In this document: positions 1 to 64,000 of the stretch, one piece after another
How the letters are laid out: each line of letters opens with the position of its first letter
Numbering within the stretch: the first letter of the stretch is position 1
Assembly: GCA_031414775.1 (NCBI GenBank)
Contig: JANOQI010000062.1
Span: forward strand, 1-64,000
Direction of reading: 5' to 3'
Length of the DNA stretch: 64,000 nt
From: Synechococcales cyanobacterium VAR_4_metabat_354
GTDB taxonomy: Bacteria; Cyanobacteriota; Cyanobacteriia; Cyanobacteriales; Chamaesiphonaceae
Notes under the pieces: model-generated
Told to the model about the DNA's origin: nothing
What the model saw: only the letters and a program-made list of their open reading frames with translations
Databases searched by the model: none
Program-made: the position numbers and the translations under genes

Positions 1-51
1 AGTCCTCGCACACCGCGCTGCTTACCTCAATGGATTGCTCTCTCTAAAAAT

Positions 52-141
52 TTGACATACTCCCCAGGCACTGTCACTGGAGATAAATTTCCCGAATTCA
101 CTGGCTTTTAATTTTCTCTAGAAAAAGATGACATGCTCCCG
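52..141 (-). mobile_element. IS200/IS605-like right-end remnant(s)
   Basis: Minus strand reads CTCCAGTGACAGTGCCTGGGGAGTATGTCAA (hairpin followed by TCAA), with a second GGGAGCATGTCA at ~141-129. This resembles cyanobacterial IS605/tnpB right ends. No transposase seen. Confidence 0.4.
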
Positions 142-267
142 ATCTTGTTTGCCTTAATGGGCAATACAAATATAAATAATATGCTCAGGAATTAATTTAG
201 GGAGAATAGTCTCTAGCACATTTTTCATCGAAGGTTCTTCTAGTAAAAAAATCAGGTCATAACTCAT
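133..267 (-). pseudogene. DUF4276-family (TOPRIM-like) protein, truncated
   Basis: ATG overlaps the ATPase stop (TAATG). Reads MSYDLIFLLEEPSMKNVLETILPKLIPEHIIYICIAH*GKQD, with an in-frame TAA at 154-156. Family resemblance ends shortly after. Confidence 0.7.
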
Positions 268-1451
268 TAGGGCGCGACTCCTTCAAACCAGCCTTGATTC
301 CAGAGATATCCAGGTAAATCTCCTGCTTTTACTAGGTTGTTGAGGGTTTCGTTATCACTGGCTCGAAAAATTTTGGTAATGCCTTGTACTTTGGTCAACC
401 AGAAAATACTTTCTAGCGACACAGCATTAAGAAAGTCAGGGGAGTGGGTAGACACAAAGACTTGTCCGCCTCTGTGGGCATAGCTGGCAAATTCTTCAGC
501 GAGTTCGTGGAGCAAACTAGGATAAAGTTGATTTTCAGGTTCTTCGACGCATAGTAAAGGATGGGGTTTAGGATCGAAGAGCAGAATTAAATAGGCAAAC
601 ATTTTCATGGTGCCATCCGAAACATAGCGATCAATGAAGGGATCTTTAAAGGCTTGATCTTGAAATTTGAGGATTAGTCTACCGTCTTCTGTTTCTTTTG
701 CTTCTACTTTAGAAACACCAGGGACTCTTTCTTTCATTCTGTTAAGAATGGCTTGAAAAATATCAGGATGATTTTGAAAAATATACTGGGCAACAACTGC
801 CATATTATCGCCCGTAGGGGAAAGGTGTTCGGCATAATCTATATCCTTGCTGCCTCTAGCATCGCTGATATGAAAGTCAGAAACATGCCAATTTTCGATC
901 AGGGCACGAAAGGCACTAGCGGCTTTGAAGCGTTGAAATTGACCCAGCCCTTTAATCGCTAAAATATCACTAGATTCAAGTTGTTGTTCTTCCCGTTTTA
1001 ATTCTTCGTCAGTTTGTTCAAAGTTTTCTTCATTGGTGATGGCGTAACCTTTTCCTTTCTGAAAGTCTAAAAAGTGATATGGAGAACCGTATTCACCCCG
1101 CTTATACCGGAGGACTTCTTTTATGACTAGGGGTCGTCCTTTCTCTTGTCCAATGACTAAAATATAAGTGACGAGGCGTTCTGTTTCCAGAATTGTCATC
1201 CGAAATTTCAGTTCTATTTCGATATTTTCTTTTTCTTTGCCTCTGGTGACGACTTCATTAAATCCGCCTCGGATCTGAAGAGCTTGCCGAATATTATTTT
1301 TTAGGGCATCACGCAGAAAACCAAAAATATCGAATAGGGTAGATTTACCTGTACCATTGGCTCCGATGATGACGCAAAAGGCTGGAATATCTTTGATTTC
1401 TAGGGATTCAAAGACTCGATAATTTTTAATTTTTATAGAAACGATTTTCAT
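267..1451 (-). CDS. AAA_21/AAA_15-type ABC-like ATPase (DUF4276-associated, putative defence)
   Basis: Walker A GANGTGKS, SDGT signature, Walker B CVEEPEN, STHS H-loop. Confidence 0.85.
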   Translation of the reverse strand: MKIVSIKIKNYRVFESLEIKDIPAFCVIIGANGTGKSTLFDIFGFLRDALKNNIRQALQIRGGFNEVVTRGKEKENIEIELKFRMTILETERLVTYILVIGQEKGRPLVIKEVLRYKRGEYGSPYHFLDFQKGKGYAITNEENFEQTDEELKREEQQLESSDILAIKGLGQFQRFKAASAFRALIENWHVSDFHISDARGSKDIDYAEHLSPTGDNMAVVAQYIFQNHPDIFQAILNRMKERVPGVSKVEAKETEDGRLILKFQDQAFKDPFIDRYVSDGTMKMFAYLILLFDPKPHPLLCVEEPENQLYPSLLHELAEEFASYAHRGGQVFVSTHSPDFLNAVSLESIFWLTKVQGITKIFRASDNETLNNLVKAGDLPGYLWNQGWFEGVAP

Positions 1452-1479
1452 AACTAAATCTGCCTTGAAAAGAAGATGT

Positions 1480-1527
1480 TCAGGAATCGATCAGATTTTG
1501 TTCTAGTTCTAGTTCGGATTGAGTCAT
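1480..1527 (-). pseudogene. hsdR-like 5' stub
   Basis: MTQSELELEQNLIDS*, similar to the stub at 2309 and to type I HsdR N-termini. Confidence 0.55.
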
Positions 1528-1530
1528 GAT

Positions 1531-1947
1531 TTATAGATCTGGCATGATGACCGAAATATTTTGGTTGCGGTGTTTGCGATAGATTTGAAAATCGCTATCT
1601 AGGGTCAGCACGGGGATATCCCCATGAATTTCGCTCATTCTGACTAAACAGGCATCGGCTAGGGACATCGGGACTGAAGTATAGCGTTGCATCAGACTTT
1701 CGATCGCTTCAATTTCTTGGTTGAGGGTAAAGGGAATGGTGATATGTCCTTGTTTGATTAATTTCAAGATGGTTTCTTGCCCGTGATGAATTCTTTGAGC
1801 CAAAAAGCAAGCTTCAGTAATCACGGCTTCATTAGTAATTACCGGAACCGTGATTTGGGAAAATTGAGCGACCGCCCAAGGATGAAATTTATCTTTGGGC
1901 ATGAGGAAGGCGATTAAGACTCCGGTGTCGAGAATAATCGATCTCAT
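1531..1947 (-). CDS. vapC: PIN-domain toxin (VapC family)
   Basis: ILDTGVL start, EAVITEA, SLADACL, TLDSDF motifs. Confidence 0.85.
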   Translation of the reverse strand: MRSIILDTGVLIAFLMPKDKFHPWAVAQFSQITVPVITNEAVITEACFLAQRIHHGQETILKLIKQGHITIPFTLNQEIEAIESLMQRYTSVPMSLADACLVRMSEIHGDIPVLTLDSDFQIYRKHRNQNISVIMPDL

Positions 1948-2183
1948 TATTTACCGAATCCTGCTAGGTATTGGGGATTGTGGGAAAGATCTTCGATGTC
2001 GCTATCTAGACAACCGACAAATTCATGGGCTGCTGTGGCAAAGGATGTCTGTTCGGGCTGAGTTGGGGTCGAAGTAGCTTGATTAGATTGGAATTCTAAG
2101 AACTCAATAAACTCAATCACTTTATTTCGGGTTTCGGGGGGGAATTGTTGGATTTTTTGGATCGCCATTTCAATCGTTAGCAT
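1947..2183 (-). CDS. DUF2281-like antitoxin
   Basis: 78 aa with VIEFIEFL motif; its stop overlaps the PIN toxin start. Confidence 0.7.
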   Translation of the reverse strand: MLTIEMAIQKIQQFPPETRNKVIEFIEFLEFQSNQATSTPTQPEQTSFATAAHEFVGCLDSDIEDLSHNPQYLAGFGK

Positions 2184-2219
2184 GGTTTTTAAGGGGTTGC
2201 TTTCTTTAATTTTAACAAT

Positions 2220-2309
2220 TTATACAAAAATTTTCTGGAGCAAGCCTTTTTTAAATTGTTCAGTTCGATCGATCAGATTTCGCTATAGTTCTTGTTCCGA
2301 TTGAGTCAT
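2220..2309 (-). pseudogene. Chimeric hsdR-5'/hsdS-3' stub
   Basis: MTQSEQEL*RNL-IDR-TEQFKKGLLQKIFV*. The first half matches the 1527 stub; the second half matches the hsdS end at 3081-3134. Confidence 0.75.
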
Positions 2310-2312
2310 AAT

Positions 2313-2633
2313 TTATTCTCGATTGTCGCTGAGTAAAACTGGTTCTAGATCGGGCAATCTAATAATAATTTCGATCGTTCCTCCCAAAGCATTGACAACA
2401 GATCGAAGTGTATTTAATTCTAGATTCGGTCGGTGTTCGAGCTTTGATATGGCTGGCTGCTGCACTTCTAGCCGCTCTGCAAGTTCTGCTTGAGATAAGC
2501 CGAGCTTTTTCCTCAAATGTTTTAGGGTTAGTTCTTCCAGACGAATTTGCTCGGTTCTGGCGGCGATCTCTTGTTGTCGCTCTGTGGATAAAGCTTTTAA
2601 TTCTTCCGATAGGGTTGTATATTTAGGTTTCAA
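2313..2633 (-). CDS. higA: XRE-family HTH antitoxin (HigA-like)
   Basis: LRKKLGLSQAELAERLEVQQPAISKLE HTH; TTG start at 2633 overlaps the toxin TGA. Confidence 0.8.
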   Translation of the reverse strand: MKPKYTTLSEELKALSTERQQEIAARTEQIRLEELTLKHLRKKLGLSQAELAERLEVQQPAISKLEHRPNLELNTLRSVVNALGGTIEIIIRLPDLEPVLLSDNRE

Positions 2634-2983
2634 TTTTCTTCCTCCAATGTCTCTAGATATGTTTGGTATCGTTGTTCGCCGATGGGAATATTTTCTATAT
2701 ACCATCGGTTGTTACCTGTTTTGTTGCCGCCAATTAGTAAAACTGCTTGTCTTTTGGGGTCAAATACAAATAAAATTCGCCAAGGTTCTCCCTGATATTG
2801 AATCCTTAGCTCTTTCAGGTTAGCGATCGTCGAACCATTGAGGGTATCAACTCTGGGTCTGCCCAACATCGGGCCAGATTCTTCCAAGATTTGAATGACG
2901 GCAAATGCCTCATTTTGAAACCCCTGCTCCTGTTCGTAAAACCACAGCCTAAAATTTGGATCGAAGATTACAGTCCATTGCAT
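2630..2983 (-). CDS. higB: RelE/HigB-family toxin (Gp49-like)
   Basis: GPMLGRPRVDTLNGS..NLKELR..WRILFVFDPKRQAVLLIGGNK; toxin-first order. Confidence 0.85.
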   Translation of the reverse strand: MQWTVIFDPNFRLWFYEQEQGFQNEAFAVIQILEESGPMLGRPRVDTLNGSTIANLKELRIQYQGEPWRILFVFDPKRQAVLLIGGNKTGNNRWYIENIPIGEQRYQTYLETLEEEN

Positions 2984-3080
2984 ATATCTATTTTATTCTA
3001 TAAATGGAATGTTTGGGGCAGGGATAAGGTCGGGTATGCGATCTCAATGGGCAATGCCCCAATCTCCCACTCTTAAAGAT

Positions 3081-3619
3081 TTACACAAACATTTTTTGCA
3101 GCAAGCCTTTTTTAAATTGTTCTGTCCGATCGATCTGTTGGGCAACTGCTTCGATCTTTTTATCGATCGCTGTTAAAAAATTAGCTATTTTATCTTGCTC
3201 TTCTTTTGATGGGATAGAGAGTTTTACAGTAGCAATATCATCTTGACCAATTGTCGTCATTGTCCCTGTTTTTCCACGAGTAATACAAGCCATTCGGTAT
3301 CAGATGAATCGTTTGCTCTACAAGCTACTGCGTGTTCTGAAATAAATGCTTTTCCACTAGTACGATTGATGTTCCCGCATAGTGCACCTTGCCGACCGAT
3401 TAAAAAATAAAAACCATCATGAGTAAAATTCTCCGTATATCCTCTTAACCCATTTCCCCCAAATACTGGATAAGTGCCATGTTCATTTATATCGTCAGAA
3501 GTAATACCAAAACCGCTTTTAAAATCTGAGAATAGTTTTTCTAATCTTTTTTCTTGCCAATTACCTTCAAATTCAGAAAACCTTAACTCAGGAACACTTT
3601 TATTTAACTTCTTATTCAT
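3081..3619 (-). pseudogene. hsdS: Type I R-M specificity subunit, internally deleted and frameshifted
   Basis: VPELRFSEF N-terminus and EQDKIANFL..KKGLLQKMFV C-terminus lie in two frames and span only ~540 nt. Confidence 0.85.
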
Positions 3620-5217
3620 ACAGGCGACTCAATCCCCAACTCATCACAAAAAGCCCTAATCGTCTCATCAATCCCCACCATATCTCGATCGATCTGCCGT
3701 AACTCGATCGCCACAGCCCCCAGATCGATCTTTTCCTCCTCCTCAAAGGTATCCACATAGCGAGGAATATTTAGATTAAAATCATTCTCCTTAATCTCCT
3801 CTAACTTTGCCCGACGACTATATTTATCCTCCTCAAGCCGTTCCCGATAGGTCGAAATAATCTTCGCTACATCCTCATCCCGCAAAAATTCTGATTCTTT
3901 GCCTTCTCAAAATGGGCACTCGCATCAATAAACAGCACATCCTCCGGCTGCTCTCGGCACTTCTTCAATACCAGAATACAAGTTGGGATACTCGTCCCAT
4001 AAAATATATTCGCAGGTAATCCAATCACCCCATCCAACCAATTCCGCTCTTGGATTAGATACTGGCGGATATGCTCCGCCGCGAAATAACACCCCGTGGG
4101 GCAATACCACCGCCATCGTGCCATTTTCATCTAGATGGTGGAGCATGTGCTGTACAAACGCAAAATCAGCCTTAGAAGCTGGAGCTAATCGACCATATTG
4201 ACTAAACCGATCGTCCGACTCAAACAGCTTATTTGCGCTCCACTGTGCCGAAAATGGTGGATTGGCTACCACCGCTTCAAACCGCTTCCCCTCATGCTGC
4301 GGATGCTCTAAGGTATCCTCCTGCTTGAGATCGAAATTCCGATAATGCACCCCATGCAAAATCATATTCATCCGCGCTAAGTTGTAGGTCGTGCGGTTCA
4401 TCTCCTGCCCGTAGAAATCCCCGACAGACTCGACTTCTCGCGCCACTCGTAGCAATAGCGAACCCGATCCACAAGTTGGATCGTAAACCGACTTCAGCCG
4501 ATCCTTACCTGTGGTGACAATCTGCGCCAATACCTTAGAAACCTGCTGCGGCGTGTAAAATTCTCCCGCCTTCTTCCCCGCACCGCTGGCAAACTGCCCG
4601 ATCAGATACTCATAGGCATCCCCCAGTACATCGCTTTCCGAATCATCCAAGCGAAAGTCGATCTTATTCAGATGCACCAAAATCTTCGCAATTAGGGCAT
4701 TTTTCGCCTTCGGAGTCCGCCCCAGCTTCGTCGAAGTCAGATCCAGATCCTCAAATAAGTGGTCGAAATCCTCCTCGCTTTCATTGCCCATTGTCGAGCG
4801 TTCGATATTATTCAGAACCTCTGTCAAATCTCCCAAGATAAAGATCGAACTCTGTTCTAAGTCCTCGTCACTAATCTCGCCTTTGTCTGTCTCCACCTTA
4901 TTGCCTAACGCCCGTTGAGCCAGGGAACCAAACAACTCAGACGGCTTGAGAAAATAACCCAATTCCGAGATCGATTCCTCCGCGACTGCCGCTAGATATT
5001 CTTGCCCATGTGGTGACGACTCATCGATTGCTAGAAAATCAATCCCATCCTCAGCTAAGATGCCGTTGGCGAACAGATGCTGACGCTCCGAAAGGTATTT
5101 ATAGAAAATAAACCCCAAGCAGTAATCTCGAAACTAATCGGCATTCATCTTGCCCCGCAGCGAGTCAGCAATATTCCAAAGTTGAGTTTCTAATTGTTTC
5201 TTTTGGTCGTTCGTCAT
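3616..5217 (-). pseudogene. hsdM: Type I R-M methyltransferase subunit, disrupted
   Basis: MTNDQKKQLETQLWNIADSLRGKMNAD* (TAG at 5134-5136). DPTCGSG and NPPF motifs present. Frameshifts near 4075 and 3885. Confidence 0.9.
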
Positions 5218-5582
5218 TTATCTCTCGTACTAGGCGATCGCGGAGCTTCCCCCTTGGGGAATCGTCACACTAATCATAGATACTTGTCCAGAGTACAACA
5301 GTATAAGCCCAAGAATGAGCCTAAATTATTTGACGCACAACTAATTATCTGGGGGTATCTTTCAAGCCCAGAGTTAAGTTGAATCTATGCCCTTCAAGGC
5401 ACCATCTCAATCGCAGAGATGCGCCTTTTTTTTCTATGTACATTAGGGTCAGAATGGGGCTAACTCACTTACCCAAACAAACCTTAACAGCGGTGCTGAA
5501 ATCCATATTTACAGCACTGCAAAGCTGTCTAAGAAACGGTTTGTTTCCCAAAAAGCTTCTATAGCAGTCTTTCCACGGACTA

Positions 5583-5654
5583 AGCCCTCGATGAGGCTTG
5601 AACTCATGACCTCTTCATTACCAATGAAGTGCTCTACCACTGAGCTACAAGGGC
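5583..5654 (-). tRNA. trnT: tRNA-Thr(GGT)
   Basis: GCCCTTGTAGCTCAGTGGTAGAGC...CTTCA-TTGGTAA-TGAAG...GTTCAAG cloverleaf. Confidence 0.95.
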
Positions 5655-5661
5655 GAAACAG

Positions 5662-5689
5662 GAACGTCTTAGGTTAACCTAAGACGTTC
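5662..5689. repeat. 28-bp perfect palindrome in the tRNA spacer
   Basis: GAACGTCTTAGGTT|AACCTAAGACGTTC. Confidence 0.85.
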
Positions 5690-5706
5690 TATTTATCTTT
5701 CGTGAA

Positions 5707-5789
5707 TGGGCCGAGTTGGATTTGAACCAACGTACGGGAACCCGAGCAGATTTACAGTCTGCCGCCTTTAACCACTCGGCCATCGACCC
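5707..5789 (-). tRNA. trnY: tRNA-Tyr(GTA)
   Basis: GGGTCGATGGCCGAGTGGTTAAAGGCGGCAGACTGTAAATCTGC, long variable arm, GTTCAAATCC. Confidence 0.95.
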
Positions 5790-5849
5790 GTGTCACTCAC
5801 GATTTACAATCCTAACACGATTATTGCTGAATCCCAAGCTTTTTGGCAA

Positions 5850-6320
5850 TTATTTTTTGATCGTAGCCAATAAACCACCACAGGCATCTACCAATAGATC
5901 GATTACATGGGTAAAACCGTCAACGCCACCGTAGTAAGGATCGGGCACCTCTTGATCGGAATGTTGGCTGGCATAAGTACACATCATTTGCACTTTATCG
6001 GCGTATTTCCCTTGGGGGTCTAGCGATCGAATGTCTCGATAATTTTCTTTATCCATCGCCAAAATCAGGTCAAAATTTTCAAAATCCGCCGCTGTAAAAG
6101 CTCTGGCCTCGCCCACCATTGGAATGCCCTTTTCTTTAGCGGCCGCTTGCATTCGTCGATCGGGTGAATTCCCAAGGTGGTAGCTGTTAGTACCAGCCGA
6201 ATCACAAACAATCTTACCAGCAGGCATGTCAGCTTCTTGCACCAAGTAATTCATGATGTTTTCAGCAGCAGGCGATCGACAGATATTTCCCAAACAGACG
6301 AACAGTAGCTTAGTTGTCAT
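5850..6320 (-). CDS. ptpA: Low-molecular-weight protein-tyrosine phosphatase
   Basis: CLGNICRS P-loop, DPYY motif. Confidence 0.9.
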   Translation of the reverse strand: MTTKLLFVCLGNICRSPAAENIMNYLVQEADMPAGKIVCDSAGTNSYHLGNSPDRRMQAAAKEKGIPMVGEARAFTAADFENFDLILAMDKENYRDIRSLDPQGKYADKVQMMCTYASQHSDQEVPDPYYGGVDGFTHVIDLLVDACGGLLATIKK

Positions 6321-6438
6321 ATGTTTTCCCAACAGTTTTTCCAAACAAAAAAATTCTCAAAACAAAGATGGACGTTCCAGCCTTGAATTAGCCAGTCGTC
6401 CACCATATCATCAGCAAATTATCGATGCCAGCAGTATC

Positions 6439-6786
6439 TTAAGACAAGCCCGGAATATTCAAACCAGCAGTCAGTGATTCCATCCGCTCCCGCATTGTTT
6501 CGGTAGATTGTTCATAAGCATCGGTCATTGCGGCCATTACCAACGCCGAAAGTTCATCGGCGCTCTTACTCATGGCATCGGGCTGAATAACCACGCTGCG
6601 TGGCTCTTGGTTACCACTGAGCGTCACTACGACCAAACCATCAGCAGAAGAGATTTCCATCTGCTCTAGTTCTTCTTGCAACTTTTTAGCATCTTCTTGC
6701 ACCTGTTGTGCTTTTTTGAAGGCATCGGCTAACTCTTTCATTTTGCCTAAACCGAAGCCGCCACCAAATCCTTTACCTTGTGTCAT
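6439..6786 (-). CDS. ybaB: YbaB/EbfC nucleoid-associated protein
   Basis: [30 protein letters not shown]. Confidence 0.9.
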
Positions 6787-6849
6787 ATATCTACTCAGTT
6801 GAAATCTTTAATTGATCTTACAGGAGTTCGACCCCACCCTAGAGTACCC

Positions 6850-7779
6850 CTAAGGTGCGGGAAACTCACCCAGCATTTTTACTTCCGCTTCTAGCTCGAC
6901 TGCACAATGCTCCCGCACTCGATCGCGGACATAATTAATCAAGTTAAAAATATCAGCAGCAGTGGCTCCGCCGCGATTCAAAATAAAGTTAGCGTGGAGT
7001 TCGGATACCTCGGCACCACCAATGCGGTAACCCTTCAGTCCCAAATCTTCAATTAGCTTGGCCGAGTACTGGGGCAACGGATTGCGGAAAACACTGCCGC
7101 AACTAGGCTGGTCGTAAGGCTGGCTGGTATGCCGCCGTTCTAAGTCTTTTTGGGTTTTACTAATTACTGCTGCCGCGTTCTCCGCCGCTTGTAGCTGTAA
7201 AGTGGCAGAAATAACCAGTTGGTCGCCATCTTGCAGATTAGAGTGCCGATAGCTGTATTCCAATGCTGCTGGTAGTAAGTCTACTATCTCGCCAGCACTA
7301 GTCAAAAGTTGAGTACGCACCAAGACTTCTTGAGTGCTGCTGCCGTGGGCACCAGCATTCATGACAACTGCGCCGCCCACCGTACCAGGTATACCAGCGG
7401 CCCATTCCAAACCAGTCCAGCCCTTGCGAGCGGCTTGCCAAGCTAAACTCCCAATCATTTTGCCAGCGCCCACCTTAATCTGATGAGTATCAAGATCAAA
7501 CTCGGTTTCTAACCAGCGCAAATGGCGGGTGGCGATAACCAATCCGGGTAAGCCTTGATCGCTAATCAGCAAATTAGAGCCAGCGCCTAAAAAGGTGATC
7601 GGTAAACCTTGATTTTTTGCCCAGGAAATGGCAAATTGCGCTTCGGAAAGGGTGACTGGTTCAATCAGCCACTCAGCTAAACCACCTACTTTCCAGGTAG
7701 TAAAGTTGGCCAACGAGACTTGAGGACGGATATTGGGGGGAGTCACTACACTAGCACCGAAAGTATGCGGAAGAGTCAT
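6850..7779 (-). CDS. murB: UDP-N-acetylmuramate dehydrogenase
   Basis: GAGSNLL, GIPGTVGGAVVMNAGA, PSCGSVFRNP, HANFI. Confidence 0.95.
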   Translation of the reverse strand: MTLPHTFGASVVTPPNIRPQVSLANFTTWKVGGLAEWLIEPVTLSEAQFAISWAKNQGLPITFLGAGSNLLISDQGLPGLVIATRHLRWLETEFDLDTHQIKVGAGKMIGSLAWQAARKGWTGLEWAAGIPGTVGGAVVMNAGAHGSSTQEVLVRTQLLTSAGEIVDLLPAALEYSYRHSNLQDGDQLVISATLQLQAAENAAAVISKTQKDLERRHTSQPYDQPSCGSVFRNPLPQYSAKLIEDLGLKGYRIGGAEVSELHANFILNRGGATAADIFNLINYVRDRVREHCAVELEAEVKMLGEFPAP

Positions 7780-7789
7780 GGAAGATTGA

Positions 7790-9169
7790 TTATTGATAGA
7801 ATTTCATCACGTCAGAAATGGTCTGGTTCAGATTGCCAGCGCCTAAGAACAGTGCCATATCGCCAGGTTGTAAATTGTTCTGCATGAACTGGGTGACTTC
7901 AGGCAATGTCGCGCAGTAGTAAACATTAGGATTGAATTTTTTGATGGCTGCGACCACTTGTTCGCCAGTAATTTGCCCATTATTTGGTTCACCAGCACTA
8001 TAGATATCAGTGATAATCACTACATCAGCATCGGTAAAGCACTCTGCAAATTCTTGCAAGAAGGTGAGAGTGCGGCTGTAGCGATGGGGTTGAAAAGCTG
8101 CAATGACGCGCTGGGGTGCTTGTATTTGCAGCTTGGCCGCAGCCAGAGTTACTAATATTTCACTAGGATGGTGGGCATAGTCATCAATAAACTTGATGTT
8201 TTGATAGGTGCCGCGGAGTTCAAAACGTCGTTTCGCACCGGTAAATTTACTCAGGGCTTCTACAATCACAGCGAATTCTACGTTCAATAAGCGGGCGACA
8301 GCTACGGCTCCCAAAGCATTGCTGAGGTTGTGTTCGCCCAATACCTGCAACTTTAAGGTGCCTAGTAAGGTGCCCCGCTCATAGATTTGAGTGGTAGTAC
8401 CGTGGGCATGATACTTAATGTCGGTGGCGGTATAGTCAGCTGTGCTGCTCGTGTTCAGGCCATAGCTAATTTGCGGTTTGATTTCGGTAGTCACTAGCGG
8501 GCAATCGATCGAACCAATTACTGTTTTACACTGACTCGCAAAAGTTTGGAAGGTCTTAATCACGGCTTCCAAACTACCATAATGGTCGGTATGATCTAGT
8601 TCAATATTGGTAATCACCCCGATCTGCGGTTTGTGCTTGGTTAAAGAACCATCCGATTCATCAGCTTCTGCGACTAAATAATCGGTGGCACCAGTGCGGG
8701 CATTACCATCCCAGGTGCTGACTTCCCCACCCACAATAATCGTGGGGTCGAGTCCAGCTTCCACCAAAATGCAGCCTACCATGCTACTTGTAGTGGTCTT
8801 ACCATGGGTACCAGCTACTGCAATACTGTTAGATTCTGCAATGAGCGCGGCTAGCACGTCCGATCGATGCCAGATTTCGCAGCCCTTGGCCAGCGCAGCG
8901 GCTAACTCGGCGTTGCTTTTGTTAATGGCAGTAGAACAAATTATCTGGGGCAGTTGGTCACCAAAAAATTCGATATTAGCAGCGGTTTGCTCCATAAAAA
9001 CCTTAACGCCGACAGATTCTAGTCGATCGACAATATTAGTACGTCGCAGGTCGGAGCCAGACACTGGTAACTGTCGTCGAGCTAGCACGTAGGCCAACGC
9101 CGACATGCCAATTCCCCCTACTCCAATAAAATGGATCGGGCGACCGTTGAAATCTATAGACTTACCCAT
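7790..9169 (-). CDS. murC: UDP-N-acetylmuramate--L-alanine ligase
   Basis: GVGGIGMS, GTHGKTTT, EADESDGS, DDYAHHP, FQPHRYSR. Confidence 0.95.
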   Translation of the reverse strand: MGKSIDFNGRPIHFIGVGGIGMSALAYVLARRQLPVSGSDLRRTNIVDRLESVGVKVFMEQTAANIEFFGDQLPQIICSTAINKSNAELAAALAKGCEIWHRSDVLAALIAESNSIAVAGTHGKTTTSSMVGCILVEAGLDPTIIVGGEVSTWDGNARTGATDYLVAEADESDGSLTKHKPQIGVITNIELDHTDHYGSLEAVIKTFQTFASQCKTVIGSIDCPLVTTEIKPQISYGLNTSSTADYTATDIKYHAHGTTTQIYERGTLLGTLKLQVLGEHNLSNALGAVAVARLLNVEFAVIVEALSKFTGAKRRFELRGTYQNIKFIDDYAHHPSEILVTLAAAKLQIQAPQRVIAAFQPHRYSRTLTFLQEFAECFTDADVVIITDIYSAGEPNNGQITGEQVVAAIKKFNPNVYYCATLPEVTQFMQNNLQPGDMALFLGAGNLNQTISDVMKFYQ

Positions 9170-9250
9170 GTGTTACATTCCCCGTTCGCCAACCGATGGC
9201 ACAACTCAGCTTCAGGCGTAATAATACCAATAAATAAGCGTCTGTAGAAC

Positions 9251-9286
9251 AGCGACCAGCAAAATATAGTAATTTTGCTGGTCGCT
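9251..9286 (-). terminator. Hairpin downstream of ssrA
   Basis: AGCGACCAGCAAAAT...ATTTTGCTGGTCGCT inverted repeat. Confidence 0.65.
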
Positions 9287-9308
9287 AATGTTCTGGTAGA
9301 AATTGTAG

Positions 9309-9702
9309 TGGAGCTGGGCAGAGTCGAACTGCCGTCCGCCTTAGGTATTTACTTTCCGCTCGTTCACAGGTTTAGCCCTTCTAATCCTTGGGGCGGGAGA
9401 AATCCATTATCCCGGATCACAGGATTCTTTGATGAATCTTAGCTAGGCAGCCTACCAAAGACGGCTAAATAGAGCATCCGTTGGGGGTTATCTATAGTAT
9501 TTAACGGAGTCATACTATAAATGCTCGGACTCAGAAATTAATCTTAAGTGTTTTTAAGCAGCTACAGGAGCGGCTTTACGAGCGAAAGGTACAATGTTGT
9601 TTGCATCTATGTTTATTTGAGCCGATATTTACGAGAGTGGACTCCCTCTCGACCTGAATCACAGTGCAGCTTTCGCTAACACGTCGAAACCTTTACAGCC
9701 CC
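9309..9702 (-). ncRNA. ssrA: tmRNA
   Basis: 5' GGGGCTGTAAAGGTTTCGAC and 3' GTTCGACTCTGCCCAGCTCCA; tag ANNIVPFARKAAPVAA* at 9604-9554. Confidence 0.97.
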
Positions 9703-9743
9703 ATGCTGTACCCTGATTATAGCGAATTACTCGGCGAACAGCA

Positions 9744-10937
9744 ATGAAACTACTTTGTCTGAGCAATGGTCATGGCGAAGATGTCATTGCGGTCAGAATT
9801 TTAACAGAATTACAAAAGCAATCGCCACGGATAGAGCTGGTAGCATTGCCGATGGTGGGCGAGGGTAAAGCCTATCAGCGCTTAAACATTCCCATTGGGG
9901 GCATCGTGAAGTCCATGCCTTCAGGAGGCTTTGTCAATATGGATAATCAGCAGCTCTGGCGGGATGTCCAGGGCGGGCTAGTGCAGTTGACGATAGAACA
10001 GTGGCGGGCGGTGCGCCGTTGGGTCGCCACTGGGGGAAAGATTTTGGCTGTAGGTGATCTGGTACCATTGCTGTTTGCGTGGCAGAGTGGGGCAACTTAC
10101 GCATTTGTGGGGACGGCGAAATCTGAATATTATCTGCGTAGCCCTGATGGCCAACTGTTAGATGATCACAGCATTGAGTCCCGATTAGGCGGCGTATATT
10201 TTCCTTGGGAGCGCTGGCTCCTAAGTAGACCCAATTGCCAGGCCGTATTTCCGCGCGATCAAATTACTACCGAAGCCCTGAAAAAGTTCGGGATTCCGGC
10301 TTTCGATCTGGGAAATCCAATGATGGATGGGTTGGAAACGAATTGGAAACCAACCGATCAAACCGATCTCCGGCTAACACTAATTCCCGGATCGCGGCTG
10401 CCCGAAGCCTATCAAAATTGGGCGGTGATTTTACAGGGCTTGGATAGTTTGCTCGCTAGCAATTCAGGAAATACAACTATCGGCACGGTGGCCGCCATTA
10501 CACCATCTTTAGATATCACCGAGTTGGAGAAGCTATTACATCAATACCAATGGCAACCAAACACTGCTGGCTGGGTCAAGCAAAATTGCACGCTGAATTT
10601 GTGGATCGATCGATATAATGATTGTCTAGCTTATGGGCAAGTGGCGATCGCCATGGCCGGTACTGCCACCGAGCAGTTTGTCGGTTTGGGCAAACCCGCG
10701 ATTATTATGCCTGGTGCCGGACCACAGTTTACACCGCTGTTCGCAAAGCGCCAAACTTGCTTACTAGGAGAGTCGGTAATTTTGCCAGAAAGTCCTCAAT
10801 CACTAGGGCGAGTAGTACTAGAATTAATGGCTGATGTGGGGAGATTGAAGTGCATTCATGCTAATGGTTTGGCGCGGATGGGTCGGGCTGGCGCTGCAGC
10901 TAAAATTGCTGATTATTTGTTGAAAAATTGGTTTTGA
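9744..10937 (+). CDS. Lipid-A-disaccharide synthase-related protein
   Basis: LSNGHGED start, PSGGF, GNPMMD, PGSR, MAGTATEQ. Confidence 0.8.
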   Translation: MKLLCLSNGHGEDVIAVRILTELQKQSPRIELVALPMVGEGKAYQRLNIPIGGIVKSMPSGGFVNMDNQQLWRDVQGGLVQLTIEQWRAVRRWVATGGKILAVGDLVPLLFAWQSGATYAFVGTAKSEYYLRSPDGQLLDDHSIESRLGGVYFPWERWLLSRPNCQAVFPRDQITTEALKKFGIPAFDLGNPMMDGLETNWKPTDQTDLRLTLIPGSRLPEAYQNWAVILQGLDSLLASNSGNTTIGTVAAITPSLDITELEKLLHQYQWQPNTAGWVKQNCTLNLWIDRYNDCLAYGQVAIAMAGTATEQFVGLGKPAIIMPGAGPQFTPLFAKRQTCLLGESVILPESPQSLGRVVLELMADVGRLKCIHANGLARMGRAGAAAKIADYLLKNWF

Positions 10938-11058
10938 GATAGTTTCTAAGAGTCACCTGGGGTTCACCAAATTACCAGATAAATTAACAGCAATTTGAGC
11001 CAATATAAACAGTCACTATTTGGCTAGATGTAAATTATTGGTTTAGTAGCCATGCTGC

Positions 11059-11838
11059 CTAAGCACCCATCCCCGAATATTGTTTTAATCCCTGTTTCCA
11101 CAGCCAGCGATTCAACACCCAAAAGATTCCTGACCAGAGTCCGATTGCCAGCAATCCTTGGCCAATATTTACCGGCAGCCCCACCAAAATAGCTGCCGGA
11201 AAATAAATCATATAGGGAAAAGGAGTCCATTGAATGAAGGCTTGTAATGATGTAGGAAATAGTTCGATCGGAGCAATCATGCCTGATAAGAATAGATAAA
11301 ACAAAAACCAGAGTTGTTCGATCGCCATTGCCCGTTCTGTCCAAAAAGCGCAGAGGGCAAAAGTGTATTGAATCAAAAAGCGCAAGCCAAAAGCTAAAAT
11401 CACTACCAGCGAAAACTGTAAGACTTGAAGAATGCTGGGTAGCCACATCGCTTGGGGATAAAGTACGAAGCCCAACACCACCATCGCCACCAGGAATGGT
11501 AGCCGGGCCAGCCTTTCGCTAACGTGAGAAGTGAGATGATGCCAAGCTGGATCTAAGGGCTGTAACAACCGGGCAGAAAGCCGACCTTCGACCACTTCTC
11601 GCTCAAATTCATAAATCACCCACACCACACTCATTTGGCGCACAATAAACACTGCTAAAAAGTAGCGAATAAACTCGATAGCACTGAGTTCAAATTGTCC
11701 ATTGGCCGCTGCTTGGTTCCAAATGCCCATTAAAATAATCGGCAATGAACCAGCTAGTGCCCACAACAGTAGTTCGGCACGATATTCCAGCATGTAAGCA
11801 TACTGGGTAACGAGCAAGGTTTTGATGATGCGCCACAT
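11059..11838 (-). CDS. ABC-2 family transporter permease
   Basis: YMLEYRAE, GRLSARLLQP, multiple TM segments. Confidence 0.8.
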   Translation of the reverse strand: MWRIIKTLLVTQYAYMLEYRAELLLWALAGSLPIILMGIWNQAAANGQFELSAIEFIRYFLAVFIVRQMSVVWVIYEFEREVVEGRLSARLLQPLDPAWHHLTSHVSERLARLPFLVAMVVLGFVLYPQAMWLPSILQVLQFSLVVILAFGLRFLIQYTFALCAFWTERAMAIEQLWFLFYLFLSGMIAPIELFPTSLQAFIQWTPFPYMIYFPAAILVGLPVNIGQGLLAIGLWSGIFWVLNRWLWKQGLKQYSGMGA

Positions 11839-12031
11839 AATTTAAAGTTAGATATTATTTAGAAATTTTATGGGATGTTACACAAAATAGTATTCCTGAT
11901 TTGTTAGAAAAGATCGATATTTTCCTTGAGCAAGATGAAGCTTGATTGATTGCAATCGATTGTACTGATGGAAATTCTTTACTTTTGTAGGTAAACTTTC
12001 AGAATGTGGTTAAAATCCTGGAGTATTGAAC

Positions 12032-12433
12032 ATGCTAGAAATTCAAACTGAGACGCCGATATCTACATCTGAATTCAACGCGGTCGCCGCCACCGAATTA
12101 AGACCTTGGGGTTCGTTTACTGTCTTAGAAGAAGGCAAAGGCTATAAAATCAAACGTATTGAAGTTAAGCCCAATCACCGTTTGAGTCTCCAAATGCACC
12201 ACCATCGCAGTGAACACTGGATTGTTGTATCCGGGACAGCCAAAGTAACTTGTGATGGCGAAGAAAAAATCTTGTACAGCAACCAATCTACTTATGTGCC
12301 CCCTTGTACTAGTCATCGACTAGAAAATCCTGGGGTAATTCCGTTAATTATGATTGAAGTTCAAAACGGTGAATATTTGGGTGAAGATGATATTGTGCGC
12401 TTTGACGATGATTATGCGCGTACTTCCCTCTAA
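12032..12433 (+). CDS. Mannose-6-phosphate isomerase type II cupin domain protein
   Basis: RPWG, LSLQMHHHRSEHW, EVQNGEYLGEDDIVR. Confidence 0.9.
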   Translation: MLEIQTETPISTSEFNAVAATELRPWGSFTVLEEGKGYKIKRIEVKPNHRLSLQMHHHRSEHWIVVSGTAKVTCDGEEKILYSNQSTYVPPCTSHRLENPGVIPLIMIEVQNGEYLGEDDIVRFDDDYARTSL

Positions 12434-12505
12434 AACATATCAATAAAATGCATATGCCCGACGCTCTACTAGGGTAGAGCGCAGCGCTGCAACAGTAGAG
12501 GTTAG

Positions 12506-13345
12506 CTAGACAGGAGACCTGGTGAGTAGGATAGGGCAAGGGGCATGAACCCTTACGTAGTCTGAAACTGAATTACCCAATAGTCGATCAAGATCTGGAA
12601 GCGTTCTAGCGATCGATGGCCGCCGATCTGGCGAACCTAATAGCAAAAGATCGGCGCTGTACTCATTAGCCAGTGCACAAATCCCCTTGCCCGGATTGCC
12701 ACCAGCGACCACACATTTATAGTCCACCTGCATTTTTTTAGCAGCGGCAATCGCTGGCATCAACACTGGATCTTTCTCCGGTACCATCTCATTAGCTGAT
12801 TTCTGGGTCGCCGCAATTCTGGCCAGAATCAATTGACTACCTTTGACATCCCGCAGTATTGATAGAGCCATCTGAAGTGAAGCTTTCGCTGATATCGAGT
12901 CGTCATAGGCTACCATCACCCGGTTAATATGCTTAATGTAAGCATCATCCTTCACCAGCAACATGGGACAAGAGGCCAGTTGAAAGACATATTGACTAAC
13001 TGAGTTAGACAATATGGACTCTAGCCGCGACATTCCCCGGGAACCGATAATCAACAGATCAGCCTGTTCATCGATCGCCACCTGACAAACTGTATCCTTC
13101 GGTTCGCCTTGCACTAACAAGGGCTTGAGTTTAGCCGGCGGCAAATTGAGGCTGGCAATTGCTTGCGCCAAAATTTTGCCACCTTTTTCCAGTTTTTCGG
13201 CCATTAGCTCGGAAGTGATTTGGGGCGGCACCACATGCAGCACTGTAATCTTGGCCTGTTGCATCACCGGAACTTCGAGCAACATTTTGAGCATTTGCTC
13301 ACACAAACCCAATCCGGCAACGGTGATGACAATCTTTTCAATCAT
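12506..13345 (-). CDS. Universal stress protein (tandem USP domains)
   Basis: Two USP repeats: GSRG..SVSQYV and GS..SVSDYV. Confidence 0.9.
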   Translation of the reverse strand: MIEKIVITVAGLGLCEQMLKMLLEVPVMQQAKITVLHVVPPQITSELMAEKLEKGGKILAQAIASLNLPPAKLKPLLVQGEPKDTVCQVAIDEQADLLIIGSRGMSRLESILSNSVSQYVFQLASCPMLLVKDDAYIKHINRVMVAYDDSISAKASLQMALSILRDVKGSQLILARIAATQKSANEMVPEKDPVLMPAIAAAKKMQVDYKCVVAGGNPGKGICALANEYSADLLLLGSPDRRPSIARTLPDLDRLLGNSVSDYVRVHAPCPILLTRSPV

Positions 13346-13437
13346 GTTGGTGCTTCCTCTACTGAAATGCTTGGCCTTGATCTTTCAGCATAGTTGCTAG
13401 ACCGAGGCTTCAAACAGCAGAATGCAACATTATTTAA

Positions 13438-14109
13438 CTATTTTGGTTGGCTTGGTAACGTTGGGATAGATTTTGGTTGAATTGGTGGCGATTGGCTCGA
13501 TTGCGTTGGAATGGATTGCGGTTGTTCCTGGGGAACTGGCTGCGGGACAACAGGAGCTATATTTTTGGGAGCTGGCAACAGGTAGAAAACCAAAGCCGTA
13601 GCCGCCAAACCAGTGAGACCCAGGCCAATCGGAGCCGCTTGACTAGTCAACTGATTGTTACTGCCTTTTGGTGTGGGACGGAGCGCCACCACTAAGTCTG
13701 GCAATGTCATACTATCGGCTAAAAACTGATCGATCGCCTCGGCTAAGTCAAATAGTTGCACCGTGCTCAATTCCCAGACGGTGGTGTTGCCATCATTCTT
13801 ACTAATCAGACGATGCTGGTGTTCTAAATTACCTTTTTCGAGACGAATTAAGCCCCCATCTTCGACTAAATGAGGATGAGTAAAGCTACTCAAAAATCTT
13901 TGGGTATAATTACTCACCGTAGAAATCAGCTGTTTGAGAAATTCCAGGCCCCCATTAATAGTCTGCTCTTGGCCAACCAAGTAACATTCCGCATTAACTA
14001 AAGTAGACATCAAGGGGCGAGTGCTGGCATTAGAAGCCGGATTGAAGTCACCCAATCCATTCAAAACCAGTGAGCAATTAGGTAGGCTGTACTGTCTTCT
14101 GATTGTCAT
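13438..14109 (-). CDS. DUF4335-like cyanobacterial protein
   Basis: RQYSLPNCSL start, LSTVQLFDL, TM segment and Pro-rich tail. Confidence 0.7.
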   Translation of the reverse strand: MTIRRQYSLPNCSLVLNGLGDFNPASNASTRPLMSTLVNAECYLVGQEQTINGGLEFLKQLISTVSNYTQRFLSSFTHPHLVEDGGLIRLEKGNLEHQHRLISKNDGNTTVWELSTVQLFDLAEAIDQFLADSMTLPDLVVALRPTPKGSNNQLTSQAAPIGLGLTGLAATALVFYLLPAPKNIAPVVPQPVPQEQPQSIPTQSSQSPPIQPKSIPTLPSQPK

Positions 14110-14726
14110 TACTTCAACTCTCCATCAAACAAACTAATCCAAAATCTTTGCATCCCCGCCGTGCCAGTACAAAATAGCAGCTTACCGAGCAGATCAATGC
14201 CTAGTTCGTTGAGTTTTTCATCATCGGCATAAGCAATCACCAGAGAACGACGCGGATTCATCCGACTGCGAAAATGCGCCCTGAATAAATCCAAATATTC
14301 TGATAGCCGAAAATTACATTCTGGGGGCAAGCACTTATCACTGAGCTGTTGATGCTCTAAGAGCAATTGCCGAATATTGACGGTTAAACGCCGGGCTAAC
14401 TGGCAACCGACAATGACCATCGCCTTCGCTTCGTTGATAGTTAAAATCTGGCGGCTGTGTGCTCGCCGCAGTGGGTTCGTTGCTCGCAGCCGCCATAGAA
14501 CTGTGCGGTTTTTAATGATGCCGCCCAGTTCTAGATCTCTGGCCATATCGAGCATTTGCTCAGCACCACCTAGCTCCAGAGCTTCTAAGGCCAACAACAA
14601 CAAATCAATTTCTAGCTTGGCGCGACGCGGACAACCCGTGGTCTCTAGTGGAATGTCCGGGAGATTGTTTAAGATAAACGGATTCAGATTGGTGGAAACG
14701 GGAACAATGGCAACGGTAGAATTCAT
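14109..14726 (-). CDS. DUF3038-like cyanobacterial protein
   Basis: [36 protein letters not shown]. Confidence 0.75.
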
Positions 14727-14876
14727 AGGTGGCAGCGAAGCTGGCAGAAACACAGAAAACTTCTAATATATCTTAGGATACCCGACTTGTTGGTCGAGCT
14801 TTTGTGCCTAACAAAAATTCCTGCGGCAAGATTGTGGCAATATGTTCTTTCAACCAGTCATTTCAATTGCTCAGTA

Positions 14877-15389
14877 ATGGATATTAAAGCCTTAATTCGC
14901 GATATTCCAGATTTTCCTTTACCAGGTATTTTGTTTCGAGATATTACTACGCTCCTGCGTGATGCCGATGGTCTGCGTAGTTTAGTAGATATTTTGAGCC
15001 TTAAATGTGCCGAGCTAAAGCCTGATTATATTGTGGGCATCGAGTCACGGGGGTTTATTATTGGCACGCCCTTGGCTTATCAGTTGGGTTTAGGTTTTGT
15101 GCCGGTGCGGAAGCCCAAGAAGTTGCCCGCCGCTGTGCATAGTGTTGATTATGAACTGGAGTACGGGATCGATCGATTAGAAATTCATCAAGATGCTTTG
15201 CCGCCCGGTAGCCGCGTGCTGATTGTGGATGATCTGATTGCCACTGGGGGCACAGCTGCCGCTACCGGGGAGTTGATCAATAAAATTGACTGCCAGCTGG
15301 TGGGATTTGCCTTTGCGATCGAACTCAAAGATCTGGATGGCCGTGCTAAGTTACCAAATGTACCGATCGTGACCGTCGTAGAATATTAA
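14877..15389 (+). CDS. apt: Adenine phosphoribosyltransferase
   Basis: [29 protein letters not shown]. Confidence 0.95.
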
Positions 15390-15414
15390 TGGCTACCTAT
15401 AACCAAGTTGTATC

Positions 15415-16476
15415 ATGTCTTCTGTGGCTCCACTAGCTCGTAAACCTCTACTGTGGCTACGTCAGCTCCAGTACAATGAAACTTTTTTATATATCCTCAA
15501 ACGTCTTTTCCAAGCAGCACTGACCTTGCTATTGGCCTCAATGTTGAGTTTTTTGATTGTCCAGTTGTCTCCTGGCAATCCCCTTGATGCCTTTCGGCAA
15601 GATCCCAAAATTTCGGCGAAACGACTGAAAGAACTCACTGAAGAATTTGGCCTCAGTGATAAAAAAGACCTGCGCACCGCCATTACGCAATATTTGAAGT
15701 GGCTGGGTCAGGTGGTTTTTCGTGGTAACTTCGGTCGTAGTATTCTGTTTGGTCGCCCGGTATCCGAGTTAATTGGCCAGCGTCTCAGCGCGACTTTGGA
15801 GTTAGCCATAACTTCAACTATCTTTACTTGGCTAATCGCTATTCCCTTAGGAGTAGTCGGTGCTGTCCATCAGAATAAAGCGATCGATCGGTTTTTGCGG
15901 GTCATCAGCTATATTGGCCAAGGCGTACCCAGTTTTGTGATTGCATTACTATTGGTGATCTTGGCTCAATATCTATCACCTTTCTTACCTGTCGGCGGGC
16001 GTACCAGTATTTACCATGACGATATGTCTTGGCTTGGTCAACAGCTCGATGTTGGCTGGCACCTAATTTTACCGACGATCGCCCTGAGCATTACCAGTTT
16101 TGCTGGCTTACAGCGCATTGCCAGAGGCGAAATGCTCGATGTCTTACGCCAAGATTATATCCAGACAGCCCGCGCCAAAGGCTTGCCCGAGAATCGGGTG
16201 ATTTATGTCCATGCTCTACGCAACGCCATCAATCCGCTGATTACCTTGCTGGGGTTTGAATTTGCCAGTTTATTAAGCGGGGCATTTATTGCCGAATTTT
16301 TCTTTAACTGGCCAGGTCTAGGGCAATTGATTCTCAAAGCAGTGACCGCCAAAGATATTTATTTGGTAATGGCCAGCTTGATGATGGGAGCAGTAATGTT
16401 AATTGTGGGTAATTTACTAGCAGATTTATTGCTCAAAGCTGTTGATCCACGCATTAAATTAAGCGATTTAAAGTAA
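15415..16476 (+). CDS. Oligopeptide/dipeptide ABC permease (OppB/DppB family)
   Basis: TARAKGL EAA loop, FNWPGLG, DPRI end. Confidence 0.9.
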   Translation: MSSVAPLARKPLLWLRQLQYNETFLYILKRLFQAALTLLLASMLSFLIVQLSPGNPLDAFRQDPKISAKRLKELTEEFGLSDKKDLRTAITQYLKWLGQVVFRGNFGRSILFGRPVSELIGQRLSATLELAITSTIFTWLIAIPLGVVGAVHQNKAIDRFLRVISYIGQGVPSFVIALLLVILAQYLSPFLPVGGRTSIYHDDMSWLGQQLDVGWHLILPTIALSITSFAGLQRIARGEMLDVLRQDYIQTARAKGLPENRVIYVHALRNAINPLITLLGFEFASLLSGAFIAEFFFNWPGLGQLILKAVTAKDIYLVMASLMMGAVMLIVGNLLADLLLKAVDPRIKLSDLK

Positions 16477-16616
16477 TAAATCCAAGTGATTCTCAGCCAT
16501 AAGTAGGATGTTGTAAAGTTTTATATCATCCTGCTGATACAATCCCGCAAAGACTAGATTTTGGGTATTGCCCCATCTAACTCAGTCTAAAAAGTGTAAA
16601 TTTGAGGGGAGTCTTA

Positions 16617-17366
16617 ATGTATCGTCGGAAGTTTTTACAGACATTGGGTATGGGTGCCGCAGGTTTGTCGGTCGGTAGCTCCATTCCTTTCAACAAGTCA
16701 GCAGCGGCTGATACTCCAGCAAAAGAAGATCTTCAAGCAAAACTAGAAAAGGGTGAATTTACATTACCTCCACTAACTTACGCTTACAAAGCTCTAGAAC
16801 CACATATTGATGCTCGAACCATGCGTTTACATCATGATAAGCATCATGCTGGCTACATCAAAAATCTCAATGCCGCTGTGGCCAAATATCCCAACCTCCA
16901 AGGTAAATCAGTGGAATATTTGGTAGAAAACCTGAGGAAGCTCCCCGCCGATATTCAAAAGGCCGTCAAAAATAATGGTGGTGGTCATATTAACCACACC
17001 ATGTATTGGAAAATCATGGAACCCAATGGTGAAAAGAAACCAACGGGCAAACTGGCGGCAGCGATCGATAGCAGTTTTGGTAGTTTCGATAAGTTTAAAA
17101 CCCAGTTTGAAGCAGCTGGTACCAAACACTTTGGCAGTGGTTGGGTCTGGCTAGCCTTGAAAAATAGCAAACTCCAGATCGTCACGACTCCCAATCAAGA
17201 TAGCCCCTTAATGTCTGGGATGCTGCCAGTGCTGGGGAATGACCTGTGGGAACATGCTTACTACTTAACTTACCAAAACAAACGGCCAGATTACCTGAAG
17301 GCTTGGTGGAATGTGGTGAACTGGACGGAGGTGAGCAAGCGTTATGATAAGTTCCTAACAACTTAA
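16617..17366 (+). CDS. sodA: Superoxide dismutase, Mn-type, with Tat signal
   Basis: RRKFL signal, HHDKHH, NNGGGH (Mn-type), DLWEHAYY. Confidence 0.88.
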
Positions 17367-17386
17367 GTAAACATAATGGCAATTCA

Positions 17387-18232
17387 ATGAAAATTCATCT
17401 GGGCTGTGCAGTCTGGTCATTTCCTGGTTGGACAGGGGATCTTTATCCAGCCGGGACTAGGTCGAAAGACTACCTCAGCCTCTACAGTAAATACTTTCCG
17501 GCTGTCGAAGGAAATACTACCTTTTATGCCGTGCCTCCGATCAAAACTCTAGAGAAGTGGCAAGCTGAAACCCCGGATGACTTTCGCTTTTGCCTGAAAC
17601 TGCCGCGAGATTTTACTCATAGTGGTCTGCTGGTCCCTCAATTACCAAAAGCGATCGACTTTCTGGAACTAGTCGATGAATTTTTGGTAGAGAAGCTGGG
17701 CATGGTGTTCGTGCAGTTGCCGCCGGGCTATCAGCCCAAAAAGATGCCAGATTTGAGCAAGTTCTGGACTAACTTGGTGAAAGTGGGCGTACCCTTGACA
17801 CTGGAAGTCCGAAATTTGGAATGGTTTCAACCCGCAGCTAGTGCTGAGTTACAGAAAATGCTCGCAGGTTTGGGCATCAACCAGGTAACTCTGGATACCC
17901 AGGCTATTTATCAGACAGCCGCCGATGCGGAGCTGCCCTTTATTTGTAAAAAACCCCAGGTACCGCTGCTTACTACACCCACTAGCATGATTCGCTATAT
18001 CTCTCATCCTCGCCAGGAAGTTAACGAGCCATTTCTGAGGGCTTGGGCAGACCGGTTAAAGGAATGGCCAGCTGACATGGATACTTACTTTTTCGTGCAT
18101 TGTCCGATCGAAGAGCACTCACCCAGCAATGCCCGTTATGTGCGGCAGATCTTTCAAGAACAGGGTTTAGCAGTACATGATTTGCCTTGGCAAACCCCGG
18201 AGACGGAGCAGTTGGGCTTGAATTTGGGATAG
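17387..18232 (+). CDS. DUF72 family protein
   Basis: GCAVW, VEGNTTFYA, QLPP motifs. Confidence 0.85.
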   Translation: MKIHLGCAVWSFPGWTGDLYPAGTRSKDYLSLYSKYFPAVEGNTTFYAVPPIKTLEKWQAETPDDFRFCLKLPRDFTHSGLLVPQLPKAIDFLELVDEFLVEKLGMVFVQLPPGYQPKKMPDLSKFWTNLVKVGVPLTLEVRNLEWFQPAASAELQKMLAGLGINQVTLDTQAIYQTAADAELPFICKKPQVPLLTTPTSMIRYISHPRQEVNEPFLRAWADRLKEWPADMDTYFFVHCPIEEHSPSNARYVRQIFQEQGLAVHDLPWQTPETEQLGLNLG

Positions 18233-18262
18233 GCTATGATCAAATTTTAAGGTGCAAAGAAA

Positions 18263-19231
18263 ATGGCCAAATTTAAATTCACAGTCGGGGCAGAATTCAA
18301 ACACTTTGGTCGCTGTGATTCTTCGGGTTCCTTAGCGATCGATCATCAACATTTTGTGGTGGCCGACGATGAGCAAAATGTCATTAGTATCTATCGATCG
18401 AACACCGATGGTTCCCCCGTCCAAGTCTTTGATATCAATGATTACTTCCTGCCCAACGATGGCAAGGAAGTGGATATAGAAGGCTCCACCTCCTTAAACG
18501 GCCTGATTTTTTGGATTACTTCCCATGGCGCTAATCGCCAAGGGGCAGCCCGCCCCAAACGCCACCAGTTTTTTGCTACCAAGTTCAGCCCAGAGTTGGG
18601 GCAGCTAAAGCAAGTTGGCCATTCTTATACCCAGCTTGTGGCTGATCTGATCGTCGATGAGCGCTTGCAAAAATACGACTGGCAAGCAGCGGCTCAAACT
18701 GCACCAAAAGAGCTAGGTGGTCTCAATATTGAGGCGTTAGCTACCACCCCTAAACAGGAAATGCTGATTGGTTTTCGCAATCCGATCCCGAATGGTCAGG
18801 CGATCGTCCTGAAACTCAAAAATCCCCAAGATTTGGTGCTAGATCCCTCTGCCCGCGCCAAATTTGGGAAGCCGATCGAACTAAATCTAGGCGGCTTGGG
18901 TTTACGCAGTATGGAGTATTGGCCACAGCTGCAACAGTATCTAATCGTCGCTGGTTCCTTTGATGGTAGCGACAACTTTGCCCTGTATCTGTGGTCTGGT
19001 GATCGGGGTAGCTCGCCACAGCTTCTAGATGTAACCTTACCAACCGATTTTCGGCCAGAGGGAATTGTATTGTATCCGGACGATCCGGTAACATCTCTAC
19101 ATGAATATCGAGTGCAATTAATCAGCGATGATGGTGCCGCCATCAGAGATGGTCAGACAGCTTGCAAAAATTTACAAAGTTCAGAACATAAATATTTTCG
19201 TAGTCTGTGGCTAACAGGGAGCGGTTTTTGA
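18263..19231 (+). CDS. DUF3616-like beta-propeller protein
   Basis: VADDE, DIEG, TSHG, LNIEAL..GFRNP, SDDG. Confidence 0.7.
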   Translation: MAKFKFTVGAEFKHFGRCDSSGSLAIDHQHFVVADDEQNVISIYRSNTDGSPVQVFDINDYFLPNDGKEVDIEGSTSLNGLIFWITSHGANRQGAARPKRHQFFATKFSPELGQLKQVGHSYTQLVADLIVDERLQKYDWQAAAQTAPKELGGLNIEALATTPKQEMLIGFRNPIPNGQAIVLKLKNPQDLVLDPSARAKFGKPIELNLGGLGLRSMEYWPQLQQYLIVAGSFDGSDNFALYLWSGDRGSSPQLLDVTLPTDFRPEGIVLYPDDPVTSLHEYRVQLISDDGAAIRDGQTACKNLQSSEHKYFRSLWLTGSGF

Positions 19232-19385
19232 TGAATCATTATCAATCAAAATGTCGAGTCAAAAGTACCGATGGCATTGGCGGTACCAATTCTCCGATCG
19301 ACGGACGAGGCACTTCACCCAAAAGAGTCTAGAATAACCATAAAGTAGCTACTTAAAATTTTAAAAACAGTCACGAGTCTCTGCA

Positions 19386-20585
19386 ATGTCTACTACCGAT
19401 CGGAAAAACCTTTTACCACACTTACAGCAAGCTCTCAGCATGTTGGAATTGAACCCAGAAAATGAGCTGGGCAGGTACCGGCGGTATAAAAAAGGTGAAT
19501 TGGATGCAGTCAAAACCTTTGAATCGGCAGAGTTGATTGAAAGACCCGGGGGCATGGGTCCTTTGAACAGAGCTTTTACTACTGCGGGGATGGTAAATAT
19601 GACCGACGAAGAGGAAGAAGATTATGAAGTGATTCCGCCGTCTCAGTCTTTTGTTGTCTACGGGAAAGAAGCCAGCGAGCCATCTAATTCCATCCAGTCT
19701 ACCCCTTTAGATAATGAAATACCCGCTGGGGAGATGGTGCTCAGGAGTCCAGCGCCAGTAAGTGACAATCTGAATTTGAGCTTAAGGACACCGGGGTCAA
19801 TCACACCTCGCGATGAATATTCATCAGCTTCACAGGATCTCATCCGCAGTTTTGGTTCAACGCCCGCACTCACCAAGATACAAATTCCTAAATGGAAAAT
19901 GCCGCTGGCGATCGGGTCTTCGCTGGTGGCGATCGCCGCCGTCGGTGGCATGTCTTATGTCAACATGCATCCAGCATTGCTCAAAAATGTGCCCGTAATT
20001 GCACAGCTAACCACCACACCAGTGTTGCCGGTCGTACCCCCAGGTGAAGTTCTCCAGGGGCCGGATCTGGCGATGGGCGAATTCAGCGACCTGAGTTTGA
20101 GCAACATTAATAGTCTGACTGTCCCTGGCACGGAGATTGCCAAAACGGCGAACCAAAATTCCCCTACAACTATTGCTCCGAATTCTTCACCAGCCATCGG
20201 AGCCGCACTGCCCCAGCCAGCCTTGGCCGCTCCCAGCGTCGCAACCGCCGCCCCGACTAGTCGTCTAGCCGATGGCTTAATTCGCAATCTTTTACCGCCT
20301 AGCATTCAACAACTGTCTAGTCAGCAGTCGCCAGCAGTAAACCCAATGGCGGATCAATTTTATTACCAGCCCCCCACTGCGACAGCATCTCCGACCAATA
20401 GTTATGCGGTGTTTGCCAAGTCTGTGAGTCCCCGCAGTTTGGCCAAAATTCAGTCTTTGGTACCCCAGGCTACAATGCAAGGCGATCGAGTATTTTTGGG
20501 CAATTTTGCAAACCAGGCAGCAGCTTCTGGAGTAATGAAACGAATGCAAGAACAGGGTATCAAAGCTTGGTTGGTGCAGCCTTAG
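19386..20585 (+). CDS. Single-TM protein with C-terminal SPOR-like domain
   Basis: Central hydrophobic helix, low-complexity linker, C-terminal VFLGNF..A..MQEQGIKA. Confidence 0.5.
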   Translation: MSTTDRKNLLPHLQQALSMLELNPENELGRYRRYKKGELDAVKTFESAELIERPGGMGPLNRAFTTAGMVNMTDEEEEDYEVIPPSQSFVVYGKEASEPSNSIQSTPLDNEIPAGEMVLRSPAPVSDNLNLSLRTPGSITPRDEYSSASQDLIRSFGSTPALTKIQIPKWKMPLAIGSSLVAIAAVGGMSYVNMHPALLKNVPVIAQLTTTPVLPVVPPGEVLQGPDLAMGEFSDLSLSNINSLTVPGTEIAKTANQNSPTTIAPNSSPAIGAALPQPALAAPSVATAAPTSRLADGLIRNLLPPSIQQLSSQQSPAVNPMADQFYYQPPTATASPTNSYAVFAKSVSPRSLAKIQSLVPQATMQGDRVFLGNFANQAAASGVMKRMQEQGIKAWLVQP

Positions 20586-20665
20586 CAGTAATGAAAAGGT
20601 AGAGACCGATTGTCTCAACATCATATCTAGCCTATGATGGGGTGGTTCCTGTCAATCGCAAACCA

Positions 20666-21391
20666 ATGGCCGATTCACCGATTCTACAAGTCCAAGATGT
20701 TCGCGCTGGCTACATCAAAGATCTAGATATCCTCCAAGGCATTAACTTCAAAGTCTATCCTGGTGAGTTGGTAGCAGTGATTGGACCCAATGGTGCCGGC
20801 AAATCTACTTTGGCTAAGGCAATTTGTGGTTTATTGACACCGCATACTGGTCAGATCTTGTTTAAGGGCGAACAGATTGGGGGGTTATCACCAGACCGAA
20901 TTGTGAAAAAAGGCTTGTGCTATGTACCGCAAATTTCCAATGTCTTTCGATCGCTCTCAGTCGAAGAGAATTTAGAAATGGGCGCATTTACCCGCAAGGT
21001 AGATCTCAAACCTCTGAAGCAGATGGTTTTCACCATGTTTCCCCGCTTGGCAGAGCGCCGCACCCAGGCTGCAGGTACTTTATCTGGTGGCGAGCGCCAA
21101 ATGTTGGCCATGGGTAAGGCGTTGATGTTACAGCCGACGATGATGCTACTAGATGAGCCTTCTGCTGCTCTATCGCCAGTGTTGGTGAGCAATGTGTTTG
21201 AGCAAATCAAGGAGATCAATAAAAACGGTACTTCGATCGTACTGGTGGAGCAAAATGCTAAAAGGGCGTTGGCGATGGCCGATCGGGGTTATGTCTTAGA
21301 TACGGGTAAAGATAAGTTTGAAGGGCGTGGTGCTGACTTGCTCAACGATCCCAAAATTGGTGAATTGTATTTAGGGGTTGGTGGTCATTGA
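20666..21391 (+). CDS. livF: Branched-chain amino acid ABC ATP-binding protein (LivF family)
   Basis: GPNGAGKS, LSGGERQMLA, LDEPS, LVEQN. Confidence 0.85.
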   Translation: MADSPILQVQDVRAGYIKDLDILQGINFKVYPGELVAVIGPNGAGKSTLAKAICGLLTPHTGQILFKGEQIGGLSPDRIVKKGLCYVPQISNVFRSLSVEENLEMGAFTRKVDLKPLKQMVFTMFPRLAERRTQAAGTLSGGERQMLAMGKALMLQPTMMLLDEPSAALSPVLVSNVFEQIKEINKNGTSIVLVEQNAKRALAMADRGYVLDTGKDKFEGRGADLLNDPKIGELYLGVGGH

Positions 21392-21417
21392 AAATACCTT
21401 AAAAATCTTTTGAATGT

Positions 21418-22239
21418 ATGCGTATAAATTTGAATTATTGGCGAGTTGGACTGGTAAACTTTTTGGTGGGGATATTCCTAGTGGCTTGCGCCCAATTTAT
21501 CCCAATTACCCCGCAAAAAGTCCAGAATTCTCATGCTCAACCTTTTGTGTTATTAGTCGCTGCCGCCGCAAGTCTCCAGAAAGCTTTGCAAGAAATTACG
21601 CCACTTTATACCAAAGCAAACCCTAGTCAGACGATTAACTACAACTTTGCGGCCTCCGGTCCCTTGCAACAACAAATTGAGCAAGGTGCACCTGTGGATA
21701 TATTTATTTCAGCGGCTGATAAGCAAATGAATGCCCTGCAAAAAAAAGGGTTATTGGCGGCGGGCAGTCCCCAGAACTTGTTGACAAATCAGTTAGTTCT
21801 GATCACTCCTAAGCAAAAATCTGGATCTTTAGCTGACATTAAACAACTCATTAAACCAGCAGTTCAGCGAATCTCCATTGGAGAACCCCGTACTGTTCCA
21901 GTAGGGCAATATGCAACGGAAGTTTTAAAGAATTTAGGAATTTTAGAGCAGATACAATCTAAATTTGTGTTTGGTAATAATGTCAAATCTGTTCTAACTG
22001 CCGTAGAGACGGGTAATGTGGATGCCGGGATTGTCTATATCACTGACGCTAAAGACTCCGAGCAGGTCGCTGTCATTGCCACTATCGATGAACAACTGCA
22101 TTCTCCAATTCATTATCCGATCGCCGTTTTGCAGTCTAGTAAATTTCTGGAAGAATCCCAACGGTATATGAAATTCTTACAAAGTGACTCGGCAAAAACT
22201 ATATTTAAAAAATATGGGTTTGGTATTGCTAATTCTTAA
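21418..22239 (+). CDS. modA: Molybdate ABC substrate-binding protein
   Basis: AAASL, FAASG, PVGQYA, DAGIVY. Confidence 0.9.
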   Translation: MRINLNYWRVGLVNFLVGIFLVACAQFIPITPQKVQNSHAQPFVLLVAAAASLQKALQEITPLYTKANPSQTINYNFAASGPLQQQIEQGAPVDIFISAADKQMNALQKKGLLAAGSPQNLLTNQLVLITPKQKSGSLADIKQLIKPAVQRISIGEPRTVPVGQYATEVLKNLGILEQIQSKFVFGNNVKSVLTAVETGNVDAGIVYITDAKDSEQVAVIATIDEQLHSPIHYPIAVLQSSKFLEESQRYMKFLQSDSAKTIFKKYGFGIANS

Positions 22240-22249
22240 CCCTAGTTAA

Positions 22250-22903
22250 ATGTTGATACCTGATCTTTCCCCATTGTGGATTTCTCTAAAAGTATCGCTA
22301 CTGGCAACAGCTATCACCTTTGGCTTGGGAACGACCGTTGCTTACAAGATGTATCTTTATCGCGGCCAAGGTCGATCGATCATTGAAGGGTTTTTGATTG
22401 CACCACTAGTTTTGCCACCAACAGTGGTCGGTTTTGTGCTGCTAATTTTACTGGGTAAAAATGGTATTTTGGGACGGATTCTGGCTCAAGGGCATCTGAG
22501 ATTAGTGTTTACATGGTATGCCGCAGTTTTAGCCGCCATCATCGTCTCATTTCCACTCATGTATCGTGCTGCCTTGGGAGCCTTTGAGCAGATCGATACT
22601 TTGCTGTTAGATGCTGCCAAGCTGGAGGGCGCATCAGAAACAGCAGTGTTTTGGTATATTGCTTTGCCTTTAGCCCTGCCTGGAATTCTAGCGGGTGTGG
22701 TATTAACATTCGCGCGGGCCTTAGGTGAGTTTGGCGCGACCCTCATGCTGGCTGGGAATATCCCTGGACAAACACAAACGATGCCAATGGCGATTTATTT
22801 TGCAGTGGAGTCGGGAGCCATCCAAGAAGGATGGTTCTGGACTATGATTGTCGTCTGCTTTTCTTTGATTGGAATTATTGCAGTTAATTCTTGGAAAGTC
22901 TGA
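22250..22903 (+). CDS. modB: Molybdate ABC permease
   Basis: PLVLPPTVVG, FARALGEFGAT. Confidence 0.9.
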   Translation: MLIPDLSPLWISLKVSLLATAITFGLGTTVAYKMYLYRGQGRSIIEGFLIAPLVLPPTVVGFVLLILLGKNGILGRILAQGHLRLVFTWYAAVLAAIIVSFPLMYRAALGAFEQIDTLLLDAAKLEGASETAVFWYIALPLALPGILAGVVLTFARALGEFGATLMLAGNIPGQTQTMPMAIYFAVESGAIQEGWFWTMIVVCFSLIGIIAVNSWKV

Positions 22904-22997
22904 GCAAACGACACCGCCAAAATGTATGGCTGCTGTGGGGTGAAGCAATAATGTCTGTCATCTTATCAACAATTTTAATTGTAAATTCAGTTTAGCC

Positions 22998-24218
22998 ATG
23001 GATTTAAAACAGCAAGTTCAGAATTGGTTGGCGATCGACAGGTCACATCTATTACCTCTATTAGCTCAAAAACAGCAGGATTATTCTGATCGATCACATT
23101 TAGTAATTGCCACGCATGATGCTGATGAATTCATCACCGATTTTTTGACCGGAATAATTACTGGTATCCCCATCTTTTTGGCCAGTCCGGATTGGGGAAT
23201 TGCGGAATGGCAGCAAGTTCAAACCATCATGGCTACAGTCGATCGTGAGCAGCATCGAGGCCAAATTATGATTCCCACAGGTGGCACCTCTGGCCAACTG
23301 AAATTTGCCATCCATACCCCCGCCACTTTAACAGCAGCGGTGCATGGCTTTCAGGAGTTTTATCAGGTGGAGGCGATTAATTCTTATTGCACCTTGCCTC
23401 TCCATCATGTGAGTGGTTTAATGCAGCTCTGGCGATCGCTAATTACGGGTGGCCAGCTATTGCTATCGACTAAGCCACAGCGTTTTAGTCAGTCGCCGCC
23501 ACCCCATTTTTTTATTTCGTTGGTACCCACTCAGCTCCAGCGGTTGCTACCAGCCAAGGCCGAATGGCTCCGTCAATTTCGAGCAGTGTTAGTTGGGGGC
23601 GCGTCAGTGTGGCCAGATTTACTCGATCGATCTCGACAAGCCCAAATTCCCCTGTCACTGAGTTACGGCATGACCGAAACAGCGGCGATGGTGGCGGCGC
23701 TGAAACCCCAAGATTTTTTAGCGGGAGTGAATGACAGTGGCCAGGTCTTGCCCCATGTCCAGTTGCAAATTCAATTTGATGGCCGTATTACTGTGCGATC
23801 GAAGGCAGTGATGTTGGGCTATTATCCGCAGATCGATACAGCAGGTTATTGGTTGACTGACGATTTAGGGATGCTTGATCAGCAAGGATATTTACAAATT
23901 TTGGGGCGGGATAGCCACAAGATTATTACCGGTGGCGAGAAGGTTTTTCCGGCAGAAGTGGAAGCAATCATTCGATCGACTGGCTTGGTAACCGATGTTT
24001 ATGTTCTGGGTGCTCCAGACCAAGAATGGGGCGAACGGGTGGTGGCAATCTATGTGGGGGATGTCGAGGCCAGTAATATTCAAGCAGCGATCCAAGATCA
24101 GCTGAGTAGTTTTAAGCTGCCTAAGACCTGGCTAGCAGTGTCAGAGCTACCCAGAAATAGCCAAGAAAAAGTTGATCGATCGCAAATCCTGAAACTGCTA
24201 GCTGGCGACTGTAGTTAA
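22998..24218 (+). CDS. menE: 2-succinylbenzoate--CoA ligase
   Basis: TGGTSG, LPLHHVSG, YGMTE, ITGGEKVFP. Confidence 0.85.
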   Translation: MDLKQQVQNWLAIDRSHLLPLLAQKQQDYSDRSHLVIATHDADEFITDFLTGIITGIPIFLASPDWGIAEWQQVQTIMATVDREQHRGQIMIPTGGTSGQLKFAIHTPATLTAAVHGFQEFYQVEAINSYCTLPLHHVSGLMQLWRSLITGGQLLLSTKPQRFSQSPPPHFFISLVPTQLQRLLPAKAEWLRQFRAVLVGGASVWPDLLDRSRQAQIPLSLSYGMTETAAMVAALKPQDFLAGVNDSGQVLPHVQLQIQFDGRITVRSKAVMLGYYPQIDTAGYWLTDDLGMLDQQGYLQILGRDSHKIITGGEKVFPAEVEAIIRSTGLVTDVYVLGAPDQEWGERVVAIYVGDVEASNIQAAIQDQLSSFKLPKTWLAVSELPRNSQEKVDRSQILKLLAGDCS

Positions 24219-24267
24219 AAACTCAGGTGGAATTATTCAACAACACAAATAAATAAAGTGAGGAAAG

Positions 24268-24975
24268 ATGAACGGAACAAAATGTAGCCTGGGGCTGTTG
24301 GCACTGAGCTTAATGTTAGTGGCTGGCTGTGATATCCGCAAACCAAGTATGCCCAGCTTGACCCCTCCAAATCCTGGGACTAAAGATGAGACAGCCGAGA
24401 AAACAAAATATGTAATGGGAGAATTTTCCTTGACGAAGGGGACAGATTACCTCGTCGCGCCAGTCTATACCGACTATTCCGGTAAGGGTCGAATCATGAA
24501 CTTTTCTAGTAGCGAATATGGAGATTATTCATCTAAAAAAGGTGATTATTCATTAGTCAATAACTATATTTTTGTGAATCGTCAGGATCTATCATCACGG
24601 AAACTTTTTCCTGATAATCGATCGACTATTTTGGCCGCCCAACAGCTAGGAGAAGCTGGAACGGAAGGCACTGGCAGTAATCAAAAAACTATTGTCAAAA
24701 ATGTTAAGGCTGTTTTATATCAAGTAGTGAAAGCTGATACTAATAGTGATAAAAAGTTGGACAACAAAGATCAGAAATCAATCGCGATTGCTGATGTAAA
24801 CGGTGGCAATTATCAAGAGTTAGTGACGGGGATCGATCGAGTGATCAATATTCATTCGCAAAGCAAGGACAAACGTATTGTATTTTATCAAACTGGCCCA
24901 GACTACTTTGCCGCCAGTATCGATATTCCCAGTCGATCAGCCAATGTGAATAAATTGCAATCGATCGCAGAATAA
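24268..24975 (+). CDS. Hypothetical lipoprotein
   Basis: LVAGC lipobox; DTNSDKKLD EF-hand-like motif. Confidence 0.6.
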   Translation: MNGTKCSLGLLALSLMLVAGCDIRKPSMPSLTPPNPGTKDETAEKTKYVMGEFSLTKGTDYLVAPVYTDYSGKGRIMNFSSSEYGDYSSKKGDYSLVNNYIFVNRQDLSSRKLFPDNRSTILAAQQLGEAGTEGTGSNQKTIVKNVKAVLYQVVKADTNSDKKLDNKDQKSIAIADVNGGNYQELVTGIDRVINIHSQSKDKRIVFYQTGPDYFAASIDIPSRSANVNKLQSIAE

Positions 24976-25051
24976 CCAATGACCTAGCATCGGCGAGGCG
25001 AGCATAAAACAGAGGATAATGTCTCTGACACTGCTATTTCAGGAAATATCC

Positions 25052-25558
25052 ATGACAATTTCCATGTATCAAGCTTCAGTGCCATCACTGATCCGCTCTT
25101 TAAATAATCTCGCATCGATCCTGGAAAAAGGTGCTGCCCATGCTGAATCTAAAAAAATCGATCCGACAGTATTGCTCAACAGCCGCTTGTCTCCGGATAT
25201 GCTGCCCTTGACCAAACAGGTGCAAATTGCCTCGGATATTGCTAGAAGAGGGGTCGCGAGGTTGGCTGGACTAGACGCACCAGCGATCGAAGACAATGAA
25301 ACCACCTTTGCCGAACTGATTGCCAGGTTGAAAACAGTTGCAGCTTACCTGGGCGAGTTCACCCCTGCTCAGATTGATGGTTCGGAAGCTCGATCGATCA
25401 CCCTACCGGTGGGTAAGGAGACCATGAACTTCGAGGGATTGCCATATCTGCTCTACTTCGTGTTGCCCAACGTCTATTTCCACGTCACCACTGCTTATGC
25501 CATTCTCCGGCATTGCGGTGTAGAAATCGGTAAAAAAGACTATCTTGGCCAGCCTTAG
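25052..25558 (+). CDS. DUF1993 family protein
   Basis: RLSPDMLPL, PNVYFHVTTAYAILRH, GKKDY. Confidence 0.9.
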   Translation: MTISMYQASVPSLIRSLNNLASILEKGAAHAESKKIDPTVLLNSRLSPDMLPLTKQVQIASDIARRGVARLAGLDAPAIEDNETTFAELIARLKTVAAYLGEFTPAQIDGSEARSITLPVGKETMNFEGLPYLLYFVLPNVYFHVTTAYAILRHCGVEIGKKDYLGQP

Positions 25559-25608
25559 ATGATTTAAATCGTGGCATGGCGGCAGCTCATATTTTACTAA
25601 ATCTCATT

Positions 25609-26055
25609 TTAGTGACTACTCCCCAGCGGAACGTGATTAGTCGCTGCCGCTAAGCCAAACACTGGCATATTCACATAAATCGATTTTGTCTGCTCCGGAT
25701 TTACTTGGTACGTTTCATGCCAAATTCCGACACTGCCATCTGATCCGATCGCACTATTAAAACGTTGCCAAGCCTTCAAATGCACATCGCTGGGCTGACG
25801 GGCAAACTTCAGCAAATCTGCTTGTGATCGCCAATACTGAATCAATCCTATGCCATTGGGGTAAAGAAACCGCTCTGCACCTAAAAATCCTTTTTCGGGA
25901 TGCTTGTGCAGCGAACTCAACATTGGACCCATAGCCATAGCCGTTGGTAGCCATTTCGATAACGCCCAATAGTTATTAATCCGCATTCCAATTAAAAACA
26001 CAACTAAAGATTCATCTGTTTGGGCCATAAAGCGCCCTGCTATTACTGATGCCAT
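25609..26055 (-). CDS. DUF4188 family (monooxygenase-like) protein
   Basis: VVFLIGMRIN, QYWRS, GIWHETY. Confidence 0.85.
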   Translation of the reverse strand: MASVIAGRFMAQTDESLVVFLIGMRINNYWALSKWLPTAMAMGPMLSSLHKHPEKGFLGAERFLYPNGIGLIQYWRSQADLLKFARQPSDVHLKAWQRFNSAIGSDGSVGIWHETYQVNPEQTKSIYVNMPVFGLAAATNHVPLGSSH

Positions 26056-26090
26056 GATGCTCTCCAAAATAAATGATGAAATGCTGTATT

Positions 26091-26161
26091 CATACTCACT
26101 AATGCTAGTATTCAACAAAGTTAGTATGTAAAATACTGTATACTCAACAAAGTGAGTATGT
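26091..26161. promoter_or_regulatory. Tandem PadR-type operators
   Basis: Three related imperfect palindromes between the divergent genes: ATACTCACTAATGCTAGTAT, GTATTCAACAAAGTTAGTAT, ATACTCAACAAAGTGAGTAT. Confidence 0.6.
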
Positions 26162-26188
26162 CAAGTTATTAATCTAAGGTAGTTTTTT

Positions 26189-26749
26189 ATGGCGCTCTCC
26201 CACGCGCTCTTGGCGACACTGAGCAACGGCTGCTACAGTGGCTATGACCTATCGAAGCAATTTTCTGGCTCGGTAGGCTTCTTTTGGCAAGCAACCCAAC
26301 AGCAAATTTATCGTGAAGTGACGAAGTTAGAGGAACAAGGCTATCTCAGTGCCGAGGTGGTACCACAATCTGGGCGACCGGATAAACGGATGTTGGCAAT
26401 TACCGATGCGGGTAAGGCATATTTACAAGAATGGATTCGCACACCTTGTAGTGTCAGCCCTATGCGTGATGATTTATTAGTAAAGTTATTTGCGGGACAT
26501 GTGAGCGATCGCATGACCTTGCGCCAAGAACTTGAGCACCACCAGTCGCAACATCAAGCTAACTTAGATGCCTATCATCAGATTGAAGCCCAGTTTTTTA
26601 AGAACCCAGAATTATGTAATGCTCCCAGCGATCGATTGCGTTATCTGACTTTGCTGAATGGTATTCAGTTTGAAACGGGTTGGTTAACTTGGTGTGAACA
26701 AGCGATCGAGATGTTAGCAGATTTACCCGCAGATCCAATTAATTCTTGA
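26189..26749 (+). CDS. PadR family transcriptional regulator
   Basis: SGYDL..FFW..QQIY..GRPDKR..IT..G. Confidence 0.9.
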   Translation: MALSHALLATLSNGCYSGYDLSKQFSGSVGFFWQATQQQIYREVTKLEEQGYLSAEVVPQSGRPDKRMLAITDAGKAYLQEWIRTPCSVSPMRDDLLVKLFAGHVSDRMTLRQELEHHQSQHQANLDAYHQIEAQFFKNPELCNAPSDRLRYLTLLNGIQFETGWLTWCEQAIEMLADLPADPINS

Positions 26750-26765
26750 CTCTTCATATCTCTCT

Positions 26766-27812
26766 ATGACATCTTCAGACTTTGTGACTATAAACACTCT
26801 AGAATCAACCGCACCACTGACTGCGTTAGCTCCGATGCAAGATGTGACCGATGTTTTCTTTATGAACGCGATTGCTGACTATGGCTGTCCCGATTACTTT
26901 TTTACCGAGTATTTTCGGGTGCATGAGAGTTCCGGCATCGATAAACAGATCCTGCGATCGATCACCGAAAATACTACAAACCGTCCGGTATTTGCCCAGA
27001 TGATTGGCGAAAGTATCCCCGATTTAGTGCGGACAGCAAAACTATTGAGTCACTATCCAGTCGCGGGTATTGATCTGAACATGGGCTGCCCTGCCCCGCG
27101 CATTTATCGCAAGAATGTGGGTGGTGGGCTATTACGCGACCCCGATAAGATCGATCGGATTCTAGGAGAGTTACGAGCGGCAGTGACTGGTCGGCTGACA
27201 GTGAAAATGCGGATTGGCTTCGAGGATACTGCCCAGTTCGATCGAGTGCTGGATTTAATTGATAAACACAATATCGATCTGCTGAGTTTGCATGGTCGTA
27301 CTGTCAAGGAAATGTATCATGGAACTGTGCATTACGGCTTGATTGCCCAGGCAGTAAAACGCCTGCGGTGTCCGGTATTAGCCAATGGGAATATTAGCTC
27401 AGCAGCTGTCGCTATCCAGGTATTAGCTCAAACCCAAGCAGCAGGAATCATGGTGGGCAGAGCGGCGATTCGCAATCCTTGGATTTTCCGACAAATTCGG
27501 GAAGCCTTAGCTGGGCAAGAGTTATCGATCGTCACGCTAGGGCAGGTCAGGGAATATATCGATCGACTGTATCGGATGCAGGTGAAAAAATTAGTACCCG
27601 ATCGAGCACGACTCAGCCATCTTAAAATGTACCTAAACTACATTGGACAGGGAGTAGATGCCGCCGGGATATTCTTACGAGATATGCGCAAAGCTCAAAC
27701 CGAGGCAGAATTGTTTGCAGTGTGCGATCGAGATTTGCTCACTTATCCCGATCAAGCATTTCCGATGGAGCCATACACCGGACTTTTTGCCCGACCCAAG
27801 TCAGAGGAGTAG
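26766..27812 (+). CDS. dus: tRNA-dihydrouridine synthase family protein
   Basis: LAPM, DLNMGCP, VKMRIG, HGRT, ANGNI. Confidence 0.85.
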   Translation: MTSSDFVTINTLESTAPLTALAPMQDVTDVFFMNAIADYGCPDYFFTEYFRVHESSGIDKQILRSITENTTNRPVFAQMIGESIPDLVRTAKLLSHYPVAGIDLNMGCPAPRIYRKNVGGGLLRDPDKIDRILGELRAAVTGRLTVKMRIGFEDTAQFDRVLDLIDKHNIDLLSLHGRTVKEMYHGTVHYGLIAQAVKRLRCPVLANGNISSAAVAIQVLAQTQAAGIMVGRAAIRNPWIFRQIREALAGQELSIVTLGQVREYIDRLYRMQVKKLVPDRARLSHLKMYLNYIGQGVDAAGIFLRDMRKAQTEAELFAVCDRDLLTYPDQAFPMEPYTGLFARPKSEE

Positions 27813-27851
27813 CAACTAGCCGATCAAGATAGTTCGCAAAGATAACATAGT

Positions 27852-28877
27852 TTATTTTGACAAAGCACTCTGCAACATACTGTGAAAAAATGTGCTCAGA
27901 GGAATACCGGATGCTTCAGTCATTGCTGACAAGACACTGCTTTCAGCAAAAGAACAATATAATCCTGCTTCCAAAAAGTATGGATTGCCGTGCGGATCAA
28001 TCCGAAAATCAAATAAACTATAGTGGCGACAGCCTAGAGCAATATGGCATTTTTTAGCCATTACCCAGACTTTTTCCGTAATTGGATCACTAACATCAAC
28101 AATCCAAGACTTAGTAATATCTTTAGCTGCAAAATCTAATTCGTCTTGATCATTTTGTTTAAGTTTGTCTACATAGCTACGGATTGGCCGGATATCGGGG
28201 TCTAGGGCATACTCTTCTAATGGTAAACACAATAGCTGACCATCTTGTACAATCACACCGCAGCGCACTTCTCGACCCAACTCAATAAATCTTTCTACTA
28301 ATATTTGGTCGCCATCAGTCGCAGCTAATTGGCAGGCTTCTACATAGTCTTTCGCCTCTTTCACCAGGGTTACTCCGATCGAATTATCACCGTTCATGGG
28401 TTTAACTACGCAGGGGAAATCGATCGAGGGCTGCTCTCCAGTCTGGAGAACTTCACCAATGGGCACCGTTACCCCAGCAGCAGCTACCACCGCCTTGGTC
28501 TTTGCTTTGTCTGCCGCTAAAGCCATCAAGTCGGCCGTATTACCCACATACGGAATTTTGAGCAAATCAAATAAAGATCGATATTGGGTCATGCCCGGCA
28601 CACAAAACATCTGCGGCACCATCACATCAATCTGGAGCTTTGCCAGTACTGGCAAAGCCTCAGCCAAAGATAGAGAAGGAGCAGAGGCAATCGATTCAGA
28701 ACTCAAATCAGCCGGGAACCGCCATTGTCGATCGGGTGAAATATAAGCAATATAAAACTCATATCGTGCTGGATCGGCAGTATTTTTCAGACAGTCTTGG
28801 GCATAAAGACGGGACAGTTCACAGTAAAACTCACTCACCGCCGAACCCACCAAATGTAGAACTCTCAATAATTTCAT
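27852..28877 (-). CDS. mysD: D-Ala-D-Ala ligase-like MAA synthetase
   Basis: HLVGSA..LSRLYA, PQMFC.PGMT.YR, LFDFRID..FLEAGLYC; last gene of the mys cluster. Confidence 0.88.
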   Translation of the reverse strand: MKLLRVLHLVGSAVSEFYCELSRLYAQDCLKNTADPARYEFYIAYISPDRQWRFPADLSSESIASAPSLSLAEALPVLAKLQIDVMVPQMFCVPGMTQYRSLFDLLKIPYVGNTADLMALAADKAKTKAVVAAAGVTVPIGEVLQTGEQPSIDFPCVVKPMNGDNSIGVTLVKEAKDYVEACQLAATDGDQILVERFIELGREVRCGVIVQDGQLLCLPLEEYALDPDIRPIRSYVDKLKQNDQDELDFAAKDITKSWIVDVSDPITEKVWVMAKKCHIALGCRHYSLFDFRIDPHGNPYFLEAGLYCSFAESSVLSAMTEASGIPLSTFFHSMLQSALSK

Positions 28878-28879
28878 GA

Positions 28880-30259
28880 TTAATCTCCGCCGACTTCCAC
28901 CAATTTACCGATATTGAAATCAATCCGAATCCATTCTTTGGGCTGACGCAAATTACCCCAGAGTAACAAGGGAATTTGCCAATGGTGCACCAAGAAAAAT
29001 GGGAGTGGATCGTCCCAGTCAAAAATGGCATCTTGACCCTGGGCAATAATTTGGAGGCGCTGCCCAGTCTGAGTTGGTGACCATAGATGCGTCAGCAACC
29101 GCCAGACTTCATGATATAGCCAGTAGGTCGGGCGACTGTTACTGAGCGGCTGCACGGTTTGGACTAGGGGTGCTGGATTTAAATAAGCCTGAGCGACATC
29201 TGGATGGTTATAAAACATGGTGATCGCCGAATGAGTGCGCGGATTGCATTCGATCGCATAGATTTGGCCATCATCCGCTGCTTGAATAAAGTCCAACGAG
29301 ACTTGGCCAGTCAGTTTTAGACTACCCGCAAAAGTACGAATCCAATTTTCAATATCTGGTCGATCGATCTGCTCATAATTCACCTGAAAGGCGGAAGATT
29401 CACAGCAGCAGTGTAGTTGTAAATGACCATTTCGGACAGTACTGTGCGTACAATATTCTTGCCCTGGAATATATTCCTGCATAATCCAAGGCCGACTCGG
29501 GGAGATGGGCAAAGATTTCACAAAAGCGGCGGTTTCAGCGGGGGTAGCGCAGGGCAACTTAGTTAAATCCAAGCGCCGCACCGAGTCGTAAAGAATACTT
29601 TTGATAATATATGGCCGTTGGGCATTACTAAAATCAAAATCAATCACTTGCTGCGGATCGGTGATTTGGTAAGATTTGGGTGCTAGCAACCCCAACGCCC
29701 GAGCAGCAGTAGCAAATTTGTATTTGTCATCTAGCAGTTCGAGCATGGCTAGGTCAACATGCATCACGGTGCAATGCGCCGCCAGTGTTTCTTGCACTGC
29801 GGCATCGTAATAACTAGCTACCGGGCTACAAACTGGCACATACACATCGACTTTTTCCTGTTGCACGATCGACAGCAAGGCCGGAGCATATTCCGCAGTT
29901 TGCGGATCGGGCACAGTATAAAACTCAGCTACTGCTCGAGAATAACGATGACCCGTCAACCAATACTTGTGGGTTTCCAGCAAAATCACCCGGTGGCCAG
30001 CCCGATGAAACGATCGGGCTAGCTGGAGCGCCTTCGTCATTTTGCCACCACTAATCAAGATTATTTGGGGGTGGCTAGCCACCGTTCGAGACTGAAAAGG
30101 CTCCAGGATAGCTACTCGCAGCAAGGCGATCACCGTCCAGATCAGATTAAGGGGCATTACAAATAGCAACAGCAAAAGGGTGGCTACCGTCTTGACGCGC
30201 GCGAGTAATCCTACCTTTGGCTGTACTGAATTAGATGGCATAGCCGCCAGTGTTTCCAT
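28880..30259 (-). CDS. mysC: ATP-grasp mycosporine-glycine synthetase
   Basis: GGKMTKALQLARSF, YDSVRR, IECNPR, DFNIGKLVE. Confidence 0.92.
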   Translation of the reverse strand: METLAAMPSNSVQPKVGLLARVKTVATLLLLLFVMPLNLIWTVIALLRVAILEPFQSRTVASHPQIILISGGKMTKALQLARSFHRAGHRVILLETHKYWLTGHRYSRAVAEFYTVPDPQTAEYAPALLSIVQQEKVDVYVPVCSPVASYYDAAVQETLAAHCTVMHVDLAMLELLDDKYKFATAARALGLLAPKSYQITDPQQVIDFDFSNAQRPYIIKSILYDSVRRLDLTKLPCATPAETAAFVKSLPISPSRPWIMQEYIPGQEYCTHSTVRNGHLQLHCCCESSAFQVNYEQIDRPDIENWIRTFAGSLKLTGQVSLDFIQAADDGQIYAIECNPRTHSAITMFYNHPDVAQAYLNPAPLVQTVQPLSNSRPTYWLYHEVWRLLTHLWSPTQTGQRLQIIAQGQDAIFDWDDPLPFFLVHHWQIPLLLWGNLRQPKEWIRIDFNIGKLVEVGGD

Positions 30260-31074
30260 CATAATGATTCGCCAACCCGCCGAATCAACGTCAGCCCATC
30301 ACGTAGTGGTAGCAACACTTGCTCTATCCGATCGTCCGCCGCAACTGCTTGATTAAACTTAGCGACCGCCAGCCCGTTGGGGGTGGAAATATTTGATAAG
30401 TAAGGCTGTCCCTGCATCAAGGTATTGTCCACACAAATCAAACCACCAGGAGCCAACAGCGTAGTGGTCAGTAATAAATTCAAGTAATCTAAATACCCCG
30501 CTTTATCGGCATCGATAAAAACTATATCGAACACTTCACCTTGAGCGGCTAATTGTTGCATAGTCTCTGCGGCTGGAGCCACCCGCACCGAAATTTTACG
30601 ACCAGCAGGCGATTCTTTAAACCGCTGCTGCGCAAATTCCGCCACGTAGGGATCAACTTCACAGGCTACTACTACCCCATCAGCAGGCAGTGCCTCGGCC
30701 ATGGCCAGCGCTGAATAACCAGTGAACATCCCAATCTCTAGTGCCCGCCGCGCTTTAGTGAGACGCACTAAGAACTTGAGCGCTTGCCCTTCCACATGAC
30801 CAGAGAGCATTTCTTGCTCTAACTGGCGCACCGTCTCACCATCAGAAAATCTTTTACTCCAATCCTCTGCTTGGGTCTGTTGTACCAAGGCGGCTAAGGC
30901 GGGAGATTCTGGCGTAGTGCAACTATCTAGATAAGGATCAAGACCATTCGCTAATTCATAAGTTTGTTGTAGTTCATCTCGAAAAGTGGGATCGATCGCC
31001 GGCATCAAGGCCATTTTCTGGACAAGGGATTCTAGCTGGGCGGCCAAAATCCCTACGGGGGTGACTGGTCTCAT
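30259..31074 (-). CDS. mysB: O-methyltransferase (4-deoxygadusol formation)
   Basis: RPVTP.GIL, EMLSGHVEGQ, EIGMFTGYS, FIDADK. Confidence 0.92.
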   Translation of the reverse strand: MRPVTPVGILAAQLESLVQKMALMPAIDPTFRDELQQTYELANGLDPYLDSCTTPESPALAALVQQTQAEDWSKRFSDGETVRQLEQEMLSGHVEGQALKFLVRLTKARRALEIGMFTGYSALAMAEALPADGVVVACEVDPYVAEFAQQRFKESPAGRKISVRVAPAAETMQQLAAQGEVFDIVFIDADKAGYLDYLNLLLTTTLLAPGGLICVDNTLMQGQPYLSNISTPNGLAVAKFNQAVAADDRIEQVLLPLRDGLTLIRRVGESL

Positions 31075-31077
31075 CCT

Positions 31078-32313
31078 TTATACCCCGACAGCAACGGGGC
31101 TGCTATCTTTGCCGGAAGTATACATATCTTGGCCATCACCCTGGCGCGGATAGACCTGACAAATACGACGATGAACAGCTAAAGCCTCATCTAATTCAGT
31201 CCGAGTTAAGTCATTCATGAAAAAGCATTCACCAATCGGACAGGGAGCTGCCGCTCTTTGCTGGCCATCGCGAGTGCGACTAATCGAGGTAGTTGCTTTC
31301 CACAACAATTCGGGAGTGAGGTAGGGGCTATCGATCGCTAAGCCCAAACGACTCATCAAGCCAATAATGCGATCGCGATCGAGCACTGTAATATAGCCAC
31401 GTTGTTGGGCAACGGTAGCTGAAAAAGCCATGTCAATGCTGACGCTATGGCCGTGGAACATTGGGATGTCGGGGGTCAGCTCTAGGGTAGGACTCCAGGT
31501 ATGGCCATAGGCAATTACCCGATCCAAATCTAGTTCGTGGAGGTTGGGTACTTCCAAAGCCAACATCGATTGGATGGCATTATAAGTCAGTTGGTGCGCT
31601 ACTTGCCGTAGTTGAGTCGTGCCATCTAAATACCCAAAGTGGCTTTGCAACAACGCTTCGCCATGGTTTTCTAACAACTCAAATATTTCTTTGTTGCCAA
31701 CTACCGCAATCTTAATCAACTCCGCCATCCCGTTACGAATTTGATCGATCGGCAGAGTTTTTAGAAAGGAAAAATCCAAAATAACTTTTTGGGAAGCATG
31801 ATACGCCCCCAGACGATTTTTTAGCTTGCCATGGTTGACAGCAACCTTGATTGCCACACTAGCATCGATTAAACCAATCAAAGTCGTGGGCACTCTAATA
31901 TAGTTGGTACGGCGACGATAAGAAGAACAAGCAAAACCAGCAACATCAGTGGTTAGACCACCACCCACTACCAGAACTGGCTCTTTGCGAACTAGCCCAA
32001 AATCAACAAAGGCATCAATGATGCTTTCTACCGTCTGGAGAGTTTTATCAGTTTCTTTGATAGTGACCGGAAAAACTGTCAAATCGATATCATAGTGCTG
32101 GAAATAATCCCGCATCTGGGTGCCATACAGTGCATATACTTTAGCATCTACCACCATTAAACAACGGCCAAATTGCTGATAACTGACAGCAATCTCTGGA
32201 TTTTCTTGCTGAAAGGCACCATTCACATAAAGTAAACTAAAGTCGATTTTCTCATATCCTTCGACGTGGAAGGCTTGATCTGTGGCTGTAAAAGTTGCTT
32301 GAATGCCAGTCAT
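31078..32313 (-). CDS. mysA: Demethyl-4-deoxygadusol synthase (sedoheptulose-7-P cyclase)
   Basis: [40 protein letters not shown]. Confidence 0.93.
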
Positions 32314-32696
32314 AAGTGTATTGATGTAGTTAAGTAGATGTTTAGTGATTTGGCAACAGCGTCAGACTAGTTTCCATGAAAAAATAGGGCAAGTAATCGA
32401 AAAAAGTTCTTTTAAAAAGCCTGGTTATTTTTTCGTGAATATTGCTCTTGCCAGTAGGAATGACATGATGAAGAGCTTCATCTAGATTTTGATAAAAGTT
32501 TCTTCGAGTACGTTGACGCTAGTACTAGCTCCACACATAACTTAACGGATTTCTCATTTTTATTCAACATTACCGGTAATAATGCATGTTTAAGTCTCTG
32601 AGAGTAACTAAAGATTAAACATTGCTTAAGGAAAAACTTTGGTAGTATGGGTCTTCGGTTATATTGAAGGTGAATATTTAATTTTGGGCATGTATC

Positions 32697-32819
32697 ATGG
32701 ATATCAAAGTAATCCTGCCAATTCTATCGATCGCCTTTGGCCTTTGTTGCCTATTTTTTGGCACGCGCAATGGTTTTTACAATTCAGGCAATTATCATGG
32801 CAATGGTTCAGCCCATTAA
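32697..32819 (+). CDS. ndhP: NDH-1 subunit NdhP (40 aa, below the ORF-track cutoff)
   Basis: MDIKVILPILSIAFGLCCLFFGTRNGFYNSGNYHGNGSAH*; the C-terminus matches the NdhP signature. Confidence 0.9.
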   Translation: MDIKVILPILSIAFGLCCLFFGTRNGFYNSGNYHGNGSAH

Positions 32820-32846
32820 ACCTATTGTTTTTGTTGGAGAAGTTCA

Positions 32847-34376
32847 CTGCCTGCTAGTAACGAAGATTTATCTTGTTTTGCCTTTGCGGCCGGTCATGGC
32901 GATGAAGGTGTGTGTTTATTCATCAAAATTGGCCCGTACCAAATTTTGTTGGATTGCGGCCTAGTAGATGTGGCCAAACTGGCGACTACTAATCTGTCGT
33001 TAGTCTGGTGCAGCCATGCTCATCCCGACCATGCTCAAGGTTTAGCGGCCCTGCATGAGGCTTGTCCTCAAATTCCCATTTATGCCAGCGAAGTGACAGC
33101 GGAGTTACTGCAAAATGATTGCTGTCAAGCGCTGCCCTGGAATTGTCCGATCGAACTCCAAGAAGGTCTCACCGCCGAGATTATGCCCGCTGGCCATTTG
33201 CCAGGTGCTGCCGTCATTCTGTTTACCTATCAAGGTGCGGAGCGCAGCTATCGCCTCCTTTATACTGGTGACTTTTTTCTATCTAATTCGCGGTTTGCCG
33301 AAGGGCTGTCTTTGACAGACATTCGTGTTCATCGACCAGATGTGTTGATCGTGGAAGGCAGTTATGGCACTGCTCGCCAGCCGCATCGCCGCCAGCAAGA
33401 AAATACTTTGATTGAGCAAGTGAGCCGCACACTTCAGCAATATCGATCAATCGGTTTGTTGGCACCACAGCTGGGGCAAGCCCAAGAAATTCTGTTACTG
33501 CTGAGGAGTCATCATCTATTCACGGGTAGAGATGTCGATCTGTGGGTGGATGAATCGATTGCCGAAGTGTGTGATCGCTATTTGCGTTGTTTACCGCATT
33601 TACCTGCTACTGTCCAAAATTTCGCGCGTAACCAGTCTTTGTTTTGGGATGAAAAGGTCAAGCCCCGCGTGCGGCGGTTGAGTGAAAGACCAGCCGGTGC
33701 AGCGTCTGGCAGTGAAATTTTGCTAGTGAGTGACGCGAACCAGTTGCCAATAGCTCCTGCTGTATGTTTGGTGCCCCAGCGCTTGGGTGCAGAAATAGAC
33801 AACAACACTTATCTTTTGACCGATCATTCTGATGGTGTGGGCACAACGCAGCTTATTCATAATTTGCGTCCTCAGCATGTGATTTTTGTGCATGGCTCAC
33901 CGACTTATTTGGGAGATTTGACGGGCTTGGATGAGCTAAATAGTCGTTATCAGCTCCATTCGCCAGCCACTGGCACGTTAGTAGAACTTCCAATCGGGGA
34001 CAGCTTTATGCAGTCTACAGTACCAATTGAAGTGGGCTATCAGGGTGAACTTACTGCCGATGAGGAATCTGTGACAATCTCTTTATCTAGTGGTGTCACT
34101 ACTGATCCGCGCTGGCATAATCTGTCTGATACGGGATTAGTGGAGGCGCGGTGGCAAGGAGAAGAGCTAGTGCTGCGTGGGATCACGGCCAAGCAATTGC
34201 TAAATGAAGCCTATGGTAATAAAGTGGATAGTGCGATCGCTTGCTGTGCTAATTGTCGTTATCAGCGCGGTAATCGTTGTGGTAGTGAAGATTCAGTTTT
34301 GTATGGATTTAAGGTCACACCTACCGGAGTTTGTCCAGCTTTTGCGGGGCTGGATAACGAGGAATTTCAGGGCTGA
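32847..34376 (+). CDS. MBL-fold/beta-CASP metallo-hydrolase
   Basis: LLDCG, SHAHPDH, AGHLPG, YTGD, VHG, Cys-rich tail. Start uncertain (CTG 32847 versus GTG 32910). Confidence 0.8.
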   Translation: MPASNEDLSCFAFAAGHGDEGVCLFIKIGPYQILLDCGLVDVAKLATTNLSLVWCSHAHPDHAQGLAALHEACPQIPIYASEVTAELLQNDCCQALPWNCPIELQEGLTAEIMPAGHLPGAAVILFTYQGAERSYRLLYTGDFFLSNSRFAEGLSLTDIRVHRPDVLIVEGSYGTARQPHRRQQENTLIEQVSRTLQQYRSIGLLAPQLGQAQEILLLLRSHHLFTGRDVDLWVDESIAEVCDRYLRCLPHLPATVQNFARNQSLFWDEKVKPRVRRLSERPAGAASGSEILLVSDANQLPIAPAVCLVPQRLGAEIDNNTYLLTDHSDGVGTTQLIHNLRPQHVIFVHGSPTYLGDLTGLDELNSRYQLHSPATGTLVELPIGDSFMQSTVPIEVGYQGELTADEESVTISLSSGVTTDPRWHNLSDTGLVEARWQGEELVLRGITAKQLLNEAYGNKVDSAIACCANCRYQRGNRCGSEDSVLYGFKVTPTGVCPAFAGLDNEEFQG

Positions 34377-35125
34377 TGAAAAAGCTACTGATTTTGGGTG
34401 GAACTGGCGATGCTGTGCAGCTAGCAAAACAAGCTGCTGCCCTCGGCTTTGACGTGATTTCTTCTCTCGCTGGCCGCACCCAGCAATCTCTCAGTGCGAG
34501 TAATGCTGGTGCCGTGCGGATCGGTGGCTTTGGCGGAGTTTCAGGACTGGCCGCCTATCTTCACCAAGAAAATATTGACCTGCTGATTGATGCTACTCAT
34601 CCCTTTGCCCAACAGATTTCCTGGAATGCGGCTGAGGCTGCTGCTCTTGGCGGTATGCCCCGCTTACTGCTATGTAGGCCAGCCTGGGAGCCAATCACTG
34701 GCGATCGCTGGTTTCCAGTCCAGAATCATGCTGAAGCTGCCGCGCTGTTGCCTGGTTTGGCGCAGCGCATATTTTTGACGACCGGCAGGCAAGAATTAAG
34801 TAGCTATGCTCATTTGCAGGAGTTGTGGTTTTTGATGAGATCGATCGATCCACCTCCAGCTCCTTTGCCTCCAGGAGAGATTGTTTTGGCTAAAGGCCCT
34901 TTTACACTGATGGCTGAAAAGAATTTGATGTTGCAACATCAAATCGAAATCATTGTCAGTAAGAATAGTGGTGGAGCCGCCACCTACGCTAAGATTATTG
35001 CTGCAAGAGAATTAGGATTGCCGGTAGTGATGATTCAGCGGCCAGCCATGCCAGCAAGTCTACAAGTCGTCACTATCGATGCTGCATTACGATGGTTAGC
35101 ACCACAGTTGCCAGGAGAAATGTAG
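34376..35125 (+). CDS. cobK: Cobalt-precorrin-6A reductase
   Basis: LILGGT, GGFGG, IDATHPFA, SKNSGG. Confidence 0.92.
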   Translation: MKKLLILGGTGDAVQLAKQAAALGFDVISSLAGRTQQSLSASNAGAVRIGGFGGVSGLAAYLHQENIDLLIDATHPFAQQISWNAAEAAALGGMPRLLLCRPAWEPITGDRWFPVQNHAEAAALLPGLAQRIFLTTGRQELSSYAHLQELWFLMRSIDPPPAPLPPGEIVLAKGPFTLMAEKNLMLQHQIEIIVSKNSGGAATYAKIIAARELGLPVVMIQRPAMPASLQVVTIDAALRWLAPQLPGEM

Positions 35126-35146
35126 TTATCTATGGATGATGACTAA

Positions 35147-36349
35147 TTAGCGCTTAATTACACACCATTGGGTGATGGGTGCTGAGGCTTTCCAGCCAAG
35201 AAATTTACCGACAGGTTCAGCGTGTTGGATCGCAAGGCGGCTCAAATTTCCTCCGTACTGATATTGAAGCTGAAAAATCCGTTGTTCCGTTTCTACTGTG
35301 ACGGCGTTGGCGACCAGTCGTCCACCGACTCTTAGGTGGTGCCAGCATTTTTCAAAAACATCAGGGATCGTTAAGCCGCCGCCGATGAAAATGGCATCGG
35401 GCATGGGTAAGTCATCGAGAACTGCTGGGGCTTGACCAGCAATGATTTGGAGGTTGGGCACACCGAGCATCGCTGCATTATGGGCTAAATTTTGGCGACG
35501 TTGGGGATGTTGTTCGATCGATATCGCCAGGTTACGAGCATTCGATCGCATCCATTCAATGCTGATCGATCCATTGCCAGCACCGACATCCCACAGTAAT
35601 TGGCCAGGTAAAGGTGCTAGCGCTGCTAGTGTCACCGCTCGGATTTCGCGTTTGGTAAGCTGTCCATCGTGGTCATAACTATCATCTGGCAAACCAGGCG
35701 ATCGAGACATCCCCGACATCGTACTGGGGCAGTTCAGGGCGATCAGGTTCAGTTGGGCAACTTCTCGTTCTGACCAATCAGCCACACTACTGCTAATGAT
35801 TTTTTCAGCAGCGCCGCCAAGGTGTTCTAGCACTGTGATCTGCACATCACTTTGGCTTTGTTGATTTAAGATATTGGCCACTAGCGCAGGGGTGTAGCGA
35901 TCGGCACTCAAAGCCAAAATTCTGGCATTGGGGTAAAGGAGAGCGTTGATTAGGTGCGGATCGCGACCACAGAGGCTAACAGTCTCAATCTCGGGTAATG
36001 GCCAACCGAGCCGACTAGCGGCGAGGCTGAAGGCCGAGGGAGCTGGGATAATCGTGATTTGTTCGATCGGAATGTGTCGAAGAATAGTGGTACCAATGCC
36101 GTAGCACAGTGGATCGCCACTAGCTAAGATGCAAACGGCTTGGCCACGATGCTGTTGAATGAGATCGATCGAATCACTAATTGGTTTTTTCCAAGTCAAT
36201 TGTTGCTGGCTAGTGGCTGGCAGCAAGGATAAATGTCGCTCACCGCCCACCACTAAATCGGCTTGCTTGATGAGGGCGTGGGCAACTGGATTCAGACTAT
36301 CCAGACCATCATCGCCAATCCCAATAATTGATAGCCATCGATCGATCAT
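35147..36349 (-). CDS. cobL: Precorrin-6Y methyltransferase/decarboxylase (CbiE/CbiT fusion)
   Basis: ASGDP..YGIG, GQLTKREIR, WDVGAGNGS, FIGGG. Confidence 0.92.
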   Translation of the reverse strand: MIDRWLSIIGIGDDGLDSLNPVAHALIKQADLVVGGERHLSLLPATSQQQLTWKKPISDSIDLIQQHRGQAVCILASGDPLCYGIGTTILRHIPIEQITIIPAPSAFSLAASRLGWPLPEIETVSLCGRDPHLINALLYPNARILALSADRYTPALVANILNQQSQSDVQITVLEHLGGAAEKIISSSVADWSEREVAQLNLIALNCPSTMSGMSRSPGLPDDSYDHDGQLTKREIRAVTLAALAPLPGQLLWDVGAGNGSISIEWMRSNARNLAISIEQHPQRRQNLAHNAAMLGVPNLQIIAGQAPAVLDDLPMPDAIFIGGGLTIPDVFEKCWHHLRVGGRLVANAVTVETEQRIFQLQYQYGGNLSRLAIQHAEPVGKFLGWKASAPITQWCVIKR

Positions 36350-36479
36350 GAGCACTAACTTTAATTACGGCTATTTCACCGCCTATTGTAACTGTTGCTC
36401 AGTTATAAAATTGCTGATTTTCAATGTTGCCAATTCGATCGTGGCTACTTTCAAAATTACTACAATATGAATTATATAC

Positions 36480-36658
36480 ATCTAGAGTAATAGTGTTTAA
36501 ACTGAGACAGTCCAGTCTAAACACCCAATTCAGGGTGTTATGCGAATGAATATCGTGCTAATTTCCCTATTTTCTAGGGTATAGGCGGACAGGTGTCGGT
36601 ATATATGCCTGGTTTAAGGGGGTTATACTGAATCCGTCAGTATAACCAGTAGTTAGGC
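36480..36658 (+). promoter_or_regulatory. Conserved cassette-array leader with attI-like site
   Basis: TGTTTAAACTG-N8-CAGTCTAAACA (36494-36523); perfect IR GGTTATACTGA-N5-TCAGTATAACC (36621-36647); core GTATAAC-CAGTA-GTTAGGC (36640-36658). Homologous to 46100-46196. Confidence 0.7.
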
Positions 36659-36738
36659 TTCTCATCTATTGTTATTGAAGCAACCTAGCAAATTGATTTG
36701 AAAGCTACATTTACATTAAAATTTGATTTTGTTTAAAA

Positions 36739-37404
36739 ATGAAAATAGACCAGAAAATAATTCAGCGAATGGATGATTTGTTGGCAGCAGGAGAAAGTGT
36801 TCTTTGTACTAAAAAAAGCCCTTCTAGCAATTCAATTGGTTTTGACTCATTAGTTAATTCTCAAGATGCTTACCAATGGTTTACAAGTGTTCAAAATCTT
36901 TTAGTTAGGGTTTTTGGTGAGGAAAGTGAGCACTATAAAAATTTTAGTGCACAAGACAAAAAAAGACTAACATATTCTCATGTTTATCGAGCACAAGGAA
37001 TTCTCAAAGCTGCTAAAGATGATTACGAACATGAACATCTTTTTGATCTAAAGAAGATAATTGAAGCAGAAGTTTTTGATGATTTCTTAGATCAAGCAAA
37101 TGCACTATTGGAAGCAGGTTATTTCCAACCTGCCGCAGTTATTGCTGGAAGTGTTCTTGAGGATGGATTGAGAAAGCTCTGTGTAAAAGAAAATATATCT
37201 TTACCTCCAAAACCGAAACTTGATTTAATGAATGCAGAATTAGCGAAGTCAGGATTGTATAATAAACTTACTCAAAAAAAGATTACGGCAATTGCGCATA
37301 TTAGAAACAATGCTGCGCATGGACATTGGGATCAATTTGAAAAACGGGATGTGCAAGAAGCTATATCTTGGATAGCCCAGTTCATGGAAAGTAACTATGC
37401 CTAA
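36739..37404 (+). CDS. HEPN/DUF4145-like protein (cassette 1)
   Basis: AAVIAGSVLED..RNNAAH (RxxxxH); AT-rich; stop codon lies inside the attC R'' box. Confidence 0.7.
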   Translation: MKIDQKIIQRMDDLLAAGESVLCTKKSPSSNSIGFDSLVNSQDAYQWFTSVQNLLVRVFGEESEHYKNFSAQDKKRLTYSHVYRAQGILKAAKDDYEHEHLFDLKKIIEAEVFDDFLDQANALLEAGYFQPAAVIAGSVLEDGLRKLCVKENISLPPKPKLDLMNAELAKSGLYNKLTQKKITAIAHIRNNAAHGHWDQFEKRDVQEAISWIAQFMESNYA

Positions 37405-37488
37405 CAAGCGGCTGCACACGGAACTAGTTATTACTCTGTCGGTTATGATGCAAAGTGTTTAGCTGTCCGGTGAGCGTGACCGTTAGAC
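37399..37488 (+). mobile_element. attC site 1
   Basis: GCCTAAC...GTTAGAC, 90 bp. GCT[G]CAC[A]CGGA pairs with TCCGGTGAGC, leaving two extrahelical bases. Confidence 0.88.
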
Positions 37489-37523
37489 CGCTCAGTAAAA
37501 ACTTTTTAGGATAGTTCCCGTCA

Positions 37524-37913
37524 ATGAACCTCGAATTCAGCCGTCGTCTTGCCCTGTTGGGGATTGTTCCACCCATAGCTGATACCGTTCGTCGTTGGCA
37601 CCAATTGGGTGACTTAAAAATCTGGCCTTTTTGGTTAGATGATTTTCTTCTTGGTGGTTTTCTACTCTACGGTGCATGGTTGACACAAAAGGATGCGAAC
37701 AATGGTAGACGCTTTCTTTCGGCTGCTTGGGGGTTTGCTTGTGGCATGGTGTACCTCAGTTTTTTCGACCAGATTACTTCTCTCGACAAACCCGATCCTG
37801 CCCCGATCCCTTCTGAATGGGTCGCTGTAATTAAAGGAATATTCTTCTTTCTTGCTGTTTTGGGATTGATTGGAAGTTTATGGGGAAACCCTAGAGAGTC
37901 TAGGCGACATTGA
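37524..37913 (+). CDS. Hypothetical membrane protein (cassette 2)
   Basis: 129 aa with several hydrophobic segments, directly after attC1. Confidence 0.65.
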   Translation: MNLEFSRRLALLGIVPPIADTVRRWHQLGDLKIWPFWLDDFLLGGFLLYGAWLTQKDANNGRRFLSAAWGFACGMVYLSFFDQITSLDKPDPAPIPSEWVAVIKGIFFFLAVLGLIGSLWGNPRESRRH

Positions 37914-37983
37914 TAAGTGGGACTGAATTGATCATCTGTCTCAAGCTAAAATGGAAGCGTCAAGTCGCAGCGAGGACAACCCC

Positions 37984-38259
37984 ATGACAGTTCGACAACC
38001 CCGATATAGCAAAGAAGAGTTCGCCCAGCGCGGCGATGTACTCTATGAGTCTCAGATTCGCCAACAAGTCGAAAAAGGCAATCATGGGAAGATAGTGGCG
38101 ATCGACATTGAAACCGGAGCCTTTGAAGTCGCAGACGATATCGTAACCGCATCAGAGCATCTTCTCACCAGAGTGCCGGATGCCCAGACTTGGTTTATCC
38201 GCATTGGACACCAGGCTGTATACCATTTTGGTGCGCGGAGTCTGAGAAAATTCGGATGA
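37984..38259 (+). CDS. DUF5678-like small protein
   Basis: MTVRQPRYSKEEFA.RG..YE..GKIVAIDIETG..WFIRIG. Confidence 0.65.
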   Translation: MTVRQPRYSKEEFAQRGDVLYESQIRQQVEKGNHGKIVAIDIETGAFEVADDIVTASEHLLTRVPDAQTWFIRIGHQAVYHFGARSLRKFG

Positions 38260-38624
38260 TACATGGAATAGTCAATCAAAATTGTGAAGCGATCCTTTCT
38301 GTTGTCGTAAAGAATGACACTAAAACACAACTAGTTGATGTAGTAGTCGATACAGGTTTTTCCGGCTTTCTGACTCTGCCCTCTAGTATGATTACGGCTT
38401 TGGAATTAGTTTGGAAGGGGCGTGATGTTGCGACTTTGGGAGACGGCACTTCCTGTATTTTTGAAGTTTATATTGCAGTTGTAATCTGGGACGGGCAATA
38501 CCGCACGATCGACATCAATGAATCAGAAACTATTCCTCTAATTGGGATGCAATTGTTACGAGGCTATGATTTACGGATTCAGGCAATAGAAGGTGGTAGT
38601 GTTACAGTCAGTCTACTAGAGTAA
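38256..38624 (+). CDS. Clan AA aspartic protease
   Basis: VVDTGFSGFLTLP catalytic motif, PLIGM; ATGA overlap with the upstream gene. Confidence 0.85.
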   Translation: MIHGIVNQNCEAILSVVVKNDTKTQLVDVVVDTGFSGFLTLPSSMITALELVWKGRDVATLGDGTSCIFEVYIAVVIWDGQYRTIDINESETIPLIGMQLLRGYDLRIQAIEGGSVTVSLLE

Positions 38625-38631
38625 TTCTGGT

Positions 38632-38661
38632 CGTTCGCGCAGCGTTGCGCCAGCGAATCGC
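38632..38661. repeat. SDR5-like short repeat inserted in a CG^ATCG site
   Basis: CG-TTCGCGCAGCGTTGCGCCAGCGA-ATCGC, two mini-hairpins. Confidence 0.45.
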
Positions 38662-38662
38662 A

Positions 38663-38744
38663 GGCTAACAAACCAGTTGGGGTTGGCATTCTCTAGAGAT
38701 GCTAGCTCAGACACAACATTGTTTGCTCAACCAGAACGTTAGCC
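38663..38744 (+). mobile_element. attC site 2 (degenerate)
   Basis: GGCTAAC...GTTAGCC, 82 bp; GTTG/CAAC inner boxes imperfect. Confidence 0.65.
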
Positions 38745-38799
38745 TCTGAGTTATCTGTGGGAACGTAACTGGAAACTTATCTGTAGGTTTGTGCGGTAA

Positions 38800-38896
38800 G
38801 GGCTTGTAAAGAAACAACTTCATGTTTTGAGGCTGAAAGCTTTTCCTTGTCGGGAAACTACCGATCGAAACCATGAGCTTATTTTTTTACAGCCCC
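38800..38896. mobile_element. 97-bp MITE
   Basis: Imperfect 25-bp TIRs GGGCTTGTAAAGAAACAACTTCATG / CATGAGCTTATTTTTTTACAGCCCC, with TAA on both sides. Confidence 0.65.
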
Positions 38897-38987
38897 TAAG
38901 TGATTCAGGAGTCTTGGGTTAGAACACGGTCGGAGTATCTATCGATGGGGTGAGGTTGCAAAAAAAATATCCAGGTAGAATTTACCT

Positions 38988-39200
38988 ATGGAAAATCGAA
39001 GTAGATCCGGCTTTCGCACACGCCTATTAGTATTCTTCGCTTTGGCGTTTGCCTGGTCGTGGGTCTGCTGGCTCCTGACTTCAGTTATTAGACCTCAATT
39101 GCCCTCTTTAGCTGGGGTAAATTTTCTGGTGGTTGGCTTCGCATCACGATTATGAGACCTGTCGGTGGACGGAACGGACTGCGTATCTGGCTCGATTTGA
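38988..39200 (+). pseudogene. CPBP (CAAX protease/Abi) N-terminal remnant
   Basis: LLVFFALAFAWSWVCW, then frameshifted GGRNGLRIWL. Confidence 0.5.
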
Positions 39201-39221
39201 TGCCGACAATCGAGAAATTAT

Positions 39222-39563
39222 ATGGAAAGTAAAACCAAACTAACACTGATTAAAATCATTCATACTGCGATCTAGGTATTCTTCAATGTTGTAATTTTCT
39301 ATATGCTGTATGCCGCGATTGCCAATAAACTCGATCACTGGCTCTGGATCGGTTATGGACTTATCGCTCTAGAAGGGCTAATCCTACTCACTTTTAAATC
39401 CCACTGCCCATTAAATCTGCTGGCTCGAAAATACACCAATTCCACCCAGGACAATTTTGATATTTATCTTCCCAGTTGGCTAGCCAAGTATACAAAATTA
39501 ATCTACACCACTATTTTCGCGATCGTTACAATCATCACCATCTATCAAATAATGTCGAATTAA
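39222..39563 (+). pseudogene. Small membrane protein with internal stop
   Basis: MESKTKLTLIKIIHTAI*VFFNVVIFYMLY..CPL..NFDIYLP; TAG at 39273 is in frame with the 39303 ORF. Confidence 0.7.
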
Positions 39564-39589
39564 AAAATACCAAAACACTGGAGGCAGTA

Positions 39590-40351
39590 ATGACCAAACA
39601 AATTTCTCTTGATGCGCTATGGGATTCAGCCACATCTCAGGATCGTATATTCCGCTTAGAGGACTTCACGCACCTGCCAGAAGTCGCCAGACGATATCTT
39701 GAACACGCGATCGAACCTGGAACAAAGATCGCTTCTGCGGTGCGGTGGAAAATGCACGGCGAAATCAAATTAAAAAAGTGGATTCCATTCACAGCCGAGC
39801 AAGTCGTTTGCTGGGAACATGGACTGATTTGGAGTGCTACCGCATGGATGAATAGCTTCTTGCCCATTGTCGGCTCGGATCGGATCATCGACGGCATCGG
39901 TGCGATGCAGTGGAAGCTGTTAGGATTATTCCCTGTGATGACGGCGAGTGGTGCTGATATTACGCGGTCTGCTATTGGTCGCCTCCAATCAGAGTCACTC
40001 TGTTTACCATCTGTGTTCTGTGGCGATGATGTTTCATGGACAAGCACAGAGTCGTCGGAATTAGACTCCAATTTGCATTCCAGTTTTGTCGTGCAAGGTG
40101 AGCGAGCCGAACTAGACTTCACGATCGATCGAACAGGTCGTCTCAAAACCTTCAAGCTACCACGCTGGGGCAATCCAGACGATACTGAGTTCCGTTGTGT
40201 GGACTTCGGTGGAATTTTGGAGGAAGAGAGCACATTCTGCGGCTACACCATTCCGACCCGGCTACGGATTGGCTGGTACTTTGGCTCCGATCGGTTTGAG
40301 CCGGAGGGCGAGTTCTTTCGAGCCACGATCGATGATGCAATCTATCGATAG
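39590..40351 (+). CDS. DUF6544-like protein
   Basis: LPEVARRYL, W.PFTAEQ, KLLGLFPV, GW..EGEFFR; GGAGG RBS upstream. Confidence 0.7.
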   Translation: MTKQISLDALWDSATSQDRIFRLEDFTHLPEVARRYLEHAIEPGTKIASAVRWKMHGEIKLKKWIPFTAEQVVCWEHGLIWSATAWMNSFLPIVGSDRIIDGIGAMQWKLLGLFPVMTASGADITRSAIGRLQSESLCLPSVFCGDDVSWTSTESSELDSNLHSSFVVQGERAELDFTIDRTGRLKTFKLPRWGNPDDTEFRCVDFGGILEEESTFCGYTIPTRLRIGWYFGSDRFEPEGEFFRATIDDAIYR

Positions 40352-40375
40352 AACAATCTACGTCAAAGGATAAGG

Positions 40376-40657
40376 ATGAAAAATGAGAAAATATCCAATT
40401 GCTTGGTTCTATATCTTGGCTTTTGGTATGTCATGGCTTGGCATGATATCGACCGTCTTAGCCTCGCGAGGCACAGTACTAAAGGCAGTATTTTGCTAGT
40501 GGCGCTTCTTCATGGTTCGCTGAACGTGTGGGGACTATTTATAACTGGGGTGTCCCCTGTCGCATACGCTCTTCTAAATTGTGTGGTGGCGATTATCCTA
40601 ATAGCAGTGTTTGGAAGAGTAAATCTCTCTCGTCGAGAAAAGGTTTGCGCGGGCTAA
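40376..40657 (+). pseudogene. CPBP (CAAX protease/Abi) C-terminal fragment
   Basis: TKGSILLVALLHGSLN (HxxxN motif); stop lies inside attC3. Confidence 0.55.
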
Positions 40658-40738
40658 CAATTCAAATGCAGCGAACGGAAGAGAGATCTTGGTGCTGAAT
40701 CTGAAGTTGTCTGCTGCCGCTGATTTGAGCCGTTAGAG
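40652..40738 (+). mobile_element. attC site 3
   Basis: GGCTAAC...GTTAGAG, 87 bp; TCAAAT[G]CAGCG pairs with CGCTGATTTGA. Confidence 0.85.
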
Positions 40739-40764
40739 AACTTGTGAGGTGGGAAATCAATACA

Positions 40765-40875
40765 GTAAGTAGGCAGACATAATTGTTAGTAATATCAAAA
40801 TTACTTGAAATTCATATTGTGAGGTAATTAAGCCTCATAAAGCATCTTAATATTTAATTCAGCCCAGCTACTTAC
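40765..40875. mobile_element. MITE-like element
   Basis: Imperfect TIRs GTAAGTAGGCAGACATAATT / AATTCAGCCCAGCTACTTAC around an AT-rich core. Confidence 0.5.
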
Positions 40876-40994
40876 ATAGTTCTGGTAATGTCTTGTCTTG
40901 TATTGTTTCCCACTCCGTAATCTAGATTATTCCCAAATTGGATTAAGATATAACGTTTGTATTAGATTCTCAATCTAAATTAATATACAATCTA

Positions 40995-41026
40995 AAAAAA
41001 CTACTAAAAGCCTTTAGCAGTTTTTT
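40995..41026 (-). terminator. Rho-independent terminator
   Basis: AAAAAACTACTAAA-AGCC-TTTAGCAGTTTTTT downstream of the radical SAM gene. Confidence 0.5.
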
Positions 41027-41051
41027 GATTTCGCAAATCTAATCGCTAGCT

Positions 41052-42617
41052 CTACTTAGCTGCTGAGGCTAATTCTTTAGTAATAACTGGTGCAGTCAAA
41101 GCATCTTCCAGCTCAGACTTACCCAATCTTGCTTCGAGAATATTCATCACTTCTCGACCGAAATCATTAGGATTATCACGGAAGGCTTGCAAGCAAACTT
41201 CGCCAAAGAATGAGCCTAATGGTTCAGGATTCCAGAGTAATTTTTTGGCCACCCAAGGCATGTGGCTCATCGGGTTGTAGCCTGGTTTAATCACATTGTT
41301 TTTGAATGCATATTCTTCTAAATGGGTATGCGGCTGTAAACCGATAAAGAAGATGGCTGGTTCAACTTTATCTACACCAAAAATCTTTTCCATTTCACGG
41401 TGATAGGCAATCGTTTGGCGAATAGTTTCAAAACTTTCGTCAATTACATTAAAGGAGTAATTGATCGATACCATATCTTCAAATCCAGCCGCTTTGAGAT
41501 CGCGACAGTTTTGTAAGACAGTGCGGAGATTATAGCCCATCCGCATCTTCCTTACTAATTCTTGAGAGCCACTAGTAATGCCAATCTCAAAATAATTCAT
41601 CCCCGTTTTGACCATCAAATCACACAGTTCGGGTGTAAGATTATCAGCTCGAATATAAGCTGCCCATTTGATATCTTCCATCCCACTCGCAATGATTTTT
41701 TGTAATAACTCGATCGCATCATCCATATACTTGCGCGCCGGGATAAACTGAGCATCTGTAAACCAGAAATTCCGAATGCCACGATCATATAATTGGCGCA
41801 TCTCGGCGACTACTTCATCCGCTGGATTTATTCGTACTTGCTTACCTTCAATTACGGTATATACACAATAGCAACAGTTATGCGGACAACCGCGTTTGGT
41901 CTGTACACCGACATAGAAATCTCGATCTTGTAAGTAATAACTAAATTCTGGCCAAATTGTCTCGATATAGTTGTAATTGCACGCCGTCTTCTCGATCGAA
42001 GCTGGCAGTTCATGCACCAATCCTTTCCGAGGTGCTTCGCCCACAATATAGCAACGCTCAGGAGCGAGATCTTCGTTCCTAATAATTTTCTCTAACAATG
42101 CTTCACCTTCACCGATCGAGACGATCGATCCTTTCGGCAAACTCTTGGCCAACTGCTCATAGAAAACACTGACAGCACCGCCACCGACGACCAATTTAGT
42201 TAAAGGATTGTATCTTTGTGCCCGTTTTAGCCCACGTTTAATCAGAGACATATTCCGCCATAGCTCGGTATAGTGACTCTTGAGCATCCTGGCACCACCT
42301 AAAGCACCGCGTAATTTTTTGAGCGGATTGCGATCGTAAAAAACTTCAAAGGAGTTCTGGAGCGGATTACCCCCCCGGCCGCCGACTGGTGCATAAATTT
42401 GGATATCTCGCCAGGAATAGACTAGTAAATTTGGCTGAAATTCATCGATCGCAATATCCATGGCCGCACCATAATCTAGTGGCGGTACTGCGCCCAGATC
42501 AAAGATCCGTTGCTCGGCATCAGGGAACTGCTTATGAACGTGATCTGATAAGTAGACAACCCCGATCGGAAAGATCGGATTGCAAGGGAGACGACAGTAG
42601 AAAATGCGTTCTGTCAT
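41052..42617 (-). CDS. Photosystem II high-light acclimation radical SAM protein
   Basis: RLPCNPIFPIG start, RGCPHNCCYC, FWFTDAQF. Confidence 0.85.
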   Translation of the reverse strand: MTERIFYCRLPCNPIFPIGVVYLSDHVHKQFPDAEQRIFDLGAVPPLDYGAAMDIAIDEFQPNLLVYSWRDIQIYAPVGGRGGNPLQNSFEVFYDRNPLKKLRGALGGARMLKSHYTELWRNMSLIKRGLKRAQRYNPLTKLVVGGGAVSVFYEQLAKSLPKGSIVSIGEGEALLEKIIRNEDLAPERCYIVGEAPRKGLVHELPASIEKTACNYNYIETIWPEFSYYLQDRDFYVGVQTKRGCPHNCCYCVYTVIEGKQVRINPADEVVAEMRQLYDRGIRNFWFTDAQFIPARKYMDDAIELLQKIIASGMEDIKWAAYIRADNLTPELCDLMVKTGMNYFEIGITSGSQELVRKMRMGYNLRTVLQNCRDLKAAGFEDMVSINYSFNVIDESFETIRQTIAYHREMEKIFGVDKVEPAIFFIGLQPHTHLEEYAFKNNVIKPGYNPMSHMPWVAKKLLWNPEPLGSFFGEVCLQAFRDNPNDFGREVMNILEARLGKSELEDALTAPVITKELASAAK

Positions 42618-42675
42618 GGTGGTTGTAGGTAACAAATTATGTTAAATGGTGAGCTACAAAGAAATTTTAAGTATC

Positions 42676-42693
42676 TTTATATAAAGTTACACA
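42676..42693. promoter_or_regulatory. HLR1-like (RpaB) direct repeat
   Basis: TTTATATA-AA-GTTACACA, one mismatch per half to KTTACAWW. Confidence 0.4.
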
Positions 42694-42872
42694 AAATTGT
42701 CTGATTTAGGGGCTTTTGGGTCAGGAATTTCTAGGCTCAGCTCTGACCTAGAGGACTTTGACGGGGTGAGACTGTTCGTGATGGTAGTGATGGTTACAGC
42801 CGGGGGATCAAGGCAGTGATAGTTTAGTCTTCAATTACTTTTCATAAAAGGGTGCATCCCACCCCAAATAAT

Positions 42873-43217
42873 ATGTCTCAAATTTTAGATCCCGTTCCTT
42901 CGGATCGCTCCGATCCGATTTTCTGCTGCTACATCAATAACAGTAGCCAAGTGCAAATCGCGAGAATTACTAATATTGATAACTGGTACTTTGAGCGTGT
43001 TGCTTTTCCTGGACAACGCCTGATTTTTGAAGCGCCGATGAACGCGTATTTAGAAATTCATACTGGCAAAATGACTAGCTCGATCTTGTCCGATCGCATC
43101 CCTTGTATTCGTTTGCAGGTTGATGATCTAGACGAAGGCAGTTGGGAGAGTAACATGCTCAAAAGTTCGCCAGCTGAGTCTAGCTTGGCTGTTCCTAAAT
43201 TGGAGTATCAATACTAG
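42873..43217 (+). CDS. DUF1830 family protein
   Basis: CCYIN..QIARITNI.NWYFERV.FPGQRL.FEAP. Confidence 0.85.
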   Translation: MSQILDPVPSDRSDPIFCCYINNSSQVQIARITNIDNWYFERVAFPGQRLIFEAPMNAYLEIHTGKMTSSILSDRIPCIRLQVDDLDEGSWESNMLKSSPAESSLAVPKLEYQY

Positions 43218-43309
43218 ACACATGTTGGCAAATCTTTTAGCGCTGGGGGTTGTCTACACCGGATTGCCCCCAGTTGCTATGATGATGACTGATTGTGGAT
43301 GAGTGAGTC

Positions 43310-44440
43310 ATGAGCAAGCCCGCAGAAATAATTGTGATTGGCGGTGGAATTATTGGCCTATCGATCGCCTTAGAACTTCATTGGCGGGGTCTAGCTGTCC
43401 AAGTTTTAACCAGAAGTAATACAGAAGCGGCTACCTGGGCAGCGGCAGGGATGCTGGCTCCCCAAGCCGAAGGAATTCCGTCCAGTGCCCTATTGAATCT
43501 CTGCTTATGGAGTCGCAGTTTATATAGAGGATGGACGGCGAAGCTCTCTGCTATGACGGGGTTAGATACTGGTTATTGGGAATGCGGCATTTTAGCTCCT
43601 AAGTATCAGCAATTAGATGAATTAAATGAAACCAACTGGCTAACTGTCGCAGAGTTGCAAACTTACCTCCCCCGCACTAAGTTAAGCTCCGAAGTTGTTG
43701 GTGGTTTTTGGTTGGCCGCCGATGGCCAGGTAGATAACCGGAAACTTTATCAGGTGCTGCGGACAGCGGCTCAGATCGCCAATATCGAAATTGTCACCGA
43801 TATCGAAGTCCAAGCTTTTGATCAGCCAGCTGACCGGATCGATCAACTAACCACCAATCAGGGTGATTTTAGTGCCAGCCATTACGTTTTAGCTACTGGA
43901 GCGTGGTCCGGGCAATTACTACCTATTCCGGTCGTTCCTCGCAAGGGGCAATTACTGGCATTACAGGTACCCGATATCCATAATTTGCCCTTGGAAACCG
44001 TGCTGTTTGGCGAAGAGACCTATATTGTGCCACGTCGCGATGGGCGGATTGTGATTGGAGCAACTAGCGAAGATGTTGGTTTCTTGCCCGGTAATACTAG
44101 TGCTGGATTGCAGGAATTAATGGCCAAGGCTACGCGGCTCTGTCCCCCGTTAGCGACTTACCCCATTCAAGAGCAGTGGTGGGGCTTTCGGCCTGCTACC
44201 GTCGATGAGCAGCCCATTTTGGGTGATAGTCCCTACGCTAACCTCACCTTGGCTACGGGTCATTATCGCAATGGTATTTTAATGGCGCCAGCTACGGCTC
44301 AACTAATTGCTGATGCCTTAACTCAGGTCACTAGCGATCACCACCACTTGCTAGCGCATTTTAGCTACCAACGATTTGCCAACCAAAAATTATTTCCTGG
44401 TGCTGATGCTACCCAGTTGTGTCGCACGGCTAGCGCCTAG
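43310..44440 (+). CDS. thiO: Glycine oxidase
   Basis: GGGIIG, AAAGML, YIVPR, GFRP, GHYRNGIL. Confidence 0.9.
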   Translation: MSKPAEIIVIGGGIIGLSIALELHWRGLAVQVLTRSNTEAATWAAAGMLAPQAEGIPSSALLNLCLWSRSLYRGWTAKLSAMTGLDTGYWECGILAPKYQQLDELNETNWLTVAELQTYLPRTKLSSEVVGGFWLAADGQVDNRKLYQVLRTAAQIANIEIVTDIEVQAFDQPADRIDQLTTNQGDFSASHYVLATGAWSGQLLPIPVVPRKGQLLALQVPDIHNLPLETVLFGEETYIVPRRDGRIVIGATSEDVGFLPGNTSAGLQELMAKATRLCPPLATYPIQEQWWGFRPATVDEQPILGDSPYANLTLATGHYRNGILMAPATAQLIADALTQVTSDHHHLLAHFSYQRFANQKLFPGADATQLCRTASA

Positions 44441-44494
44441 CCCCAAAAAATAGTACATTGATCACCATCACTTTGTCACTAAGAGAGAACAACT

Positions 44495-45007
44495 ATGTTG
44501 GTTAACAAGTCTTTACTGCGTCGGGTATTGCCAGTGCTGGCTGTGATCGGCTGTACTATTGTTATTCTGCCGAGTAGAGCGGAGTACACGCTGTTTAGCG
44601 GGGTCGAACCCAAAAACCAACTTAGTTACAGCCTCGATTTTGGCAAGCGATCGATCACTGATAGCTATCGCCTTGTATTACCTGGCCGCAAAATGCAACT
44701 GGGCGCAGTCCAGCTCAATATTCTTTATCCGGAGAACTACAACGGAGTATTTGATGAAAACCAAATTACCATCAGCGCTGGTGAACAATCTATTCCGATC
44801 GCTGGCGTTAAATGGCAAAAAGAAAAGCGCAATCTCCAAATTGACCTGAAAGAACGTCTGCAAACCAAAGGTGATATCAATATCGTGCTGGGCAATGTCC
44901 GCAATCCAGACAAAAGTGGGTTGTTCTATTTTGATTGTCAGTACCGCAGCAGCCCTAATTTCCCGATCGCTAGATATGCTGGCACTTGGATTTTAAATAT
45001 TAAATAG
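44495..45007 (+). CDS. DUF2808 family protein
   Basis: Signal peptide, L.Y.LDFG, NVRNP, GTW. Confidence 0.75.
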   Translation: MLVNKSLLRRVLPVLAVIGCTIVILPSRAEYTLFSGVEPKNQLSYSLDFGKRSITDSYRLVLPGRKMQLGAVQLNILYPENYNGVFDENQITISAGEQSIPIAGVKWQKEKRNLQIDLKERLQTKGDINIVLGNVRNPDKSGLFYFDCQYRSSPNFPIARYAGTWILNIK

Positions 45008-45128
45008 CAAAAATTATATATTTGGAATAGTTTCTCAGAACCGCACCGCACAGCAATCCCTAGAAGCTTGATTCTCTTGCTTTAAGCCCTTGTTGGCCTC
45101 AATCACACCAGAATTCTAAAATTCACCG

Positions 45129-45647
45129 TCAAAATAAACTTTTTGCATATTCGTGCCAGTAAGCCGCAATCTCAGAAGTCTGCTTCAAAATTACGTCCGG
45201 AAGCAAGTCTGCTGGCCAAAAAGCAAGATGATAGAAGTCTACAGGTTCTTCTTCCTCAAGAATAGTATCCACATCTTTGCCGCGATCCATGTCACGAACA
45301 CAATAGCGTACTCGGTAAGTTCCAATTGAAAGCGGAATTTCGCAAACACATTCACCGTTCCAATCGTAGAGGGAAACTCCCTCACCATTTATCACAAAAG
45401 GAACTTCTACAACTTCTTCCCATGCTTGGTCAAGAGGAGGGGGAGCATCCAGCACGTCTATACTCAACCGGACGTGACCAGTATGCAGCCCTGTAATCAA
45501 AAAAAGTATATCAGATATGGCTGCTCCACAAAGCCCATTCGTCTGACCTTGAAAACAAGCAGATAGTTCAGCAGGTTCTTGGGCGTTGGACAGGACGTAT
45601 GCCTGTCCATAATGGACATACAAGCATCTATCGAAGATTCGAGTCAT
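45129..45647 (-). CDS. Hypothetical acidic protein (cassette, array 2)
   Basis: GQTNGLCGAA..TGLHTG..WEEVVEV..YRVRY..FWPA..AAYWH; begins right after the minus-strand attC. Confidence 0.7.
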   Translation of the reverse strand: MTRIFDRCLYVHYGQAYVLSNAQEPAELSACFQGQTNGLCGAAISDILFLITGLHTGHVRLSIDVLDAPPPLDQAWEEVVEVPFVINGEGVSLYDWNGECVCEIPLSIGTYRVRYCVRDMDRGKDVDTILEEEEPVDFYHLAFWPADLLPDVILKQTSEIAAYWHEYAKSLF

Positions 45648-45690
45648 TTGGAGTAGATCGCCATGTTTATTTGTGCTGGACAACTTTGCT

Positions 45691-45777
45691 GCCTAACGGC
45701 TTGGGCTTCAGCGGTAGCAAGAGTCTTCGAGTCAAAAACAGAGTATTGAGGCTATCCGCTGCAAGCCCTGGTTAGAC
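45691..45777 (-). mobile_element. attC site 4
   Basis: Minus strand GTCTAAC...GTTAGGC, 87 bp. GGGCTT[G]CAGCGG[A]TAGC pairs perfectly with GCTACCGCTGAAGCCC. Confidence 0.9.
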
Positions 45778-45804
45778 AATGCAGAAAGACCGACAAAAAC
45801 TCAA

Positions 45805-46056
45805 TTATCTCACTGCGCGCAGCTCCTCTTGAATAACTCGGCGTAGTGTTTCTTCATCTAGAGGCTGCTTCACTTTTTCTAGATACTCCCGCAAAGCCTC
45901 ATTCATGATAGTTTGATAGCCTTTGCCAGCAGAGTCACTCCGTTCTCGAAAGGTTCCTAACACATCATCGTCAATATAAATTGTGATACGAGTTTTACCT
46001 GTCTGGGGAATGACAGCACCCCGTTTTGCTTGACTAAAATCATATTCCGCTTTCAT
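45805..46056 (-). CDS. brnA: BrnA family antitoxin
   Basis: MKAEYDFS..KTRITIYIDDDV..GYQTIMNEALR. Confidence 0.85.
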   Translation of the reverse strand: MKAEYDFSQAKRGAVIPQTGKTRITIYIDDDVLGTFRERSDSAGKGYQTIMNEALREYLEKVKQPLDEETLRRVIQEELRAVR

Positions 46057-46099
46057 ACTTCTGTCTCTCCGAACGGGTCGCTGGACGGGCTGAAATCAG
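46040..46099 (-). pseudogene. brnT: BrnT toxin C-terminal remnant
   Basis: LISARPATRSERQKYESGI*, overlapping the brnA start; 5' part missing. Confidence 0.75.
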
Positions 46100-46196
46100 C
46101 TAGAAAACAGGAGTGTTAGCCCGACAGCTGTCTGCATAACACGCAAAATTGGGTGTTTAGACTGCATTATTTCAGTTTAAACATTATTTTCTAGAT
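46100..46196 (-). promoter_or_regulatory. Second, truncated copy of the cassette-array leader
   Basis: ATCTAGA..TGTTTAAACTG-N8-CAGTCTAAACACCCAATT..GTGTTATGC..TCGGGCTAA..TTTTCTAG aligns with 36480-36577. Confidence 0.75.
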
Positions 46197-46628
46197 AAAT
46201 ATATTTCACTAATATTTTGTAATAATCTCAAAAATCATCCCGATCGATCAGGGTCTATTCTTGCAACCTTGCGGGACAGCTGTTCTGTAATGTTACTGAT
46301 AAGGAGCGATCAGGCTATGAAGGAATGCAATGGAGTTGAGTTTAGAGATTAAATTTTGGGAATGGCAGGCAGGGGCTTTTTGACAAGTGGTCACCCACCT
46401 GTTTTTTTGGGCAGTTCTGAAGATGTTTCCGGATCAGCGAAAGCCGCCATCGTAAATTATGACAACACTTTGGGCATTCTAGGTACAACAGCCTTAGCTC
46501 TACCCAGACATCACTCATGTACCTCATTAACAAATACTGCCCAGTGATTTGCGACCAAATTTATTCTTCGTCAACAGCTTCTGCACACCAAATTTCGCCT
46601 TAGTTGAGTAGGATTGGAATTCCAATTT

Positions 46629-47909
46629 ATGTCCATCATCCCTAATTTATTAAAAAATAATGAATCGCCTGTCAGTGATATTCCTTTAGAGATAGAGGAT
46701 GAGAACATCGACGAAGAATTACCTGCTACTTGGCAAGAGCTAATCAACCTCGAAGATTTAGAAGAGCCGGAGGATGAAGTTGCTGACCAATCCAGCAAAG
46801 GCCAGCAGACCTACAGTCGGGATCTAGTTCGCCTCTATTTGCAAGAAATTGGCCGCGTCAAGCTATTAACTCGTGATGAAGAAGTGGCCGAATCCCAGCT
46901 GGTGCAACGCCATGGCCAATTGTTAGAGATTAGAAATATGGCAGCTGCTGCCGTTGCTACTGGTAAAAGTAACGATGCCATTATTGAAATGTATACGCGG
47001 CTAATTAATATCCGCGATCAGATGACCGTGCAAAGTGGACATCGGCCATTACCAGAGCGATGGGCAATAGCGGCTGGTATTGATGTGGGATTGCTCAAAC
47101 CCCAAGTTGCTGCTGGGAAAAAACGCTGGGCAGAACTCGCTAATGTGACCGTCGCAGAATTAGAGGAGATCCAGCTCAAGGGGGTAGCAGCCAAAGAACA
47201 TATGATCAAAGCCAATCTGCGGCTAGTGGTGTCGGTAGCTAAAAAATATCAGCACCGGGGCTTAGAACTCTTAGATTTGATTCAAGAAGGCACGATGGGC
47301 TTAGACCGAGCGGTGGACAAATTTGATCCGACCAAAGGCTATCGTTTTAGTACCTACGCTTATTGGTGGATTCGCCAAGGCATTACCCGTGCCCTTGCCA
47401 CTCAAAGCCGCAATATTCGTTTGCCAGTACACATCACTGAAAAGCTGAATAAGATTCGGAAAGTACAGCGCCAACTGACCCAAGCTGGAGTTTCTCCCAA
47501 ACTAGAAGAAGTCGCTCATGCGCTGGAGATGACTCCTGAACAGGTGCAAGAAGTCTTGATGCGGGTGCCTCGATCGATCTCCCTGGATGTAAAAGTCGGT
47601 AAAGACAAAGACACTGAATTAGGTGATTTGCTGGAAGCTGTCGAAATCTCGCCCGAGCAATTGCTGATGCGGGAATCTTTACACGGCGAGTTGCTACAAC
47701 TCCTGGCCGACCTTACTGAAAGAGAGCGGGAAGTAATTGCCCTGCGCTTTGGTTTGGGTCATGATCAATCTTACTCCCTGGCTGATATTGGGCGGATTCT
47801 CGATCTATCCCGCGAGCGGGTGCGTCAAATTGAAGCCAAGGCTTTGCAAAAGCTGCGGCAACCTAAACGCCGCAATCGGGTCCGTGATTATTTGGATATT
47901 CTTTGCTAA
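46629..47909 (+). CDS. sigC: Group 2 RNA polymerase sigma factor
   Basis: DLVRLYLQEIGRV, ANLRLVVSVAKKY, FSTYAYWWIRQ, SRERVRQIE; SigC-type insert. Confidence 0.85.
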   Translation: MSIIPNLLKNNESPVSDIPLEIEDENIDEELPATWQELINLEDLEEPEDEVADQSSKGQQTYSRDLVRLYLQEIGRVKLLTRDEEVAESQLVQRHGQLLEIRNMAAAAVATGKSNDAIIEMYTRLINIRDQMTVQSGHRPLPERWAIAAGIDVGLLKPQVAAGKKRWAELANVTVAELEEIQLKGVAAKEHMIKANLRLVVSVAKKYQHRGLELLDLIQEGTMGLDRAVDKFDPTKGYRFSTYAYWWIRQGITRALATQSRNIRLPVHITEKLNKIRKVQRQLTQAGVSPKLEEVAHALEMTPEQVQEVLMRVPRSISLDVKVGKDKDTELGDLLEAVEISPEQLLMRESLHGELLQLLADLTEREREVIALRFGLGHDQSYSLADIGRILDLSRERVRQIEAKALQKLRQPKRRNRVRDYLDILC

Positions 47910-49342
47910 TCTTCGGTGGCCGCTGCTTGGCCACTGGGTTGTTTCCCCGCGCAAGCTTTTTGAGCCGCTCGATCGGGCATTCCCAATTCGGCAGATTGAT
48001 ACAGTCGATCAAACTCCTGTTGAAAATGGGTAGCAACTATCGGGCTGTTGATTACTAGCAAGGTTTCATCATTTTTGTAGTTAGCCGTTGCTGACCAATT
48101 GTGGGAACCGGCAATCACCAGCCGTTGGTCAATAATTGCGATTTTATGGTGTAGCAAATCACCGGTTGGTAAACTAGGCACCCCAGCGGTGGTAATTGGA
48201 TTTGCCCAGACCGGGCGATTGCCATAACAGGGCGGGATGCCTAACATAGTTAACATTTGACTGTAGGGGCGGTAGGCAAAACCTCGATCGATCAAAACCC
48301 GAATTTTCACCCCGCGCTGCTGCACTGGTTCTAAAGCACTCGCTATTTGATTTTCAGAAAAGACAAACTGGGCAATGTCAATTTTTTGCTGGGCTTGATT
48401 CAAGGTTTGAGCAATCAAACCATTGTTGGTAGTTGTCCAGTCTTGGCTAGGTAGGGCTGGTGAAAAGTGAATAGTAATGGTGCTATCACCAACTGGAATC
48501 ATGACAGGCGATCGATCGGGTTTGTTAGTGCCAAACTTGCTATCTAGCTGATTGCCGGGGCCATCGCCCCACATCAAATTAAATTCGGTGGTAAATATTT
48601 GCGCCAAGTTAGCGCTATCGATCGACAGCAAATTGTTTTGATTGCCACGGCTAGCGAGTTGATTCAAATCTCCGTGAACATCACTCATTGTCCAATTAGC
48701 CGAGGTAACAATCATGGTGTGGCCATCGACCACCATGAATTTGTGATGCATCAAACCGCTCCCGGTCGAACCATCGGCAGTGTCGTCAATGATCGGCACC
48801 TGCGCCGCTTGCAAGATCTTCAGGGCATCGCGGTTGCTAATTTCTTGAGGGCTAAGCTGACCATCGCCATTGCTATCTACTAAGCGCACAAATTCACGAT
48901 AGCGCTCCTGTTCCCGTGCTGATAGCTGGCTGACTTCAGTGGGAGTTAATTCGCTCCAACTGCGGCTGTAGATATTTTCTAAAATCACCCGCACCTTCAC
49001 GCCTGCTTGTTGCTTTTTGACCAGTGCTTGGGCAATGCGCGGTAACTTGAATTCCTGCACTGCAATATCGATCGAACTTTGAGCTGAGTCGATCAATTCA
49101 ATAATTTTGGCTTCTAAGTCATCGCCGGGGCGCTGCTGTGGGCGGTAAGGTTCCAAATAACTAGCCGCCAGATTGTGATTGAAATAAGCTTTGATCAGGG
49201 GATGCTGTGGTAATTGCGCCACCGTGGGCGGCAAACTAACAGAGTTCTGTGGCCGGAGCCACACCCAGCCTAGTACCCCCATCATGGCAAACCCAAGGAG
49301 TATTAACCAGCGACGCTGTTGAAGAATTTTGGGAGGCAACAT
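47906..49342 (-). CDS. Phospholipase D-like protein (cyanobacterial ComA-like)
   Basis: Two HxKxxxxD motifs (HHKFMVVD, HHKIAIID); N-terminal TM segment. Confidence 0.8.
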   Translation of the reverse strand: MLPPKILQQRRWLILLGFAMMGVLGWVWLRPQNSVSLPPTVAQLPQHPLIKAYFNHNLAASYLEPYRPQQRPGDDLEAKIIELIDSAQSSIDIAVQEFKLPRIAQALVKKQQAGVKVRVILENIYSRSWSELTPTEVSQLSAREQERYREFVRLVDSNGDGQLSPQEISNRDALKILQAAQVPIIDDTADGSTGSGLMHHKFMVVDGHTMIVTSANWTMSDVHGDLNQLASRGNQNNLLSIDSANLAQIFTTEFNLMWGDGPGNQLDSKFGTNKPDRSPVMIPVGDSTITIHFSPALPSQDWTTTNNGLIAQTLNQAQQKIDIAQFVFSENQIASALEPVQQRGVKIRVLIDRGFAYRPYSQMLTMLGIPPCYGNRPVWANPITTAGVPSLPTGDLLHHKIAIIDQRLVIAGSHNWSATANYKNDETLLVINSPIVATHFQQEFDRLYQSAELGMPDRAAQKACAGKQPSGQAAATED

Positions 49343-49451
49343 TTGGATCAATACTCAAAATAGAAGGTGAAGTGGTTAACAATAGTCGAATACGCCAGAG
49401 ACCAGGACGATACAATAGCTGTAGGCCAAGCTGATTTTGACTGCAACAATA

Positions 49452-50618
49452 ATGCAAATTTACCTCGACTACAGTGCAACTACTCCGACCCGGCCAGAGT
49501 CGATCGCCGCAATTCAGGAGGCTTTGACGGCAGAATGGGGAAATCCCAGCAGTCTGCACCAGTGGGGAGAGCGATCAGCATTAGTATTGGAGAAAGCGCG
49601 GCTGCAAGTGGCCGCACTGATCAATGGCGATCCGAGTGGAATTATTTTTACCTCTGGTGGTACTGAAGCTAATAATCTAGCACTATTGGGGATTGCTAAA
49701 ACTTATTCTCAACCCCAACATTTAATTATTTCCAGCGTCGAACATGCGGCCATTAGCCAGCCAGCAGCTTGGCTACAAAGCCAGGGCTGGCAAGTCACTA
49801 TTTTGCCAGTAGATCGTTTTGGGTGCGTAAGTCCGCTAGATTTACAGTCATCGTTGCGCCCCAATACAGCATTGGTTTCGATCATTTATGGCCAAAGCGA
49901 AGTGGGCACTATCCAACCGATCGCATCCCTGGCCGCGATCTGCCAGGCGGCGGGGGTGTTGTTTCATACCGATGCCATTCAAGCTGTCGGTAGACTATCG
50001 ATCGATGTCCAAAGTCTAGGCGTAGATTTACTTTCTCTTTCTGGCCATAAATTTTACGGCGGCGGTGGAGTGGGAGCCTTGTACATTAAACCCGGTCTGA
50101 AAATATCACCGCTATTATTGGGCGGCGGTCAAGAACTGGGGTTCCGTTCTGGTACTCAGCCAATCGCTCAAATTGCGGGGCTGGGAGTGGCGGCGGAGTT
50201 AGCGGCGCAGGAAATCGCCACTGAAATGCCCCGGTTGGTCGGATTACGTGATCGACTGTTTCAATTACTAGCTGACTGTGCGAGCAGCGTTTCTGGCGGA
50301 AAATCGGACTTGAAACCTACGGGGCATCCCACCCAGCGATTGCCCCACCATTTGAGTTTTTGTGTGCCGGCGGGGATCACAGGCCGTCAGATTGTGCGCT
50401 CGATGAACTTGGCCGGGATTGGGATTAGTGCTGGTTCAGCTTGCAGTAGCGGTCGATCGAATCCGAGTGCGGTGTTGTTGGCGATGGGATTCGACCCCAT
50501 CACGGCGGTGGGCGGTATTCGGATCACCTTGGGGCGACTGACTACTGAAGCAGATATTGATTGGACGGCGATGGCTCTGGGTCAGATTTTAGATGCCGTC
50601 AGCCAAGATTTAGCATAA
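49452..50618 (+). CDS. iscS: Cysteine desulfurase (IscS/NifS family)
   Basis: YLDYSATTP, GNPSS, HTDA, SGHK, SAGSAC. Confidence 0.88.
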   Translation: MQIYLDYSATTPTRPESIAAIQEALTAEWGNPSSLHQWGERSALVLEKARLQVAALINGDPSGIIFTSGGTEANNLALLGIAKTYSQPQHLIISSVEHAAISQPAAWLQSQGWQVTILPVDRFGCVSPLDLQSSLRPNTALVSIIYGQSEVGTIQPIASLAAICQAAGVLFHTDAIQAVGRLSIDVQSLGVDLLSLSGHKFYGGGGVGALYIKPGLKISPLLLGGGQELGFRSGTQPIAQIAGLGVAAELAAQEIATEMPRLVGLRDRLFQLLADCASSVSGGKSDLKPTGHPTQRLPHHLSFCVPAGITGRQIVRSMNLAGIGISAGSACSSGRSNPSAVLLAMGFDPITAVGGIRITLGRLTTEADIDWTAMALGQILDAVSQDLA

Positions 50619-50626
50619 AGTCATCA

Positions 50627-51484
50627 TCATTCAATTCCGGTCGGCAAAGGCAGAAAATCTGGCCGCGCCGTTTGATTTCGCTCTAGTTTTAGCTGTAGAA
50701 CATCCCAATCTTCTTGTTCGATCGCCCGTATCGTTTCCGCTAAATCTTGCTGATAACCAGCCAACGCCCGCAACACCTCCGCCCGATTATATTTAGCCAT
50801 CATTAGCCCTAGCTCTGGATTGCCGCCCCCCACCCGACTGGTATCTTTAAAACCAGAACTAGCCAAATCCTTGGCCAACTGCAACACTTGCATCTCACCA
50901 TTGGCCACACAAGCGCTAATCAAACTACCACTGATCATCACCGGCAAATGTGAAATCCAAGCCACCGCTTGGTCGTGTTCTTCTGGTGTGGCGTAGTATA
51001 ACCGCGCCCCCAAAGCTGCCACCAAACTGGCTAATTGATCGATCGAACTCTCCCTTGTCCCAGCGACTGGCGTAATTACATAAGGCTGATCCCGAAACAT
51101 CCCCAGCTCCGCTGACTCAATCCCACTCTCCGCTTTACCAGCCATCGGATGACCACCCACAAAATGCGGCCAAATTTGGGTGGCGGCGGCCACAATCGAA
51201 CCCTTCACTGAACCGGCATCTGTCACCAGCGTTGCTGGTTTGATCAAACCGGCTAATTGTTGAACTGTCGGCACAATATTGGCGATCGGAGTACAGATGA
51301 TGATCGCCTCCATCGCGGCCAAGATTTCCAGCTCCGTCCCCGCCTGGTCAACCAGTCCCCGCCGGGTCGCCTGCTCACAGATGGCCGCTTGCCGACTAGT
51401 ACCCACCACCTGATGCCCCAGCTGCCGCAAATCCCCCGCCAGTGAAGCCCCAATTAAACCCAAGCCGACAATGCCAATTTTCAT
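50627..51484 (-). CDS. tyrA: Prephenate/arogenate dehydrogenase
   Basis: GLGLIGAS, DAGSVK, HPMAG, SHLP, GFKDTSR. Confidence 0.92.
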   Translation of the reverse strand: MKIGIVGLGLIGASLAGDLRQLGHQVVGTSRQAAICEQATRRGLVDQAGTELEILAAMEAIIICTPIANIVPTVQQLAGLIKPATLVTDAGSVKGSIVAAATQIWPHFVGGHPMAGKAESGIESAELGMFRDQPYVITPVAGTRESSIDQLASLVAALGARLYYATPEEHDQAVAWISHLPVMISGSLISACVANGEMQVLQLAKDLASSGFKDTSRVGGGNPELGLMMAKYNRAEVLRALAGYQQDLAETIRAIEQEDWDVLQLKLERNQTARPDFLPLPTGIE

Positions 51485-52506
51485 GGTTCGATCGCTACCT
51501 TAATTACCTTTCGATCGCGCATATCGGCAAAAGCTTGTCCCAAATCGGTCAGCGGCCGATGATCGCTGATTAACAATTGCCAGGGAATAGTGCCACTGGC
51601 AATTAAATCCAGTGCTGCTCGCACGTACTGGGGCGTGTTGTGAAAAACTCCTTTCAGGGTCAGTTCGCTGTAATGCAGCAGATCTGTGGACACGGTAATG
51701 TTGGTTTCCTTGGGGCAACCACCAAATAAGTTAATCGTCGCGCCCGGCCTACCACAGGCGATCGCTGTCTCCCACACCGCTGGCACGCCAGTGGCTTCGA
51801 TCACAATATCGGCTCCCCGGCCAGCGGTCTCAGATTTTACGGTGCTGGGAATATCCGTCAGATCATGATAATTCCAAGTGCAGTGGGCACCGAGCTGTTC
51901 GCCAACGGCTAGTCGATCTTTATTGCCGCCAAATAACCATACTTCTCGGCATTGCTGAGCCAATACCGCCACAAACATTAGTCCGATCGCCCCATCCCCA
52001 ATTATTACCACTTGATCGATCGGTTGGGCGTTACTACGAGCAATCCCGTGTAGTACACAGGCTAATGGCTCGGTCATCGATGCCCAAGAATCGGGTACTT
52101 GCGCTGGAATTCGCAACAGATTTTTCTGAACAATCGGGGCTGGGACTTTTAAATACTCCGCAAAGGTACCATTATTCCAAGTCAAGTTTGGGCAGAGCGA
52201 ATATTCCTGTCGATCGCAAAAAAAACAATTCGCGCAGGGTGCTGAATTATTGGCCACCACTCGATCGCCCACCTGCCAATTAGTAACCCCGGCTCCCACT
52301 TCCACAATCTTCCCTGCCGCTTCATGGCCAAACAAAGTCGGCGGCTTCAGCATTTTGGCATGACCACCCCGCCGCCACACCTTCAGATCCGTGCCACAGG
52401 TGGTCGCCGTCGCTACTTTAATAATTACTTCCCCCGCCCCAGCGGTAGGTGCCGCGACTTGTTCAAGTCGCAGGTCTTCTTGACCATAGAGAACTGCTGC
52501 AAGCAC
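51481..52506 (-). CDS. Zinc-dependent alcohol dehydrogenase
   Basis: CGTD, GHE, CxxCxxC, GDGAIG. Confidence 0.9.
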   Translation of the reverse strand: MLAAVLYGQEDLRLEQVAAPTAGAGEVIIKVATATTCGTDLKVWRRGGHAKMLKPPTLFGHEAAGKIVEVGAGVTNWQVGDRVVANNSAPCANCFFCDRQEYSLCPNLTWNNGTFAEYLKVPAPIVQKNLLRIPAQVPDSWASMTEPLACVLHGIARSNAQPIDQVVIIGDGAIGLMFVAVLAQQCREVWLFGGNKDRLAVGEQLGAHCTWNYHDLTDIPSTVKSETAGRGADIVIEATGVPAVWETAIACGRPGATINLFGGCPKETNITVSTDLLHYSELTLKGVFHNTPQYVRAALDLIASGTIPWQLLISDHRPLTDLGQAFADMRDRKVIKVAIEP

Positions 52507-52688
52507 TGGCGATCTTAATAAATTTACATAACGGCTATTTTATCAGCTAGCTGCTATTCCCAGTTTGATCTTCGTCGGCTGCCAAAGTTGTTGCAATACC
52601 AAGATTCACCTCACTCATTTGCTTGAGCTGTAGCAGGTTCAAGGTAGTAAACTACAATAAAAATAGAGTCTAAGCGAGAATTTTTTCC

Positions 52689-53108
52689 ATGGGTGAGCAG
52701 CAAAATTCGGAAGAATCCAAGCTAGTAATTGTTTACTTTGCCAACGGTACCAAGCAGTGGGTAAAAACTGGTAGTACTAATCAGTGGGCAAGAGATGGTG
52801 GTCAGGTTCATAAATTCTACGAAGGCAAAGTCTATAGCACTAGCGACGGCCGGAAAGTAAAGATGAAGCAGCATTTTAAAATGCTGAATGCGGTGTTGAT
52901 GGATATTGAAACTGGTGAGTTTTTGCCGACTGATCGCAGCGACTTACTAGATTTACTGCCCCATGAAAAATCGACAGTCCAAACTTGCAAATGGTGGGAA
53001 GTAGATTGGCAATGCGAAATTGTATTTGAAAAGAGAGTTGAGAAATCGCCCATTAAACATCGCGAAACACCGGTATTACCTCCTGACAACACTTCTGGAA
53101 TTGTGTAG
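52689..53108 (+). CDS. Hypothetical protein
   Basis: 139-aa ORF, 2 nt upstream of ispD. Confidence 0.55.
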   Translation: MGEQQNSEESKLVIVYFANGTKQWVKTGSTNQWARDGGQVHKFYEGKVYSTSDGRKVKMKQHFKMLNAVLMDIETGEFLPTDRSDLLDLLPHEKSTVQTCKWWEVDWQCEIVFEKRVEKSPIKHRETPVLPPDNTSGIV

Positions 53109-53110
53109 AT

Positions 53111-53830
53111 ATGTATTTACTAATTCCTGCGGCTGGCATGGGTCAGCGGATGAGCGAGGCTTGGGTCAGCCAAGGTGCGGCCCAGCGGAATAAGCTACTT
53201 TTGACTGTTTTAGGCAAACCAATTTTGGCTTGGACGCTACTAGCTGCCGAGTCTGCTCGATCGATCGAATGGATTGGCATTATTGCTCAACCAGAAGATT
53301 GGCCAGATATCAAAAATATTCTGCAACAACTAACTATTACCAAGCCGCTGCAACTAATTGTCGGGGGTACTACCCGCCAAGAATCAGTCTACTGTGGCTT
53401 ACAAGCTCTCCCCCCGACGGCGACTGCTGTCTTGATTCATGATGGAGCTAGATGTTTGGGTAGTGCGACTCTGATCGACAGGTGTGCCCAAGAGCTGAAT
53501 ACCTGCGATGGCTTAGTTGCCGCCGTGCCGGTCAAAGATACTATCAAGATAGTTGATCAACATCAAATTGTCACTAGTACTCCCGACAGGTCTAATCTGT
53601 GGGCAGCGCAAACCCCTCAAGGATTTAAGGTCCAGCTGCTGAAAGATTGTCATGAGCAAGGTCGGCAAATGGGCTGGACCGTAACTGACGATGCGGCGTT
53701 GTTTGAACTCTGTCACCTGCCAGTAAAAATCGTGATGGGGGAAGAAACCAACCTAAAAGTCACGACACCAGAGGATCTAGCGCTAGCCGAGTTGATCTTG
53801 AATCAACGCTTAGATGGGAAATATCGATAA
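53111..53830 (+). CDS. ispD: 2-C-methyl-D-erythritol 4-phosphate cytidylyltransferase
   Basis: PAAG.G.RM, RQESV, IHDGAR, QTPQ, TDD, KVTTPED. Confidence 0.95.
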   Translation: MYLLIPAAGMGQRMSEAWVSQGAAQRNKLLLTVLGKPILAWTLLAAESARSIEWIGIIAQPEDWPDIKNILQQLTITKPLQLIVGGTTRQESVYCGLQALPPTATAVLIHDGARCLGSATLIDRCAQELNTCDGLVAAVPVKDTIKIVDQHQIVTSTPDRSNLWAAQTPQGFKVQLLKDCHEQGRQMGWTVTDDAALFELCHLPVKIVMGEETNLKVTTPEDLALAELILNQRLDGKYR

Positions 53831-54062
53831 ACAATTAAAACTAAATTCAAATTTAACTACTGCGAGAATTGACAGCTGCCCACAGCAGTTAAATCACTAA
53901 ATCGGAGGCTAGTGTTCTATTTACCTGCATTCTGGGGAATATAAGTAAATACGATACTTTTTGATACCGAATCTTTGGTAGAGAGAGCAGAGTAATATGG
54001 TATATTCTGTCTGTATTCTCTCAACTAATGTAATTCTCCAAATATCTAGCCCCAAAAACCCT

Positions 54063-56147
54063 ATGGCTGTTTTTCCTGCCCATCACCACACTCCACTTCT
54101 GCTGGTTGTAGATGATGATGAGATCGTGAGATCGATGTTGGTAGAAAGTATGAGTCAAGAAGGCTATGAGATTGTAGAAGCCAAAAATGGGGAAGCCGCC
54201 CTAGTAACTTTCCAAGAAAGACAACCAGACATGGTGTTGCTAGATGGCATCATGCCGATGATGGACGGCTTTGACTGTTGTGCTCAACTCAAAAAGTTGC
54301 CTGGGGGAGCGCAAACTCCGGTTTTAATTATTACTGGCTTAGAAGAAACCACCTATGTCGATCGAGCATTTGAAGTAGGTGCCGCAGACTATATTACCAA
54401 GCCCATTCACTGGGCAGTACTGCGGCAGCGCGTCCGCCGCTTACTAGAGCAATCCCAACTCTACCGCGAGCTTAAAGAACAAAATCGCTTGCTAGAACAA
54501 GCCAAACAAGCAGCAGAAGCAGCTACTCGTGCCAAAAGCTCTTTTCTGGCCGCGATGAGTCATGAAATCCGCACTCCAATGAATGGCGTTATTGGGATGA
54601 CCGGTTTGCTTCTAGACACCGAGCTTAACTCTCAACAATATGAATTTGTTAATACCATCCGCAACAGTGGTGATACTCTTCTAACTTTAATTAACGATAT
54701 TTTAGATTTCTCTAAAATCGAATCAGGCAACTTAGAACTAGAGCAGCAACCCTTAAATATTCGCGACTGCATCGAAGCAACCTTAGATATGCTGGCACCC
54801 AAAGCCACCGAACAAGGTTTAGAACTAGCTTATTTTGCCCATAAAAATGTGCCCAGTAGCATCATTGGAGATGTGACCCGAATTAAGCAAATTCTCGTGA
54901 ACTTAATAGGCAATGGCTTAAAGTTCACTCCCCAAGGCGAAGTGATCGTCATGATCACCAGTCGCCTCGTCCATAAGACTGTGGGCAATAATCCAGCTAT
55001 TGCTCCTATTTACGAGATTAAATTTGCAGTACGCGATACCGGCATCGGTATTCCTGGGGATAAGCTCGATCGTCTATTCAAAGCTTTTAGTCAGGTAGAT
55101 TCTTCCACCACTCGCAATTATGGTGGCACAGGTCTTGGTTTGGCCATCAGTCGGCGGCTGGTAGAAATTATGAATGGCAAGATGTGGGTAGAAAGTGAAG
55201 AACAGCGGGGTTCTACTTTTTCCTTCACCATTACCGCTCAGGTGGCTCCCATCAGTTATGCCCAACCTAAAACCAAGCTCCGCTCATCCAGCCATTTTCA
55301 CCATAAGCGACTGCTGATTGTCGAAGATAACAGCACTCATCGCAAAATTCTCAAACACCAAGCTCAGTCTTGGGGCATGGTGCCCTATGCCACATCTTCA
55401 GGCGCAGAAGCACTACGCCTCTTGGAACTACACAACCACTTTGACTTAGCGATCCTCGACCTGCAAATGCCCGGAATGAATGGACTGGAACTGGCTCAAA
55501 GAATCAGCCAAATTCCTCAGTATCGCCAGCTACCAATCATCGTGCTTAGTGCCCTAGGGGTTAGCCCCGCCGATCTAGAAAAATCGACCGTGAGTTTTGC
55601 GGCTGTTCTGAGTAAGCCGGTGAAACAATTTCATTTGTATGAAGCTCTAGTTCAAGCACTTGGCAATCAGCCAACATTAAATCAGGAAAGAGCTACTCCC
55701 CAAGATATTCTGGCTCCCAAACAACAACTTCGCATCCTGCTAGCTGAAGACAATCCCGTTAATCAAAAAGTAGCCATGCACATGCTGAAGCGGATTGGCT
55801 ACCAAGCTGACATGGTGATGAATGGCGCCGAGGTTTTAGATCGACTGCGGATGTCTCAATATGATGTGGTGTTAATGGATTTACAAATGCCCAAAATAGA
55901 TGGACTAGAAGCTACCCGCCGCATTATTTCAGAATTTGCCCCGGAGTGTCGCCCCCAAATTATTGCGATGACTGCTAATGCCATGGATGGCGATCGAGAG
56001 GTCTGTTTGGCGGCAGGTATGAACAACTACATCACTAAGCCAGTAAAAATCGAGCAGTTAGCAGAAGTTTTGAGTCGCTGTCAGCCGCTGCTTCACTACA
56101 AACCGCTGGTGAGCACACATCAACAGCAGATCAGTCATGCCCTATAG
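54063..56147 (+). CDS. Hybrid sensor histidine kinase (REC-HisKA-HATPase-REC-REC)
   Basis: [22 protein letters not shown], three receiver domains. Confidence 0.92.
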
Positions 56148-56538
56148 CTATCAAGTACAGTTGCGCGATACTGATGCAGCTGGAGTTGTTTATTTTGCCA
56201 ACTTGTTAGCAATTTGCCATGGAGCCTATGAATCATCGATGGCTAATGCTGGCATTAATCTGAAGGAAATGGTGACGAGTCCCCTCCTGGCACTGCCGAT
56301 CATCCACGCTAGTATCGATTTCCAGCAACCAATTTATTGTGGCGATCGACTGCAAATTCATCTGACTCCCTCTATTCATAGTAGTAATGAATTTAGGGTA
56401 AGCTATCAAATCTGTTTAGCGGCTGGTCAGGTGGCCGGTCGAGCAATTACTAAACATGTGTCGATCGATCCCGCCACCCGCAAACGGAGTAATTTGCCGC
56501 AGATGATTGTGGATTGGATCTCTGCTCATCAGAATTAG
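56137..56538 (+). CDS. 1,4-dihydroxy-2-naphthoyl-CoA thioesterase (hotdog fold)
   Basis: [26 protein letters not shown]. Confidence 0.8.
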
Positions 56539-57749
56539 GATAGAGCCTGGACGGCAGCTTGGTACTGCGGATCTGTACTTAGATCACTCAAATTGCTACT
56601 GCCGTTGGGGTTAGCCAGTGCCACGATCTGTGGTTCAATTCCTTTCTTATGAATATCCCGATGATCTGGTGTTTCATACTTAGCTACGGTCACAGCTAGG
56701 CCGCTACCATCCGGTAACTCAAACAAAGACTGGATTAGACCTTTGCCAAAAGTTTTTTCGCCGACGATGACCGCTCGATCATTATCTTGCAGTGCCCCGG
56801 CCAAAATTTCACTGGCACTGGCCGTCCCCGCATTAACTAATACCGCCAAAGGAGCGCTGGTGAGCGCTTGGTGATTGGCTTCAAAATTGTCCAAAACGCC
56901 CTGGCGATTGACCGTGTAAACAATGGTGCCGGTATCCAGCCACATTCTGGCAATATCCACACCCGCTGTCACCAAGCCACCGGGGTTATCACGCAGATCC
57001 AAGATATAAGCCTTGGCTCCCTTGCCGTCTAAATTTTTAATGGCAGCAGCTACTTCTTGAGGCGCTTTGGCGCTGAACTGCGCCAGCCGAATGTAACCGA
57101 TCGACTGTTTCTTACTTGGCCGGAGTTCGGCGATCACTGGGTGTAAATCAATTTTTTGGCGCGCTAATATCACTTCCCGGGCGGGCTGTCCCGGTGACTG
57201 GATGATCAGACTAATATTGGTGCCCGCCGGGCCACGCATCCGAGCGGCGGCGGTGTCTAAATCTAGATCGGTGGTGAGAGTAGCATCTACTTGCAAGATC
57301 AGATCATGCGTTTTAATGCCTGCCCGTGCGGCGGGGGAACCAGCAATTGGCGCAATCACCTCAATTTGCTTGGTTTTTTCTTGCAGCCCAATCTGTAAAC
57401 CCACGCCAAATAGTTCGCCCGCTGTACTAACCTGAAGGCTGCGATACTGTTCTGGATTGAGAAAGCGGGTAAAAGGTTCATCTAAGCTGGCTAACATCTT
57501 CTCGATCGATTGATAAGCCGCCGCCGGATTAGTAATATTTTGCTTGATCGTGCGATCGCGCACCAGCCACCAGTTTTGATGATTAAAAGTCTCGTCGTAG
57601 TAAGCCTGATTCACCGTCCGCCAAGCTTGCAATACCAGCTGTTGCTCAGAGCTGAAAGCTAGCGCCACCGGTTGCCCCAGTAGCCAAAACCAAGCTACTT
57701 GCATTACCAACAATAGGCTGCACATCAGGCTCCGATTAACCATCTTCAC
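56535..57749 (-). CDS. ctpA: Carboxyl-terminal processing protease
   Basis: GVGL PDZ, DLRDNPGG, TASASE, FGKG; divergent from petB. Confidence 0.9.
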   Translation of the reverse strand: MKMVNRSLMCSLLLVMQVAWFWLLGQPVALAFSSEQQLVLQAWRTVNQAYYDETFNHQNWWLVRDRTIKQNITNPAAAYQSIEKMLASLDEPFTRFLNPEQYRSLQVSTAGELFGVGLQIGLQEKTKQIEVIAPIAGSPAARAGIKTHDLILQVDATLTTDLDLDTAAARMRGPAGTNISLIIQSPGQPAREVILARQKIDLHPVIAELRPSKKQSIGYIRLAQFSAKAPQEVAAAIKNLDGKGAKAYILDLRDNPGGLVTAGVDIARMWLDTGTIVYTVNRQGVLDNFEANHQALTSAPLAVLVNAGTASASEILAGALQDNDRAVIVGEKTFGKGLIQSLFELPDGSGLAVTVAKYETPDHRDIHKKGIEPQIVALANPNGSSNLSDLSTDPQYQAAVQALS

Positions 57750-58055
57750 AAATTACCTGCCAGATTAAGATTTATAAATTAACTTGATTGCGATAGTCTA
57801 ACATAGCTCTAGGCTAGCAAACACTAGACCTAGAGCTTATCTAGCGCTCTTTTTACCCTACCCGCAACCATTAAAAAGTGTTAAATTTAGTAGTGGCAGA
57901 TTAAAAAATCTCCCTCATCAGCAGCGAGAATCTAATTTTTGACCATCTACTCCTGGTGGGTGATTGAACTCTCAAGTTCTCGTTATCATCAACCGCTCCA
58001 GCGGCTTTCGCTGTTAGCGATATAATTGACAAACTCATAAAAAAATAATCACTTC

Positions 58056-58724
58056 ATGTTCACCAAGCAGGTTACTAACAGTAAAACCTACCAATGGTTT
58101 AACGAACGTCTAGAAGTGGAAGCCATCTCGGATGACATTTCTAGTAAGTACGTTCCTCCACACGTAAATATTTTCTACTGCTTAGGCGGTATCACGCTGA
58201 TGTGTTTTATCATTCAGTTTGCTACTGGCTTTGCTATGACTTTTTACTACAGCCCCACTGTGGCCGAAGCTTTTAATTCTGTCCAGTTCATCATGACTCA
58301 GGTTAACTTCGGTTGGCTGCTGCGATCGATCCACCGGTGGAGCGCCAGCATGATGGTCCTGATGATGATTCTGCACACTTTCCGGGTGTACTTAACTGGT
58401 GGCTTCAAAAAGCCCCGCGAGTTAACCTGGATTACTGGCGTCATCTTGGCAGTAATCACCGTCAGCTTTGGGGTAACTGGTTATTCCCTACCTTGGGATC
58501 AAATTGGTTACTGGGCAGTCAAAATCGTATCTGGTGTGCCTGAAGCTATTCCAGTAGTGGGCGTAGCCATGGCTGATTTGCTACGGGGTGGTTCTAGCGT
58601 TGGTCAAGCAACCCTAACTCGCTACTACAGTTTACACACTTTCGTCTTGCCTTGGTTCATTGCTGTTTTCATGTTGCTGCACTTCCTGATGATTCGGAAG
58701 CAAGGCATCAGCGGCCCATTGTAA
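58056..58724 (+). CDS. petB: Cytochrome b6
   Basis: [38 protein letters not shown]. Confidence 0.98.
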
Positions 58725-58762
58725 GCTACAACCATTTTTGAAAAATAAAGAGTAGAAAACCT

Positions 58763-59245
58763 ATGGCAACAATTAAAAAGCCGGATCTATCAGATCCTAG
58801 TTTGCGCGCCAAACTAGCCGAAGGCATGGGACACAACTATTATGGTGAACCAGCTTGGCCAAATGACCTGCTGTATATTTTCCCAGTGGTAATGCTGGGG
58901 ACAATCGGCTGTTGTGTCGCTTTAGCTGTCCTCGACCCTGCTGTACAAGGCGAACCAGCGAATCCCTTTGCTACCCCCCTAGAAATTTTACCAGAGTGGT
59001 ATTTGTGGCCAGCATTCCAAATGCTGCGGGTATTACCTAACAAATTGTTAGGAATAGCTGCCATGTCGGGTATTCCTTTGGGCTTGTTGATCGTACCTTT
59101 TGTCGAAAACGTCAACAAGTTTCAAAATCCTTTCCGTCGTCCTCTAGCGATGGCTGTATTCCTGTTTGGGACAGTTTTCACTATTTACCTAGGTATTGGT
59201 GCGGCACTGCCGATCGACAAGTCTCTAACTTTAGGTCTATTTTAA
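58763..59245 (+). CDS. petD: Cytochrome b6f subunit IV
   Basis: [27 protein letters not shown]. Confidence 0.98.
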
Positions 59246-59408
59246 TTTTGGTACAACACCATTCATTCCCTAGAAATTGGGCATAGTGATGTTGTACCTC
59301 AAAATAGTTTTGATATTTTTGGGAGTCAGCTAGTGTATAACTGGCTGACTCTTTCTTAGGGAGATGTCGATCGCGTTAAAATAAAAATCAAGGTAATAAG
59401 GAGGCGTT

Positions 59409-59774
59409 GTGACGTATAACAGTCCAAAAATCTGGCAACTTAATTTAGCAGGGTTAAAACCCTTACTCAATATTATCTTGATTGCTTTGCTCCTCGGCAG
59501 TTTGGGCTTAGGTTGGCTAGTCAAATCGGCTTTATTCTTGGTAGGGTTAGTAATACTTGTGCCAGTGATTGGAATTTTAGGCTTTGCTTGGTGGTCAAAA
59601 CAAAACATCGTGCAGGATACCTGTCCGGTGTGTAGTTTCGAGCTAACGGGGCTAAATGGGACAGGGTTAGATTGTCCTAGTTGTGGTGAAGCTCTTAAGG
59701 TAGAAAATGGTCAGGTCGTACGAATCTCGCTTCCTAATACGATCGATATCGCCGCCGTGGAAGTAGAAGGCTAA
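59409..59774 (+). CDS. Membrane protein with Zn ribbon
   Basis: Two TM segments, CPVC..CPSC. Confidence 0.7.
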   Translation: MTYNSPKIWQLNLAGLKPLLNIILIALLLGSLGLGWLVKSALFLVGLVILVPVIGILGFAWWSKQNIVQDTCPVCSFELTGLNGTGLDCPSCGEALKVENGQVVRISLPNTIDIAAVEVEG

Positions 59775-59820
59775 TTTTTCAAAATTTTAATCACCCTTTT
59801 GTAATTTTCAACTTTTAACC

Positions 59821-60162
59821 ATGAGTAATCCCCAACAGCAAGAATGGCAACAGAAACTCAAAAATCTCAAAATTGAGGTGGATGCCGCCGCTGAAAATAG
59901 CCGTATTCCCGAAGTTCTACCTAAGATCGATGCTGATACTTTCAATCCGGCGGCTTGGCAAGAGCGTCTGTTTCAAACCCGTAATTGGTTTGAACAAGTT
60001 CCAGCTAGCGGCAAGTTAGCAGTGATCGCTGGTAGTGCCATTGGTGGTCTGATTTTACTCAAGACTGTTTTTCAGCTGGTAACTTCGTTAATTACTTTGG
60101 CGGTGGTCGCAGTTGGTATATCCTTTGCCTACCGCTATTTGATTACGCCCAAGGCTGATTAA
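59821..60162 (+). CDS. Hypothetical membrane protein
   Basis: 113 aa, two C-terminal TM segments. Confidence 0.65.
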   Translation: MSNPQQQEWQQKLKNLKIEVDAAAENSRIPEVLPKIDADTFNPAAWQERLFQTRNWFEQVPASGKLAVIAGSAIGGLILLKTVFQLVTSLITLAVVAVGISFAYRYLITPKAD

Positions 60163-60566
60163 GTTGATTTATTTGACATTACAGCCATCAAGCCCAAATG
60201 TTCGACAAAAGGTATAAAGTCTTTGTCGGAGAATAGCAGCGCATGTCCATTTTCGATACAGAACGTAGCTATCATTACGTCGATTGTCTTTCTGATAGTG
60301 ATTCCTTTTTTTCGTAATTCTCTAAAATTATCGGCACTCTTGATAGCCGTTATCGATCCAAGCATCTCAAATACAGTTAGCGAAGTCAGTAATCGTTTTG
60401 CTGTCTGGTAGTCACGATCCTGGCGAAGTCCTTGCAATACTTCGGCCAAAATCAGATCGCCAACACCTAGTAAATCTGTTTCCAGCAGTTTATCGAGTTT
60501 AGCCACTTCAGGAATATCCGTACCATTAAAGTAGTCAATCCAAACACTAGAATCTACAATAATCAT
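60159..60566 (-). CDS. vapC: PIN-domain toxin
   Basis: IVDSSVWID, EVLQG, KTIDVMIA, DKDF. Confidence 0.9.
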   Translation of the reverse strand: MIIVDSSVWIDYFNGTDIPEVAKLDKLLETDLLGVGDLILAEVLQGLRQDRDYQTAKRLLTSLTVFEMLGSITAIKSADNFRELRKKGITIRKTIDVMIATFCIENGHALLFSDKDFIPFVEHLGLMAVMSNKST

Positions 60567-60757
60567 CCATCAGTTCTCATCGATTCTAAATCTCCATCCC
60601 ACTGGAGCTTTCCTTTAAAATCTCGAATACTTTGTTGCTTGGATAATCTTACTAGGGTTTGCAGCGCTAATTCCACTGTCTCTTTTTTTGATTTTACGCC
60701 AGTGGCTTGCATGGCGGCATTCATCAGGTCGTCATCTATTAGTATATTAGTTCTCAT
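60563..60757 (-). CDS. vapB: VapB antitoxin
   Basis: MRTNILIDDDL..KKETVELAL..WDGDLESMR; overlaps the toxin start. Confidence 0.9.
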   Translation of the reverse strand: MRTNILIDDDLMNAAMQATGVKSKKETVELALQTLVRLSKQQSIRDFKGKLQWDGDLESMRTDG

Positions 60758-60886
60758 GCAATGTGTGTAAATAGTATTATTAATACACATTGTAACTGAA
60801 AGAGAATTTTTCGTGGAATCAGCGATCAGGTTTAACTAGATGAGACATTTAAAGTAAATCACGCCAGTTCTGGGGTAAGAAAGGGT

Positions 60887-61624
60887 CTACAAAGCTTTAA
60901 ATATGCCCGGTTCGGTTCTGATCGGAATTGCCGTGACATTATCCAGCGCCGCGCAGTATTGAATGTCGATATCACAATTGAGACGGAGCAGACGTTGGCC
61001 ATGGCTGGCTAGCCGTAATAACTCCACTAAGTCATTTTGCCACTGCTGGTACAAACTGATCGCGGCTACCGTCTCATCGTTACCAGCGAAATCTTTTAAC
61101 TCCTTGCCCTGGAGCTTTTCTTGCAAACTGTGAGTGATCGCCCCCGCACAAACAGTATCTTCGAGGGCATAATTGCCTTCCCATCCCGATCCAACAATCC
61201 AGACCGTCTCGGGTTTTAGTTCAAGCAAGTAATCTACGATTGCTGATCGATTAATTAAAGCGGCGGCTAATACGGTTTTAGCACCTGCAATCCTTTGCAG
61301 CGTCCGAGTACCATTGGTCGTACTAATAAATAGTCGCTTGCCACCCACCACATCGGGCGTACAATCTAACGGCGAATTGCCTAAATCACAGCCTTCTACC
61401 TTAGAACCACCCCGTTCACCACCACGCAATCTTTTGGCTGCTGGCCAGCTCTCGCTCTTGGCCATCAGCGTATCCATATCGAGAAAGGCTTCGATCGCTT
61501 CCGCCCCAGAGGCTAAAGCCGTTACCATGGTAGTGGTCGCCCGCAACACATCGATGGCGATCGCACAATCCGGCGCATGGTCGGTGGGGGTTAGTTCAGG
61601 AGTGTGATAAACAGATACTTTCAC
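60887..61624 (-). CDS. comB: 2-phosphosulfolactate phosphatase family protein
   Basis: [27 protein letters not shown]. Confidence 0.9.
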
Positions 61625-61696
61625 AGTTTTAATAAGTATAAATACTAAAAATAATCTAAGCTTTCAATTCTAACCCGTAGCCTGGAGCATTCGACG

Positions 61697-62983
61697 CTAA
61701 TCACGGCTAGTGACCGATAAACCTTCTACTAAAATTGAAGGCGTATAGCAAGGACCATTCCAATCAGCATCATTACCCAGCGCCACAATATTTTTGAGAG
61801 CACTGTAAACATTGCCGCTAACCATCGTATCTTTAACGCGACCAATTACTTCACCGCGCTGTACTAAGTAGCCTAAATCGACATTGATCGAAAACTCCCC
61901 AGAAATTCCGGCACCACCGCCTAAAACTTGATCAACAATCAAACCTCGATCGATCGACCCAATTAGTTCGGCCAGTGATTGCTCGCCGGGAGCAATCAAC
62001 ATATTTACCAGACCGGGGGTGGGATAGCTGCCCAGACCCGGACGAAAACCACAGCCGGTGGAACCAGAACCCAAATTTTCGCCGACCGTTCGATCGGCGT
62101 AAAATAATTGTAATTTGCCTTTTTTGACAAAGGTCAAAGGTCGAGTAGGAGTACCTTCATCGTCAAAGGGGCAACTGTACGGGCCTTGAGTAGGTTCTTG
62201 GGTGATCGTCAACTGGTCGGACATGACAATCTGGCCTAACCTGTCGTTCCAAGGCGAAGCGCCTTCGACCACTTGTTTACCATTGATGGCTGCTTGCACT
62301 GTTTCCCACAGCATATCAGCGGCTTTGGCTGTAAATATTACCGGCACTTTGCCGCTCGGTGATGGCACATTTTTCTTTGCCCAGTGCAGCCGCTGGAAAA
62401 TTTGTTGAACAATTTTTTCTGGTTCCAGAAAATCACGCTGGGTTTGGCCATCGCCGATCGCCAAAAAATCTTCACCCCGCACCCATTCAGCGGCAATATA
62501 AGCGCTGAGCGTGGTGTCGGTATAGCTACAGTCTAGTCCCAGGCTATTCACTAACCGCGTGGTTTCCGATTCACAGTCCCACTGGCTGCTACACAAGACT
62601 TCTGGAAAAGCCTCTCGAATGGTCTGGATGGACTCTCGTCCCATCGCCAACAGTTCGTTCACTTCTACCATTTTGCCGAGATCGGGGTAGATCTTTTTAC
62701 TCCCACTATTCAGCTGGGGAGTTTCCACTTCATTCAATTCTGCAATGGCCAGCGTCTTATCTACCAACACCTGCGGATCGACCGGGCCAAAGGCCACGGC
62801 TAAGCCGGGTTTGCCATTGCGCCACAACCGTAAGGCAGTACCTTCACTCTGAGCACTTTCCAACTGTTTAAGGCGATTGGCCTCAAAGAAAATTGGTCGC
62901 GAGAAGGACTGAGATTGATAGACCTCAGCCATTTCTGCCCCGGCTTTAGCAGACAGCTCCAGGAGCTGTTCAGAAATATCCAC
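61697..62983 (-). CDS. pmbA: TldD/PmbA family protein
   Basis: PFDDEGTP, SGEFS, GRVKDTMVSGN; GTG start inferred. Confidence 0.85.
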   Translation of the reverse strand: MDISEQLLELSAKAGAEMAEVYQSQSFSRPIFFEANRLKQLESAQSEGTALRLWRNGKPGLAVAFGPVDPQVLVDKTLAIAELNEVETPQLNSGSKKIYPDLGKMVEVNELLAMGRESIQTIREAFPEVLCSSQWDCESETTRLVNSLGLDCSYTDTTLSAYIAAEWVRGEDFLAIGDGQTQRDFLEPEKIVQQIFQRLHWAKKNVPSPSGKVPVIFTAKAADMLWETVQAAINGKQVVEGASPWNDRLGQIVMSDQLTITQEPTQGPYSCPFDDEGTPTRPLTFVKKGKLQLFYADRTVGENLGSGSTGCGFRPGLGSYPTPGLVNMLIAPGEQSLAELIGSIDRGLIVDQVLGGGAGISGEFSINVDLGYLVQRGEVIGRVKDTMVSGNVYSALKNIVALGNDADWNGPCYTPSILVEGLSVTSRD

Positions 62984-63854
62984 TGGCGGCTCCTGCCTCT
63001 TGCAATAACCAAAATCCGGCAAATTCTTCGGCTGTCGGGGAAGATTGCACCGCTAAAAAATGTACGCCGTTGGATTTTTGCTTGGCGCGCTCAAAACTTA
63101 CCGCTTCGTTAGCAATTACCATTTGGGTGGATATGTCTAGGTTAGCTAATGTCCAACTATTACTAGCACCAGTTTCGAGCAATATTTGGCTCTGGGGCGC
63201 TGGAGAGTAGCGCACCATCGCCAGTTCCAGTCCTGAGATCCAAGCAGCAATCGGGATGGATCGATCGCTAAAAATCAACAGCCCCGGTACCTGACAGTCC
63301 GGTGAAATGTTGGCCAACTCCAAGGGGAAAGCTTCAGAAAAGCCGATCGACCAATCTGGCATGTCTTGCAATTCGCTAGCTGCCAAATTCACGAAGGCCC
63401 ACTTATTGCCCATGATCGCATCCGGCAAAGGCTGCGGCGGATCGGACATCATTTGTACTGACGGGGCAGGCTGCTTTTGATAGGTCGGATTGAGGCTGTA
63501 AACCTCTAATTCCCTTTGTTGCAGCCAATGCTGAACCGCAATGGTGCGCCGACTAGGAGTGGCCGGAATTCCCACGTCTTTGCAAGCTTTCAGAATCATG
63601 TTGTTCATCTGCCGCCGAAAGAAGCGAATCCCTTGGGGGACTTCTGTGGACAGAGCGATCGCTTGCTGCAAGGCATCACTGAGCCAAGCAGCATTTACGC
63701 GATCGCTAGGGCAATTTTGGGTAAACCGAAATAAGGAATCGGCGGATTGACGAGTATTCTGAGGACTTTCACAGACCAGCAGCTCCCAAACCTTTTTTTG
63801 TTGATCATCTAAAATCGGACGGGAATAGAAGTCAATTTCCCAAATTTTTCCCAT
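62970..63854 (-). CDS. Tab2/Atab2 family RNA-binding protein
   Basis: IWEIDFYSRP..KKVWELL, RFFRRQM, HFLAVQ..FAGFWLL. Confidence 0.9.
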   Translation of the reverse strand: MGKIWEIDFYSRPILDDQQKKVWELLVCESPQNTRQSADSLFRFTQNCPSDRVNAAWLSDALQQAIALSTEVPQGIRFFRRQMNNMILKACKDVGIPATPSRRTIAVQHWLQQRELEVYSLNPTYQKQPAPSVQMMSDPPQPLPDAIMGNKWAFVNLAASELQDMPDWSIGFSEAFPLELANISPDCQVPGLLIFSDRSIPIAAWISGLELAMVRYSPAPQSQILLETGASNSWTLANLDISTQMVIANEAVSFERAKQKSNGVHFLAVQSSPTAEEFAGFWLLQEAGAASGYF

Positions 63855-64000
63855 TGCTGAATCTGCTGCGGTGTATTGGCCAATCAATAGATCATGATAT
63901 CAGTTAACCGGACACTGCCTAATGTGACTAGTGCCCAACTACCGCAGTACCAGTATCAAAAATCTACGAGAAATGAATTAGTGGGATCTCCTGAATTTAC

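Follow-up and report, generated by a model that had tools for sequence, protein, structure and literature searches.

Two integrase-less cassette arrays in a cyanobacterial genome open with an attI-type leader shared with intact integrons

How CALINs, arrays with two or more attC sites on the same strand and no integrase gene (intI) nearby, come about is an open point. The sections of the CALIN survey used here (PMC4889954) suggest as a possible origin that one of several integrons lost its integrase, and report that only 15 of 279 CALINs had a recognisable intI pseudogene close by. According to the same sections, IntegronFinder recognises attI solely by exact class 1-3 sequences; the survey could not look for attI outside these classes, and the program is therefore blind to the leaders described below. 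In Xanthomonas, ilvD integrons are described in the parts of a preprint cited here (bioRxiv 10.1101/2025.06.18.660453) as genus-wide, with intI at one fixed site and often inactivated, and with CALINs at separate conserved loci for which those parts report no attI. Two further systems are taken from the cited portions of their sources: attG insertion as a route for cassettes away from the integron (bioRxiv 10.1101/2022.09.11.507474), and Delta-attI-type cassettes, in which a displaced whole or partial attI still recombines with IntI1 (Sci Rep 2026, PMC12901181). Our literature searches found no described candidate attI sites for cyanobacterial integrons, which the present analysis supplies.

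We analysed a stretch of 64,000 nucleotides (the window) on contig C62 of the cyanobacterial genome G000. It carries two cassette arrays, A and B, each headed by a copy of the same leader (Table 1). Array A resembles the CALINs of the survey sections, with three same-strand attC sites and no intI on the contig. It differs from them in that arrays of this kind still open with a complete attI/control region, and here short intI stubs and attI itself reveal where arrays come from. The arrays are a variant of the CALIN and no new system. The genome shares with sedentary chromosomal integrons an intI (on contig C35) with a leader on the opposite strand, cassettes with one attC family and brnTA toxin-antitoxin cassettes; in contrast, genomes of this genus carry two to six platforms each, most of them without intI, and the arrays are short (one to four attC sites per mapped stretch). 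Compared with the Xanthomonas case as cited, the platform itself is multiplied, with attI travelling along. The attG route, as described, places cassettes without attI and so cannot explain leader-headed arrays, and the ends of block A show no GTT-type junction. Delta-attI pieces lie, in the cited portions, within plasmid class 1/2 arrays, whereas here whole platforms stand alone in the chromosome.

Table 1. Features of arrays A and B (positions in the window)
Feature	Position	Strand	Remarks
Left junction segment of block A	36369..36440	+	absent from G001 empty site
Leader A, full-length attI/control region without intI	36441..36663	+	nhmmer E 8.6e-67, model positions 2-233
Promoter-like site reading leftward	36471..36499	-	10/12 consensus matches, 17-nt spacer
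Two adjacent palindromes, YYTAAAC / GTGTTAT boxes	36493..36539	+	inverted repeat 12 nt, 92%
Perfect 11-bp palindrome then GTTAGGC, candidate attI core	36621..36658	+	inverted repeat 100%; fold z -5.96
Cassette 1	36659..37488	+	221-aa ORF 36739-37404, attC 37399-37488
Cassette 2	37489..38744	+	ORFs 37524-37913, 37951-38259, 38256-38624; attC 38663-38744
Cassette 3, 1.9 kb	38745..40738	+	ORFs incl. 39303-39563, 39590-40351; attC 40652-40738
Tail of block A, without attC	40739..41012	+	homology to G001 empty site back at 41013
Leader B, left half only	46100..46232	-	model positions 11-147, nhmmer E 2.3e-21; crossover half missing
brnT remnant, last 19 codons + stop	46040..46099	-	joined directly to truncated leader
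brnA antitoxin gene	45805..46056	-	Pfam BrnA_antitoxin E 4.3e-12
attC of brnTA cassette	45691..45777	-	nhmmer E 5.2e-13; fold z -3.36, 0/200 shuffles as stable
Second cassette of array B	45050..45683	-	184-aa ORF 45129-45683 + degenerate attC-like end

The original prediction for this DNA, a repeated non-coding leader with same-strand attC-bounded cassettes behind each copy, held for array A (three attC sites) and array B (one clear attC site), and the leader proved longer than first described. Copy A (36441-36663, plus strand) has about 220 bp homologous to other copies and copy B (46232-46100, minus strand) only the left 133 bp. The two align with 80% mean column identity, and no other inverted pair in 30000-52000 is as long as theirs (89 nt, 76% complementary; runner-up 31 nt). 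As predicted, four genes separate the arrays (radical SAM, DUF1830, DAO oxidoreductase and DUF2808) and the window encodes no tyrosine recombinase: none of the genome's 12 PF00589 matches lies anywhere on the window contig, and tblastn gave no IntI match in the window (E<=1e-5 or 1e-6). A complete integron, with intI beside the array, is absent from the window and present on C35. Genome-wide, the leader occurs four times and thus beyond the window's two copies, with one further copy on C27 and one on C35. A fifth candidate on C24 (E 0.058) was dropped after it failed to align.

The intI gene, which the original prediction proposed to locate, lies on C35, outside the window contig; there, the leader of the single intact integron of G000 spans the interval from intI to the first cassette. 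This intI (C35:92346-93305, minus strand), the genome's best tyrosine recombinase, has an open frame and is an integron integrase (TIGR02249, 469.4 bits, cut-off 265, residues 9-320 aligned). The leader starts on the opposite strand about 7 bp from the intI start codon, with a cassette and an attC site behind it. We mapped 43 leader units across 13 genomes, 9 beside a full intI and 34 without one; all genomes compared are fragmented metagenome bins, in which copy numbers and linkage could be distorted. All 11 other genomes of the genus carried the leader, as did 2 of 25 sister-genus genomes and none of the 24 genomes from other families in the order. It also adjoins intI in 13 of 18 intI loci titled as other cyanobacteria (e.g. 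Egbenema, Nodosilinea, Leptolyngbya, Pleurocapsa, Myxacorys, Phormidium), and none of the non-cyanobacterial intI loci scored had a leader match below E 1e-3.

Pairwise homology among the copies stops at model positions ~220-230, at a GTTAGRC box that would be the expected attI crossover. The family lies, like attI, between intI and the first cassette, a position that the window's two intI-less copies lack. The terminal GTTRRRY box, followed by variable cassettes, is present in copy A (GTTAGGC, 36652-36658) and absent in copy B. Judged by its position and boundary, the leader is the intI-proximal attI/control part of this lineage's chromosomal integron and no new element. The intI-linked copies on C35 and in relatives bear out the view of the leader as a dispersed attI-type platform sequence.

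In the closest relative, G001, the gap between cobL and the radical SAM gene (rSAM) measures 138 bp and lacks the leader. Homology to this site ends at 36368 and clear homology to the C27 copy starts at ~36434; the left junction segment of block A bears just a weak resemblance to sequence flanking the C27 copy, and none of significance to the 5' end of intI. Because only G001 has cobL beside rSAM, an insertion in G000 is indistinguishable from a deletion in G001, and the order of events at this site is one that we infer. The cassette 1 ORF has a weak Pfam HEPN match (E 8e-4, below the curated cut-off), and its attC site (nhmmer E 1.7e-11) folds weakly on the bottom strand (z +0.99). In cassette 2, the last ORF is clan AA aspartic protease-like (TIGR03698, E 2.9e-14; score 53.3 bits, cut-off 57.35), the gene pair recurs in arrays of G002 and G005 (85-86%), and the attC site scored E 2.9e-5. 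Cassette 3 encodes a DUF6920/DUF6544 protein (39590-40351; Pfam DUF6920, E 1.8e-48) and its attC site (E 1.7e-16) forms a hairpin with paired R boxes and a bulge. In the tail of the block, 40789-40873 is 81% like C63:257-340.

Leader B is a truncated, dead stump. The 19 residues of the brnT remnant in array B are the same as those that end the intact 90-aa BrnT of C27, and homology to the C27 brnTA cassette begins at the remnant (92-94%). The brnA of array B shows 96% DNA identity to a cassette in G003:C46. A single deletion took away the crossover half of leader B together with most of brnT, leaving brnA, one attC site and one further cassette. With the crossover half deleted and the rest fused to truncated brnT, copy B cannot be a platform, contrary to the role predicted for it. 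The 184-aa ORF of the second cassette had no Pfam, NCBIfam or PADLOC match, and the degenerate attC-like end behind it (~45116-45050, minus strand) was read by eye only and missed by nhmmer at E<=1; with this end and one clear attC site, array B alone falls short of a CALIN. The DUF2808-sigC gap measures 293-600 bp in G002, G003, G004, G005, G008 and G009. Both window sites (cobL/rSAM and DUF2808/sigC) are thus empty in relatives, as the original prediction had proposed to check.

Among the 34 units without a full intI, 6 adjoin intI fragments (L075, L081, L082, L087, L101, L108) and in another 7 (L073, L079, L084, L086, L092, L095, L100) a stub of 15-70 bp that includes the start codon survives. 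These fragments and 5' stubs point to decayed duplicates of whole integrons in the relatives. Leader copies also tend to group by genome with an intI-linked copy. No intI stub was detectable beside copies A, B and C27, and a decayed-integron origin of the window's own two copies is suggested by analogy with the relatives. We think it probable that the intI-proximal platform was repeatedly duplicated in this genus and that intI was then truncated or deleted, leaving CALINs that keep attI, two of them in the window. The unit duplicated would comprise intI, leader and cassettes; after loss of intI the arrays would still begin with the leader. The window's two copies sit in gaps between genes that, in relatives, are short and unoccupied. 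The leader family then marks, across 13 genomes, orphan arrays whose platform lost its integrase, and the window's two intI-less leaders, one whole and one cut short, may by the same analogy show how orphan cassette arrays arise. In genome annotation, a leader model would flag integron-derived arrays even with one attC site or none.

The IntI encoded on C35 could in principle act in trans on other leaders. The intI-less leaders might accordingly be working attI pads under selection, loaded in trans by the genome's one IntI, a reading that we regard as unlikely. Leader A retains every conserved box and the terminal core, and with its three cassettes this complete copy could still accept cassettes from the C35 IntI. 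In arrays A and B, the attC sites are of the family that also occurs beside intI. For 30 intI-less units at least 1.5 kb of downstream sequence is available; 22 of them have an attC site within 5 kb on the same strand, in line with the predicted tie between leader copies and attC, and 8 have none downstream. Moreover, same-genome pairs share a truncated stub and a short non-intI flank (L084/L086, 89%; L092/L095, 88%; L073/L075, 94%) and differ in their outer flanks and in everything past the crossover box. Some modules, truncated beforehand, have been duplicated into new loci and now have different first cassettes, which suggests cassette change after intI loss and makes loading in trans possible, though unproven. 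That the attI module (~215 bp plus no more than a very small intI stub) was copied after intI loss and still gained cassettes via IntI in trans is in our view unlikely.

Several findings weigh against such loading. The core is absent in copy B and in several other copies (L080, L083, L093). No full-length open intI was found in G004 and G005 despite three to four leaders each; intI is a fragment only in G004, and the G005 copy carries a TAG stop. Leader A is only 74-75% like the C35 intI-linked leader and the L box of its core is of another subtype than that beside the only intI, so that A is no recent copy of C35. Within the pairs, the stub is as well conserved as the leader, so that no extra constraint on the leader is visible. 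Duplication ending at attI also gives the same pattern without later loading. If loading in trans were true, one integrase would serve several pads and many CALINs would be active satellite arrays, not fossils; full-length intI-less A, half-deleted B and intI-linked C35 offer matched natural substrates for IntI in trans.

The original prediction also took the leader for a mobile unit rather than the leftover of a decayed integron. A mobile element made of the leader and a short flank (MITE-like, or moved by a transposase or a rolling-circle element) and seeding arrays at new loci would account for a clade of copies A, C27, G001:C219 and G007:C50 (bootstrap 84), all intI-less and at four unrelated loci. 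It would also suit G001:C219, G007:C50 and G007:C16, in which the leader adjoins no more than the final 15-26 codons of a gamma-carbonic-anhydrase-like gene; the complete gene is leader-adjacent only on C27 and lies elsewhere in the G001 and G007 genomes, indicating that a block was copied along with part of its former neighbour. However, we found no transposase among 20 neighbouring ORFs scanned, left boundaries are copy-specific (-5 to -134) with no common boundary, and the junctions of block A lack terminal inverted repeats and target duplications, unlike a transposable element or MITE. Copies tend to cluster with intI-linked ones, and the intI fragments and stubs beside the relatives' intI-less leaders, which account for most of these copies, counter the mobile-unit claim. 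We consider such an element improbable and retain duplication of the platform followed by loss of intI.

To describe the leader itself, we aligned leader A with 28 other copies. The unit of ~215 bp would consist of an intI-facing promoter with an operator-like palindrome, dyad-symmetric GTTAKRC-type boxes and a terminal GTTAGRC core at which cassettes would join. The promoter-like site, a consensus match, points to the position of intI in complete integrons and, in copy A, toward cobL. As candidates for accessory binding sites we note the adjacent YYTAAAC / GTGTTAT palindromes, whose helices 1 and 2 are 80% and 87% paired in an alignment of 21 copies. In the candidate core, the L box lies in the 3' arm, followed by a 5-nt spacer and the R box, where similarity among copies ends; crossover would be expected at G|TT around 36652. 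IntI presumably binds these boxes. At columns 141/158 the core pair reads GC in 10 copies and TA in another 10.

Symmetry of this kind could mean that the leader acts as a structured RNA, whether 5' leader, riboswitch or small RNA, or the leader could merely be a shared promoter region; we hold both to be very improbable. The palindromes are conserved (83.8% of cells paired against 30-44% with the partner slid), and five of them include some two-sided changes (33 cells, reached by 0 of 500 shuffles), but these fall in only 6 pairs, no more than in shuffles (417 of 500). There are 50 G.T and 50 A.C cells, so neither strand is favoured, which fits double-stranded protein sites. Changes are concerted over all boxes within each leader subfamily, as for the sites of one co-evolving protein. 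The leader showed no strand-specific covariation and no Rfam match, even at E<=1, and no cassette-direction promoter was found inside it. That co-binned strains or chimeric contigs created extra leader copies is scarcely conceivable: every genome is a metagenome bin (64-850 contigs) and many leaders lie near contig ends, but both window copies lie deep within a 308-kb contig and, being only 76% alike, cannot be collapsed or duplicated reads, contigs from four runs span both junction regions without differences, and G000 contamination is 0.36%.

The attC sites were found by iterated nhmmer (E 1.7e-16 to 2.9e-5). All four in the window start with G.CTAAC, end with GTTAG.. and measure 82-90 nt, which agrees with the attC definition of an R'' box (RYYYAAC) and an R' box (GTTRRRY) at a distance of 50-150 nt. 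On the bottom strand, the inner L-type stem was paired in three of the four sites and the R boxes as well in two, with fold z between -1.2 and -3.4 in three sites and +0.99 in the fourth. RNAalifold on the attC alignment gave only the 5 R-box pairs. Read from the alignment, the inner stems vary in sequence between sites yet stay complementary.

The leader reported twice in this window is a genuine repeat. Copies A and B share 80% mean column identity on alignment and form the longest inverted pair within 30000-52000 (89 nt, 76% complementary; the runner-up spans 31 nt). ORF and Pfam scans placed both copies where the original prediction had them, and identified the four genes between the cassette arrays that they head (arrays A and B) as radical SAM (rSAM), DUF1830, FAD oxidoreductase and DUF2808 genes. 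The lack of a tyrosine recombinase in the window was borne out, as all 12 PF00589 matches of the genome lie on other contigs. The leader is longer than initially described: in copy A and in the copies on contigs C35 and C27 homology extends ~85 bp further, via a perfect 11-bp palindrome, to GTTAGRC. Copy B is without this right half (palindrome to GTTAGRC). Both window copies are located deep within a 308-kb contig and are covered by contigs from four runs; all genomes compared are metagenome bins.

Features of the leaders, their arrays and their flanks (window coordinates unless a contig is named)
Feature	Position	Strand	Remark
Leader copy A	36441-36663	+	
Leader copy B	46232-46100	-	
Leader copy C27	C27:23423-23824	-	
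Leader copy C35	C35:93312-93539	+	
Promoter-like site	36499-36471	- (leftward)	10/12 matches
attC, array A	37399-37488	+	iterated nhmmer
attC, array A	38663-38744	+	iterated nhmmer
attC, array A	40652-40738	+	iterated nhmmer
attC, array B	45691-45777	-	iterated nhmmer
cobL	35147-36355	-	flanks copy A on one side; run of small ORFs on the other
Sigma-70 gene (sigC)	46614-47909		flanks copy B; brnA antitoxin gene on the other side
Leader part 1			operator-like palindrome near intI start (29-copy alignment)
Leader part 2			two palindromes of YYTAAAC and GTGTTAT boxes (29-copy alignment)
Leader part 3			two ~42-bp repeats, GAC..GTC dyad in each (29-copy alignment)
Leader part 4			11-bp palindrome (29-copy alignment)
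Leader part 5			terminal GTTAGRC (29-copy alignment)

A search of the whole genome yielded four real leader copies (A, B, C27 and C35), more than the two in the window. A fifth match, with E 0.058 on C24, failed to align and was rejected. The integrase was located on C35: the genome's best tyrosine recombinase there is an integron integrase with an open frame (TIGR02249, 469 bits against a cut-off of 265). The C35 leader begins ~7 bp from the integrase start codon, on the opposite strand, and is followed by a pentapeptide-repeat ORF, an attC and the contig end. Because this copy abuts intI and has a cassette ORF and attC downstream, we conclude that the leader is the stretch that separates intI from the first cassette. 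The C27 leader is split between about positions 178 and 169 of the leader profile by a ~170-bp insert with terminal inverted repeats (C27:23486-23656; about 9487-9657 of the mapped stretch L071), which looks like a small MITE splitting the attI region.

The leader occurred in all 11 other genomes of the genus (2-6 matches each), in two of 25 sister-genus genomes and in none of 24 genomes of other families of the order. IntI relatives were present in 12/12 genomes of the genus, as a fragment only in G004 and as a copy with a TAG stop in G005. Beyond the genus, 18 intI loci titled as other cyanobacteria were compared with a profile built from 21 full-length leader copies; it matched the stretch directly upstream of the gene in 13, and three of the five without a match have <170 bp upstream of intI. 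Among the 80 intI loci fetched, no non-cyanobacterial one scored below E 1e-3. Given its position upstream of intI both in the genus and in other cyanobacteria, the leader is thus a region conserved among cyanobacterial integrons that serves as attI and for control. No description of it was found in the literature searched, and exact-pattern scans of public metagenome contigs for the A core (terminal palindrome plus GTTAGRC, the candidate attI crossover) and for one conserved leader box returned 0 stretches.

The anatomy of the leader was read from a 29-copy alignment (table). In A, C27, G001:C219 and G007:C50, the latter two being copies in related genomes, the operator-like palindrome has lost 6 bp and is thereby disrupted. 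The five palindromes are 83.8% paired over 21 copies, compared with 30-44% when the partner is slid. Two-sided changes occur in 6 pairs only, not above shuffles in these 21 copies; G.T and A.C cells are equally frequent (50 each), and palindrome changes are concerted, affecting all boxes together in any one leader subfamily. The leader had no Rfam match. Long-range pairing proposed by RNAalifold was not adopted because the repeated boxes permit many alternative pairings. From these patterns we read the palindromes as putative double-stranded sites for a dimeric protein; since the boxes resemble GTTRRRY, we infer that this protein would most simply be IntI itself. The leftward promoter-like site would point to intI in complete integrons, and in copy A it points to cobL. 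In the two window leaders, both lacking intI, this site and its counterpart in copy B thus aim at housekeeping genes, with cobL 85 bp away from A and sigC ~380 bp away from B, and they might affect transcription of these genes. In relative G009, three leaders (L084, L086 and L105) carry an extra tandem ~42-bp internal module, resulting in two overlapping profile matches.

On reading the sequence, attC sites were seen to start with G.CTAAC and to finish with GTTAG... Pattern-plus-fold scans of the genome gave 1, 187, 180 and 92 matches, mostly false, and were replaced by a profile of seven trimmed sites iterated with nhmmer, which detected 17 attC sites genome-wide at E<=0.01. Outside the window, two are on C27, one is on C35 and the rest are on short contigs (C15, C30, C38, C50 and C53), probably fragments of the main array. 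In bottom-strand folds the inner L-type stem was paired in three of the four window attC sites, in two of them with the R boxes as well; the fold of the fourth was no better than shuffles. From the trimmed attC alignment, RNAalifold recovered nothing but the R-box pairs. Array A is a CALIN (an attC cluster without intI) under the usual definition, and array B consists of one good attC and one degenerate end. PADLOC matched no defence genes among eight cassette proteins. A small ORF and a clan AA aspartic-protease-like gene (37951-38624) overlap via ATGA; the pair recurs at 85-86% in arrays of G002 and G005, related pieces lie at C16:251298-251484, C10:24763-25063 and C31:21984-22128 of the window's own genome, and the pair may be a widespread two-gene module.

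For each leader, as much as 8 kb of surrounding sequence was mapped for leader, IntI and attC. Of 43 leader units over 13 genomes, nine adjoin a full intI and 34 do not. In 30 of these 34 the downstream sequence is 1.5 kb or longer; 22 of the 30 are followed by a same-strand attC no more than 5 kb away, and the other eight are not. The observation of paired leaders heading cassettes was confirmed and extended, and integrase-less, dispersed attI-type platforms exist as predicted. The proposal that the leader is a mobile unit rather than the leftover of a decayed integron was not supported, as intI stubs and fragments in relatives identify the family as what is left of duplicated integrons: six intI-less units adjoin intI fragments, and in the left-flank alignment seven more retain the 5' end of intI over 15-70 bp, start codon included. 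In a tree built on 132 columns, the partner of an intI-less copy is often another copy from its own genome, and those of G009 group with its intI-linked copy. Taken together, the fragments, stubs and same-genome pairing indicate that intI-less copies generally arose when an entire platform was duplicated and its intI was then lost.

Some copying goes beyond simple decay. The same-genome pairs L084/L086, L092/L095 and L073/L075 each have a common truncation junction and ~30 bp of non-intI sequence, with unrelated outer flanks and unrelated cassettes past the crossover box, which suggests that an already intI-less module was copied and that its cassettes differed afterwards. The second case is that of A, C27, G001:C219 and G007:C50, which form one clade with a bootstrap of 84, and none of them is intI-linked. 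Beside these four and B, blastn, blastx and Smith-Waterman comparison against shuffles found no intI remains above chance; stubs seen by eye at C27 and A were dropped on these grounds. The C27 leader lies beside an intact gamma-carbonic-anhydrase-like gene, of which only the last 15-26 codons adjoin the leader in G001:C219, G007:C50 and G007:C16; intact genes are located elsewhere in G001 and G007. Breakpoints in the clade are unlike from copy to copy, and no transposase was found near its leaders.

Copy B is a non-functional stump, and in this respect the platform reading failed. It ends at model position 147, directly into the last 19 codons of the toxin gene brnT, followed by brnA and attC, while intact brnTA cassettes are found on C27 (92-94% identity) and in G003 (96%). 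A single deletion took out the attI core and most of brnT. An empty orthologous site is evident here: six genomes have DUF2808 next to sigC with 293-600 bp between them, so block B (leader plus array, about 45008-46440) is an insertion in this lineage. In G001 synteny breaks at site B; DUF2808 is followed there (L133, G001:C243) by sequence 86-87% like contig C64 of our genome in place of sigC, and this is therefore a rearrangement breakpoint exactly where array B lies. A contig of run X4 joining 44994 to 46588, equivalent to an empty site B, was discounted as its shorter side has 23 letters.

Leader A is complete and may still be loaded in trans. Its likeness to the C35 leader is just 74-75%, and the subtype of its core L box is one found in other species. 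At site A the gap is short in G001 alone, the closest relative (CobL 91% identical; cobL-rSAM gap 138 bp) and the only other genome with this adjacency; window homology to it stops at 36368 and restarts at 41013. With this sole comparison, site A is an insertion in our genome or a deletion in G001, indistinguishably. In G008 the 3' end of the rSAM orthologue has a leader of a different subfamily next to it, placed head-on (L099, G008:C65:29304-29512; ~85 bp away, orientation opposite to array A), and the region downstream of rSAM may be a recurrent platform site.

Contigs of run X1 leave a gap at 36445-38096, over cassette 1 and into cassette 2, at a flank depth of about 190, and those of X2 and X3 cover it; the gap may reflect a break in assembly or variation in the population. 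A contig joining 37473 to 37969, with 24 letters on one side, was too weak to count. A stretch within the tail of block A (40789-40873) is 81% like C63:257-340 and is a small dispersed repeat. Rfam gathering matches unrelated to the leader were a tmRNA gene at 9306-9702 (-) and two tRNA genes at 5583-5654 (-) and 5707-5789 (-).
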